A DNA stretch of 60,455 nt, the filler included, from Sphacelaria rigidula (taxonomy: Eukaryota): NCBI GenBank assembly GCA_964200075.2. It is 7 parts of 7 records of this genome, joined end to end, with 100 filler letters (N's around TTAATTAATTAA, not from the genome) between each part and the next. Parts side by side here need not be neighbours in the genome. Positions count along the whole stretch, not along the records: positions 34,608 to 43,157 come from CAXNAA020010809.1; 6 more parts are not named here. One strand, given 5' to 3'. The notes under the pieces are model-generated. The model searched no databases. It saw only the letters and a list, made by a program, of their open reading frames with translations, and was not told the DNA's origin. A program made the position numbers and the translations under genes. Every line of letters starts with the position of its first letter. Within the stretch, counting starts at the first letter, position 1. This document shows, piece after piece, positions 1-60,455 of this stretch.

Positions 1-110
1 GCAAAGCGCCGTGGTGTGTTCGGCGAGTCGCATGAAGGGTGAGCTGCATCCTGCTAGATTGTTCGGCCCGATGCCTACTGATTATCTTGCATTTGGATGA
101 CAGCCTCTCC
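1..110 (-). repeat. Fragment of interspersed non-LTR repeat family B, cut by the contig start
   Basis: Reverse complement of about 10745-10855 (gtgttcggcgagtcgcatgaagggtgagctgcatcctgct). Confidence 0.8.
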
Positions 111-1169
111 TATGAGATGCTTTAGTGTCTGATAGCGCCACTTCTAGAGACAGCCACGGCTTTTACACTGCCTCATGTGTGTCCCACCCGCAGAGGGGGG
201 GGGGGGGAGCGATGCCACTTGAGTCACTAAAGTAACGCCACCACAGATGCGGCTTGCTTTGAGGGTAGCGCTTGAGCGCCCACAGATGAACCCTTTCATC
301 TGATGGCAATATTTTAACGTGGACATGAAGCCGATTCAACACGTGGCCCGTACGCCTACCTGAGGCAATTTTTCAAACACAAAGAACTGCTCTCCTCCGG
401 GAAGTCTTTCCGTCACACTATTACCCCATCCACTTCCTCAGAACGAGCGCATGACCACAGAGGTTCTGCCTCTCTCTCCAGCGATACCTGCCTGACGTGT
501 TGCTGCTGACGATCCGATCAGCACCCCCGCACGCCGTCGATTCTCGTCGATTTCTGTCGGCTACTCGCGTCCTCGCGCTTTCAAATACAGAAGAGCGATT
601 CTTATCGAAAAACAACACATGTGCGAAGATTCGAAGCCCCGACCTTCACCTCTCCGCCGTTACTAGCCGGTACAGTTTTTGCTGTAGAGGGTAGAGTACA
701 ACAGTTCAACCGCCGGGGTGTGGCGGTACCGTAGTTCCTTTTTAATAGTCCCTTTGTAACTTTCAAACATGAGCGAGAAGAGTTCATACCCTCCATGACG
801 AAGGAATCGAGCCTGAACCAAAGTGGCCGTTTCCTTTGGCGGGCCGCCTCGGTGGTGGTGCGGCTGTGATCGTTCGTGTATCGAAGTTGGTATGCTGGAG
901 CGGTTACGGGTGCAAGTGAGAGACTTTTTGTGAGCCGACTCTCTTCTTGAAACTGACGATAGACCGAGGCAACGGCACAACACTCTCTCTCGAGAAATAT
1001 TCCCGAATCCATGCGGGTATTGGGCATCACTGTATTTTACGAGGACGTAACGGGTAGACAGACGGATAAGCATGCCATGACGTTGAGTTCAGCACCCATC
1101 CACTCACTTCCTTGGGCGCCGTGTCGAGCTCCCAGCTGCGTATCATCTCCGAACGAGCCTTCAAAAGCA

Positions 1170-2245
1170 TGTCTCATCAATTGGATAGACTGCTAGAGGC
1201 CGAGCACTTGAGTAAACCTGTACTCGGGAGGCGAGGGAAGGTGGGTGCCCATGTGTTTTGTTTTGCCTCCGCCGTACACGGGAGTAACCTCTGCGATGAG
1301 AATCTCGCTTGACAGCACCCGCGCAAAAGACCGAGCGCGTTACTTCACCACCACCCGATCATTGCTCAGCACAACCTCCATGTGGTGAAAATTACCGTAG
1401 TAACATCCGTAGCCCCCCCGCCCCGCCTATCCGCCGTTACCCCTCTCTTCGGGCTGTGTTGAGCAAAATTTCAAGCGCTACACGTTACGCTCGTTACGAG
1501 TCACGTCGTATCACATTTCACGTCAAAAGTCAAGCCAGACTAGTACTACGGTGGGGGCGGAGGCCACGTGGGGGCCCCTGTTCATAAGTCAAATCAAAGC
1601 AGGGCTCCCCACGTGCCCCCCCACCTTAGTCCTAGTCTGGCTTAACTTTTGACAAGTTTTGACATGGAACGTGAACGTAACGAGTGTAAGGTGTACACCC
1701 TTGCAAAAGAATTGGATTTCGAGCTATGGCCTCTGACTGACGACAAAAAGACAAGGCGGTCCGATAGATCCATGGCATTTCTGTTCGTGATATATATACA
1801 TACCCAGCCCCAGGGTTTTCTTTTAATCATCTGTGGATGCGTACTCAAGGGTGTGTTTCATCGATTGCACAGCTTGCTAGAGGCCGAGCACTCTAGTAAA
1901 CCCGTGTCCGGGACGTGAGGGGAGGTCGGCGCCCGTGTATTTATGCTTTGCCCACGTCGTACAAGGCCTGTACCAAAAATATCGCGTGAGATCACCCGTG
2001 AAAATCACCCAGCGGAATTCCCCGTCTCCTTCCCTGATGATAGCTTAAAATAGCAAAACTTCTGTGAGGTGAAAATTACCACAGTCACATCCGTAGCCCC
2101 CCCGCCCTTCCGTCACTCCCCCCTTCTGGCTGTTTTGGGGAAAAAACGGATTTTGACCCATGGCCCCTCGGAAGCTACTTGGCCTCCGCTTGAGGATGAG
2201 AAGAAAGGCGGTCCGATGCATCCATGGCATATCTGTTCGTAGTTT
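1170..2245 (+). repeat. Diverged tandem duplication of an interspersed-repeat unit
   Basis: Paired segments: ctagaggccgagcac...agtaaacc at about 1193 and 1877; gaaaattacc...catccgtagccccccc at about 1387 and 2071; aaggcggtccgat...catggcat at about 1752 and 2205. Confidence 0.7.
1481..1693. mobile_element. Foldback/MITE-like palindromic element flanked by TA
   Basis: The arms pair over most of their length: gtcaaaagtcaagccagactag with ctagtctggcttaacttttgac, and cacgttacgctcgttacg with cgtaacgagtgtaaggtg. TA lies at 1479-1480 and 1694-1695. Confidence 0.7.
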
Positions 2246-2441
2246 CCGGAGACACGAAATCGTCGGATACACAAGAACGTGTCGGGCCCAAGGACGCCAA
2301 AGCTCAAAAGTTGATTTACTCCTTACATATATTTTTCTCGATTGGGTATTGACTGCGTGTTCTCTTGCGTAAGACCTTCACCACCCGAAGCCACGTTGCA
2401 GAGGCCGACCCGTTCTAGTTTTTTTTCTTCTCCCTCTAAAG

Positions 2442-2734
2442 CAATGTTTTCGTGAGATTGAAAGTAGAGGATACCATCGAGAGTGAGAAGCGGTCAATGA
2501 AAGAATGAATTGTTTCAGTTCCGAAATGACCCACGAGGCCCGATACGCCTTCTATAGTAGCTTGCCACTGAAGGCCTTGATACCCCTGAGGAGGATATCG
2601 ACGTGTAGCTGTAAGCACACGCCAGTGTTACAGGCAAAGAAAAGCACAGTCAAGATGAAGAATTGACCACGCGAAAGCGAATGATGAAACCCAATCTCAA
2701 TCAACGCTCTACTCTCAATCTCACGAAAACATTG
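2442..2734 (+). mobile_element. MITE of about 290 bp, TIR CAATGTTTTCGTGAGATTGA
   Basis: Terminal inverted repeats caatgttttcgtgagattga / tcaatctcacgaaaacattg. Homologous copies occur on other contigs. Confidence 0.8.
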
Positions 2735-2899
2735 TTTCTATCCGATCGTGTCTGTCCCGCCCTTGTTTCGATTTGTTTCGATTTGTTTCGATTTTCCCTC
2801 AACGCGCGTTGCTGCTTTGTTTCATTTCGGGTACGTCTATCATGTGACCACTGGTAAATCCCTGAGGGATCGGCCGATGCACGAGAATCAATCAATCAT

Positions 2900-4330
2900 G
2901 CGTGTGTGTAATTGAACACTTTTAGCACCCAGTTGTGCAGGTGACGTTTTGTTGGCGTGGATATGTTGGGTGTTTGGAATAGCTGTTCTGATTAAAGACA
3001 CGGCGCCTACGTGCACACAGGGGGTTCTGGGCCCGCCAGGCCATTGCCATCCTTTCACATATCGACGTGTCGTAGTGAGTACAGCATAGCGTGTAGTACA
3101 GTGCAGTGCATTAATTTTGGGTCGGAGGAGACCATGAGCGGTGATTGTGCTGCCACGACCTGCAATATGGCACCTACGAAGGTTGGATAAGCCGTAGTGT
3201 ACAGGCGCGCCGCTTTTAGATTCTTGACAGTAGACAGACAACGACCCACAACTCCAAACCGCGCCCTCAACCGTGGACGTAGACTGTTTCACTTGCCATA
3301 GTCCATGCAAAAGCTAAAACTCTCTCTGATCTAGCTTCCGAGATGCGCAAAGGAGCCATTGAAATGTACGAGTGCCATACTCCAAATACACGCGAGACTG
3401 TCAGGTTGTACAATATTCTCGGAACAGAAAGCCTTCGGGGCTGTGAGCATGAGCCCATGTGACCGCCAGAAGTGGTGATGTGTTCAATCAGCATCATTTT
3501 CGCTCGGAAAAAACTGCGAGACCAATGTGTGTTTGTCTGGTGGCGCTCAAAGAATTTACCGGTCGACCCCCACGGTGGGTCCCCTACAGATTGAAACCTC
3601 GTTGGTGAGCGGCCAGAAGCACCGGTGAATTTTTGAATGTGGGACGAGTTTTGCGAGGTTTCGGAAGAATTACTCAGACCTTGATGGCATCCTGCTTTCA
3701 ACATATTCTCGAGCAAGGAAACGTCACATAGGTTGGTTGTGCTGGACATACCGTCTGCCATCTGCGTGCACCATGAGAGATGAGATTGACGGTGCCCGGA
3801 GTGTGTGGTGCCCTGAGGAACCAGCCCCCTGTCATCCATTTTTGTGCCTTCGTTGAATGTTGGACACAATTGCCGCCGGCAGTGGCGAAGCGGCTTAGTT
3901 CGACGGCAAGCAACTTGGCTTCCAACGCCTCCGCGAGCGCGCGTGTCGTCCGGTACTGGCAACAATGACAGTAATATAAGTCCTGTCCTCACGTGCACGA
4001 CGTACTCATCTCGTTCCTGGGTGAGAGCCCAGATCGGGAGCCCTACCTCGCAGGTCCTTCAACGCAGAGTAATTCTTGGTGCTGTGAGTACCCGCATCCG
4101 GGGTTATGGTCGCTTGAACAGTTGTTACGTTGCACGTCCCCGGCGGGCGAAAGTGTCTCCTCCCTCCTAGGGCGCCAATAATGGTGGGAGCTGCCCTCCG
4201 ATTGCGGTCCGAGTGTGTTCCCCATGACTTGCTGCTAGTCAAGGCCGGGCGTGCCCTGTCCGTCCAGCTGTAGTGCTGAGTGTGCCATGGGGTGAGCGGG
4301 TGGTCGAGACGGGTTGCAAGGGTGAGTGTT
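2900..4330 (-). mobile_element. Possible highly decayed tyrosine-recombinase retrotransposon (DIRS/Ngaro-like) relic
   Basis: Minus-strand peptide GWFLRAPHTPGTVNLISHGARRW resembles the DIRS RNase H C-terminus (H-x-P-G-x-x-N-x-x-A-D-x-x-S-R-W). Loosely YR-like segments follow in the expected order. Judged by eye only. Confidence 0.3.
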
Positions 4331-6122
4331 GTTCTCACTTGGTTACCCGTATCGGTAACTGATGTACCTAGTTGATGGGCCGCCTCGCGCAAGCTGCCGA
4401 CAGCGCCCAGGATCTGTTGGATCCTCAGGTAGTTTGTGGCCCTCACCGCAACGGCACAGGGTATGCTTCCCCCCCCGTCCCCCCCCCCCTCCAACCCGCA
4501 TCCCCTGCTGCAAGCTGTTACTGATGACGTTACAGTTTCATTGACTGCACGAGGTATGTTACAACAATCAAATAAAAATGAATAAAGGTAATACTGCAAA
4601 GGGCTCCTCGGCTGTAGACCGTTGTACTTACTGTGAACGTACTGTGCAGTCATCGAAATTGGCGAAGAGCTGATTTGAGTCATTTCCAAACAAATGACTC
4701 GGAGAAATCGAGACGGGTGGGCTCGAGTCATCACGCATCAACTCGCACATCCCTCCCGGTACAGGTACCGGTCAGACGCTTTCGGCTTGTGATGTTTGTA
4801 TTATAGGGCGGTGACCAAAAGTTAAGTAGGCACAAAGCAATTGTTCCTAACCACTGTCAGGCACAGCGGTCTGCAAGCTTTCTGCACCGGGAGAAGGGAT
4901 CTCGGTGTGGGATCGATTTCCGCCGTCGGCTTTGATCGAAAACCACTCGCTGGAGTCTCAAGGTCTTGATTTCTCGTAGGGCTTTTTCTGAGATGGGGGC
5001 GGGGGCGGGGGGCGGGGGGAGGCGGGTAATTGATAGCGCGAAACCAGGAAGTTGGCTGACGGGAGTGTTGACACAATCTCACCGACACACTTTGCGCTTG
5101 TGTGTGGGTCGAGCTGTTGTCAAACGATGAATACATGTATGAGGTGCTACTGGTGTGTTGACATGTCGAGCATTCAAACGTAACTCGCTGCGTGCATCGA
5201 TGCTTCAAAGCGCCTCCCCTCCCTCTTGTGACCTTGATAACCGAGTCCAAACACCCCACCACCCCATCACCGCCGAACCACCCTGTGCTGCTCTAGAGTA
5301 TGACGACGTACTTACATGCCCACCCCGTTTCAACGCTACCGATACGCGTAGGTGACACATTGGTCAACAACAGCCGCGCCTCGTTGCTGCCCAATCCGCT
5401 CCTTCCGTCAAGTGGTCGTTATATCGATACGAAGCATCACCATATGTGGGCCAATCTTGGCGCCATTTGCGGTGAAAAAGCCTCGCTGACCTCGACAACC
5501 CTGAATAACTTAAGCCCGTTAGATACACCTTTTTTATGGGCGCTTTTGTACTCTCATCGTCATGTGGCGATGTTTATTTTCGTCCATTTTCACCATGGAA
5601 GATGACTATCTCGCGTTCGCGACTGGAGTTGCGCACTTGACCGATATCCGCAGACCAAATTACTAGATTCCTCTGTCAGACGACCACAAGCGACTGTGAA
5701 AACGAATGCAACATGTGTCTTGGATGAAAAGAAAGTGATGCCCACATTTGAAGACAGCGTCAATCAGGCTCACCCTGGATGAGGCCGGAAGTTGTCCTTG
5801 TTGGGGGTATGTACCTCCCCCTCGTCCCCCCCCCCCGTCCTCTCCAGTACGACTTATATGCAACGAAAAAAGATCCGGCGCCACCACCCGGGTTTCCGGA
5901 AAATCCGAGGCCTAGGGGTGTCATACTATGTTATTCACCACGACGAGATAGTATGAGATTCGGCGAGTGTTTGCGTGCATTCAGTTCGGAGTCGAACCAG
6001 TCGGGTTATCTGCTGCTGTCCGCTACTCCCTTGCCTCCGTAACTTTAAAATAAGCCTTTGCAGGGTGTTCGCGCAAAAAAGCATCAATTTTGTATTCTGT
6101 AGATATCTCGTTTGCTCATACC

Positions 6123-6495
6123 GCCGATCGCCGCGGGGGCTCAGTTGGTAACCTCGAGATCTTGTGACGGCTGGGACGTGGGTTCGAATGTCGGTGAAGT
6201 CACACGATCTGGGATTTTTCCTCAGGTCCTTCTCGAGAGTGAAGGGCGACTATGTCGTTGGTACACGAAATTCGACTCAACGGTCAACGAGGGAAGGGGA
6301 TCCGCTGAACGCTTATCTCGACAATACAAAAGGCAAGCACCGCAGAAGGAAGGTGGACTACCAGAACAAAACAAAGATAAAACTCATGTCTTGACCTTCC
6401 TCCTGTGTGACCCCAGCTGATTGGCTCACATATGCCGAAAGGCGTAGATTGGCGTGCAGAATAGATAGGATGACAGCACCACACGGACAACAACA
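6123..6495 (+). mobile_element. tRNA-derived SINE
   Basis: Pol III A-box-like ggctcagttgg and B-box-like gggttcgaat, a body shared with the copies at 37953-39738 and 51738, and a CA-rich tail. Confidence 0.75.
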
Positions 6496-8553
6496 TTTCT
6501 ATACCTGAGTTTCATGGAGTGCTATGTGGTGAGCGGCTATCTGTCCTGTACCCGCGTAGTATTGGCACCAACATCTGCCAAAAATCAATTTTCGACTCCA
6601 AAGTTCGAGATCTTCCGGGCGGTGGTCGAACGATCGGAAGTATATGGTCGCACTCGACTCCGAGTAATCGACTAAGTAACTCGTTCGCAGGGGAAGTGTT
6701 AGGTGAGGTTTCCCCCTTCCTTGAAAGAAAACAAAGAGAGTGCGAATACGAGTCAAAATGCTGTTCAACCTCACTGTACAGCACGTGTTCACGCTGCTGC
6801 CTATACGCACCCGCGGCGCACGCATCTCTCAGCGCCGGATCGTTCGTTTATGTTCGTTTCGTGTGTTTTCATGGTTCCCCCGTGCGTGCCTGTTTGTTGA
6901 ACGTCTGCCACTGCGGCTGACTCCCTCAGGACTGGAACTTGTTGAAGAGCAGAGCGAAAAACTTGGCTGGGCAGGACGAGCGAGGCATGAGGAAAATCAC
7001 AAAAGCTGAGGTCCGACAGCACAATACCCAGCATGACTGCTGGTCTATTTTTAGGGGCAAGGTGCGTGTGGTACTACAGTAGAGGACTTGTTCGAAGTGC
7101 GGCCCTCTGCGGGGCCCCACTACAATGCAGTCAGGAACATTCGCCACATGGAGTAAAGCCCCCGAGTTTGACTCCAGCTTAACACGGGTGGGAGAGGACC
7201 GGGGGGGGAGGAGGGGGGATTTCTTTTCCTCATTTTTTATGATGTTTTCGAGTTTTTGTTCCCGCCTGCAGCGTCTCCCATCCCTCCAGAAACAAATGCT
7301 GAAAGAAATCCGAGGCCAGATTTTCGGAGAAATCTACAGTCAGTCTTGAATTGATATATTGCCGGATCTAGTCAAGAAATCTGCTTCTTGCCGAAAAGTT
7401 CGGATGTTTGCTTTTTGGGGGAAACAGACCCGTGAATAAGACCCCTAGTATGGCATTGATTGATTCACTTTTGTGACGGGGGGATCTTTGTACGATTTCG
7501 CAAGTTATGGTTTGTTTCGTTTTTCTCCGGCCCAAAGCTAAAAACTGTCCGCACTAAAAATCGCAAAACGTGTGCTGGAACCTATCAAAGTTGAACAATC
7601 CGCTCCGATGTGGCGATGTTCGGCCGTCTTTTTTATCGCAAATCACGCTCCCGGAGGGATATACTGTAGTGATGATTTTTATCGGTTTGTGCTTTGAGTC
7701 CCGTAGAAGAAGTTGTAGTGTCGAGACTTGAGTGAGAGCAGCGCAAAACTGGCACTATTGTTCGAAGTCGTAACACAATCTTGATCTTGGCTGCTAGTCA
7801 GCCAGCCCTGTTGACGTGTGCAGTGTGCAGTGTACAGTGGCGGTACAGCTTGAGTCCTGTTCGATCGTGCTGCAGATGGAGGAATGGAAAATAACCATGC
7901 TGTTCGTAAAATATTACCGTCTGTCAGCTATTGCGAAATATCCACCGTCAAGTTGTGCGTCGTGGAGGTTTTAATTTTAGCAAGAATACTTGGTAAAAGT
8001 AGCTATAGTAGTCATAGAAGCCATGTAGGGCTGTATTTCAGCATGATCGTGATTTCATTCTTGATCGTCCGCGGGCTCTACCGTGTCTTATTTGTCGGAG
8101 GTGATGAAGAGCGTGGCACTAAATGGGGCGCAACACTGTACAGCACATCTTCCCGGTGGGATTCGTGACTCCGCCCATCACCACAATTAGAGAATTCCGA
8201 CCATAGTAGTAATCGTACATGCATCGTCCTATCAATGCATTAGCTACAACAAGCGGGTTAATTTTTTTCCCCGGAGGGGACTTCCACCATCGCGTACAGT
8301 TAACCACTTATTTTTGTCTCAGTTTCCCGCCTTCCTCTGCGAACTCTTTGAGGTATGGGTACGCGTGGTATGCTCCTTGCCCTCTGTGACCACGGGTTCG
8401 AGAGATTGAGCTAATGTGACGAACATAATAGTAGTAGTAGTAATAATAATACTTTTTTTTTTGGGGGGGGGGGGGGGGGGGGAAAAAGCGTTGAACCCAT
8501 TCCCGAACACCTCAAGAATTACAATGTAGAAATATGACGCGTTCAAGGACATA

Positions 8554-8653
8554 NNNNNNNNNNNNNNNNNNNNNNNNNNNNNNNNNNNNNNNNNNNNTTA
8601 ATTAATTAANNNNNNNNNNNNNNNNNNNNNNNNNNNNNNNNNNNNNNNNNNNN
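8554..8653. other. Artificial contig spacer (N44-TTAATTAATTAA-N44)
   Basis: Exactly 100 bp, with a six-frame stop linker in the middle. Identical at all six gaps. Confidence 0.97.
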
Positions 8654-9751
8654 AGAAATCTGCTCCCCCTGGGAGGCATGAGCCTGAGTAACTCCCCCCC
8701 CCCCCCCCCAACCACTGCCACAGCCGGTTCACAATCACTATACGCTGACAAGCAAAGTGAGACATCCATCACAACTGTTATGCTTATCGCAATGGGCCAG
8801 TCGCGAAGTATCAACGCTTGGCATCGCAAACAGAGGGCCTCCCTGCCGCTACCATGGTATCGCCATTCGCTTGGTTGTGTCGCGTGAAATTCAAATGCTC
8901 GACGCGTACAAGACCTTGCCGTGGGTGCAGCTCTTCACTCTTGCCAGCCCTGCTGGAAGAAGACAGTGTGAATGATTCGTAGGATACAGCGCACAAGCAG
9001 TGCTGCACCTGGCTGCACCGCCATTTCGTTAGAGCTCATGACGTCTTGCACCACCGTCAGGGGTGGCGTTTTGCAATATCGTTACCTTGCGGCTTTGTCT
9101 GTTCTTTGTGAGTGCTGCCGCGCTGTCCGTACGGTGTCGCTGTTCTTCATCGTACCGCAATGTACTGCAGATTTTTGCATTGCACTGTAGTGCACAGTCT
9201 GTGCTGTATACTGCACAGCACTACAGTGCCCCTGCAGTGCAGTGAAGTGGTGCAAGTGTGGTGAAGCTTATGGTACGGTACGGTACGATGCCGCAGGTTA
9301 CGTCACAATACAGGCTCGCTATTGCTGTTTAGAGCTGTGCTGACCAACGCGTTTTCGAACCGGACGCTGGTCGATCACACATTTGGCGAGGTAGCCCGCG
9401 ACCAATCACTTTGACGAAAGCACTTCACGTCAAGCCACGTCACATCAGCTTCCGTCCTAATCTTTTTAGCGTCTAGACTGAAGTTTCATGCCCTTCCACT
9501 CTGAAGTTTTTCCAGTCTGGTTCTGAAGTGATTTTGATTTCCCCCCCCCGAAACTCTTTACTATCGATTGGTTTCTTTCCCCAGACTAACCCCAGAAAGT
9601 TGTCGCTGTAGGTTATCAATAACGTTGGGCGGAAGTGGCATGATTGGGCACAAAAATCGGAAATATCGCTGAAGTTGCCAGCCAAGCGAGTAAGTCCGCG
9701 ACCGGTTGAACAGAGCAGGGGTATCAATTTTCGTGTTACCCCCCCTCCCCC

Positions 9752-10670
9752 GTCGGCAGCGGTAAAGGTTTTGGAAACAGTACAGATGACAGCAGCTGAA
9801 AAAATACTTGGTTGCTCAAAAACGACGAGTAATGCAGCGTTGGGAGCAGAATTGGGAGTGCACACACATGAAACAGAGATATAACAAAATTGAAATGACG
9901 ACATGGCGTAAGGATCGTGCCAAGGAAAAGGTTGCCGACGATAGTTGATAGGGCTGTATGGAAAAATGACGAAAGGGCAGGCTGGAAAAGGGTGGAAAAG
10001 CGTATTCGAGAAAGTATAGGACATTGGAGGAATCCAAGGCGAGTTGAGGATCTTAGGTGAATGTTGAGGCATGAGGCAAAGTAAGATACGATCAAACTAC
10101 GAGAAAAAGAACCGCGAGGACGGAAAGTAAATAAGGAAGAGCACGTGAAGGTATATGGCGGGTTGAGAAAGGGGATAGGGATGAAAACATATCAGCACGG
10201 CCCAGTGGACTATGCAAAAAGGTCGGAAGTGCGATTTCGGGTGTAGGACCTGGACCTGCCAAAAACAAATAAATGTAACAGTAGTCGGGTGGAGGAGGAA
10301 GTAGATGCATAGAATTGCCCCTCTGGTGAAGCAATAGAGAGTAGAACCCAGATAGTGACATAATGTGAAAATACAAAAAGGAACGGGACCTGTTCAAGGG
10401 GGGAAGTGTCGAAAGTAAACGACGATGGCATGAACTCGTTTTATGCATCAGATAGCGTCGAGAAAACATCGCTATGCTAGGAGATGGATGGTGGCCACAG
10501 ACGGCAAAACAGGACGGGGAGATTTGTAAAAGTGTTTTCATAATGTATGGAAGAAACATAACAAGCGCCCAAATTTTGGAGTTCTCTATTAGGGGTAACG
10601 ATGGTGCTCCACGTCGAAAGGGATGCGTGGTAAACGGTCAAACGGCTGAGGCAAGCAACAAATGAGTGCG
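9752..10670 (+). mobile_element. 5'-truncated, decayed LINE (family A): post-RT region, CCHC region and 3' tail
   Basis: LETVQMTAAEKILGCSKTTSNAALGAELG and [11 protein letters not shown]...[20 protein letters not shown] match the RT-bearing LINE at 51986-54800. CCCCCTCCCCC flanks both sides. Confidence 0.85.
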
Positions 10671-10685
10671 CCCCCTCCCCCTCCG

Positions 10686-10970
10686 ACATTGTGTAAGCCG
10701 TGGCTGCATGTGGAAGAGGCGATGTCAGAAAATGAAACACCTCATTCGAGGCTGTCATTCAAATGCACGATAATTAGCACGCCTCGGGCCGAACAATATA
10801 AGCAGGATGCAGCTCACACTTCATGCGACTCGCCGAACACATCACGGCGCTTCGCGCTTCGCGATCGATTGCGAGCCTGGTCCGGCGAAAACCGGTCGTG
10901 CTCCGTCCCGGGTTTGTAGGGATGCAGGTCGATGGTCATATGACCTCTGCATGTAAGATCATGAGTACAC
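10686..10970 (+). mobile_element. Non-LTR repeat family B copy (SINE, or 3' end of a second LINE)
   Basis: Homologous to 11190-11485, 20915-21071, 25957-26030, 30728-30798 and 1-110. Ends in atgagtacac plus a C-rich tract. Confidence 0.75.
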
Positions 10971-11189
10971 GCCCCTCTCCCTTTTGATGATTGGCGTCGG
11001 TTGGTAACGACGCCGTAAAGTACGCCACTCACTGCGTAAGCTAGGCCATCAGGTTACCGTTTTTTCTCGCTTGCGTTTGCTTTGCGGTAATCATGATGGT
11101 GGTCGAGTTCGATCATTTTGTGTGGGGTGGAGATTCCCAACTCCATGCCAAGGGTATGATCGTACTACGTAGTGTGTCAATGGTGAGGC

Positions 11190-11485
11190 ATCCATGAGGC
11201 AGTGTAACCCGTGGCTGTTTTGGGAAGTGACGATAACAGAAAATGAAGCGGCCCATTCAAGACTGTCATCCGTCTGCAAGACAGCCAACACGCTTCGGGC
11301 CAATCAACGTAAGCAGGATCCAGCTCACCGTTCATGCAACTCGCCGAACACAGCACAGCGCTTTGCGCTTGATTTTTGATTGCGAGCCTGGTCCGGCGAA
11401 AGGCGAAAACTCGGCGCGCTCCGTCACGGCTGTGGATGCGAGGTCGATGGTCACATGACTACGGCATACATGACCATGAGTGCAC
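11190..11485 (+). mobile_element. Non-LTR repeat family B copy
   Basis: Diverged direct copy of 10686-10970, ending atgagtgcac plus a C tract. Confidence 0.75.
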
Positions 11486-12659
11486 CCCCCTTCCCCCCCT
11501 CTCAGTCAAAAATGAACACACAATGTCATCACGCGCGTCAATCATCCACTACATACGTAGGAATCGAAACAATGTCTGCGTACCTTTAGTTCCCTCGCTG
11601 CTCCTCGGTCATTGATACGACCGCATGCCTGTCCTTTCGTTTGTTTTTCGTCCTGTTTTCATCATCTCCATTCGCCACGGCCGGCTGTGAATGTAGCACG
11701 GCAACGCCTTTGTTCGCGCTGGTCTGTTGTGGTTGAACCTACGGCAGGAAATGACGTTTATAGCCACGTTCTGCCCCCCAGGGTTTTTGTTTCGATGTCG
11801 CTGTGTGCACCGAATATCGCTGCGTGTGCGGTCGTTGTGAACGCAACACACATGCACACTGCTCAACCACTTCAATTCCACCCGCGAAATTGCCGACAAT
11901 GAGGGTGTGGGCTTCTATGACACACTCATGAACCGCGTTCATTTGCTGTGCAACGTTTTATCCAACGTCTACCGTAGGACCACTCTTGTACGCAGACTGT
12001 GCTGCAGCTGTGTCAATGCCACTGACTTGGTCTCAGAGCATCTGCACTGGCCACATGGGTGCGCCCTGAGCGCGGGGGGTGACGAGGCAGTGGGGTTTCA
12101 GCTGGCTGTGCTCCCCACAACGCCATAGCGCATGCACACGCACAGCCAGGCTGCAACGTGTGTAAAGAAGCCCAACTCCTTTACTCCGTTTCCTTACGCA
12201 CCGCAACACTTGTCACACTTGTGTGGCGCTGCTACTGCTGCTACTGCTAGTGCCTGCTGTTGTTTGGAAGCGAAAACCATCCGAGGCCCCTGTAATTTTG
12301 AGTTGTAGTTCAACCCCGTGACCCCCCTGATATGAATCGAGCTCCCGACGCGAAAATGCTGGGGGATTAGTCCACCGACACCTGTCAGAAAATGCGGTGT
12401 ATCAGAGCTCTTTCAACGCTGACAAGTCCTTCAAAGTTGAATTTGCTGAGCTCGTCCCCTTGAGCGGCGTTCTGCCCGATAGTCCTGAGGACATTTGGGG
12501 GCCAACAGCATCAAAATCAACCACAGGTTCCCGGAAAAACATGTCGTCGCGAAGTAGTGCTTGCCATCTAAGCCATATGCAGAGCTCAAGTCGTCGTTGA
12601 TGTCGAGTACACCATCTTGATACAGTGTCACCATCCTGCCTTTGATGGTGTGCATGGCA

Positions 12660-12739
12660 TGCACTACCCGGAGGACGGGCGTATATCACCTGCCTTGCCT
12701 GCACTACCCGGAGGACGGGCGTATGTCTCTTGCCTTACC
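12660..12739 (+). repeat. 40-bp tandem duplication
   Basis: gcactacccggaggacgggcgtat occurs at 12661 and 12701. Confidence 0.85.
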
Positions 12740-13107
12740 AAGAATAAAGCCTCCGTGCATCGCTAGCACATTTTTCTCGGGTGAAGGATATTCAGCAACG
12801 ACATGTAGTTCCCTGTAGTTGTCGCAGCATTGTGATTTGACCCACCTCCTCCAAAACCTGTTTAATCTCATCCTGGACACTGGCTAATTTGTTCCCTTGC
12901 AGGGAGCGCTTTGGCATACATTCTTGGTGTACAACGAACCGCGAATAGGTGACACTTCCGATTCCGCGCCCTTCTTCTGTTTTCGAGCCTAGGTTGCTCA
13001 TCGAAAAGGAAGCGGGCGGCTGCGAGTGGTTGTTCGTGCGCTCAGCTCAAGTCCCCCATTGCCTGTTGCGATGGCTCACAGTATCTAGTACGCTAAGAAT
13101 TGATGAC

Positions 13108-14835
13108 ATGTCTACCCGCCGGACCAAGTCATGCGCTTACAAGGGCTGCCCGACGAGGTACCCCAAGTTCGGAGTTTCGGGAACCAGAGAGGCGCAGTAT
13201 TGCGCAAAGCACGCCAAAGAGGGCATGGTCGATGTGCTTAGTGCGAAGTGTTCCCGAGAGGGCTGCTTCAAGCAACCATCTTATGGGATTGAGGGCACGA
13301 AAAAGGCGCAATTTTGCGCAGAGCACGCCGCGGACGGTATGGTGAGTGTGAGGACGAAACGGTGCAACCAGGAAGCCTGCTCCAAGGGAGCGACACATGG
13401 TATTTGGAGTGAAAAACTGGCTCAATACTGCCGGCAGCATGCGAAGCACGGGATGGTGAATGTGCTCGGGAAAAGGTGTCCCCACGAGGGCTGCTCGAAG
13501 CGGTTCCCCACGTATGGAGTTCCGGGTACGAAACGCCCGCTGTACTGTCGACAGCACGCCAAGCAGGGGACAATAAACGTGGTGAGCAAAAGGTGCTCCC
13601 ATGATGGCTGTGCCACTCTTGCCTCCTACGGAGTAAAAGGGACGGGAACGTCGGAGTTTTGTCGGAAGCACGCCGAGTTACCCATGGTGTACGTCAAGCA
13701 CAGGAAAGGCGCGTGCACTCAAGAGGGTTGCTACAAGCAGCCCACCTACGGGTTCGAGGGTGCTTCAAGGCCGACGTTTTGCTCAGAGCACGCGAAGGAG
13801 GGAATGGTGGACATACGAAACAAGCGGTGCTCGCGCAAGGGCTGCTCGACTAAGCCTTGTTTTGGGCTCGAGGGCACCCGAACGGCCGAGTTCTGCTCGC
13901 AGCATGCAAAGGATGGGATGGTGGACGTGTTGACCAGGCGATGTCGTCACGACGGTTGCTCTAAGCACCCTGCGTTCGGTTTGCGAGGTGGAGGTAAGGC
14001 GCTCTACTGTCGAAAGCACGCCACGGATGGGATGAGAGCCGTAAAGCAAAGGTGTTACCACGAGGGCTGCTGGAAGTCGCGGACCCACGGATGGAAAGGA
14101 TCCAAATCGCCGCGATTCTGTGCACAGCATGCCGAGGAGGGCATGTCTAATGTGGTGGCCAAGAAGTGCCTTCACGACGGTTGCTCCGTCCTTCCTATGT
14201 ATGGACTCCCGGGCACCCGACAAAAGCAGTTCTGCACCCGGCACGCCCTAGACGGTATGGTCCACATGGGGTTCCTGCGAAGATGTTCTCACGAGGGCTG
14301 CAGTAAGTTCCCGTCGCTGGGGATCAAAGGAAGCAGAAAAGCGGAGTTTTGCGCACAGCACGCCAAGGACGGCATGGTGAGCGTGACTGGCACGATCTGT
14401 TCCCACCCCGGATGCTCCACACGTGCGCGTTTTCTTGCGACGGATGGCCGAAAGGGCAAATTTTGCAGTCTGCACAGACAAGACGGGAAGAGTGACGTAG
14501 GGGCGCGGACGACGCGCGTTCCCGGGCTCGGCCGTCATTCGGAAGAGCCGAAGACACGTGCGGAGAAGGTGAAGCTGGAGATTGCTTCGCCGGATTCCGT
14601 AGAGAATGAAGATTCAGGCGCTTTTGCCGGGATCAAAAAGCGCAAATCCGACCCGGCTGCGCCTGTAACGAGCGTCACCGTTGACGTACTCGAGAGCCTT
14701 ACTACGAAGCGAGTCCGCACGGCTCGTGCGTCCAGGGTGTCGGCGCGACTCGCCGCTCGGTGTCCCGAGGTTGGTGTCTCCCTTGCTGAGGGCAGAGCCA
14801 GCGTAAAGAGAGAGGTTTCTGTTTCGCGTCATTAG
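13108..14835 (+). CDS. EsV-1-7-type cysteine-rich repeat (C3H zinc-finger-like) protein, 12 repeats, intronless, about 575 aa
   Basis: Twelve units of about 38 aa: C-x4-C-x4/5-(Y/F/H)G-x2-G-x5-(F/Y)C-x2-HA-x2-GM. The basic C-terminal tail has NLS-like KKRK and KRVR. The first in-frame ATG at 13108 is preferred over the GTG at 12949. Confidence 0.9.
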   Translation: MSTRRTKSCAYKGCPTRYPKFGVSGTREAQYCAKHAKEGMVDVLSAKCSREGCFKQPSYGIEGTKKAQFCAEHAADGMVSVRTKRCNQEACSKGATHGIWSEKLAQYCRQHAKHGMVNVLGKRCPHEGCSKRFPTYGVPGTKRPLYCRQHAKQGTINVVSKRCSHDGCATLASYGVKGTGTSEFCRKHAELPMVYVKHRKGACTQEGCYKQPTYGFEGASRPTFCSEHAKEGMVDIRNKRCSRKGCSTKPCFGLEGTRTAEFCSQHAKDGMVDVLTRRCRHDGCSKHPAFGLRGGGKALYCRKHATDGMRAVKQRCYHEGCWKSRTHGWKGSKSPRFCAQHAEEGMSNVVAKKCLHDGCSVLPMYGLPGTRQKQFCTRHALDGMVHMGFLRRCSHEGCSKFPSLGIKGSRKAEFCAQHAKDGMVSVTGTICSHPGCSTRARFLATDGRKGKFCSLHRQDGKSDVGARTTRVPGLGRHSEEPKTRAEKVKLEIASPDSVENEDSGAFAGIKKRKSDPAAPVTSVTVDVLESLTTKRVRTARASRVSARLAARCPEVGVSLAEGRASVKREVSVSRH

Positions 14836-16082
14836 GCTGGTGGCGGCTGGTTTTACGGCAGTATCATGGAGAGCATCGTTGAAGGAGCCATCGTGGCTAT
14901 GCATATTCGACCAAGCTTCCGTGCCGCATGGCATGACAGCTAGCGAATAGTTGGCAGGCATCTCGGCTGTTGTACCGCATGCCGTGGATGATCATCCCCA
15001 CACATCTCCGGCTCCTGCTGCAGTACATGATAGCAATCACTCCTGTAGTACTTGCTGCTGCCAGGTGGCTGTTTCAAGAAGGGATTGAGACGGGCGTGGA
15101 CGTGTTCATTCTGGTGCACCGGGTGGGAAGCAAATGCAGTTTGTCATGTGCATTTGTTATCGCCGGCTGGGCCCGTGTGATCGTTGTGACTTCACCCATG
15201 ACGCACCGTTGTCGTCGGTCCATTGTTCGGGAAGTCTACTTGAACGTTTCCCCAGTTGCTGAATATTGTGGGCAGCATCTGGTGTTTTAAGACCAGCTCA
15301 TCCAATGTCCCAGGGAAGTCGGGTTTGACAATCGTGTGCGTAATATGTATGCCTTTAAGTAGTCTGATTCCCATCATATTCGAAGTTACTTGCACGCGTA
15401 TTGCTGTAGTGTAGGGTCGGTGCTTCCACCTCCTCCGGTCTCCACTATAGCGCATAGACGGTTTTGCAACAAAAACTAATCGTACCGGAGATGAATATTT
15501 CACGTTAAACGCATGTCTTTCGGGCTTCACAACGTGGGTGTTGAAGATTGGTCGGTCGAAAAGAAGCTGTAACGCAGCGGTGGTCCTCAGCTCATGCTTG
15601 AATATATTTGGTACGAACGTACAACTCGGCAGATCATCTGGTACCCGCAGAGATTGCTGTCGAAAGGTGAGCGGTCGCCCCTGTGTGCGAGCGAATCGCC
15701 CTTTTCGCGAGGTGTGAGAAAAGCTAATAGATTGAGCTGGCATGGTTGAAAAACGACTTCGTCACGAAATGGCTGACTACCCTACGTTGGGGTAATCGAA
15801 AGCGCACAGAGAAGTTCATTTTAACCTGGCAGGCGATATCATGGTCGTAGATCCGCCACGCCCCGGTGGTACACGTGGACAAATAGCACCCTGTAGGACG
15901 AGCTGCACAGGGTTCTTCACAGTCTCTGTGAAAACCCCTGTGTAGCATTTGCAAACCCTAGTACCTGTAAGCATTTTACATAGCGTTTTTGTCGAAACCC
16001 TGCAAGCAATCCTGTGGAGAAACCTTCCCAATTTGGAAAATTCCAAATTATTTTGGTACAAAATCTGTGATTTTTGTGTTAT

Positions 16083-16173
16083 TAGCTTCTCCTGCTGTCC
16101 GAGATAAATTCCTTTTTGCCCTATTTGATAAATCGGGCAAAAAGGAATTTATCTCGGACAACAGGAGAAGCTA
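16083..16173. repeat. Near-perfect 91-nt hairpin (44-bp arms, 3-nt loop)
   Basis: tagcttctcctgctgtccgagataaattcctttttgccctattt-gat-aaatcgggcaaaaaggaatttatctcggacaacaggagaagcta, with 42 of 44 positions complementary. Confidence 0.9.
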
Positions 16174-17205
16174 TTCGAAATATATCAGCTATTCGAAATA
16201 TATCATTTCTTCAATTTATTGGGCAAAAAAAAGGATAAATTTTGAACAGCTTTTTTTGCTGCGCAAATCCCATGCACACTCGCAGATTTGAAATTTGAAC
16301 AACAGAAGAAGCTCTAAATAAATCTTCACTTTGCCCTCCATTTCATCCGGAGATTGGGGGAACAGAGACTTATTGCGAACAGCGTCAGCTGGGCATATCC
16401 CGCATACTGCACCGTTATCAGCATATGGGATCCGACAAGCAAAAAAAATGTTGAACATAATTCATCCTTTTGCCCCCCGATCCATGTACATGGGGTCGGA
16501 TGAATAATTCTCAACAGCTTTTGCCGAATGTAGATCCGGCACACTGATTACGATCGAGTGTATGTCCACACTCCTACGAGTTTAGATACTAAGCTTTCGC
16601 TCAAGACGTGAATAATAAGATCGTGGTGTATACCTCGCATATGACTCCACATTGCTTTTGAAAACCCCGTGGTGCGCAGTCTACCAAAATCACTCAACCG
16701 AGAATGCTTTTGTTCAGAGAGGTTTTTGTTTGATAGTTATTAGAAGCACAGAATAATCTCTCCGTACATGACAACCATGTGGCTCAATGGGCAACCTGAT
16801 GTAATGTACTCCAGAGCACCAAATCTTGAGTTCAATTATCACCCCTACCATTTCTCGACCGTTTTTTCTGCCAGTACCATGCCCATGCTGTATAGAGTAT
16901 ATTGTATGCGTGCTATAAAGGCTGCACAGCATATTAACAGCGATGAATTCCATACGGAGTGACGAAACCCTGTGAAGCGCCCTGTGTGGCACAAAATAAT
17001 TAATTAATTGATTGATTGATCATCTCATATTAGCTGATTGCAACAATCCAGCCCGTGGTCAGGAGCAGCAAAAATAGAACAGAATAATGATAATAATACA
17101 ATAAAGCAAGAAAGAGACAGAAAAACGACAGAAAACAACAAATTGTGAGAATTGAGGTTTAACTTCGAGATGAGGCTCAAGCCTAAAACAGTGCTTTCCC
17201 CACAC

Positions 17206-17305
17206 NNNNNNNNNNNNNNNNNNNNNNNNNNNNNNNNNNNNNNNNNNNNTTAATTAATTAANNNNNNNNNNNNNNNNNNNNNNNNNNNNNNNNNNNNNNN
17301 NNNNN
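17206..17305. other. Artificial contig spacer
   Basis: Same 100-bp N/TTAATTAATTAA/N structure. Confidence 0.97.
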
Positions 17306-18231
17306 CAACGACGATCTGACTCGAAATTTCGAGCAACAAATGCCCCAAAATACCCCCACCCCTATCGTAGGATGGCTCGTCAGTTTATGTGTGCGTGTAA
17401 GCTGTGATGTGGGTGTGCGCGCTGCGGCATGCCCTACCTCGAGGGCGTGTTCTTCCGTAGTAGTAGTACAGCAGCAGCAGCTGGACACTATTAATTTTGC
17501 AACAGGAGAACGTGTTCAGGTTATAAAAACACTGCAGAACTGCTGTGTTGTCTCGTGTTCAGTGTAGTATCCTGTACTCCAGAAAATGGGGTCACGTTTT
17601 GAGCAGTTCTTGAAACGTTCTGCTTGTTTTTCTGTCACAGAAATCCGATTCCGAATCTGGAATAGCCTGAGACAACAATCAATTCCAAAATTGGAATTCG
17701 TCTGCCCCTCTTCTCGAGTGCTCTTCAGGGAGTGTTTCCGTTTTGTTCACCCCGGGTATTCGATACTTTCATCTTGGGACGGCCGGCTCCCCGGGGGGCC
17801 AGTTGATGTGCGACAATTTTCATTGTTGGAAGACTTTGGAGCGTGATCAGCACCAACGGTGTGTAGAACAAGACTCGACACGGAGTTGGGCTGCTCATCC
17901 AATCCGCCATACCAAATTGTCAGGCATCTACCGGGGGAGAGATTGGTTGATCCCTCGAGACACGGAATCGTCCGGGAGAAAGGAAGGAGTTGACGTGCCA
18001 CAAGCAAAGGAGAAAAGACGCACTACGCAGCTTTGTATGAAGGGTGGACACACGGCACACTTTTGGCGAAATGGTGGCCACCTTCCTCTGTCCATGCTCT
18101 GTATATAACCACGCGTGCGAAGATACAAATCCTCGCCGATCGCCACGTTTCGAAAAAACAGTGTGCAGGGTGTCATATGATAGATAACATAAACTTAGCC
18201 GTAATGCAACAGTTGCAGTAAAACTGCTTCT

Positions 18232-18530
18232 AACAACGTTTTCGTGAGATGGAGCGTAGAGCGCTGATTGAGAGTGGCTTCGATCTTTCGCTTTAACTTG
18301 GCCAATTTCTCATCAAGTGTGTACTTTTTTTTGCCTTCATCACTGGCGTGCGCTTTCAGCTACACGTCGATATCCTACTCAGGGATATCAAGGACCGCAG
18401 TGGCGAGCTACTACAGAAAGCATACCGGGCCTCGCGGAGGGGTATTTCGGAACTGAAACGATTAATTCACCAATTGGCCGCTTTTCACTCTTAATCGTAT
18501 CCTTTACTCTCAATCTCACGAAAAATTGTT
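18232..18530 (-). mobile_element. MITE, same family as 2442-2734
   Basis: TIRs aacaacgttttcgtgagat / atctcacgaaaaattgtt. The internal sequence is the reverse complement of 2442-2734. Confidence 0.8.
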
Positions 18531-18928
18531 TTTTACTCATCAGCGGCCGTACATAGACACGACACGAGCGACTAGACCACGGCGCGACAAGAAAGCCTGC
18601 TCGACTTGGGTCTTCAGAAAGCCCAAGCGTTCTTGCTGCCCCCATCCTTCCGTCGCCCTTCGGTCTCCTCGAAAACTCCATGGCCTCTGCCACCCTTGGG
18701 CTTCGATGAAATCTCCATGGGCTTCCTCGGGAATCGATCTCTCGCGTGACTCAAGCGAACACGACGGTATTTTTTCTAGACGGTGACAACAAAATGCTTT
18801 ACCAGCAAACCATTGAATACAGCAGATTTAAGGTTCTGGGCAAATTGCCCAAGTCGGGATTTCCGCCTTGTGCTCCTGAACGTGGGGCTCGTTTTAGGGT
18901 TCGTTACGCTCGGGATAATGCGCCACAT

Positions 18929-19022
18929 TCACCGACCCCCATGAGGCTTCCAGTCGAAGCTAGGCATCGACCGCTCGTGCATTTTTTGCTCCGACAAGCA
19001 CGACCTCAGACGTTCCAAAAGC
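18929..19022 (-). CDS. eIF4E: eIF4E terminal exon
   Basis: cag|(R)LLERLRSCLSEQKMHERSMPSFDWKPHGGR*. The phase matches the preceding exon. Confidence 0.85.
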
Positions 19023-22000
19023 CTGAACGCGTGTACGCATGGGCGAAGGAGTGAGGGAGGATAGGTGAAAGTGCAATTTTGGCGCCAGATGGATTAAGCG
19101 AATAGATGATGATTCTTGCAGAGCCCGCTAATGAACTCCTCGGTCTGAGCACTCTTCAGGTGATCAGGATCACGGCTGAAAAGATCAAGACACCCGGGCG
19201 GCCATAAGGCTAACGTATACGAGTCTTCCAAAGGCTGGATAGCCCGATCAAAACTGCATTTTAAAGCAACAGCTGAACGGGGCGGGATGAGATGGTGCGA
19301 GTCGACACAATGGGGATACCGTTTGGAGGAGATTATTGTTGTCCGATGTACCCGAAAAATAGTGTTGAGAAGCGCCCTTCAAATAGATTGATCATACTGC
19401 ACAAGCAAACACACGTACTACGCAGACGAGGAGTCCCGTCGAGGGCGATCCCTTCGTTTCACTAGCCCAACATGGGAGTACTTACTCCGGCAGGGCATGC
19501 GCCGAGCACATGTCCCCAACAGTCATTGGACCATGGCACGCATAGCGTGACACCCCCGGCAACACAGTGGTACTAAGACTAAGTACTCAATGTGCAACAG
19601 GTGATGGTGGGGGGGGGGAAGTGAGTAACGAGTTATTTCCTATTTTCCTATAACGGGACGATGATGTAAAGTCGTCACAAATGCATACGCGTGCCAACGC
19701 AGGACACAGAAAAAACTCGCTACAAAAATATCATGGTTGACGCAATGACGTACTCGCAGGACTTCTAAATGCCATCGTAGTAAAACTGATCTACACGATA
19801 ACGAATGACGCTTCCCCAACACCGCACCTGTCTGCCGTGCTGTGGTCATTGGTCCGAAGCCAAAGCTCGAACCGGTACACCACGTGGTGACCCTTGCTCT
19901 TGTCGACTATCCTTGCCCCGCAGATTTCATCCCCGACGTCTATCGTCTCCCCCACTAGGCCAAGCACCATGTTTTCCTGCGGTGGATCAAAACAAGACAC
20001 CGATGCGACAGTGAGAGGAGAGATCAAATATTTCCGACCGGGGCCAAGCAAAGTCGCCAAAACGTGTGAAAACATTCGCTTGGAGCTCAGAAGTTTACAG
20101 CTACTCCAAAGTCAGTGTTGAAGAAGCTTGCCTTCACCATCACCACCACCGAAACGCCGTAGAAGCGATAGTGAGGGCATAGAGCAACATGGATTGCTCA
20201 AGTGACGGCGAGCGTTCATTGTGGCTCCGAAACAAGAAGTGCAAGAGGAACACATTGACACAACGGCCGCCCACGACATGCATGTGTCATGGTCGGAGTA
20301 TCTCTTTCGGGTGCGTCCTGCATGCACAACTCCAAAATATTAAAGAGAGGCGCGTGAATCACCGCGTCTGCTTCTCGGGCACTCTTCTGCATACTGTTTG
20401 AGTTCATCACACAGATGTACATACTGTGCGAGCCGTTTTCAGGGCTCCTGGGGGTTAAATACAGGCCTATTGCAACCATTGTCGTTCAAAAATAGTTGCA
20501 AGAGGACAACACATAAATGTTTTGTTTATTGCATCCCGTGACGATATTGTGTCCAGGCTGTACAATATATTCATATTCCATCACCGTTCGCACGTGAAGA
20601 CATGGGGCTACAGCCCTCGTACATCGATTCACGATGCATTTCGTATCCAAGCGTACTTGCCCAGAAAAGATCCAAAGCCTGCGGCGCCATCTTGCTTCGG
20701 CTCTGCCATTCCCCGCCCTGCGCGTTCTCCGGAGCTTCCCACTCTGGCTTGATCCCCTTCTTGAAGATGCTGAAAGAGTCGATCTGACGGTCACCCACTT
20801 TCTTCCTCATAGTTCCATCGAACATCACCTACATGTGTATTTGGCATGGAGAGAGAGTGTGCACATGCACATGTATGCAGGAGGGAGGGACGGCGAGGGC
20901 GCGCGGGGGGAGGGTGTATTCATGATATTGTATGCCGTAGTCATATCACCATCGACCCCGCATCCCTACAAAGCCGGGACGGGGCACGCCGGGTTTTTGC
21001 CGGACGAGGCTCGCAATCACCAAGCGCGAGACGCCGTGATGTGTTCGGCGAGTCGCATGAAGGGTGAGCTGAGGGCGGGGGGGGGCTCAAGTCAAGGAAG
21101 CTACGGGGGAGGGGGAAACGTCGAAGATCTGACTGCCGTTTACTCATGTGCCTATACATCGCTCGTCCCAACAAGTGGCATCGACAGCGTGGACGTGTGC
21201 GCTTGGAGGGAAGCGACGAGGGAAGAACTCGCAAAACGATAGTAGCAGAACATGATACGAATTGATATCTTGGCGGGATCATATTTTCCGAAACATTTTC
21301 ACACCACGTCTGTTTGAGGAGGACCGACTCATAGGGGCTTACGTTGTATTATGATGGAATACACGCCTTGCACAGCTCGATGGTAGTTTCGAAAAAAATC
21401 GCTCATTTCATTATAGGAAAACGGACAGGCACGACAATACTGAAATCAGCCAAGATCCCAACCCATTTCACGATTCCCCCCCCCCAACGAAGATGACGCA
21501 AGTAGGTACTCGAACAGCGATAAACACTGAAACCAAAGGGAAAACGTGCAAGAAGAATCGCTGTTTTTCAAGGCATTAGCATGATATCCAAGAAAACGCC
21601 AAACAGCAGCAGTGGGGGGGGAAGGAGGGGCTTACTTACATGAGGAAAAGAGATCGTCTTGACCCTTCTGGAACCCAGTGACAATTTTTGTTTTTCTGGA
21701 TCGGCATGATTTTAAGTCATTTTCAAGTCAAAATCATGCCGATTCGCACAAACACAGATCGTCCATGAGTTCCCTGAGGGTTAAAAACGCTCAACGGCGA
21801 AAGAAGTGTCGAAGAAGGAGGCGTCTGGTGCGACCGATGAAGAAAGTTAAAAAAATAATAAAAGGAGCAACGTTGGCGGTTGCTACTACTGAGTTATCTT
21901 CAAAACATGCCCTTCCAGGAGAGCATCTTCACCTGGCTAGGCTTGGGGATGTTGTTGTAGACCTTCCAGAAGTCTTCCACCGTGGCGAACTCGGCGAGGC

Positions 22001-22339
22001 TCTGCATATTGTTGCCCCAGTCGGCATCTGATTTGGTCACCTGACGAATACGACACGCACAAACAGGCACCCAGATGTATGGGAATGATGGTCACCGCGT
22101 GGATCGGGGGAATATTGCGTCTCGGGAATGTCTCTCACTCGATCACTAGAAGCAACATATATGGGCTGTAACATCATATTTCTTGGAGTCTTGGCAACAC
22201 CAGAATACTGCGCCACATATCTACCGAACAGTCGACACAGTGACTACAACCCGACACCTCGGCTTACAGGGGCAGGACACCACCTTCTCCTCGGCGGATC
22301 CTTCCTTGATGAGGTGGTTGCCTTAGACTGCCACCGCAT
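18929..22339 (-). CDS. eIF4E: Eukaryotic translation initiation factor 4E (cap-binding), multi-exon, about 196 aa
   Basis: Exons 22339-22268 (tentative), 22040-21933, 20828-20661, 19976-19828 and 19022-18929 splice in frame. Motifs: DWGNNMQSLAEFATVEDFWKVYNNIPKPS, FSIFKKGIKPEWE, GGEW, LGLVGETID..DEICGARIVDK, RFELW, FDWKPH. Confidence 0.9.
19828..19976 (-). CDS. eIF4E: eIF4E exon
   Basis: cag|ENMVLGLVGETIDVGDEICGARIVDKSKGHHVVYRFELWLRTNDHSTAD|gtgcgg. Confidence 0.92.
20661..20828 (-). CDS. eIF4E: eIF4E exon followed by a GC donor
   Basis: tag|VMFDGTMRKK...FKKGIKPEWEAPENAQGGEW...LDLFW|gcaagt. Confidence 0.9.
20915..21071 (-). mobile_element. Family B non-LTR fragment in an eIF4E intron
   Basis: Reverse complement of about 10810-10970, with G tracts on both flanks. 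Confidence 0.8.
21933..22040 (-). CDS. eIF4E: eIF4E exon
   Basis: cag|VTKSDADWGNNMQSLAEFATVEDFWKVYNNIPKPSQ|gtgaag. Confidence 0.92.
22268..22339 (-). CDS. eIF4E: eIF4E tentative exon 1
   Basis: The only ATG in frame with the phase-0 GTAAGC donor. Gives MRWQSKATTSSRKDPPRRRWCPAP, which is atypical. Confidence 0.4.
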
Positions 22340-25300
22340 TCTCCAACCTACCCTAGGTCATCACGAGATATTTAGTCGCAGTGCGGGGCAAGCATTTTGC
22401 TCGAAGGTTTGATGGCATGCTAACAAACGGTCAAGCAAAAGTCACACCCCGCAACGCCCAATCGGAAGTCTCCAACTGCTTCGGACGTCTAAAATTACCG
22501 ATCTCCTAGGGAGGTCGGTCCGGCAAGAGAACAACCACTTTCACGTGCACCAATCAAAATGGGCCACATTCGAAATTCAAATCACGATCGGCCTGTTTTC
22601 AGGCATGCGCGACCCTGAAAAAAAATCAGAAAGCTGTCTTGAAGGAGTGGAATCACAACTATCATCGCTGGCGGCACTCTGAATACCAGCCTAACACCGA
22701 TGCCCACGCCCCCAGTTTACATGCAGGTGACACGAGGGATATCCAGGGTCAATACCTACGAGCTTGAGATGAGCTCTTAAAAAATATGAGAGTGTGCGGG
22801 CACCCAGCTTCACTCTTCGAAAACAACGCACATGTTTTTTTCATGGATCTACGGTGAGTGTAGGTGAAGACCAACACATAATATTTTGTCAGGCATTTTT
22901 TTTCAAGTATTTCCGTTTCAAGTTTCATCTCGGGTACGCCTACCATGTGAACATGGCTGGATCCTTGAATAATCAGTTCAGGTACGACAACCGATCAATC
23001 AACCGATCAAAAATCAATCAGGCCACACCTTAATCGTCGTAACTATCATGCTCCGTACACAACTGTTGCCCACGCACCCACTTCACGTCAGCGCTCCCGG
23101 AAAGGGATGACTGCATGATGGCTATCACCGTTACCTACGATTGTTTTTACAGCCCAAGGGTCCGCGCTTCAAACGGAGCACATGCATGCGGGTACCCAGC
23201 TTCGCTCCTCGGAAATCACACCGATAGAACATCATCAAGTTCATTCGAGACATCTAGAGACTGTACAGTACAGCGTAGGCCATATTTTGTCACCATTGCC
23301 GGTACTATCAAGATCAATACAGCATCGTTACCAACGCATCCGATTCGTCCGCGAGCGCTTTAGCATGTAAATGGCTGAGCGATAATCGGGGTCAACGCCC
23401 ACGTCAGCCTTCAAAGCCGAGGCGTCGACCCTCACATATTGAATACAGGGTCCAGGTTTCTCATTGTTCCAAAATGCTGGCAAGCGGGACGTTTACCCGG
23501 ACCCCTTTCCCGTCCTCGACTGATTTGATTGATTGTTGCACATAAACTTATCCCCATGGGACCATGCCGTGGTAACAATTTAGACACACCCAAGGTAAAA
23601 AAGAGCGAAAACGCTCGCTTCAGAAAAAGTAAAGTGGGAAAAAACAAGAACCTTGAACAAACAAACGGAGGAAGTACACTGTAAAACAGAAACCAAAAGC
23701 GAGACAAAAAAACGAGCATTTTAAGGGAAGGAAAAGGAACCAAGAAAATATCTAGAAGAAAATAATAGATAGCCCTTGGGGGACGAAAATGCGCGTCTAT
23801 GCTGCATTGAATATTTCGCTGCACACAGTGCTGGTGTGGTGGAGATCAAGCTCTAATCTTGCAATGGCTTGAACATTCCAAATGCCAATACGCTGCAAGT
23901 ATCGCTTGCTGTATGGCGTGTACTCAAACTCCTGCAGTGGCCTTGGACTAGATCATTTGCTTCGTGGAAATATTACGAGTTTAACATAGCTTCAGCTCTT
24001 AAATTTGTGCTTGGTGAAATCTTGAATACATTACTTCACGACCGCACCGGGACCAGTTCTATAGCATCATCTCGACCCTTCTGGAACCCCCCTCCGCCCT
24101 GCACCCCCATTCATCCCCGGGTCAGACCACAGCGCACCATCGTCTTGCATTTCTACTTCCTGTTTCCTGTGGGTAATTACGCTAATTTCCACCGAAATGT
24201 GCCAAAGCATAATCATGATACCGCTACCGTTGGCTGGGGTGTGTTGGAAAGGGTGTGCTCTCGAGTACCCGGGTATAATACCCGGGGTTTACTCCACATA
24301 GCTTGGGGAGAGTGAGGATGCTGTCAATACTATATCCAAAAATTGGGTGAATTCCATCAGCAATACCCGGATAAAGGTTATCACTTTTGAATGATCTCAA
24401 CACTGTGCCCAAAAATTGGTTCCAAGTACTATCGGGAATACCCGGGTATCGAGCATCACTTGGGTCGGTACTCCACTCAAACATTGGGTGGAGTTGGGTA
24501 CAATTTCATCACTCCGACAGTACTCGATATTTGAAGTGCGACTTCCAAACTATCGAGGTATCGGGTACACCCTACTCAACATCACTCTCCGGTTTAGACC
24601 AGACATCACCCTCTTGTTTATCGCGTAAATGTTGCTTGTGCTGCGAGTCATGTGGGCGCCTTTACATAGTTCCTGGTTGCTGAAAGTGATCTCTGGTGTC
24701 GACGTTAAGAGCAAAGTACTGTCAGGGGACATGTATTCCTGTGGTGCACGCATATGCTACTGGTTATGTCGTCTACTGCATTGTCCATGCGGAGACAGGA
24801 GCTATCGACGGGATGCCCGAAGTGAATCGATGTGTCTGAAATATAGGGATTCGTCGGCCAAGGTTAATTGGCACGGTTAGGACGAATCATCACGGGTTCG
24901 AATCACCAAATGCACGATTTCTTTGGCCTGATTCCCCCACAAGGGAGAAAAGTTGCCCGCTGGTCCGAGGGGTATCCACGCAACTTTTCGGCCATTCCAC
25001 GTGTCTGGGCTGTGTGTACCTGGGTTGCAACGCTGAAAACAAAGCCGAGGGATTGATTCGTACGATTCGAATCAAGTACACTAAAACCAAGTAATTTCCA
25101 GACGAATCATTGATCTGTCCGATCCTTGTAAAGTTGTACTGCACCAGCATACGGATAAAGCATACATGGCGGCACTACGGGGCACCGAGCCACCGCCACC
25201 ACGACAGTCCAACGTCACATATATATTGTGTTCATCACTAGTGTGCCGTATGTGGAACGTGCTGTTGGTGGAGGGTGATGACGGTGGGTGTAAGATTGGG

Positions 25301-25856
25301 GGGGGCTAGTAAATGAGGGTGCACTTCTACTGCTGTGCTTAGCGCTGTATTGGGGTTCATTACACTTGTGTGCACGTACAAGAGAGAGCAAGATGATCAA
25401 CCGCGCGTACCATTTGCGAACCTTCAACGGGTGCGCAGGTGCGACAATCCCGAAATTGAGCGAAAGTGTAGGATAAACTGAAGGAAAGTATCGACAATAT
25501 TTGCATCAAACACTCCACGAGTCGTCAGCATGAAGGAGCACAATACCGAAAGGGTCAAAGCTCCATTGTTGCAGCTCTCACACACACGAAAAATCAGTTA
25601 TAGGCCGTGGCGTGGGTCGTTGTGGACCGAACAAGGGGTCACGTAGCGAAATTTGCAGGGGACATATAATCCCCAAATCCGTCAGATCGGAAAATCCGGG
25701 AAGGGGGGCTACGCGTGATTTTGTGTTATTTTCCAACACAACGCAGTTGTGCTTAGAATATAGTGTCCGGGCGCTGCCTCGGCTGTGGGCGGTGTTGTGA
25801 AGCGAAAACCGAAAATTTGGTTTTCGGTCGATTTTTCGGTCGGTTTTTGCCAACCG

Positions 25857-25956
25857 NNNNNNNNNNNNNNNNNNNNNNNNNNNNNNNNNNNNNNNNNNNN
25901 TTAATTAATTAANNNNNNNNNNNNNNNNNNNNNNNNNNNNNNNNNNNNNNNNNNNN
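25857..25956. other. Artificial contig spacer
   Basis: Same 100-bp structure. Confidence 0.97.
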
Positions 25957-26030
25957 GTGCTCCGTCCCGGCTTTGTAGGGATGCGGGGTCAATGGCCAAA
26001 TGACTACGGCATGCATCATCATGAGTAAAC
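25957..26030 (+). mobile_element. Family B 3' tail at the contig start
   Basis: gtgctccgtcccggctttgtagggatgcggggtcaatgg...atgagtaaac plus a C-rich tract. Confidence 0.75.
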
Positions 26031-27069
26031 CCCCGTCCCCCTCCCGAAGTATAGTTTCGCGGGGCACCTTGAAACTTGAGGTCGTCGCACCGTGTGTGAA
26101 GCGAAATAGAATCCGGTCGTGACAGACTGCTCGGTGCTGCTATAACCACGGGAGGTGAGCGATTCCGTGAAACATCCGAGGGCGTGACACCCCCATGGTT
26201 TGCGGCACTCTCCTGTGATATTGCACGATGCTGACTGTCACGACCGAGGTTCTTGGTTTCACATCTACTGCGGTTATCGCACTGGGTGCAATAAACAAGG
26301 GGAGGGTAACTCACACGGCCACTGGCGGCCTTCATGAGCATCTTTTTTGAGGGGTTGTCTGACGTGCGTGTCTTCTTCGAAGGCGGGTTACCGTCAGATT
26401 GGCACGAGAGAGGGGCATTCATGGAGGACACCCGTAGTTTTTTCATTGCGCTATCGATCTTCTCCACTTCGTTGCGTGCAGCAGAAAAAATTAGGGAACA
26501 GGTACATTTCGTACTTGCATCCGTGATGGAGCAGACCCCATGATGGTGCAAATGACGAACCGAAGTCAAGCCAAGAAGAAAAAACAGTCAACACCGCAGT
26601 GTTTTTTTGTACTGCAGTGAGGGCGACTGTATTAATGTACCTCTTCACTCCTTCTTTTTTTTTCTGCGCGCAACGAAAAGACGAAGATCGACGACGCCAT
26701 GTTGAAACGTAAGTGTCTTTCATCCATGTCGCTCTCTCATGCCTGTCAGGAAACCACTCGAAACCGATGCTCATGATGACCGCTGGCTGTAGTGTTCCCA
26801 CTCGTCTCCCTTTGTTACCGCACCTGGTCCGATAACCACAGTGGGTGCGATCCCCCGAAAGACTCGCCCATGACAGTCGGTACTGTGCGATGTCAAAGGA
26901 GGGATGCCACAAACGACGGGGGGTGCCACGCACTACCTCAGGATTGCTATGATGAAGTCGTCGAAATCAACCACCTGTGTTTATGGTGAGAGGGAAGCTT
27001 GTTGCCCATGGATAGTCCGTACCTGTTTCTGATGGTACAATTTTTGTGGCCGCTGGCGTGTAATAACAG

Positions 27070-27208
27070 GGAAGCTTATCGCCGACGTTTTGTGAATACT
27101 GCGTGGTTGTCGGCGCCGATCGGGGTGACCTTCGCAGCCGTGGTGTGGTCGGTGTATCCATGGCTCATCCAGAGCGAGGCCTTCCTTGGTGTGGAGGAAA
27201 ATCGGCAG
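27070..27208 (+). CDS. RFT1: RFT1 exon
   Basis: cag|EAYRRRFVNTAWLSAPIGVTFAAVVW...EENRQ|gttagt. Confidence 0.8.
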
Positions 27209-30200
27209 GTTAGTGTACGCACGTGAGCGCGGTATTGTAGCGCGGGGTACGCAGCGGTGACGCGACTGACTGTGTTTGCCGGCTTTGATCGTCTTCACGG
27301 AGTCTAGACGCTGGGTATCAGGGTGTGGAGAAGGAGAGTGCAAAATTGTGCGCGTGTATGTATGCATGCATGTATATACCGACGGTGTTTGCAGGCTTTG
27401 ATCGTTTTCATGGTGTCAAGACGCTGGGTATCAGGGTGTGGGGAATGAGGGTGCAAAATTGTGCGTGTGTATGTATGTATGTATATATTTGTGTATGTAT
27501 GCATGTATGTATGTATGTATGTACGTGCGTACGTAAGTGTGTGTGTCCTGATGTCTCCCTAGACCAATCGCATGCAAGTAATTCGGCCCAATTTGGCCAA
27601 TGATACCCCGAAGCACCATGATTCCGCTCTCATATCTGGCTGATTCGATAATTCCCTCGAATAGAGCGATATCACGAGTAATCACGCGTATGTATATGCC
27701 GATAGAGAAGTACCCCACAGTGAAGGAGAAAAAAACTGAAGTGATCATCTTGCTGCCCAGGCCTCTCCGTACAGCATCCTTCTTGTCGAAGCCATTCCAT
27801 TCGCTGCGCTGAATCCTACGCCACACATTGGTTCATGCAAGACCACGAGAAGGAGAGGGGTCGTCTGTGAACCTCGAACCGCTTCGGACCACATATTTCC
27901 ATAGACGTTTGCTTGTATGTTGATATTAGAGGTATCTCCATCACCATATCTCCTTCTGTCCACGTTTCGATGCCTTATGGACGCGCGACCACCTCTCACG
28001 CTGCCATACCTCACAGCGACTCTGGCGATAATGATCTCCGGGGATGAGCGACTCCGCGTGTCTCGTCTGCGTGAGATGTGATGATAGGAAATTTCTTGTC
28101 TGAAAGGACAACAGCAGTGTGTGTGTGTACATATACTTCCTCTGTCTCACAAGTCTGGGCGCTTGTGATTGTACGAGCCCTTAACGGTGTGATATTTGAT
28201 TTTCGATCTTTTTATTGCATTCGTCAACGTTTTTTTAGCCAACACTACCATTCTTTCAACAACGTGGGCGCTTGATCCATGCAGTCGAGCGGCCGAGAAA
28301 AAGTAGGCGGGTCAAAAAATGGCCATTTTTCGCTCGTTTTCCTAGGAAAGCATGAGAGACCCGGGAACACGAAAAATCGCGAAAAATGGACCAGAAAATG
28401 TGAAAATCGCGAAACCACCCTTGATTTTGGACATGTCCTGTGATGTTAACCTACGCACGCCCCATCCAACATTTTGTTAGCATGTAGTTGCTAGTGCTCG
28501 ACGTGAAAACGTTCGAAATCGGTCAATGGTGGGGTATAAATGGATCAAACAGGATCAAAATGGGGTATATTTTGCCATAATTTCAGTAACGAAAATAGCT
28601 TTTTGTTTTTCCGTTTTTTTCTCTTCCTCATCTTCGTCTTCGTTTTACCTCTCTAACAAACTCAACCATAGGATGATTGTTAACGTCGAAATATCCAAAC
28701 GATTAAACGCCCATAACTGCCCAAACTTATGAGACAGGAAGATACGTATGTATATATATATATATATATATGTCTGTGTGTAGTGGTTCCGCAATAGACA
28801 CGTGCATCTGATAATGCCGGTAATGTGAAGGACCTTTTTTTTTTGGGGGGGGGGGGGAGTTAGACCACTTCTTACGGGGGCCAAAAGTGCAAACCAATGA
28901 AAAGTGCGTATTTTGACCCTTTGGCAGCGTTTTTCGCGCGAATAGATGGCCAGGTAGGTAGGTTATGCCATCGCAGAGTCAAAAAAGGAATTCCAGCACA
29001 GTGCAGTTTGACGACTTTTGGTGCGTGCAGTTTGACTCTGGGTGAAAGCACGATGAAATATCCCGATTCGCGACAAACCGTGCAAGATATTCACTTTTGA
29101 TCGGTTTGTACAACAAGCCCACGATTTTTTGTTCCATCGCGTTTTTACCCGAAGAGAAGCTTCACACAACCATAGTCGACCAAAGTGTGCTGGAATCCTC
29201 GCAGATAGTACAACGAGTCATTCCGAGGTGACTAGATCCGCCCGGCTCAATCCTGTGTCATATATTCGCGCATGCAGACACGATGTCGAGCTCGTAAATG
29301 GATTCTCCTCTGCCGAACTATTCCAAATATCTTGTACTGATGGGCATGTCCATTTGCTGTAGATTCCGCATTTACAGTCCTGTTGCCACACGCAAGTGCG
29401 TCAAATCGTTTTTGGATATTCGGCATCCGGCAGTTGGTGTCATTTGCCAAGGCAATAGCTCTTGTGGCTGTCCCGTCTTTTATTGGGCTCCTGGAAGCCG
29501 TAACTAGGAAGACCGTCTGTTCAATTCAATACTTTGAACATGCACTGACGGTCTCGCAAGGTATTGAAGGATGTTTTTTGTAGGCACAAAGTAGACATGT
29601 GTGTTAACACGGTCAACACGGAACACGAGTTCCATATACGAAATATAATATTTGGTCAATGGCCGCACAGCAGCCTTTTGCCACAGCCGACGAAGACAAG
29701 TGACCGTTTTCCCCAGGAATGTTGATGCGATATGAGCTCAAATCTTCGTACGTGCATGGTGACATGTACTGCTGGGGCGGTAGCGATTACTGTTTCGCTC
29801 GACTACGAAGGTACTATGCAATTTGCTGCTCGTCACAGCTTACGCGGGATAAAGGTAGGGATGCGTGGCGAATGTATTGCGAATGTATTTCTGTGTAGGC
29901 GATCTCTGTCCGTCAAAACCTGTTCCGAATCCTACAGAAGATCTGTCCATTTGCCGTCCAAATAGGGGTCCGGACCGTAAGGGAATTTAGTGCATGTATG
30001 CCAATTTGTCACCCGGCATCCCCAAGAGCTACTCGATCGCGGAAGGGCTAGATGTAATATCGACTCTCGACATGTCTGTGCGCCGACGAACGACTGCGTG
30101 CGTCTCCTTCCACCAACAGGCTGCAACGCTCGTGTGCATTGCCGCGGCGATAGAGCTCATGTGCGAGCCGCTGGCGCTGATATTCCAGTACCAGCTTTTG

Positions 30201-33200
30201 GTTGGCGTACGAGGTAAACCGATAACATTAGGTTGCTACGGCCTAGTGATGAACAGTGAAAACCACTACTCCGAGATCCCTCAGCTAGGGTGCAAATGGC
30301 AGCATACTTCTGCGCGGTCCACCACGTGGAATGTTCACGACTCTCGAAGTTTGAACAGTTTGTGTGGAATCTTCCTTATGACGACGACAATTTTTAACGT
30401 TCATCTCATGGCCCTACAAAGATCGGCTACGTTGTAAGCCTCATGTAAGTTGGGACTACCTAATGTTCGACCCATTTTTGTGCCCTTTGGATGTGGGCCC
30501 CAGTGTCATCCATTTTATGGACAAACTCCGATTTCGAAGTCATGATCCCTCCTCCCCTCCCTTGAATATGCAGTAGCATTCCCATTATGATCAACAGGCT
30601 CCTCTCTCTTCTCCGCGACATCAATCCACCAATCATACACCACTCGGTTGACAGTATATCGGTATATTTGTAGAGGTGCTTACCCCATTGACCTGCGTGC
30701 CCCAACATACTCGACTTTCTCCCCCCCTGCTCCGTCCCGGCATTGTAGGGATGCGAGGTCAATGGTCTGATGACTATGGCATGCATGATCATGAATACCC
30801 CCCCCTCCCCCCCCCCGCGCGCGCCAATGCTCATCGCCCACCTCTTAAAATAATGCTCTAATACTCGATTTCGAGTATGATTGAGGCACAGGCAGGTGTG
30901 TGTCGTAACCTCTTGCTACAGTGTGTATACGGTGCCTTGTTGCTTAAACTTGGACTACGAATTACCCACGAGTTTATGAGTATATACGCAAGACTTGGAC
31001 CGAATTTACTCGAGAGTGCATCGCAGATTCCTTTCTCTGGGGGACCTTGGAGTGTCCAGAGCGGTTGGGCATAGAGCGAGGCTCATGATTTCGAAATAGC
31101 GGCAGGGACACGGAGGAAAGGCAGTCCGTCTGGAGAGTTGAAAATGGGGAGCAAACATTGATCAATGTGTTGATATCGTGGTGTGGAAGAGAGGGGCGAA
31201 CCATTGCTGATATTTGCGCTTAATGGACCGTGCAATCCAACTCAGTATTGCAGTTTGGAAATTGACGATATTTCGAGAGATGTGGCACAGCATCTACAAC
31301 ACAGTACGTCGAATACTGGTCGAAAAATACGTCGATTCCGACCGGCTGTGAGATAAACCCAACACGGACCTTGGCGGGTAGACTGATGGTGTTTATAAGA
31401 AATAAAATGCACTTGAGTATAGAAACAAGAGAAGAAAGTCTGAGCTTCCACGAGGTTTCCCGTGAATGCGCTGTAGATTACCCCGGTCAGCATGCCGCCC
31501 ATACGAGTGGGATGGTTAGTAAATTTTGTAGCGAGGGAAATGAGCCGATTTTTGACGAGCTGGGAGGTATTCTTTTGGATTCCTGCTGCTCCTGTTTCAC
31601 TTTGTCAAGCCCATTCCGCAACTGTGCAATGCTCAATGGAGCTCTCAGTGAGCCAAACCCCGATCTCTCTCGGCTGATGCTCTCTGATATCGCGTCCTCG
31701 TTCACAGTTCGGGCAGAAGCAACAGCGGTGCTCGTGCTTGGAGTCTCCCGATACCTTTTCGTAGCTTGGGCGGACGTGGGGGTGTTATCGTTCGGCTATG
31801 CACAGCTGCTACACTCTGCCACTCTCGCCGCTGCCTATTTGCTCTCCGCTGCGAGGCAGGTGACGAAACCAGGCAATAGAACTGCCATTAATCCGGCTGG
31901 GGCGGATCCTGCAACTGAAACCCATGGGGTGAACAAGTGTTCGCAAGTTAAGTGTGCATCATCGGTTGGTGGTTGTGAACAAGAATGCTCGGACGCCGCT
32001 GTCGTCGATGCCATCGATAAAACTACCATGTGTTCCAAGAATGGAGATGATTCCCGCGGGAGTGGCTTCGCGCTGACTTCCGGCTGGCTGCCCCGGCGAC
32101 CGAGGAACTCGTGGAAATTAGCAGCGGGTCAACTGGCTCCAGTAGGAGCGATGGCAGCCAAATCTGGAACCATCGCGTCGGAAAGATCGGAACGAACTCA
32201 AATACGAGAACAATCCATGAAGGGCGCAGCAGGTACCGCGCACGCTGCGGTCGATTATGAGTGGGTAGATCGCGAGAAGATCCGACTGGCTGGTGCAGTT
32301 GCGGGGCAGTCTGTCCTGAAGCACGTCCTAACCGAGGGAGACAAGATCGTCCTTGCCAGGGCATCTTCTTCGTTTGGTCGCGTAAAATGCAGCGGCGGCG
32401 GCGTCGGTAGTCGCGACGAGATTGACGGCGTATGTGAAAATCGCAGCAGCGGGGGTGGGTCTCTCTATGAGCAGGGCGTGTATGCGGTCGCCAGCGGGTA
32501 CGGTTCTCTGGCGGCCAGACTGTTGTTCCAACCGCTGGAAGAGGCGGCGAGATTAATGTTCAGCAAGCTCGGGGCGGAGGAGGACGAGCTGAAACGAATT
32601 CACCAAGGACGACAGCAGCAACGAGAAGGCAAACGGCAACAAAGTCAGGTGGTGGTGAGAGAAAACTGCGATGGAGCTTTTGACCAGAGCCCGTCCCAAA
32701 GGTGTTCGTCTCCCCGACGAGCCGGCGTAGAGTCATCTATATCGCAACGATTGTTACCAGTCGAGCAGAACTGTAGTGCCGATGGCGGCGGTGATGCGGC
32801 AGGGGTTCCCCCGTTGGTGCAGCACAAGGTGATGGAGCAAGACTTGGGAGGCGCGAGGTACAGAATTCGCGTGAGAATGGCCTACCTCTTAGCGACATTG
32901 CTGAAGCTTGTCTTGACGGCCGGTTTAATCTTTGTATGTTTTGGCTTCCACTACACAGAAACTCTTTTGCGCTTGCTCCTGGCAAGGCGCGACCGTGACG
33001 GCGTTGACAACAGCCATGGGAACAACACGGTGTCTGAAGTGGCAACCGTGCTATCGTGGTACTGCGTGTACGTGTTGTTTCTCGCCGCCAACGGCATGTG
33101 CGAAGCTTTCGCCTGCGCGGTTGCGAGAGGGCGACAACTGACCGGGATGGGAGTCGGTCTCATTGCTTCGTTTGCTGCGTTCTGGGCGCTCGTGGGCCCG

Positions 33201-33853
33201 CTAACCGGAAGGTGAGAAACACGACACACGGTAGCATCGCGGTGTAGGGAGTCCTGGGGTCGAGTAGTTTTGCCCGTCAAAAAACCTTGACACAGTATTC
33301 CGCGCATTATTTTGACACCCCCCGTCCACATCGTTTGGTGGCCTCGTCCCTGTCCCCTGCGCTGCCGCGAGAAAGGTTTGGAACTCGAGGACTGGTGATG
33401 GCGAACGCCGCCGGGATGGCCTGCCGTGTCATTTGCAGCGCTGCCTTCATCCGCCGGTTCTTTCTCGAGGACACAGGCGCACTGCCGCTGCTACAACAAC
33501 GCGGGCAGAAGAATAAGAAGATCCTTGAACCCGCCGAGAGAACGCCAAGTCAAACCCTTTGGCGGAGAGTGATAGCTGGTGCATTACCCCACCCACTTGT
33601 CGTTGCCGCTCTGACGATCTCATCCGTGGTTGCCCACGGAACCTCACCTTACTCTCGCTCGCCTTTAGATGGGGTGTTTACGGTTGGAGGCGATGGTAGT
33701 GAAGGTGACCCCGGCATGCCGTGGGATATGAAGGCAGCGGCGAAGCATGTGGGCGTAGGAGGTTTATGTTTTGTTTTCACTGCCGCTGTGTTCCGGAGGT
33801 TTGAGCATAGATTTTTGATGGAGTTGAGAGCCCTCTGGGCTGCTCGACGGTAA
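27070..33853 (+). CDS. RFT1: RFT1 (Man5GlcNAc2-PP-dolichol translocation protein), 5'-partial, multi-exon
   Basis: Exons 27070-27208, 30120-30213, 31708-33211 and 33376-33853 splice in frame. Motifs: FVNTAWLSAPIG, AAAIELMCEP, VRAEA..SFGYAQL, QSVLKHVLTEGDK, EQGVYAVASGYGSLAARLLFQPLEEAARLMFSK, YCVYVLFLAANGMCEAF, GTRGLVMAN. The N-terminal exons are not on this contig. Confidence 0.9.
27270..27545 (+). repeat. Tandem duplication (period about 115 bp) plus a (TATG)n microsatellite in an RFT1 intron
   Basis: gtgtttgc.ggctttgatcgt...agacgctgggtatcagggtgtgg...gtgcaaaattgtgcg occurs twice, followed by tatg runs. Confidence 0.8.
30120..30213 (+). CDS. RFT1: RFT1 exon
   Basis: cag|AATLVCIAAAIELMCEPLALIFQYQLLVGVR|gtaaac. 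Confidence 0.85.
30728..30798 (+). mobile_element. Family B 3' tail (about 70 bp) between two C tracts, in an RFT1 intron
   Basis: C7 at 30721-30727, then the element, then a C-rich tract to about 30816. Confidence 0.8.
31708..33211 (+). CDS. RFT1: RFT1 large exon
   Basis: Open frame between cag and gtgaga containing most of the RFT1 motifs. Confidence 0.85.
33376..33853 (+). CDS. RFT1: RFT1 terminal exon
   Basis: aag|FGTRGLVMANAAGMACRVICS...ALWAARR*. Confidence 0.85.
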
Positions 33854-34507
33854 ACGACAGGTTTTGGATAGACAAGTGTTGGCTTGTATACAATAGTAAG
33901 CCCCAGCTATGGAAGGATCGCGCCATATGTCCACCGCGCAACTCTGTTCGTCGAACAAGATGGCGACTGAAAAACTTTCATACCCGGCGGAGATTTGAAG
34001 CATTTTTTGAAAGAGCTTTTTGAAGATCCGCCGACATCACACGGGGAAAAATGCTGTGACTTCTTCAGTGTCACGAACTTTTCAGCAGTGACGTACGCGT
34101 ATGTATGACGCGCGTGGTCCAGGTCATTATAGCTGATAACCCGCAATAAACGAGGTTTTCTTGAAACAGAGGGTATAGTATTCGTGTAAGAGTCAGCCTC
34201 TTAGCCCTTTGTGGGATGGGCATCATGCTCACTTGAAAAGTCACTGCATGACTCTGATTCTTTCCCGCAGCTCTCGAGGGTCCTTCACGTTGTGTGGAAT
34301 GAGTTGGGAAAATGGAACTGTTCAATTTTTACAACCCTTGTCAATTTCGGTGATGTTATATATTACCTCCCCCCCCCGACCGCCACCCGTCTGGGGTTGG
34401 TTGTGTCGGGGTAGGCCAACCCCGTCGACAACACAACCAGTAAGTAAGGGAGGGTAAGTTGACCTACTGGCTTGTCTGCGCGTCGTGTCAGTAGTAACGC
34501 AACATAC

Positions 34508-34607
34508 NNNNNNNNNNNNNNNNNNNNNNNNNNNNNNNNNNNNNNNNNNNNTTAATTAATTAANNNNNNNNNNNNNNNNNNNNNNNNNNNNNNNNNNNNN
34601 NNNNNNN
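34508..34607. other. Artificial contig spacer
   Basis: Same 100-bp structure. Confidence 0.97.
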
Positions 34608-34726
34608 GTCGGTTTTTGTGGCTAGGTGTGTCGACGCTGTGCTACCTCTTTGCGTCTTGTCCGCAGCAGTACAGAGATTTTGACCTAACGGCCACTTCCA
34701 GAACCGCCGCATGTTTTACCTCGCGC

Positions 34727-34804
34727 AGATCTGGGCTTCGATCTGAACAAAACTGCTTGTCGATAAGATCTGGGCTTCGATCTGAACAAAACTGCTTGTC
34801 GATA
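34727..34804 (+). repeat. Perfect 39-bp tandem duplication
   Basis: agatctgggcttcgatctgaacaaaactgcttgtcgata x2. Confidence 0.9.
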
Positions 34805-35059
34805 AGACGCAGCACTGGTCGTTGTGGGGGTAATCACTTCTCCAAATGTGATTTTTCGAAAAGTGACTTTGAGACCCCGCCTAAGCGCGCAGTTGTAATC
34901 CATACGGAGCGGAGCGGATATCCGTACACGGGAAAACTCACGGATTATGGCGGAGCGGATATCTACAAATGCCACGGAGCGGTGCGGTTTGACAAGCCGC
35001 ACCGTAATCATCCTCCTCGCAGCTTTATTCTTAATCCGTATAAATCCCTGGTACATAAT

Positions 35060-35120
35060 TGTCGATTGCCTTAGTCAGTTCATCATTGACCACGCACCCC
35101 TTTCGAGATGGAGCATCGTA
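35060..35120 (-). mobile_element. LINE family A 3' fragment
   Basis: Encodes [10 protein letters not shown]; matches the LINE tail. Confidence 0.65.
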
Positions 35121-36204
35121 TGCTACGGGGGGAAATGATGCGGCACCGCGCCGGCGCGCCCAATATCGGGTCTTCTCGGAGGGCAGAGCCGAAAGACACT
35201 GAGATTTTTTGGATTTTGGCCATCGGCAGGTTGGCACCGAGGGAGTTCCAGCAGCCACCGAACATTCGAGACATGAAGCTGATATATGGGCGGGTTTGCG
35301 GGGCTGGCACTGCCGCCGCATATGAATATATACTAGAATATCGACAGATCAGCACCTCACAGCGGGATTGACTGCGACCGATATCCGAATTTCGTGTCGT
35401 GTCTAGCGCCAATGTGAAGAATGTCGTGTGCGAGTTCTGCACTGAATAATTCGAGAGCACCATAGATTCACGTCTTTGGCGTGAGCGCATCAAATGTTTG
35501 GGCATCTCCGAAACGGTATGAAATTACGTTCTTGGTAGGACGCCGACCAATCAAGAAGATGAAGCAAGCGTGAAGAGAGGTGGGGTACTCGGTTATGCTC
35601 AAGAGACCGCGCTGAAACACAAATACACAGGCACACGTTTTTGGTTGAATTTCATGCGCGAATCGGGACGACGAGATGGATAACGGATAACTGATGACGG
35701 AGCGAAGCCCACGGCGGCATAGACGGCCGGGGAGAGATGCCTACGGAAGAGATAACTGGGGAAAATGAATAGTCTTTAGTAACCGGATGGGCAAACCTCA
35801 TCCTCTGAGGACTGCGCGGTATTTCCACGCTTTGTACTTCATGTGTGTTGATCAAGATGGGACTGCGCGTCCTTACACCCCTGTGCGATCACTTCATATT
35901 CATCAACATTTATCGCGTATCCTTGCCTCATGACCACAATACGTGCGATGACCCCGCCACCTGTGCGAAAGTCGGATCAGATCAGGTGATGTTATGTACT
36001 ATACTGCGTTCTCAACAAATGGTCCCACGTCACGCAGCATTTTGTCCAAGGTCGTCTCAATACACTTACAAAACTAGCTGCCGACGCACTGATGTTGGCA
36101 GCTCGTCCAGTGACTCGTTAAATCCTCCAGTTGATGTGGAGGTGGCGTCCGTGGTTTGGGCATTAGCTGTCGGAATGAACCTCATATTTTCTTTGCTCAA
36201 AGGG

Positions 36205-36223
36205 TGGTGTTGAGTAAACACCA
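36205..36223 (-). terminator. Histone mRNA 3' stem-loop (H2A)
   Basis: TGGTGTT-TACTC-AACACCA followed by CCC, about 82 nt after the stop. Identical to the element after H2B. Confidence 0.8.
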
Positions 36224-36305
36224 GGGGTTTGTTTTGGCCCCACCGTGCGGCGGACGCAGGAGGTCTGCCAGAGTCGAGACATCACATGATATTTCCAGGG
36301 GAAGC

Positions 36306-36683
36306 TCAGTCCTTTTTCACCACCTTCTTCGGCAGAAGGACAGCGTGGATGTTGGGCAGCACGCCGCCTGAAGCGATCGTCACCTCGCCGAGCAGCTTGT
36401 TCAGCTCCTCGTCGTTGCGCACAGCCAGCTGGATGTGGCGGGGCACGATACGGGCCTTCTTGTTGTCGCGAGCGGCATTGCCAGCCAGCTCCAGCACTTC
36501 AGCAGTCAGGTACTCCAGCACAGCCGCCAGGTACACCGGGGCACCGGCGCCCACACGAGACGCGTACTTGCCCTTCTTGAGGAAACGACCGATACGGCCG
36601 ACGGGGAACTGCAGGCCCGCCTTCGCCGACCTGGTCACCGACTTCTTGCCCTCACCGCGTCCGCCCTTTCCCTTGCCAGACAT
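36306..36683 (-). CDS. H2A: Histone H2A (canonical type, intronless)
   Basis: [66 protein letters not shown]. No C-terminal SQ motif. Confidence 0.99.
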
Positions 36684-37055
36684 GATTGATATTACTGATT
36701 GGTTTCAGAGGTGCTGAAGGTGTGTGTTGTGGCGGTAGATGCAAGTGTGAGCAGGAGGGGGAAGTCACAGGAGCAAAACAACAGTGCGATCGGTCTGTCT
36801 GTCTCAAATTCAAATTTGAAAAGGTTCGAGAACGCCTTTATTGCAACGGCTGTACAGTAACGTCACTGATTGACCCACGCAAACGTGAGGTGTGAACGGG
36901 AACATCAAACGAACACGCCTCCTCCACTACCAATTTTGAATTTTGAGCTCGACTGGCCATATACTTCGCACCTCAACCTCACCCAGCCCCCCTCCTCAAA
37001 CCCATCCATCCCACCGTACCCACTTTCGGACACCGTCTCATAACAAAGAGTAAAG
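36684..37055. promoter_or_regulatory. Bidirectional H2A/H2B promoter region
   Basis: 372-bp gap between divergent ATGs. TTTGAA-containing motifs at 36804-36820 and 36930-36946. Confidence 0.7.
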
Positions 37056-37406
37056 ATGGCCAAGACACCGTCGAAGAAGTCTGCTAAGGCCCCCAAGAAG
37101 GCCGGAGACAAGAAGAAAAAGGCCAAGAAGGTGGAGTCGTACTCGTCCTACATCTACAAGGTGTTGAAGCAGGTGCACCCGGACACGGGTATCTCCAAGC
37201 GCGGCATGTCTATCATGAACTCGTTCATCAACGACGTGTTCGAGCGCGTGGCGGGCGAGTCCGGCAAGCTGACCCGGTACAACAAGAAGTCGACGCTGTC
37301 CTCTCGCGAGGTGCAGACGGCCGTGCGTCTGATGCTCCCCGGAGAGTTGGCGAAGCACGCCGTGTCTGAGGGCACGAAGGCTGTTACCAAGTTCACGTCT
37401 TCCTAG
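37056..37406 (+). CDS. H2B: Histone H2B (intronless)
   Basis: [38 protein letters not shown]...[30 protein letters not shown]. Confidence 0.99.
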
Positions 37407-37510
37407 TTCCATCTGTAGTGAGTCTTGATTCGACTACCTCGAGAGCAACGGGAGACTTGCGGAGCAGTGGACACCGTGACGCACCTCCCCCAGCTCTCCT
37501 TGAACAACCT

Positions 37511-37529
37511 TGGTGTTTACTCAACACCA
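37511..37529 (+). terminator. Histone mRNA 3' stem-loop (H2B)
   Basis: TGGTGTT-TACTC-AACACCA followed by CCCA, about 104 nt after the stop. Confidence 0.8.
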
Positions 37530-37952
37530 CCCACGAGCAAAAAGAAAACGCGCCCCAACACAGTACCAGTCTGCCCCGAGGATGCGAAGATGGACTTGCG
37601 GCTGCCACAACTAGACGCCGTACAGGCGAGGTGAGATTCAAGCGAACGTTGTTTGGTGTGGGTGAACGGGTGTTCAGGGGATTCGCAGTTGCCGGTCCGT
37701 AGAAGGAGGGCATGAATAGTGTGAGGATGTCCTCCCCGAAACCATACTCGTGGTGCTGATTGTCCCTGATAATCCCACGGCATCATCTCCTCAGCCAGCG
37801 AGCGTGCAGGAATCAAAAACGGGGGAATTCGATTCGACCGCACGTTTTCGACATGAGAAGAGTTTGAGACTGCCTTGTTCTGGTGACGGTGTAAAAAATT
37901 TAATCTGTGACACAATTTCTAGCCGTTGCCGAATTCACCATCTATTCTAGAC

Positions 37953-38267
37953 ACCAGTCCACACCTTTCGGTATATGTGGGCACACCAGCCGGGGTCACA
38001 CGAGAGGGCCAATTCTCCATGAATAGTACTCCTACCCATATTTGCGATGTCCACCTTATTTTTTTCATCGCAGGGAGTTTAGCGATTCCTTCCCCTCGTC
38101 GCCCGGGAAATCGAATCTTGCGTACTCACACCCTCGCTTTCCACTACTGTTGCACTGCTTGTCATGGTGATGTGAAGATCCCGGATCGTGCAACCTCACC
38201 GAGATTCGACCCACTACCCAATTGTTAAGCCTCGAGTATTACCAGCGTGGCCACCGGGGCGATCGGC
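37953..38267 (-). mobile_element. tRNA-derived SINE (diverged)
   Basis: Head gccgatcgccccggtggcc on the minus strand; body matches 6123-6495. Confidence 0.7.
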
Positions 38268-38713
38268 TTTGCAACTTCGGATGAGTGAGGCTGTACTGTC
38301 GCGTGCGTTTGTCTTCCTGAAATGTTGAAATGCCCCCTGTGCGATTGCGCCGCGGAGGAGCTGGTTCGCAACGTGCGATCTGAACGACGGACGGTGCGTC
38401 AACATGCGGCTGTAGTACAGAAAGCTGCCATTTTTTTATGGGAAATTGACGAAAATAAGGCCTACGGTTGTTCCATCATCTCATGAATCAGAGTTGATTT
38501 TGATTTTTGAAGCTGATGTGATTTATGTCAACGATTACATCAGCACGTCGATGACTAACTGATTATCATCTCATCAACATGAATCAACTAAGTCGCAATA
38601 ACTTGGTGAGTCTTGATTAGTTACACCTCGCATGAGCACGGTACCCGCTATCGGCTATCGAGGTACCTCTCCCCACAAAAACCGGCGGGGCTTTCCTTCT
38701 TGCACAGCTGTTT

Positions 38714-39073
38714 TTGTGTGTGTCGTCCCATTTATTGTGGGCGCCAGTCTACCTCTTTCGGAATATGTGGGCGCATCAGCCGAGGGGTCACACAGGAGGA
38801 AGGTCAACACAAGAGCTTTTTCTTTTTTTCATATTTTTAGTACCCCCACCTTTTCTTTTGCGGTGCTTGCCTTTTATTTTTTATCGCGAGAGGGGTTTAG
38901 CAGTCCCTTTCCCTCGTCGACCATTGGGTCGAATTGTGTGTACCCACGACATGGTCGCTCTCCACTGTTGAGCATGATACAAGAAAAAATCCCAGATCGC
39001 TCCGGGAATCGAACCCCATCACTCAACCATCAAAAAGTTACGAGGCTACCAACTGAGCCACCGGGGCGACCGG
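38714..39073 (-). mobile_element. tRNA-derived SINE
   Basis: Minus-strand head ccggtcgccccggtggctcagttggtag...gggttcgattccc and a CA-rich tail. Confidence 0.8.
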
Positions 39074-39377
39074 TACTTCTGTTGTACAAATGGCATACGA
39101 TCGTAGTCGAATTCGTATACGAGGAGGTTGGGGTCCATCGAGCTGTGTGTTAGTGTAGACTTGTGTCTACTTATTGTGCCGGTCACGAGTGGTGTGGTGC
39201 CTCTTGATATTTTCCACACGCTGGATGATGACAATGAACCATCTGGTCAAAAAGTGAACTTCGTACAGTATTAACTCTTGCTTCCATGACCATAGACAAC
39301 AGATTCCATACTGTACGCATTACACTTTTTGACACTGTGATTTGTTGTCCAGGGTGTGATAGTTTGCAATCTGATTT

Positions 39378-39738
39378 GCCGGTCGCCCTGGTGGCACAGT
39401 TGGTAACCTCGAAACTTTCTGGCGGTTGGGTCGTGGGTTTGAATCTCGGAGCGATCTGCGATTTTTTCTCACACGATGCCCAACAGTGGAGAGCGACCAT
39501 GTCGTGGGTACATACAATTCGTCTTCATGGTCGACGAGGGAAAGTAACTGCTGAAGCCCTCTCGCCTTAGGAAGGAAGGCAAGCGCCGCAAAAGGGAGCT
39601 GGAGAATTGAAACAAACAGTAAAGGGAAAACTCCTGTGTTGGTTGGCCTCCTTCCTTTGTCACCCCGGCTGGTGCGCCCACATATACCGCAAGGTGTAGA
39701 CCGGCGCCCAGAGTAGATGGGACGACAACACACACACA
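39378..39738 (+). mobile_element. tRNA-derived SINE
   Basis: gccggtcgccctggtggcacagttggtaa...gggtttgaatctc, ending in (CA)n. Confidence 0.8.
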
Positions 39739-40432
39739 TTTCACAGTGCATCCAGTGCTGCGTGGGCAAAGCTACTGTAGTTGGAAGGTTGTCCTTAGTG
39801 CTTCTTCCCAGGAAAGCCATCATGTGCTCGGGAATTGGGGTGAAAACGTGACGACACGCCTACGCGCGTAACATCATATTCGGAAAAGCAATGCCCGAGA
39901 AAATCCACGTTGCAGCTGGCCAACTCCATTCTTTCGGTTCCTGCGTATCAACAGGTTCTCGGCACAAAATCTGACCTGTTTCCGCCCCGTTGCACCCATT
40001 GCAACACGCAAGGCCAGAAAGAATCAGCGATAACAAACTTGTTTATTGCGCTTCGAATGACATCTGGCCGAAGTTTCAGCGCCGTGTAGCTCCTTCAGCG
40101 CGTGTACGGCGGTATCTCTCAACATGGCACCTCTAGAGAAGATGCTGGTTACGCGTTTGTACAGATACCCATTTTCCAGAGGAAGCCCGGACTTGGTTTG
40201 TCAGTGATGCAGGCGTATAACTGCACACGACCGGACAGGTTCTGCACCAGCATGTTAACGTCCTCGTTCTTTCACTGTGTGTTAAGGTTGGGCTGTGGGA
40301 TTGCCGCGTTAAGGTCGTTTCGATGCTATACCAAATATCATAACGAGCAGATGAGCTGGGCCAGCCAACAGTTTTTTTCGTCGGTTTATACAGGTGATGT
40401 CCGGCTTTCTTTGAGGATTTAGTCGCAGAGGT

Positions 40433-40640
40433 TTTGACACGGCTTTTTCTCTCCTTTTCACGACACGCACAACATCTCTTGGGGTACCAAGAAGAGGAAA
40501 AGTAATGTTTTCAGCGAAAAGTGAGTGATGTGGGGCTTACTTTGGAGTCAGGCGCTATGATTTTGACACGAACTCTTTTTCAACGACACGCACAACGTTT
40601 CTGAGGATACGAAGAAGAGGGCAAAACACTGTTCGAGCGA
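40433..40640 (+). repeat. Diverged tandem duplication (period about 130 bp)
   Basis: ttttgacacg...cgacacgcacaac...aagaagagg occurs at about 40432 and 40562. Confidence 0.65.
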
Positions 40641-40783
40641 TTTGAATTTTTTAGCAAAAACTAGAAAAGTATGCCACCGCTGTTCCCAAGTGGTCTACCC
40701 GATACAGGAAACTGCAGGTATGGAGGTCACGAGTTCCAATCCCGGCATGACCTTTTTTGGTGCACGATCTGGTTTCGGCGTTG

Positions 40784-41065
40784 ACAATGTTTTCGTGAGA
40801 CAGAATAGAGGATACGATTGAGCGTGAAAAGCGGCCCATCAGTGAATGAAATGTTTCAGTTCCGAAATGCCCCTCCGCGAGGCCCAATACGCTTTCTGTA
40901 GTGGCTTGCCCCTGAGGCCCTTGATATACATCGGTGTGTAGCTGTAAGCACACACCAGTGATGGAGGCAAAGAAAAGCACACACGGAATGAAAAACCTGC
41001 CAAGTTGGAGCAAATGATCAAGTACATTCTCAATCAGCGCTCTACTCTCAATCTCACGAAAACTT
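40784..41065 (+). mobile_element. MITE, same family as 2442-2734 (a partial copy also at about 41360-41455)
   Basis: acaatgttttcgtgaga ... ctctactctcaatctcacgaaaac, with the shared internal sequence. Confidence 0.8.
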
Positions 41066-43083
41066 CGTTCTTTACAGAATGTTCTTGCTTCATCGGAAAC
41101 AGGTGATTTCGATACTTTGGCACGAGCTTCTGTCCCCCAAGGACGCGACGCTGGTCGTCTCGCTTGAGTGTGACTTAGGCTTCTCTCCAATAATACCTAT
41201 CTTGAACACTTCCCCGCTTCCCTGAACGCCCAGTTGCCCAAAATTACTGTCAGCACACGTTCTTTCTTTCCAATTATGAAAAGGACAGTCGCCATCGGGG
41301 ATTCGACCGAGGAACAGCGTCGCAGCCCAGTCCCTGTTGGATACTCGTACTTTCGAAAAATTTTCGTGAGATTGAGTCCACGACACGATTGGGAGTGAGA
41401 AGCCGTCAATTGATTCATGAAATAGCTTCAGTTCAGAACTGCCCCTCCGGGCCCTATACAGGCTGGTTCAGGGTGAACGCACAAAATTTGAAATTCGTTC
41501 CCCACTAGAGAAAGAACGCGAAACTGACCCCAACACGAAGCAGAAACATTTGATATCGTGGTCACCCCCACCAGCAAGCGAACAGAGTTACATGGTCACT
41601 TTTTCTTGCGTCCTTTGCCGTGGCGCTATTAGTGAAAGTGTTTCTAGGCCAATCAGCGACCTTCAAGTTGTTCTGAAATAAAAACGCGAATTTCTGACTC
41701 AATTTGTACCCAATCTCATCACAAATCAAACCTCAATGACTGCCATTTAGCTGAGAAATATAACTAAAAACGCAGCTTTGAGAATGTCTTGTATGGGATC
41801 GAGTTACACCCCGAAACGTAGTATTTTGGTGACGTGGGATGTTTGTTTCGTCGGGTGTTTACGTTTTCCCTTGTTACTTTGGTGCAAGAGCTCTGATCAT
41901 CCTCAAACTTGGCAGTCAGGTAGATATGGGTGCTACGACTTCAAAAACACGTTGAATATCACGACTTTTATCCGCTCTCTACCGGCTTCCGGGGGTCCCA
42001 TCGTGAAGACCCCCTTGAAGGTCAGTACAGATTGCTTTCAAATTCAAAATTTCGAATTCGACTCGTCCCGAGGTAATAATCCAAGGAACAATTTTCGTTG
42101 CGTGACTCGAAAAGCTGATTCCGAATGGTCGATCTAAGCTCAAGCGCACAAGGAAAATGTCGGTAGCGTACTATCATTAAGTATACACAGTTAGGGGTTG
42201 TTTCGCGTACATGTGTATACCTCAACGCACAAACCGCCGATAGCTCGCGCCGTTTTTTTTTAGCTAGACCCTGAAATTTTGCATACCGGTTCTCTGAAAT
42301 TTTTAGAAGGACTGAATGAATGCGGTGTTCCGATTTTGTTCGTTTTCCACCAGATATCCAGGGTCCCAGGAGGGGGGTTCAGATCACCCCTCCTGGAACC
42401 CCGGATACCTGGCAAGAAACGAACAAACGAAACACTCCATCTTCAAGAGGCAGGATTACACATCTGATATCGATAATCACTACAATTTCGATAAATATAG
42501 GCGATACGCAGTATCGATATCGATGCGTAGTAAACGATATTTGTCGTTACGTGTCAATGCCGAATTTCGATATTGACTATCGATACGCTCGATATATGGC
42601 CACGTTTTCATCACGTTAGCTCAATCTCTCGAACCCGTGGTCACAGGAACTGTAGGGGGGTGGTATTTTCCAAACGGCAGACCACCAGTTGTTTCAGCGC
42701 CACCCCCCGACACTCTACAAGTTCGCCTGTACACACCACACAACACGCAACCCACAGCACCGCTGCATTCCACTCAGCGTCAGCGCATTACTTGCTGCGA
42801 ACCACAACGGTGTGCAATATGAGCCTTCAGACTTTCGGCTTTGTCTCCGGCCGTGAATGCCCAGCTGGTGCCTCGTGGGTTTGGCGATTTGATTCATCGG
42901 GGGTGTTTAACAACGGCTACCTACGGGTGGCGTGGCGGAGTAGATCTGGGGTCACGATCACTGCAAAGCTGCAAATAAAAGTAGAAAAACAGCTGTCCTT
43001 CGGAGTATGAGGAGATGGTAGTGTCGCTTCGCCGTTCCTCCATGTTTCACGAGTGGTGAATTTCTTTCCCCCCCCCCATCCAT

Positions 43084-43157
43084 CCTGCCAGAAAGGAGGA
43101 AAAGATATAACAGTCGTCGTCTGGAGGAGGAAGTAGATCGACAGAATTGCCTCTGTG
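43084..43157 (+). mobile_element. 5'-truncated LINE family A copy, cut by the contig end
   Basis: ggaggaggaagtagat...agaattgcc matches about 10290-10320. Begins just after a C10 tract (43068-43077). Confidence 0.65.
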
Positions 43158-43257
43158 NNNNNNNNNNNNNNNNNNNNNNNNNNNNNNNNNNNNNNNNNNN
43201 NTTAATTAATTAANNNNNNNNNNNNNNNNNNNNNNNNNNNNNNNNNNNNNNNNNNNN
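43158..43257. other. Artificial contig spacer
   Basis: Same 100-bp structure. Confidence 0.97.
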
Positions 43258-43787
43258 TGGTGATTTTGAGTCGTGATGATTTGTCCTAACCGTGCAACAT
43301 TAGACCCAAGGACAGCCCAGTAAGAAGTCCACATGAATTACGCCGTGAGTCGTGAGCGTGCACGATCACCACGTTCTGTTTCGTTTAGTGGGGCCATTTT
43401 GTAGCCAACTTGCAGCGCGGAGATTTTTCCTACACCATATCAATGGTGTTACCTGGTTGTCGCACAAAGGAAGACGGCGGAGAGCAGATATTCCGGGTAC
43501 ACACATCCATACAACTCATACACATCGCAGGAGCAGTGATAACTCAAAAGGTGAGGTTGCAACGCTGCATTACTCACTCGTCGGACGATATATTTTCTGT
43601 TCGTTGTGTACCTTCCTTCTTACAGCCGGAATACACCGGACCCATCAACACGCGATAGATGCGCATATGCGCAGCATCATGATACCAAACTTTCCTTTGC
43701 TCGAAGCACTACGGCACACTCAGACACCCAGCGAACACAAATAGAGCGCCAGACAGAATGGGTATGTACCATCATTAGAGCACTCAC

Positions 43788-43835
43788 AATTTGGAGTTTG
43801 ATCGTCTTGCTATCAAGCTCGATGGTGCGGATTTT
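43788..43835 (-). CDS. RAB1: Rab1 exon (48 nt)
   Basis: cag|[16 protein letters not shown]|gtgagt. Confidence 0.9.
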
Positions 43836-46437
43836 CTGTTCGAACGGGCACGAGAATTATCCAAGAACAGGCGCAACAAGCAGCAGCAGCGGAACAAACA
43901 CGGGGATTAGCTCAAGTAGTACATTTTCAAAATCATGACCACGAAAAATAATTATAATCATGCCATCCCCCTGGTCTTCCCGGTGTGACCCAGATTCTAG
44001 GGAATTGCTAGCGTCTAGCGAGAAAAAATCACCCGGAAAATTCCGTGACTGTACGACTGGTATTGCTCACAAGGGTGAATAACACTCTTCCACGATCGTC
44101 TCTTATACCGGGATATCGATCACGGGAGAGTGTCTGCACTAACAAACGACCCCATGGGCAAGACCGTATTCGACGAGGCCTCTCCATTTATCATGGCACG
44201 TTTCGACGCTAATTGCAACGTGGTCTTGATGAAAATTTCATGCTGGAAAAATATTTCATCACCACGGAGTGTCATTTTCCATTCTTGCACGGTACACAAG
44301 ATTCATGCCACATTGTAGCTTCCAACTGCTCCGGTGGAGTTTGAACTACAGCGATGCTATACAGAGGGGGCGAACCCCGACGTCCATCAATTAACTGCAT
44401 CAGACAACATGGCACATGGTGGGCCGTACGCAGCCCTAAGGTGCCAATTGAAGGAGAGTAAGAGCGCCTGCAAATCCGCTAGAACAGCGGGTACACGGGT
44501 AGCTGCATCGTTCTTGATATCACCTTGATGCTTTTCGCCAGTACAGGTGCCACGAGGGTGGACCTGCACCTTGAGATCCTTCTATTTCAGTGAACTGCGC
44601 TATGGACCCCAATACGAACGCGGGCACCAACGTAGCTGCTAGGTTCGCGACTTGTAGTGAGGGGCATTCTAGATCCGGGTGATGCGTTGCAAAAACAGGG
44701 GAGGGGGGGCGTACTCATCTTTGTTGCTTGCCTTGGTCATTTGACCAGTGACCACACATCCTTTTCGAGACGGAGCACCACTCCTACTCCGAATAGACAC
44801 CTCAAACACTTGGGCGTTCATGAGGTTTCTCCCATTCATTACACAAGAGTCTTGCACACATCCTATCATGTTCCTGTTTCGCCGTCTGTGGCCACCATCC
44901 ATACTAAACTACACCAATCGTTATCTTGCAAGTGAGAAGGGAGGGAGAGTGGGTGACTTCGCCCACCCCTCCCCCTCCCTCACCGCCTCGCAAGACCGTA
45001 ATTTGAACCCTGGCTTCTTTCACTACTCTCGTAGCAACCACATAGCCTGTAAGGAAATAGGGACTCTGTCTAGTCTTGTGTAGAGGAAGGACTCGTCGCT
45101 GTTAAGTCTGTTGTGGAGCAAGGTACAAGAGAAGGCGTACACAAGAACAACTACAATTGAGCTAGCTCATGATCTGGATTAGTACGCTCAACAACAAGTG
45201 TTACTGTAGGAAGCTCATGAGCTGTCCGACGTGAAGCCCTTTACTATTTCGCACATATGTCGGATATGGATCCCTCATCGTACAGGGTATACATATGTGT
45301 ACAAAGTGTCGCTTGTTAGGTCGGATATCACGCCTCCCCCTCTCCCCTCCCGCTCCGTCTCGAAAGGGATGCGTCGTCAATGGTGGAACGAGTAAGGCCA
45401 GCGACAAATGAGTACGCCCCCCCCCCTCCCCTCCCCCTCCTGTTTCACGAAATTCCAAAAAAACGCTGCTCAGGCGGGGCAGTCGAGGAGTGAGGTGTAT
45501 ACCACAGGAGCATTCGAACATGAACACCACGTCACAACACGTCCGTCGAAGCGTGAGTGCGACACCAGTGGACACTAAACAAATAATCGCCCAACGACCA
45601 ATGAACCTGCTGACCCCCGGAGCTCTCGGTATGTGTACTACTGGGGGATCATGCCTATATTGAATTAGATCACAAATGCTCATATTTGCAGCTACACATC
45701 GATTCAATGAAAACCTCCCATCTTGGCATCTTCAGAACCAATATTTCGGCACAAACGTGTACTACAAGCGCTTGATCAGCCGTCTGTCACCCAAAGATAA
45801 CACGCCCCGACATTGTACAAGTAGACAGATTCCGCAAACCTATCTGTCACAGGACCCTGCAGCTCCGGTAGTTAACTGCGCCAACTTTTGCTGATACAGC
45901 GGATCGACGGGAACGATCACTGCTACACATAATGGTAGTTGGAAACTCCGGTGCCCAATAGGTTGAACATTTTACTGCCAAGGTGTCAACTCTTGTAGAA
46001 CTGCCGTGACTTCGGTATCATGTGGCAACGTCCTTGCAGTGAAGATCTATAACTGCCTGTAACTGTCAGTGGAACGGTGAAGATCATACCATAGCCGAGG
46101 GTGTGGGTCCCAATCTCCTTTCGAACGAGGTCGTCCGACGACTTTGACCAACATAGGCTGACACAATCAACTTCCAGTCCTCATCAAACACCAGCAGGAC
46201 AGAAACGCATCATAAGTGTCATCAAATACTGAACGTAGACGAGACTCATGTAGTGTTTCCCGTCTCCAACAATAAAACAAGCAAGAGACAATAACCTCCA
46301 ACTGACTTGCACTCACAAAGTCCACCCCGATGGTGGAGATGTAGCTCTCCGTGTACGTGTCGTCTGCGAACCGCAACAGCAGACACGATTTCCCCACGCC
46401 CGAATCTCCGATCAAAAGCAATTTAAACAGGTAGTCA
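43788..46437 (-). CDS. RAB1: Rab1/Ypt1 small GTPase, partial
   Basis: Exons 46437-46317 ([40 protein letters not shown]) and 43835-43788 ([16 protein letters not shown]) have canonical AG/GT sites and splice in frame. The 3' exons lie beyond the contig. The first exon is not securely found; 47957-47902 is only a weak phase-compatible candidate. Confidence 0.92.
44710..44930 (-). mobile_element. LINE family A 3' fragment in a Rab1 intron
   Basis: [28 protein letters not shown]-rich tracts on both flanks. Confidence 0.8.
45352..45416 (+). mobile_element. LINE family A 65-bp 3' tail between C-rich tracts
   Basis: gctccgtctcgaaagggatgcgtcgtcaatgg...aaatgagtacg, with C tracts at 45333-45351 and 45417-45440. 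Confidence 0.8.
46317..46437 (-). CDS. RAB1: Rab1 exon (P-loop and switch I)
   Basis: cag|[18 protein letters not shown]...STIGVDF|gtgagt. Confidence 0.95.
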
Positions 46438-49400
46438 CTGCCACAGCGACACCAGCGAGAGGAGGGTGGGGGACGAGGGGGGGAGAAATGAACAAAATCG
46501 AAGGCATCCAAGAGCGAACTTAAGAAAAATGGGTTCGGGGGATCTAGGTTCAGCCTGACGATGACAAGCGCCATACATCGATCACAGCGCTTTGGCAGGG
46601 GGAGATGTGGGACATTTCACAACTCTCTACTGCAGTTAAGATCACGAGCACTTCCCGAATGTGGACTGGCTGCCAGTATCATGAAACTGCTGGGAAAGTC
46701 ATTTTCCAACGTCAAAACAAGTTCGGGCGTTAGTTGTGGAGCTTGGACTCGTTGATTCAAGGCTGTGACCCGCTTGCACCTGGACGTGTGTGACTTCGAG
46801 TCAATTCGTCCATGCCCCCGTTTTCCGAACTCATCATAAATAGTGACTCGATTCAGGCTCGATCGGATACTTCTGCACCAAATACTTGCATGAATAAAAT
46901 CGACCAAATACTCCGACGAGGCTCTATACGGTTAGCTGTGCAAGGGCTTTCAAGAAACTACGTACGTGTCTCATGAGGGCTATAAAACGGATGGTACAAG
47001 GACAAGCTGCCCGTCACACTAGTTGGTTTCGCGACATTCTCCTTCATCCCTCGTGCTAACAAACACTCAGCATTCAAATGACGAGGGAGCCATAGGTGGG
47101 AGTATACGCGACACAATTTGCCAATGGAAATGACACTCGCGACAGCTATAGCGCCCACGTCCGCTTCGAGGGTTGGCCAAATCATGCGCATGTAACGCAT
47201 TTTGGTTGTGGTGGAAGCGTTGGTAACCTCAAGTAACACCGAGTGAGCATTACCGTCACTAACTTTTGCCACTACACATGCAAACGCGTGACAATATCCA
47301 ACGCAAAAAAGGACCTCAACATACGGCCACGTGTGTTGGTCGAGATAGGATGGAAGCGAGATTCGATACTGGTGCAGCAGCATGGGTGTCCCCAGGACTC
47401 GGGTCCGATGTCAACCGCCACGACGCTGATCAAGCAGGTTCCGTCTCAGTAGCCCCATCGTGATGTGGACGGAACCCGCGGGGCAGGTATCCACGTAGAT
47501 CCGCACAGCACCGCAACGTCCATCTACAAATATACCGCCCTTGGGATTTGCTACTTTGAAAAGCACGACGTACAATACTGCCATGGCCTCGAAGCGTGCG
47601 AAAAAAAAATTGACACATGAATGTACGGTGGCAATTTGCGCCCATATCCACGTATGCTCACACGTATTTGCGACTTTGGCTTGATGCAATGTACAAGTGC
47701 GCGCGAAGGTACCTGTGTACGATCAGTGTTAAATCATTCCAAATGTACTCTCATCGCACAGGGGTGCGGTGCGATCACTCCGACTTGGCGGATACTCCCG
47801 ACATGTGCGACTGTAAGTAATCACACCACCGGCGATACTGGTGTGTTCTGAACGCACAACCCCGTGCGCTGGCTCTGAAACGACAGCTATGTAGAGCTCA
47901 CGAAAGGGCCGGCGGCGGGAATGCGGGAGAGGAGGAAGGCGATGGGCTGTGAAACATCGCTACTATAGTACTAGAGAAGATCAGTGGAAGATCCGTGTTG
48001 ATTGGATCACGAGGTCGCAGCTGTGCTCCTTGCTGTGGCGTACAGCAACTTGTGACGAGCGGCTGGCTTAGAACGCAAGTTTGATTTTAAAAATGCGCGC
48101 GAAGACACAAGACCCACGCAGTTGCCTCCTGGAAGTGAACGAGTTTGCCTTCAAGGTTTTTGGCTACCGGTACTTCATGGGTTACGATCTATGTGCTTAC
48201 TCGAGTGTGAGTACCTTTTACCGCTTCAATGACATCTCCCTCATTCCGACTAAATTGTCGTTGCGATCGGAGTGATCACACTCCTGGGCGATCGCTCTGT
48301 CCACTGTGCGAAAACCGATTCAAATAATTCAAAATCGTCATTTTAATCGCATTCCAGCGCGATCGAGCTGACCCGTGCGTTCGCCCGCATCTTAACCGCA
48401 CCAAAGATGCTCCAACAAAGGTTCACAAACATGCCTCGAACGCAAACGATTAGAAAATATTCATCAAACGGTTGGCGTGACGCAGATGATATCTGTGCTG
48501 CACCGCATGCACAAGCAGTGATAAACTGCTTAACATCCCTTCATCAAAGCAGAACCTTCCAGTTTCGATATAGAGCAGGCGAGAAGGATCCTACGCACAT
48601 CATCAGAAAAGGAATGGGTTCAAATATGCTTCAGGGAATCGATCACTCTACTTGACGGGCGAAATACGGAGGAGTTCAAGATGCGACGCATATAACTGCG
48701 ATACGCTTGAGCTGGAGGAACATACCAGTCGCCATGCCTGGAGGAGCCAAATGGGAGCGGGCCAGAGACGGAGCCTGGAGGCCGCAAGCTCGATGGTACT
48801 AGGTCATTCTCCACTGGATGATTACCCAAATATCACATACCCCAAGCATAGCCAGTTACTGCAAACTGGGAATACCGGTGACAGATGTCGATAGAGTACG
48901 ATACGAAGGCGTAACCCTGTCAACGTCAACTACTACCATGTCTCCAGTTCTTCGGCAACCGGCTCTTTGACGTCGTGAATAATTCAGGACCGTGAAAAAA
49001 GCAGGAGATTTTCTGAGCACGTTCATTGGGCTAAACTATCATTCTCCGCGAACCCGATGCCGCCAGCGTGCCTTGAAAATATGTAATGACCGGTATGCGG
49101 AGGTAGCGCTGATCAAACAGGACGCAAATTCTCACACGAACAGGAGTGAGGCTGAATTATACCCTTACCTTGTATAAGGTGTAGCAGGAAAAGCCAGGAG
49201 ATATCAAAGTCGGTTCGTGTATTCAATTGGCACACGTGGCGTCTGGTGACTCGACTGCTCAAGTGCCATCTTCCGAGTTCGGGAGTTCAAATCACATCGT
49301 GAATCAGGGACAGAGCTCCGAAGCAATTAGTGGTTGTTTAATGCACGCGTTGATTGTACGCGCATCTGCAGAGCCCAGCTCAACCCTGGGGGGTTTCAAT

Positions 49401-51737
49401 GGACCAAATCTGATTGTGCTACAAGCGCAATGCGCGCTGACTTCTACAAACTCGAGCTTCGCAACCCAGTGCAGTGCGACACAAGAGGTAACAGGACTGC
49501 AGAAACAGGCGACAGTCAGCATATGTCATCAAATCGAAAATGGCGAGGATGATTCTAGCTAGCATCGCATGGTCACGACTTGTTCCAGAAAGCCATTTTG
49601 CCCGCATGCATAATAACGCACTTCACCAGACGCGATTTTGTGCATCTTCCCTCTCCTGCCTAGGGCACCTAAGCATTCGGACATATCAGTCAAGTGTTGA
49701 CTACTCAGTCGACTACCCACTCGAGCTGGATTGCACTCCACTATCCCACATCACCAGCATTGCTTGGTCAGGAACAAAAAGCGGGCAAACCGTACGCACA
49801 CACCAGCAGTGCGCTGTACCACTTGGCAAAGCGCCCTTACTTGTTTCTTCATGGCTTGTGCACCCTCGAGAGCGGATGCTGCTGTTATGGACAGCAACGA
49901 AGTGAGGGCTTGAGTTCATTCACCCTAAAGCTCACATGGCAACATGGAGCATACTAAACTCAAGAAACGGGAAGAGGGCGCCCTGGACAGGAGAAGTAAG
50001 AGTGATACAAGGAAGTGAGAGACTACAGATGGCAAGAAGATGATGCTACGATAATCTCTACTTGTTTGTACTGTATTTCTGCGCTTTACTAGATGTACAA
50101 GGCCTGCGGACCGGAAGTAATTTGTCTTCGTACTGGTGGTACTGTAAGCTGTACCGCCATCACGTGAAAGAGGTTACGGCAAGTGCTGCTGCCTGTACCG
50201 TAGACATTCAACGAATGCATCCCAACACGTTCATCCCAGAAACCCGGAATGGCAGCAGCAAACTTCATGTTCTGGTTGGCACCGCGACACAGAAATCGCA
50301 TCGTGGATCACGTAGCCGATAGACCGAAAAATAAAACAGGCGAGATATAGAAGGAGGAGAGATTTCGGAGGAAGAGAAAACCGGAACGGCACGCGCCAGG
50401 CAACGGTCTGCTGCGGTCGTAAAGGCAGAAAGAAGCCTATGCTCCCTCCATTAATCGGGTAGAGAAGTGTACGTGCAGACGTGTTCAAAGGAAGGGCGTT
50501 GCCTTGATAATCCTTCGTGTCTACGGGACACAGGTTGAAGCACGCTACCTTCACAGACCTTTTGTTCCATGGCAAGTAGGTATGATACAATCAAGGTGCA
50601 GGGCAACACGGTACGGTGCGTGCGAAAAAAACGGACATATAGAAGGAGATCGAAAGCGTTCGGGTGACACAGCAGCACCACCTGCAGGAGAGAACAAAAC
50701 TGCACGCCTAGAGTGTTCACATTGAACCACGTTCGAAAATAGAAATCATCTAACGGCAGTCTGGACGGAAATTAGACGATGCATTGAACCCTCCTCCCTT
50801 CTGTCCCACCTCCCTCCCTTGTCTCGGGCACTCAAGAACGCTGGAGTGTGGCCATTCTCGGGCAACCGCAGCAATGCGGTATCAGAGAGCTTGCTCTCTG
50901 ATTCACAGTACCGTACCGCGGTGCATAAAAAAAGGACTCACTATTCAGGGTTCATCTTGGCTTGAGTGCTGTGCTGCACCTGGACCCGCAGCTCGCGTAC
51001 TACTGTTGACCCTCGTCAGCGCTTGTCTCTCTATCGCCCAGGTTCCTTCCTTTTTTGCAACCTGCCAAGTTCCCACGCTGTAGCTGGTTTAACTTTCTTG
51101 GTATCACTCTTCCTTATTCTATCCAACAGAATGTAATTGGTACAGCTTGTCGGTCGTCGGCCCATGTACAACTACATAGGAGGCGTCAACTATATGCTTT
51201 TTGTGGAAGATACTATTTGGATAAATTCTCAGACCCGATGACCATTATGAGAACTTTCAGTTTTAAGGTTTTAACCCATACCCTTAACGAGTATCCAGTT
51301 TCGGGAAAGTATGGAATTTCTTCGTCCGCTATAATTAACAGTGTAAGATTTCACTAGGCTAACACAACGAAATGCCTGTGACTCCCCCGCAGACGTAAGT
51401 TGTTAACTTTCTTCTGTTGTACTGTGCTTTTGTCGCCCCTCCTTCCCTACCAGGCAGGATGCTGGTGGCGGTCGCAAATGATTCGTGAATCGGCACTAAA
51501 TACTTTATACGAGTACTTTGACTTGATAAATTTATCGAAGCCCCAGGCAAACCACGCTGGCCGCAACAAGGGGAGTCAATCGATGTTGCCACAATCGACC
51601 AAAGTATCATGATCACTACTAAATACAAACGGGTACCAGACATAGCCACGAGTATACAGTAGCAGCAGCAGTGTTGTTGTGTGTGGAGAAGTTCTCTCCA
51701 CCGAAAAAATAACGTTTTTTCCTTGGGCACACTTGAG

Positions 51738-51806
51738 TTGGGGGGTTCGATTCCCGGAGCGATCTGGAATCTTTTCTCACACCATGCTCAACAGTGGAGA
51801 GCGACT
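51738..51806 (+). mobile_element. tRNA-derived SINE fragment at the contig end
   Basis: gggttcgattcccggagcgatctgg...acagtggagagcgac matches the other SINE copies. Confidence 0.7.
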
Positions 51807-51906
51807 NNNNNNNNNNNNNNNNNNNNNNNNNNNNNNNNNNNNNNNNNNNNTTAATTAATTAANNNNNNNNNNNNNNNNNNNNNNNNNNNNNNNNNNNNNN
51901 NNNNNN
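51807..51906. other. Artificial contig spacer
   Basis: Same 100-bp structure. Confidence 0.97.
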
Positions 51907-51965
51907 TTTGTTGCTTGCCTTAGTCATTTGACCATTGACCACGCATCCCTTTCGAGACGGAGCAT
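51907..51965 (-). mobile_element. Second short LINE family A tail, in tandem with the long copy
   Basis: Duplicate 3' tail separated from the long copy by a G tract at 51966-51985. Confidence 0.75.
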
Positions 51966-51985
51966 GGGGAGGAGGGGGGGGGGGG

Positions 51986-54800
51986 CGTACTCATTTGTAG
52001 CTTGCCTTAGTTGTTGGACCGTTGACCCCACATCCGTTTTGAGACGGAGCCCCGTTACTACTCCTGATAGAGACACCTCCGACATTTTGGCGCTCATTAT
52101 ATTTTTTTCCAAACATCACACAAAAATCGGTCGCGTTTCTTATCCCTTTTCTCTTTCGCCATCTGTGACCATCTATCTCCTAGCATACCGATCGTTTTCT
52201 CGCTACTGTCTAATGTACCAAATACTCTCATGCCACCTTCGTGCACTTTTCACATTTTCCGTCTCCAACATGTCCCGTGCCTCCTTGTATAGTTCACGTT
52301 CGACCACTTTGAGCTCCATTCTCTATTGCTTCACCACAGAGGCAATTCTGCGCACCTTCTTCCTCCTCCAGCAACTCCTGGTATACTTTTTCAGACTGGC
52401 AGGTCCAGGTATCCCGCTCGGGATCGGTGTTTTATTCTTTTCGCGGAGTCCATTGGACTGTACAGATATGTTCCCATCCTATCTCCTCTCTCAACCCCCG
52501 GTATATCTTAACGTACCCTTCCTTGTCTCCTGTCTGAGCGCCTTTCCCCGCCTTATTTCTATCATGTCCCTTGGTCATATCTTGTACCTGTGGACATTAT
52601 CTCGTCTTTGTTTACCCATGTCTTTTCATACTTTCTCGACTACGCTATTCCATTGTATTCCAGCCCCACCTTTGGCAACCTTCTTCCACACAGCCCTATC
52701 AACTATGGCTGGCGAATTTCTCACCATGATTCCTACACTCCACTGTTTTTTCAATCTTGCCATACCTATTTGTTTCAACTGGGTATATTCACAATTCTGC
52801 GTCCCATGCCCGCTTACTCGTCGTTTTGAGCATTCGAGTGTTTTCTTAGGTGCTGTCATCTGTACCGTTTCCAACTTCTTCACCCACTTCGCGTTTCTCC
52901 CCTGTATTTCTCCTGCATGTTCCAGCTTTGGTACAATCACGTTCATCAGAATACATATCCTAATCCTAGTATCTAGGTGTAAATCCCTGAGGACCACGTC
53001 CGTCCGTCTGTGTCTTACCCTCGTCTGTGTCTTACCCTCGTCTGTGTCTTACCCTTCTCTATTGCTTTATCCATGTATGCATCCTAAGAACAGTTTTTCG
53101 AGATTTCTACCCCAAGGTATGTATACTGGTCTACGATCGGCAATTTCTCTTGTTCCCATTTCCATTTGAACTCTACCGGGTTCGTCTTATCGTTGTTACA
53201 TACAAGTAACGCGCATTTGTTCACGTTCATTGTCACCCTTATACTAACGCATTTTCCATGCGTTTTTACAATCCTTCTGGTGTTCCTGATATCCTCATAA
53301 AATAATCCGCAAACATCAATCCCGATACCGTATGATCAACCTTTACTCCTTGCTTTGCTGCTTCTGTTGTTAGCACGTCAATAATAAACACCTTGAAAAA
53401 AGTGGGTAATAACGTAGATCCTTGTGCAACTTCTTGTCAATGATGAAAATATTTCAACATTTCTTCATCTAGCACCATAGCATTTCTCGCACGTTCTGTC
53501 ATCTTTTTCACCGTTTTCCACATTTTCCCTCTGATCCCAGTTTTCCACGTCTTTCTCCACAGCCCTCTTCTTCATATTTTGTCATATGCCTTCTGTGCGT
53601 CTAGAAAGAAAGGGTACGTTGCTGGCCCAGCGTTTTTCACACCTTGAATAATCTCACCTGATGTGTACACATGGTCTACGGAGCTCTAGTTTGGTCAAAA
53701 CCCTGCTCGCGCCTCGCTGTTTTTTTTTCCTTTTCTAGCATCGTTCCTACTTTATCGTTTAGAATATCACAGAATGCTTTCCGCACGGTGCTCAGTAGCG
53801 TTACTCCTCTGCAATTCCTTTGCTCAGCCTTGTCTCCTCTCTCGGAAAGGCTTGCTCCAACTCCTTCTCTCCACCTCTTGGGTGTGTACTCGTTTTCCCA
53901 GATCCAATTATACAACATTACCATAATAACAATCGTTTCCTCTTCCCCGTACTTCATAAATTCGTTCACTACTTAGTCTGCCTCTGCCGCCTTTCTGTTT
54001 CTGAGTTTAGCTACACACTCCTCTTTCCTCCTCTTTTTTGAACTCTCTATACCAGTCTTTCGAGCCATAGTCTTCTTTTGAATCCCTCCGCATTTGCCTC
54101 TGCCCATGCGTTGATTTCTTCCTCGAATTTGCGTCAAACGTCTTGTGAGTTGTTGTTCCCAGTTTTCGGCAGTCCTGTGCTGGTACTTCCCCTTCGAATT
54201 TTCACCATTTTTCCGTCCTGTGCTCTTAGTGTGGCTATCTTCTTGTCTGTATCTCTTGACTGTTTGTCCCAGTATCCCTTTTATCCCCTTTCGCATCTGC
54301 TTCATCCCGCCATTTCACCCTCTACTCGTTTTTTGAATTACTTTTTTCATATTCTCTTCTTTCACTTTTTCTACCTACATCTTTACCTCCTTTCTAGCTC
54401 AGGAATACTTCTCCCACCCTGTAGTGTTACTCAGTGTACATCTTTCGCAGGCCTCTCTTCTCACTCTCACAGCCTCTTTTTCTTTCACGTCCAACCATTT
54501 TACTGTTTGCATACGGTCTGTTTCTTTTCTATGACTTTACTTGCTGTGGTCTGCACTAATGGTTCCCATCCTTCTATGATCATCGCTCCTGCCTAGTTCA
54601 TTTCTATTTCGGTATGAGTTGTACCTATGCTTTCCAACAGCTCGGAATGTTTCAGTACATTTTCTGTGATCTCTTCTGGGAATTATTGTTGCTTTTCTTT
54701 TATTCTAGTTTACCCATTTTTCATATGTACAACTTTCTACCTCACCTTTTTGTCACCATTCTCGTCTGCTGAATGTATGTCCATATTATCCAACGATTCG
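51986..54800 (-). mobile_element. Decayed LINE (non-LTR retrotransposon) with a reverse transcriptase domain
   Basis: Minus-strand RT motifs: PKRWREG...GDK...RGVTLLSTV.K.F..ILN, FFLDAQKAYD, VAQGSTL.PTFF, GLMFAD, PKLEHA. Many stops and frameshifts. A 17-bp x3 repeat lies at 53005-53055. The 5' boundary is approximate. Confidence 0.88.
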
Positions 54801-54865
54801 TGGTTTTCACGGCCACAGGGGGTACATGTAGTTCTATTCCCTTGCTATTTTTTGCGCCCCTGTGG

Positions 54866-55305
54866 TGTAATGATCCGACAGTCGCCATTAGGGTGGAGAG
54901 AACGACCGTTCGGTTCCCGATTTGTCGGGAGTTATTCTTCGTAGTGTCAACAAAAACCTCTTTGCAGTAACATATCAGAGACTGAGGTCACGCATGTATA
55001 AAGAGCCAGAGCAAGTAGGTACAAGTGGGAACGGTCCGAATGGACCAGATTCCCGAGGACCCTGTAATGCCAACGAAACTAGACAACTCGGGGTGATGCC
55101 AGCAAGAGCCTAATATTGAGGACGGTCCAACATCCCCCGAGAACCTGGTCGCCCCCAGCGACCACTCTGTGTCTGACCCAATTTCTTGCCTATATCTCAC
55201 AAGAGGAAATCATCGTCAGCTTCGGAGTTCCTTCGGCATCAGGACGATGTCTCTTGGGACAGCCTCTTCCTTAGTCTGTCCCCCCTTGGATACGTCCTCC
55301 TTACA
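54866..55305 (+). repeat. Probable 5' LTR (440 bp)
   Basis: Starts TGTAA and ends TTACA (perfect inverted termini), followed after one base by a TGG primer-binding site. The 3' LTR is not in the window. Confidence 0.7.
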
Positions 55306-55306
55306 T

Positions 55307-55320
55307 TGGCGACACCAGAA
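55307..55320 (+). promoter_or_regulatory. tRNA primer-binding site
   Basis: TGGCGACACCAGAA just after the LTR end, complementary to a tRNA ending ...GUGUCG-CCA. Confidence 0.65.
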
Positions 55321-55366
55321 TAGAACTCAAGTAAGACATCTAGTAGTAGGGCACACGTCTTTCACC

Positions 55367-57130
55367 ATGCCGAGAAAGAAATCCGCCCACAAAAAATCCA
55401 CCAGAACAACTACTCAGGGAAGGGTCACCGCGAAGACCCTCCAGCATCCAACTGCGGCCGTCACGCCATCAGCTTCCACCTCGGCGGCGAAAGCGGCAGA
55501 GTCCAGAGCGCAGCACAACCAGTAGTACCTGCGCCGACCGACACATCCCTGCCCGCTCAACTTCCGTGTAGCCACGAGGGGGAAAGCGACAGCGACAGCT
55601 CTGATGACTCTAAGCGGAGCACCGATATCCGTCAGGTGTCCACCGGTAGGTTTGATGCGCTTCGCGACCCCACCAAACTATCCGCATCCTCTACACCACC
55701 ACCTACGCCACAACCCATCATCAAAGAAAAGGCAGCAGAGCTCGCATACAGGGCGTTGGAGAGGAGCGACGAGGAGGGTACGGAGCCAGCTCTGTGGGTG
55801 ATGCAAGCTTTGGGGTTTTCGATACCGCAAGAGCAGGGAGTTTCGAGGGTATCGAAATCGAGCAACCCCGTAGCATCGGAAATAGAACATCCAAGTAACA
55901 GTACGATGCTACAAAACAATACGAGTAAAACCCAGGATAGTGTCAATGATCCAGTCGATAATTTCGACGTCAAACTGCCGAACACTACGCCGATCCAATC
56001 CACAGAGAGCTCAGGGACTTTGACGTTAGATACGCCAACAAGCCTCACTAACGTACAAGAAAACAGCCACAACGTAGAGCCTCTGTCTTGTTCAGTGCTG
56101 ACTCCGCCATCTACAAGCCATAGTAGCACCATAAGAACTCATTTTTTTTCGATGAAACAATCGAATCTCCCATCAACGTTAATCCTAGAAGGAAAGTGGA
56201 GTGAGGACGTGCCAGCAGTTCTCGATGCCTTCCTCAATCGAGTCAGGATTCATTCCCCTGACGATTGCACAGAATCCACAGTACAACGGCACGCCATGAA
56301 ACACTCACCACGTATCCTCAGAGGATCAGCAGAAACGTTACACACCCCTCTCGGAAGCAGAAAAGTAGAGTGGCGCCCACTAGCTGTACTGCAAGACCTC
56401 AAATCGAGAGGAAAAGATACTGCACCCATCGCTCCAAAAACGTGGACAGAATGGGTAGCGGCCTACACCCATCGCTTCTCTCCCCCAAACCAACCAGCAC
56501 TGTTAGCCCGTGCGATACCCGATCTTAAACAGGAAGAAGATCAGAACGTAGACGACTATGCACTGGAGTGTACGACTTCGATGGACAGATTCGTGACTGA
56601 GGCCTTGCGGGTGAAATTCCCTGGCCACGACACGCTTCGCTTCATAATAGACGTGATTACAACAGCATTTGAGACCGGACTCAAACCCCATATCAGAGTT
56701 GAAATGGTGAGAGAAGATAGTACACTCGACTTCCAAACTGCGACAGCACGAGCGAAAAAATACGAACAAAACAATCTCCGCACATGGCAAAACCAAACTA
56801 GAGACACTCCCCATGTCTCGGCCGCAACCGTAAATTCTCCACCACCACAGCTAGCGGAAATGATAGCCGATCATGGCGCAATCCTTACGGATCTTCAGTC
56901 GCAGTCAAGAGCGATCGAAGGAGAGAGAGGGAGAGCGAAGAAACGGTCTGACAGGAGCGCGAATAGATCAGGGGGAGAGTTGAAAAAAGTACGCTTCAAA
57001 GACAGTAACAATAAGAGTACATCCAATGACAAGCAGCTGAGCGGTATAACGAAATAATTGGTCCGTTGTGAGTACGCACCATGCAGGTACAAAAACACAC
57101 GAGACAGCGGATTGCCGCCTTATGCAGAGC
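55367..57130 (+). pseudogene. gag: Ty3/Gypsy gag (disrupted)
   Basis: ATG at 55367, stop at 55523, then a frame change into ORF 55636-57057 (WTEW...RFSPP...LKQEEDQNVDDY). A broken CCHC knuckle follows the stop at 57057. Confidence 0.7.
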
Positions 57131-57175
57131 CATGTAGAGTTTGAAAAAAAATACAACCCGTAAAGACGCCCAAGA

Positions 57176-57952
57176 GTGGACCCCTCGTCTGATCAGGGCA
57201 GAAACGGTAAATCCTTACGTAGAAAATCGAGGGAGACAGAAGGACGCGAAATCGTCAACCCTCTGGCTCGTAAGATGGGAGAGTTTCATTTTTCTGACAG
57301 TACGGCAGACCAACCACGGAGAATGCGTAAGAGGTCTCGGGTAGAGGTCAACCATGTACGAGATGAGCACGAGCAGGAGCATAGCAGCAGAGGGCAGAGT
57401 ACAAATAGCGAATGCGTAGAACAAACACAACGTATATTTTTAGCTCCGCAGGCGGCTTTTGTGAGTAACTCATTGCAGAAGAATAAAAAATCGAAACACC
57501 AATCTTCGTTATCAAACCCGATCCTAGATGATCAGTGTTATGGCTCTTACAACGCATCTTCGCTTGCCAGATATACAGTCGCACCTTTAGCACTGTCCTG
57601 TGCATCAGTCCGTGTGAGAGTCACAGCCAGAGTAAACGGCACCCCCGCTGAAAAAATCACAATTGATTCCGCAGCAGATGTGCCCTGTATCAGCAAAAAG
57701 TTCATCGATGAACACCCGGCCATAAGTACAGCTGATATTAAGCCAGTACCGCCGGGGTCGATAGACCTCAGAAGTGCGGACGGCTCCCCCATAAAATTTT
57801 TTGGTTTCATACGTTTCGAACTTTCGTTAGGGATAAAAACCCTACCAGTAGAAGCGTTCGTATTGCCTAACCTAGGACCGGATTGCCTGTTACAGGACAA
57901 TTCCGTTATGAGTGCTTTCAAGCTATACCCGACTGGCAAGCGGAAGAGCTAA
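57176..57952 (+). pseudogene. Ty3/Gypsy aspartic protease region
   Basis: KITIDSAADVPCIS...LRSADGSPI...LPVEAFVLPNLGPD. Frameshifted from the downstream pol near 57920. Confidence 0.75.
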
Positions 57953-60453
57953 CATTCCGCGATTCCAGTATAAAAGTCAAAGCATCGTATCGAAAACAAC
58001 AGCGTCCACAAAATACAACACACCCCGGAACGACACATTGTTCTGTAGTCAGTGTGACCTGTTCTAACGCTGTTCCATTTTTTCTGACGAAGAAATGCAA
58101 TGTGCCCCCGCAGAGTGAGATGGCTGTATTAGTTGAAACGGGAAATACCCCGTCAAGAACAACAGCAGCCGTCGTAGGGCCACGCATTATAACCGAAGAA
58201 GACATTCGATCAACCGATGTACCCCAAGCGTTCACGCGCATCATCGTTGCAAGGACGGTGTGCACATGGTCGGCAACAAATAAAACGGCAATGGTGCAGA
58301 TCGCGAATCCATCGAATCGATATGTAAACCTGAAACGTAATACGATTTTAGGCTATATCACCCCAGTACGAGAAACAAAACAAGCTACAGTCAGTGCAAT
58401 GGCGGGAAATAAGGGGTCAGAGAGAAAAAATGCGAAAGAGGAATTACGTCCGGCTTTACGCAAAGGTTTCGAAAATACGACCTTTTCCCCGGAACAATGC
58501 TCTCAAATACTGGATCTTTGTGCAAAATACCGCTCTGTGTTTTCACTTAATCCGCGGGAGTTGGGCTGTTGTACGTTAGATGAAGCACGTTTACCGCTCA
58601 AACCTGGGACTCAACCGGTAGACCGAGCACCATATAGAGCAAACCCCAGAGTGCAAGACGCAATCGACAAATGCGTCGACCAAATGGAAAAAGATGGTAT
58701 AGTCAAACAACGCCCAAGCCCGTGGGGATCAGCGGTTACAATAGTCGCAAAAGCAGATGGAACAGCGCGATTTTGCGTGAATTATCGAGCAACAATAAAT
58801 AAAAACTTGATTCGCAAATCATGGCCCATGCCAGCTATCGAAAGTCACATAGATACAGTGGCGGGGGCGAAATTCATAACAGTTTGCGATGTACGAAGTG
58901 CGTTCCACCAGATACCAGTAGCGGAAGGCAAGAAAGAGAAAACAGCGTTTGTAACTCAGAGAGGGAAATGGGTGTTCAACCGGTTACCATTTGCTTTAGC
59001 GTGTTCACCCTCTATCTTCTCACGCATAATGGCACTAGCATTCGCACACTTCGGACTTAAGAGTGGCTTACTAGTGTATATGGATGACATAATTTGTTGT
59101 TCATCAAGCTGGGAGAGTCATCTCACCCTACTAGGAAGCACGTTCCAAGCACTGCAAACAGCAGGTCTTACACTAAAGCCGACAAAAATCCAAATTGGTC
59201 CAAAGCAAGTCAAATATTTGGGTCATGTACTGTCCGCAGGTGGCATCAGAGTGAGTGATAAAAGAATAAAAGCTATCCTCGACTTGTCGAAACCCACAAA
59301 TATCAAAGAGTTGAGATCTGTACTTGGGACAATAAACTTCGTACGGAAATTCATACCAGACTTGGCTACAACCATAGCACCACTGGTGGATCTCACAAAG
59401 AAAGGGGCGGCAAAACAAGTGTCGAAACTCTGGAATACTGAACACGATGAAGCCTTCGAGAGTATTAAAAAATTGATGACTGAGGCACCCGTCCTTCATT
59501 TTCCAGATTTCACGAAAGACTTCATCATAAACGTTGATGCTTCAGACCGTGGGGCCGGGGCCTACGTCTCCCGAAAGAAAGGCGAAGACGAGGCAATCGT
59601 AACATACTTTAGTCAACGTTTCAACGACGCCCAGGCCCGCTATTCGCCCACCATGAAAGAATGTTACGCGGTCGTACTAGCGATTCAACATTTCAGAGCT
59701 TTTCTCTGGGGACGTCACCTTACGTGTGTAACAGACCATGCCGCTCTTCGATATTTGTATGCGATGCAGGATACAAGTAATATGTTGACCCGATGGGCGA
59801 TCGCATTGAAATCGTATGATTTCACGGTCAAACATGAACCGGGGAAACTTCATGTTATACCGGACACCCTCTCACGGCTATTTTCGTTTGAGAAGCGACA
59901 GGAAGCAGAAATCAAGCCCTTGCTTGCGCCGATATGCCGTAACGTCCCAGAAAACCCTGAGTTACAGATAGCTAAGCCACAACATGAGTTCCAGATTGCA
60001 GCTGAAAAGCTCGACAATTTGAAACCGGTGCAAAGTGATCGAGAGTTGTTCACCGTGAAATCAGTACACGTAAGCGCAGCGATCGTCTTCACGTCAATCA
60101 ACCGCAATAAATTGCGAGAAGAGCAAGCACTAGAGTACGGTCCCTACATCGAATATATCACGGGAAAAGATGCTCCGATACCAGAAAAAGAATCGCTCAC
60201 ATCGATGTCACATTATTCAGTACATGACGGGATTTTATTCAAATCGTACTTGCCGAGACACTTGAAAAAACGAAGCACAGTTTGTGACCAACTTGTGCCA
60301 CCTAAGACCCTAATAGGCTTGGTGCTACATGCGTACCATGACCACGGACTATCAGGAGGCCACTTAGGATTCAAGCGAACATACGACAAAATCCGACCGA
60401 AGTATTATTGGCCATCAATGAACCGCGATATCAAGGATTGGTGCTTAAAATGT
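57922..60453 (+). CDS. pol: Ty3/Gypsy pol (RT, RNase H, start of integrase), open to the window end
   Basis: Absent from the ORF track because it has no stop before the end. Motifs: SPWGSAVTIVAKADG.ARFCVNYR, TAFVT, VYMDD, VKYLGH, DAS, KECYAVV, TDH, H-x7-H...YYWPSM...C-x2-C. Confidence 0.9.
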
Positions 60454-60455
60454 CA

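Follow-up and report, generated by a model that had tools for sequence, protein, structure and literature searches.

A histone-type 3' stem-loop and a position-fixed purine-rich block behind the H2A and H2B genes of the brown alga Sphacelaria rigidula

The 3' stem-loop of metazoan replication-dependent histone mRNAs (RF00032) is bound by SLBP and 3'hExo, the pre-mRNA is cut within the 3' flank that corresponds to ACCC, and a histone downstream element (HDE) is paired by U7 snRNA, within a U7 snRNP that contains LSM10/LSM11 and works with FLASH and CPSF73. Whether histone processing depends on U7 anywhere but in animals has long been an open question, and a histone locus of the brown alga Sphacelaria rigidula raises it in a concrete form: do the elements that follow its histone genes make up a two-part signal of this kind? 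The genes in question, H2A and H2B, form a divergent pair and are the sole histone genes that were found in the window, by which we mean the whole stretch of DNA that was analyzed (60,455 bases). The H2B protein is 100% identical to a Sphacelaria rigidula protein and 97% identical to one of Laminaria digitata. The gene pair is made up as follows:

36306..36683, minus strand: histone H2A gene, intronless, 125 aa, uninterrupted ORF (PF16211 67.3 bits, PF00125 59.3 bits)
36684..37055, no strand assigned: shared divergent promoter region of H2A and H2B, containing an inverted repeat (36806-36818 / 36931-36943)
37056..37406, plus strand: histone H2B gene, intronless, 116 aa, uninterrupted ORF (PF00125 66.5 bits)

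The original prediction held that both genes carry the same 22-mer in otherwise dissimilar 3' UTRs. The 22-mer TGGTGTTTACTCAACACCACCC indeed occurs exactly twice in the window when up to three mismatches are allowed, namely behind H2A (36202-36223, minus strand) and behind H2B (37511-37532, plus strand), and a match was found in none of 100 dinucleotide-shuffled windows. Both copies form a hairpin on the sense strand, downstream of the histone stop codon:

36206..36222, minus strand: H2A 3' stem-loop GGUGUU / UACUC / AACACC, beginning 83 nt past the stop codon
36223 with 36205, minus strand: possible seventh pair (U-A) of the H2A stem-loop
36202..36205, minus strand: H2A 3' flank ACCC, then U; the site matches the animal histone pre-mRNA cut position
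37512..37528, plus strand: H2B 3' stem-loop GGUGUU / UACUC / AACACC, beginning 105 nt past the stop codon
37511 with 37529, plus strand: possible seventh pair (U-A) of the H2B stem-loop
37529..37533, plus strand: H2B 3' flank ACCCA, the same as the animal consensus flank

Outside the hairpin and a purine-rich block that follows it, the two flanks resemble each other no more than shuffled sequences do: the local alignment of H2A and H2B scores 9 between stop codon and hairpin (shuffles 8.4 ± 1.7; 205 of 500 as high) and 10 over the 150 nt past the block (9.3 shuffled; 192 of 500 as high), versus 30 when hairpin and block are included (9.5 ± 1.6 shuffled; 0 of 500 as high). Twenty-two identical nucleotides are also what a recent conversion would give, and the shared 22-mer and block might be a chance likeness, or a functionless leftover from a recent event, either duplication or gene conversion, that involved both 3' flanks; the shuffled windows and the restriction of the likeness to hairpin and block speak against such an origin, as do the comparisons with related loci described below.

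The minimum free energy fold of either copy has the predicted 7-bp stem and 5-nt loop UACUC, with a folding energy that is unremarkable by itself (z = -1.75 and -0.15, for 61-nt pieces). As a conserved unit the 7-bp stem did not hold: the relatives have a 6-bp GG..CC stem, and the flanking U-A pair is found in just 31 of 95 aligned hairpins, without covariation. We then searched all 60,455 bases of the window on both strands, with filters off, using a covariance model (R2) that was built from 93 hairpins of relatives with the window excluded. This model returned exactly two matches, the H2A copy (36.1 bits, E 3e-9; 36180-36230) and the H2B copy (31.5 bits, E 1e-7; 37504-37554), the next best hit scoring 9.4 bits. 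The Rfam model RF00032 recovered the H2A copy below its gathering score of 34 (15.9 bits, E 1.2), and the H2B copy was absent from its matches at E up to 10. When 12 loci of relatives (68,474 bases, E up to 1) were compared with Rfam, all 20 matches were to RF00032; two diatom-like hairpins attain the gathering score (36.1 and 34.7 bits), and a canonical-type locus (L058) scores 39.0, 36.7 and 33.5 bits. The diatom-like hairpins and R2 thus form a bridge that links the window hairpins to RF00032 despite their sub-threshold scores.

The 3' flanks of H2A and H2B genes in the relatives are in agreement with this placement. Of 114 flanks, 78 hold a GG..CC hairpin with six perfect base pairs and a loop of 4-6 nt (200 shuffles of the flanks: mean 0.9, maximum 3), and AC follows 58 of these hairpins, versus 2 on the opposite strand. 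Double changes affect four of the six stem pairs (151 cells), an extent reached by 0 of 500 shuffles and higher than in slid controls, and the G-C pair at position 2 is invariant in all 95 aligned hairpins, both window copies included. RNAalifold finds, unprompted, this hairpin alone and leaves the downstream block unpaired. The rows of the two alignments (A1 and A2) were chosen for forming perfect hairpins, so that their 100% pairing is built in; this selection leaves unbiased only the pair types, the flank count and the model searches. The metagenome loci were assigned to taxa solely by how closely their H2B matches a small number of named proteins. The same architecture, with covarying stems, recurs in dozens of independent lineages. 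This recurrence, the flank count and the specificity of R2, which knows nothing of the window and finds just these two sites, contradict an origin by chance or conversion, to which we attach a negligible probability. Judged from sequence, the window hairpins are true histone 3' stem-loops, as predicted, and what is conserved in them is the canonical 6-bp GG...CC stem with ACC behind it.

The window hairpins resemble metazoan RF00032 in several respects: i) the core histone genes that carry them in the 3' UTR are intronless; ii) their 6-bp stem opens with two G-C pairs and is closed by U-A; iii) the first loop base is U; iv) the 3' flank is ACCC(A); and v) the stem pairs covary. They differ from it in the purine/pyrimidine-mixed stem (GGUGUU, not GGCYCU), in their distance of 83-105 nt from the stop, in the loop and in the 5' flank, which is C/U-rich beside the stem (AACAAACCCCU and GAACAACCUU) and has its As further upstream; the family has an A-rich 5' flank and, on the 3' side, ACCCA or ACCA, and the 5' flank consensus of the relatives is AAAAAACn. 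The exact hairpin 21-mer had no matches in viral contigs and none in genome contigs. An H2B search of the genome contigs gave 59 loci, in which matches that span most of the protein do not exceed 82% identity (a fragment of 40 residues reached 90%). Their hairpins are mostly of the canonical animal type, and none of the loci is brown-alga-like; we read these loci as eukaryotic contigs binned into bacterial MAGs and used them as layout controls only. The same search of the viral contigs recovered nine giant-virus-like loci, which were left out of the counts.

With respect to the loop, the window copies have 5 nt, UACUC, where the family has 4 nt of which the first and the third are U. Both Rfam and R2 align it as U-[a]-CUC, i.e. 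as the UCUC of the relatives with one A inserted. Loops of 5 or 6 nt are found in 8 of 46 lineage clusters, and in locus L147 as well, and loop length differs among lineages that have the identical GGUGUU stem. In the solved complex, the G at stem position 2 is described as the sole base-specific contact of SLBP (PMC10388802). The proposal that the 5-nt loop implies a divergent SLBP specificity is weakened by these observations, since the contacted G-C pair is invariant and loop length varies on the same stem. A recent scan accepted only hairpins with 6 bp in the stem and 4 nt in the loop, and by its own account overlooks loops of 3 or 5 nt (preprint 10.64898/2026.10.14.759114). Surveys with this requirement will miss genuine stramenopile histone stem-loops.

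The second shared element lies 5-6 nt past the 7-bp stem behind both genes, where the original prediction had placed it:

36187..36198, minus strand: H2A downstream purine-rich block GAGCAAAGAAAA, 6 nt beyond the 7-bp stem
36194-36190, minus strand: H2A block core AAAGA, 11 nt after the stem, the register that is the mode in relatives
37535..37548, plus strand: H2B downstream purine-rich block GAGCAAAAAGAAAA, 5 nt beyond the 7-bp stem
37541-37545, plus strand: H2B block core AAAGA, 12 nt after the stem, a register also seen in relatives

The position of this core is kept in the relatives. Among 83 hairpin-bearing flanks AAAGA starts at +9 in 3, at +11 in 14 and at +12 in 12 flanks (26 have it at +11 or +12), and at any other offset between -60 and +79, outside +9 to +12, it starts in at most two. 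The identity between the H2A and H2B flanks of the same locus (23 pairs, 21 non-canonical loci) reaches 0.86 at offsets 0-3, falls to 0.40 at offsets 4-8, rises again to 0.61 at offsets 9-16 and lies at 0.28-0.29 beyond +16, as compared to 0.34 far upstream. An exact shared word of at least 6 nt occurs between +4 and +25 in 16 of 24 loci, and in 2, 1 and 4 of 24 for three control windows. In the diatom-like contigs the hairpin was also found behind H3 and H4 (L010, L017, L037 and L039) and behind H1 (L021, L036, L037 and L039; the H1 of L036 by PF00538), and most of these hairpins are followed by CAAAG[AG], the exceptions being CAGAGA after the H3 of L010 and CAAAGC after the H4 of L017. In the relatives, the block is thus common to the H2A, H2B, H3, H4 and H1 classes. 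AAAGA at +9 to +13 is present in just 15 of 46 lineage clusters, the remainder having other blocks or none that is obvious; the blocks that are lineage-specific (CAAAGA, YGGAAU or GAAAG-rich) occupy the same position. We considered whether the block pairs at long range with the 5' flank and rejected this, since such pairing is weak in the minimum free energy fold of H2B and missing from that of H2A and from the consensus fold.

Lack of conservation of the block in other genes or species had been named as one observation that would speak against the prediction. We found the core in diatom-like lineages, behind their H3, H4 and H1 genes too, and in other relatives, and by its sequence and placement the block is a position-fixed element that is not peculiar to this gene pair. 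Its behaviour is the one expected of an HDE equivalent, so that this part of the original prediction is supported, and the data fit a two-part signal of stem-loop plus downstream element. Like the HDE, the block is purine-rich and unpaired, follows the hairpin after a short spacer of constant length, is common to different histone classes (in the relatives) and has a core, AAAGA, that resembles the canonical-type one: canonical animal-type hairpins from the same searches have a purine core (e.g. AAAGAG) at about +12 to +15. Compared with the block of these canonical-type loci, that of the window begins slightly nearer to the stem, at +10 to +12. The same general architecture is described outside animals, in Physarum (PMC8600027), in Chlamydomonas and Volvox, where a stem-loop is combined with a purine-rich element (PMC5054213; preprint 10.64898/2026.10.14.759114), and in surveyed stramenopiles. 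That preprint, in the text available, defines the downstream element merely as 'AAA' or 'AAGA' anywhere downstream; that text does not describe a position-fixed CAAAGA core common to diatom-like lineages and a brown alga, although the supplementary tables may list such hairpins.

We therefore propose, with a probability of roughly 0.55, that the hairpins and blocks constitute a two-part, animal-type 3'-end processing signal for histone pre-mRNA in a brown alga. The first part would be the histone stem-loop, in which a 6-bp GG..CC stem carries a loop one base longer than usual and is flanked by ACCC(A); by analogy with animals, a stem-loop binding protein (SLBP) would bind it. The second part would be the single-stranded, purine-rich GAGCAAA(AA)GAAAA, with a core CAAAGA that begins 10-12 nt past the stem, and it would act as a histone downstream element by placing the cleavage machinery. 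The cut would fall between hairpin and block, presumably at ACCC(A), and would leave a histone mRNA with the hairpin at its 3' end and no poly(A) tail.

Alternatively, cleavage and polyadenylation may take place further downstream, while the hairpin works inside the 3' UTR (in stability, translation or cell-cycle control via SLBP) and the block belongs to that UTR element instead of guiding cleavage. The diatom H2B proteins in the databases derive from MMETSP transcriptomes, the libraries of which are poly(A)-selected, as would agree with such an arrangement. So would the distance of 83 and 105 nt between stop and hairpin, versus 25-60 nt in animals, and the position of stramenopile stem-loops, reported to lie further downstream (preprint 10.64898/2026.10.14.759114). 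In Physarum, histone transcripts combine the stem-loop and the purine-rich element with a poly(A) signal and are present in poly(A)+ RNA (PMC8600027), and therefore a stem-loop alone does not prove a non-polyadenylated end. Contig ends and A-tails, taken as proxies for transcript ends in the loci, yielded nothing informative. On the other hand, none of six hexamers (AATAAA, ATTAAA, AGTAAA, TATAAA, AATATA and AATGAA) occurs within 700 nt after either stop, although the brown-alga signal may be a different one, and the flank identity is at background straight after the block (0.28 beyond +17), which suggests that the functional unit ends there. Taken together, we regard polyadenylation further downstream as improbable.

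If the two-part signal is accepted, the question is what reads the block. Animal downstream elements are usually less uniform within one genome than the block is here, and this uniformity would suit a sequence-specific protein: the stem-loop and block may both be functional and the block be read by a CPSF/CstF-like or lineage-specific protein, or serve as a pause or termination element, with no guide RNA involved. The conserved core of merely 5-6 nt, short for a guide duplex, points in the same direction, and so do our searches for a guide RNA. The U7 model RF00066 matched nothing in the window (E up to 5), over 35500-38300 (E up to 10) or in the 12 loci of relatives (E up to 1), and a U7-like candidate was found neither in the window nor in about 0.7 Mb of relatives' loci, which is a very small search space. 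A descriptor that combined UCUUU[GU], an Sm-like site and a hairpin gave 42 weak matches in AT-rich contigs, none of them convincing, and none in the window. The anti-block 11-mer has 5 matches in the window versus 1.6 expected, a number attained by 6 of 100 shuffles, and its four near-matches there are all without an Sm-like site. On the protein side, a short SLBP-like motif had no match in six frames of 149 sources (715,218 bases). U7 has been shown experimentally in animals only, the U7 class being described as restricted to metazoans (PMC5054213) and no U7 having been identified in Physarum, which has SLBP and LSm10/11 (PMC8600027). A protein reader is less easily reconciled with a block that changes its sequence across lineages and keeps its position, as expected of a fast-evolving guide RNA that co-evolves with its target, or with a core that resembles the animal purine core AAAGA(G) of the canonical-type loci. 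Moreover, homologues of LSM10 and LSM11, known only as proteins of the U7 snRNP, are reported for stramenopiles, with Ectocarpus named and stramenopile stem-loops also described (preprint 10.64898/2026.10.14.759114). We consider a reader without guide RNA unlikely.

The reader that we prefer is a U7-like small RNA with the 5' end UCUUUG, which would act together with the LSM10/LSM11 homologues reported for Ectocarpus. According to the available text of the same preprint (10.64898/2026.10.14.759114), LSM10/11 are widespread and a U7-like RNA is predicted only in Rozella. Tentatively, we suggest that ochrophytes, brown algae and diatoms included, possess a U7-like snRNA with a 5' sequence of about UCUUUG (UUUUCUUUGCUC here) that pairs with CAAAGA, and that U7-guided histone 3' ends are ancestral; this is a possibility that we hold with some doubt.

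For the family, what used to be a vague 'purine-rich region' is now a precise target, i.e. a core of 5-6 nt in fixed register, in a brown alga and in diatom-like lineages. The core differs in other lineages, so that one can predict for each of them how the putative guide RNA should read at its 5' end, and the variation of the block allows a covariation test in small-RNA data or genome scans. If the U7-like RNA is real, the lineage blocks (CAAAGA, YGGAAU and GAAAG-rich) give the anti-element to seek per lineage, and U7-guided, poly(A)-independent histone 3' ends would be ancestral to eukaryotes and not an invention of animals. The conserved two-part layout hints that the animal-style cutting signal may be much older than the animals.

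The window holds one divergently transcribed pair of histone genes, followed on their 3' sides by the elements listed here.

36306-36683, minus strand: H2A gene, intronless (Pfam PF16211 and PF00125)
36206-36222, minus strand: hairpin GGUGUU/UACUC/AACACC behind H2A
36187-36198, minus strand: purine-rich block behind H2A
37056-37406, plus strand: H2B gene, intronless (Pfam PF00125)
37512-37528, plus strand: the same hairpin behind H2B
37535-37548, plus strand: purine-rich block behind H2B

A six-frame motif scan of all 60,455 bases of the window recovered no further histone genes. The H2B protein matched a Sphacelaria rigidula protein at 100% identity, one from Laminaria digitata at 97% and one from Ascophyllum nodosum at 95%, and the host was therefore rightly called a brown alga; the next named relatives were xanthophyte, oomycete, diatom and bolidophyte proteins (about 86-92%). 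The shared divergent promoter contains an inverted repeat (AAATTCAAATTTG at 36806-36818 and CAATTTTGAATTT at 36931-36943; 92% complementary), so that the same motif of ~13 nt is found 113-135 nt upstream of the ATG of both genes and may serve as a promoter element common to histone genes.

The original observation was that both genes share a 22-mer and a purine-rich block within otherwise dissimilar 3' flanks, and this was borne out. The 22-mer occurs in two exact copies, at 36202-36223 (minus strand) and 37511-37532 (plus strand), and nowhere else at up to 3 mismatches (0 of 100 shuffles matched), the blocks lie where they had been placed, and the rest of the flanks resembles shuffled sequence (205 and 192 of 500 shuffles scored as high). 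Hairpin and block together gave an alignment score of 30 versus 9.5 ± 1.6 for shuffled sequence (0 of 500 as high); folding energy, taken alone, was unremarkable. None of six poly(A) hexamers (AATAAA and five variants) was present in the 700 nt after the H2A and H2B stops, in a scan confined to the AATAAA type, from which the brown-alga signal may differ.

We then compared 80 metagenome loci with H2B relatives at 66-88% identity, many of which have the same divergent H2A-H2B arrangement. A perfect 6-bp GG...CC hairpin with a loop of 4-6 nt was found in 78 of 114 H2A/H2B 3' flanks (each at least 60 nt; two from the window), where shuffling 200 times yielded 0.9 such flanks on average and never more than 3, and AC directly followed the hairpin in 58 of these 78 (opposite strand: 2). 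The stems vary by lineage in a compensatory manner (GGAUUU/AAAUCC, GGUGUU/AACACC, GGUGAA/UUCACC, GGAAUU/AAUUCC, GGCUCU/AGAGCC and others). In an alignment of 95 hairpins double changes occurred in four of the six stem pairs and the G-C pair at position 2 never varied; as these rows were chosen for forming hairpins their 100% pairing is built in, and the unbiased evidence consists of the 114-flank count and the model searches. RNAalifold, unaided, recovered the same helix and no other structure.

The Rfam Histone3 model matched the H2A hairpin at 15.9 bits (gathering score 34), and the H2B hairpin was not among its matches at E up to 10 over 35500-38300. In 12 loci from relatives, Rfam gave 20 matches at E up to 1, every one of them Histone3; two diatom-like hairpins exceeded the gathering score, with 36.1 and 34.7 bits, and canonical-type hairpins scored 39.0, 36.7 and 33.5 bits. 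A covariance model made from 93 non-window hairpins and run with filters off across the whole window returned exactly two sites (36.1 and 31.5 bits; next match 9.4). By these scores the window hairpins are divergent yet genuine histone stem-loop members, tied to the animal element via intermediates. In a separate set of genome contigs (L090-L146), many assemblies labelled as bacterial or archaeal MAGs carry tandem histone repeats with canonical animal-type stem-loops and look like mis-binned eukaryotic host contigs.

Elsewhere in the window, a near-perfect hairpin or palindrome at 16084-16176 (arms about 37 bp; weak miRNA-family matches on both strands, far under gathering scores) could represent either a hairpin RNA or the terminal repeat of a transposon. 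Spurious miRNA and snoRNA matches arise at 27460-27540 from a (TGTA)n/(GT)n microsatellite, and twelve paired 44-N runs about every 8,650 bases (8554-51906) look like masking rather than biology.

Both copies fold with the originally described 7-bp stem and 5-nt loop, but the conserved stem is 6 bp; the additional U-A pair occurs in 31 of 95 rows, without covariation. Rfam and the covariance model alike align the window loop as the usual UCUC into which a single A has been inserted. Loops of 5 or 6 nt were found in 8 of 46 lineage clusters, every one on a GGUG stem; 4-nt loops occur on the identical GGUGUU stem in other lineages, and one locus (L147) has a further 5-nt loop, UAUUC. The sole base-specific SLBP contact described for the solved complex is the G at stem position 2 (PMC10388802), which is invariant in the hairpins compared. 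Since that G is constant while loop length varies, the 5-nt loop need not on its own mean the changed SLBP specificity that had been read from it; the binding protein may still have diverged to some extent, as the 5' flank too departs from the consensus in animals.

In the set of 83 flanks with a hairpin, AAAGA begins at +9 (3), +11 (14) or +12 (12) downstream of the stem's last base, and at most twice at any other offset from -60 to +79 outside +9 to +12; in the window it starts at +11 (H2A) and +12 (H2B). The purine fraction is highest, at 0.67, in bin +10 to +14, with about 0.4 on either side. Within genomes (23 pairs, 21 loci) the identity of H2A and H2B flanks was 0.86 at 0-3 (ACCC), 0.40 at 4-8, 0.61 at 9-16 and 0.28-0.29 beyond, and in 16 of 24 loci the flanks have an identical stretch of 6 nt or more within +4 to +25 (three control windows: 2, 1 and 4 of 24). 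In relatives the block also occurs behind other histone genes: on diatom-like contigs (H2B 89-97% identical to a Ditylum protein) H3, H4 and H1 (PF00538 in L036) have the hairpin, mostly followed by CAAAG[AG]. In the H1 loci where this word follows the hairpin (L036:1668-2087, L021:3744-3793, L037:2876-2925 and L039:3535-3584, all minus strand), the hairpin lies about 275 nt downstream of the open-frame end, or 193 nt in L021; such distances point to a change of frame, or an intron, close to the 3' end of the H1 genes concerned.

Of the 46 lineage clusters, 15 have AAAGA at +9 to +13: the window, two with a GGUGUU stem and 5-nt loop, one of canonical type and 11 that are diatom-like. Other stramenopile-like lineages have YGGAAU in the same place (H2A/H2B flanks of L018, L032, L034, L035 and L038), GAAAG/GGAAG-rich words occupy it in L025, L027, L030 and L031, and the canonical animal-type hairpins from the same searches show theirs, a purine core, starting near +12 to +15. 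The order of parts, from stem-loop through ACCC(A) and a brief spacer of variable sequence to a single-stranded purine-rich element, is the anatomy of the animal two-part signal; we adopt that reading, at a probability of about 0.55. The short core in common counts against it and against a U7-like reader; moreover, stem-loop, purine-rich element and poly(A) signals are described as coexisting on one Physarum transcript (PMC8600027), which by analogy can count against two-part cleavage.

Sequence that changes from lineage to lineage while its place stays fixed is what one would expect of a block co-evolving with a lineage-specific reader, such as a guide RNA. Given this pattern and the LSM10 and LSM11 homologues reported for stramenopiles, Ectocarpus among them (preprint 10.64898/2026.10.14.759114), we prefer a U7-like RNA as the putative reader; none was seen in the window or the fetched loci, a small amount of sequence.

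As had been acknowledged, the hairpin is not new in itself, histone stem-loops being known beyond animals. Stem-loops of stramenopiles, lying 'further downstream' and less well conserved, are already on record in the same preprint; as described there, its scan required a 4-nt loop, admittedly missing 3- and 5-nt loops, and took 'AAA' or 'AAGA' anywhere downstream as the downstream element. The text of the Ectocarpus histone paper (PMC7784034) contains neither 'stem-loop' nor 'polyadenyl', and in the literature searched neither a histone stem-loop nor a downstream element was described for brown algae or diatoms, though Davila Lopez and Samuelsson (2008) and the preprint supplements may have such entries. 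The main value of the signal is as a precise sequence handle to test for U7 beyond animals.
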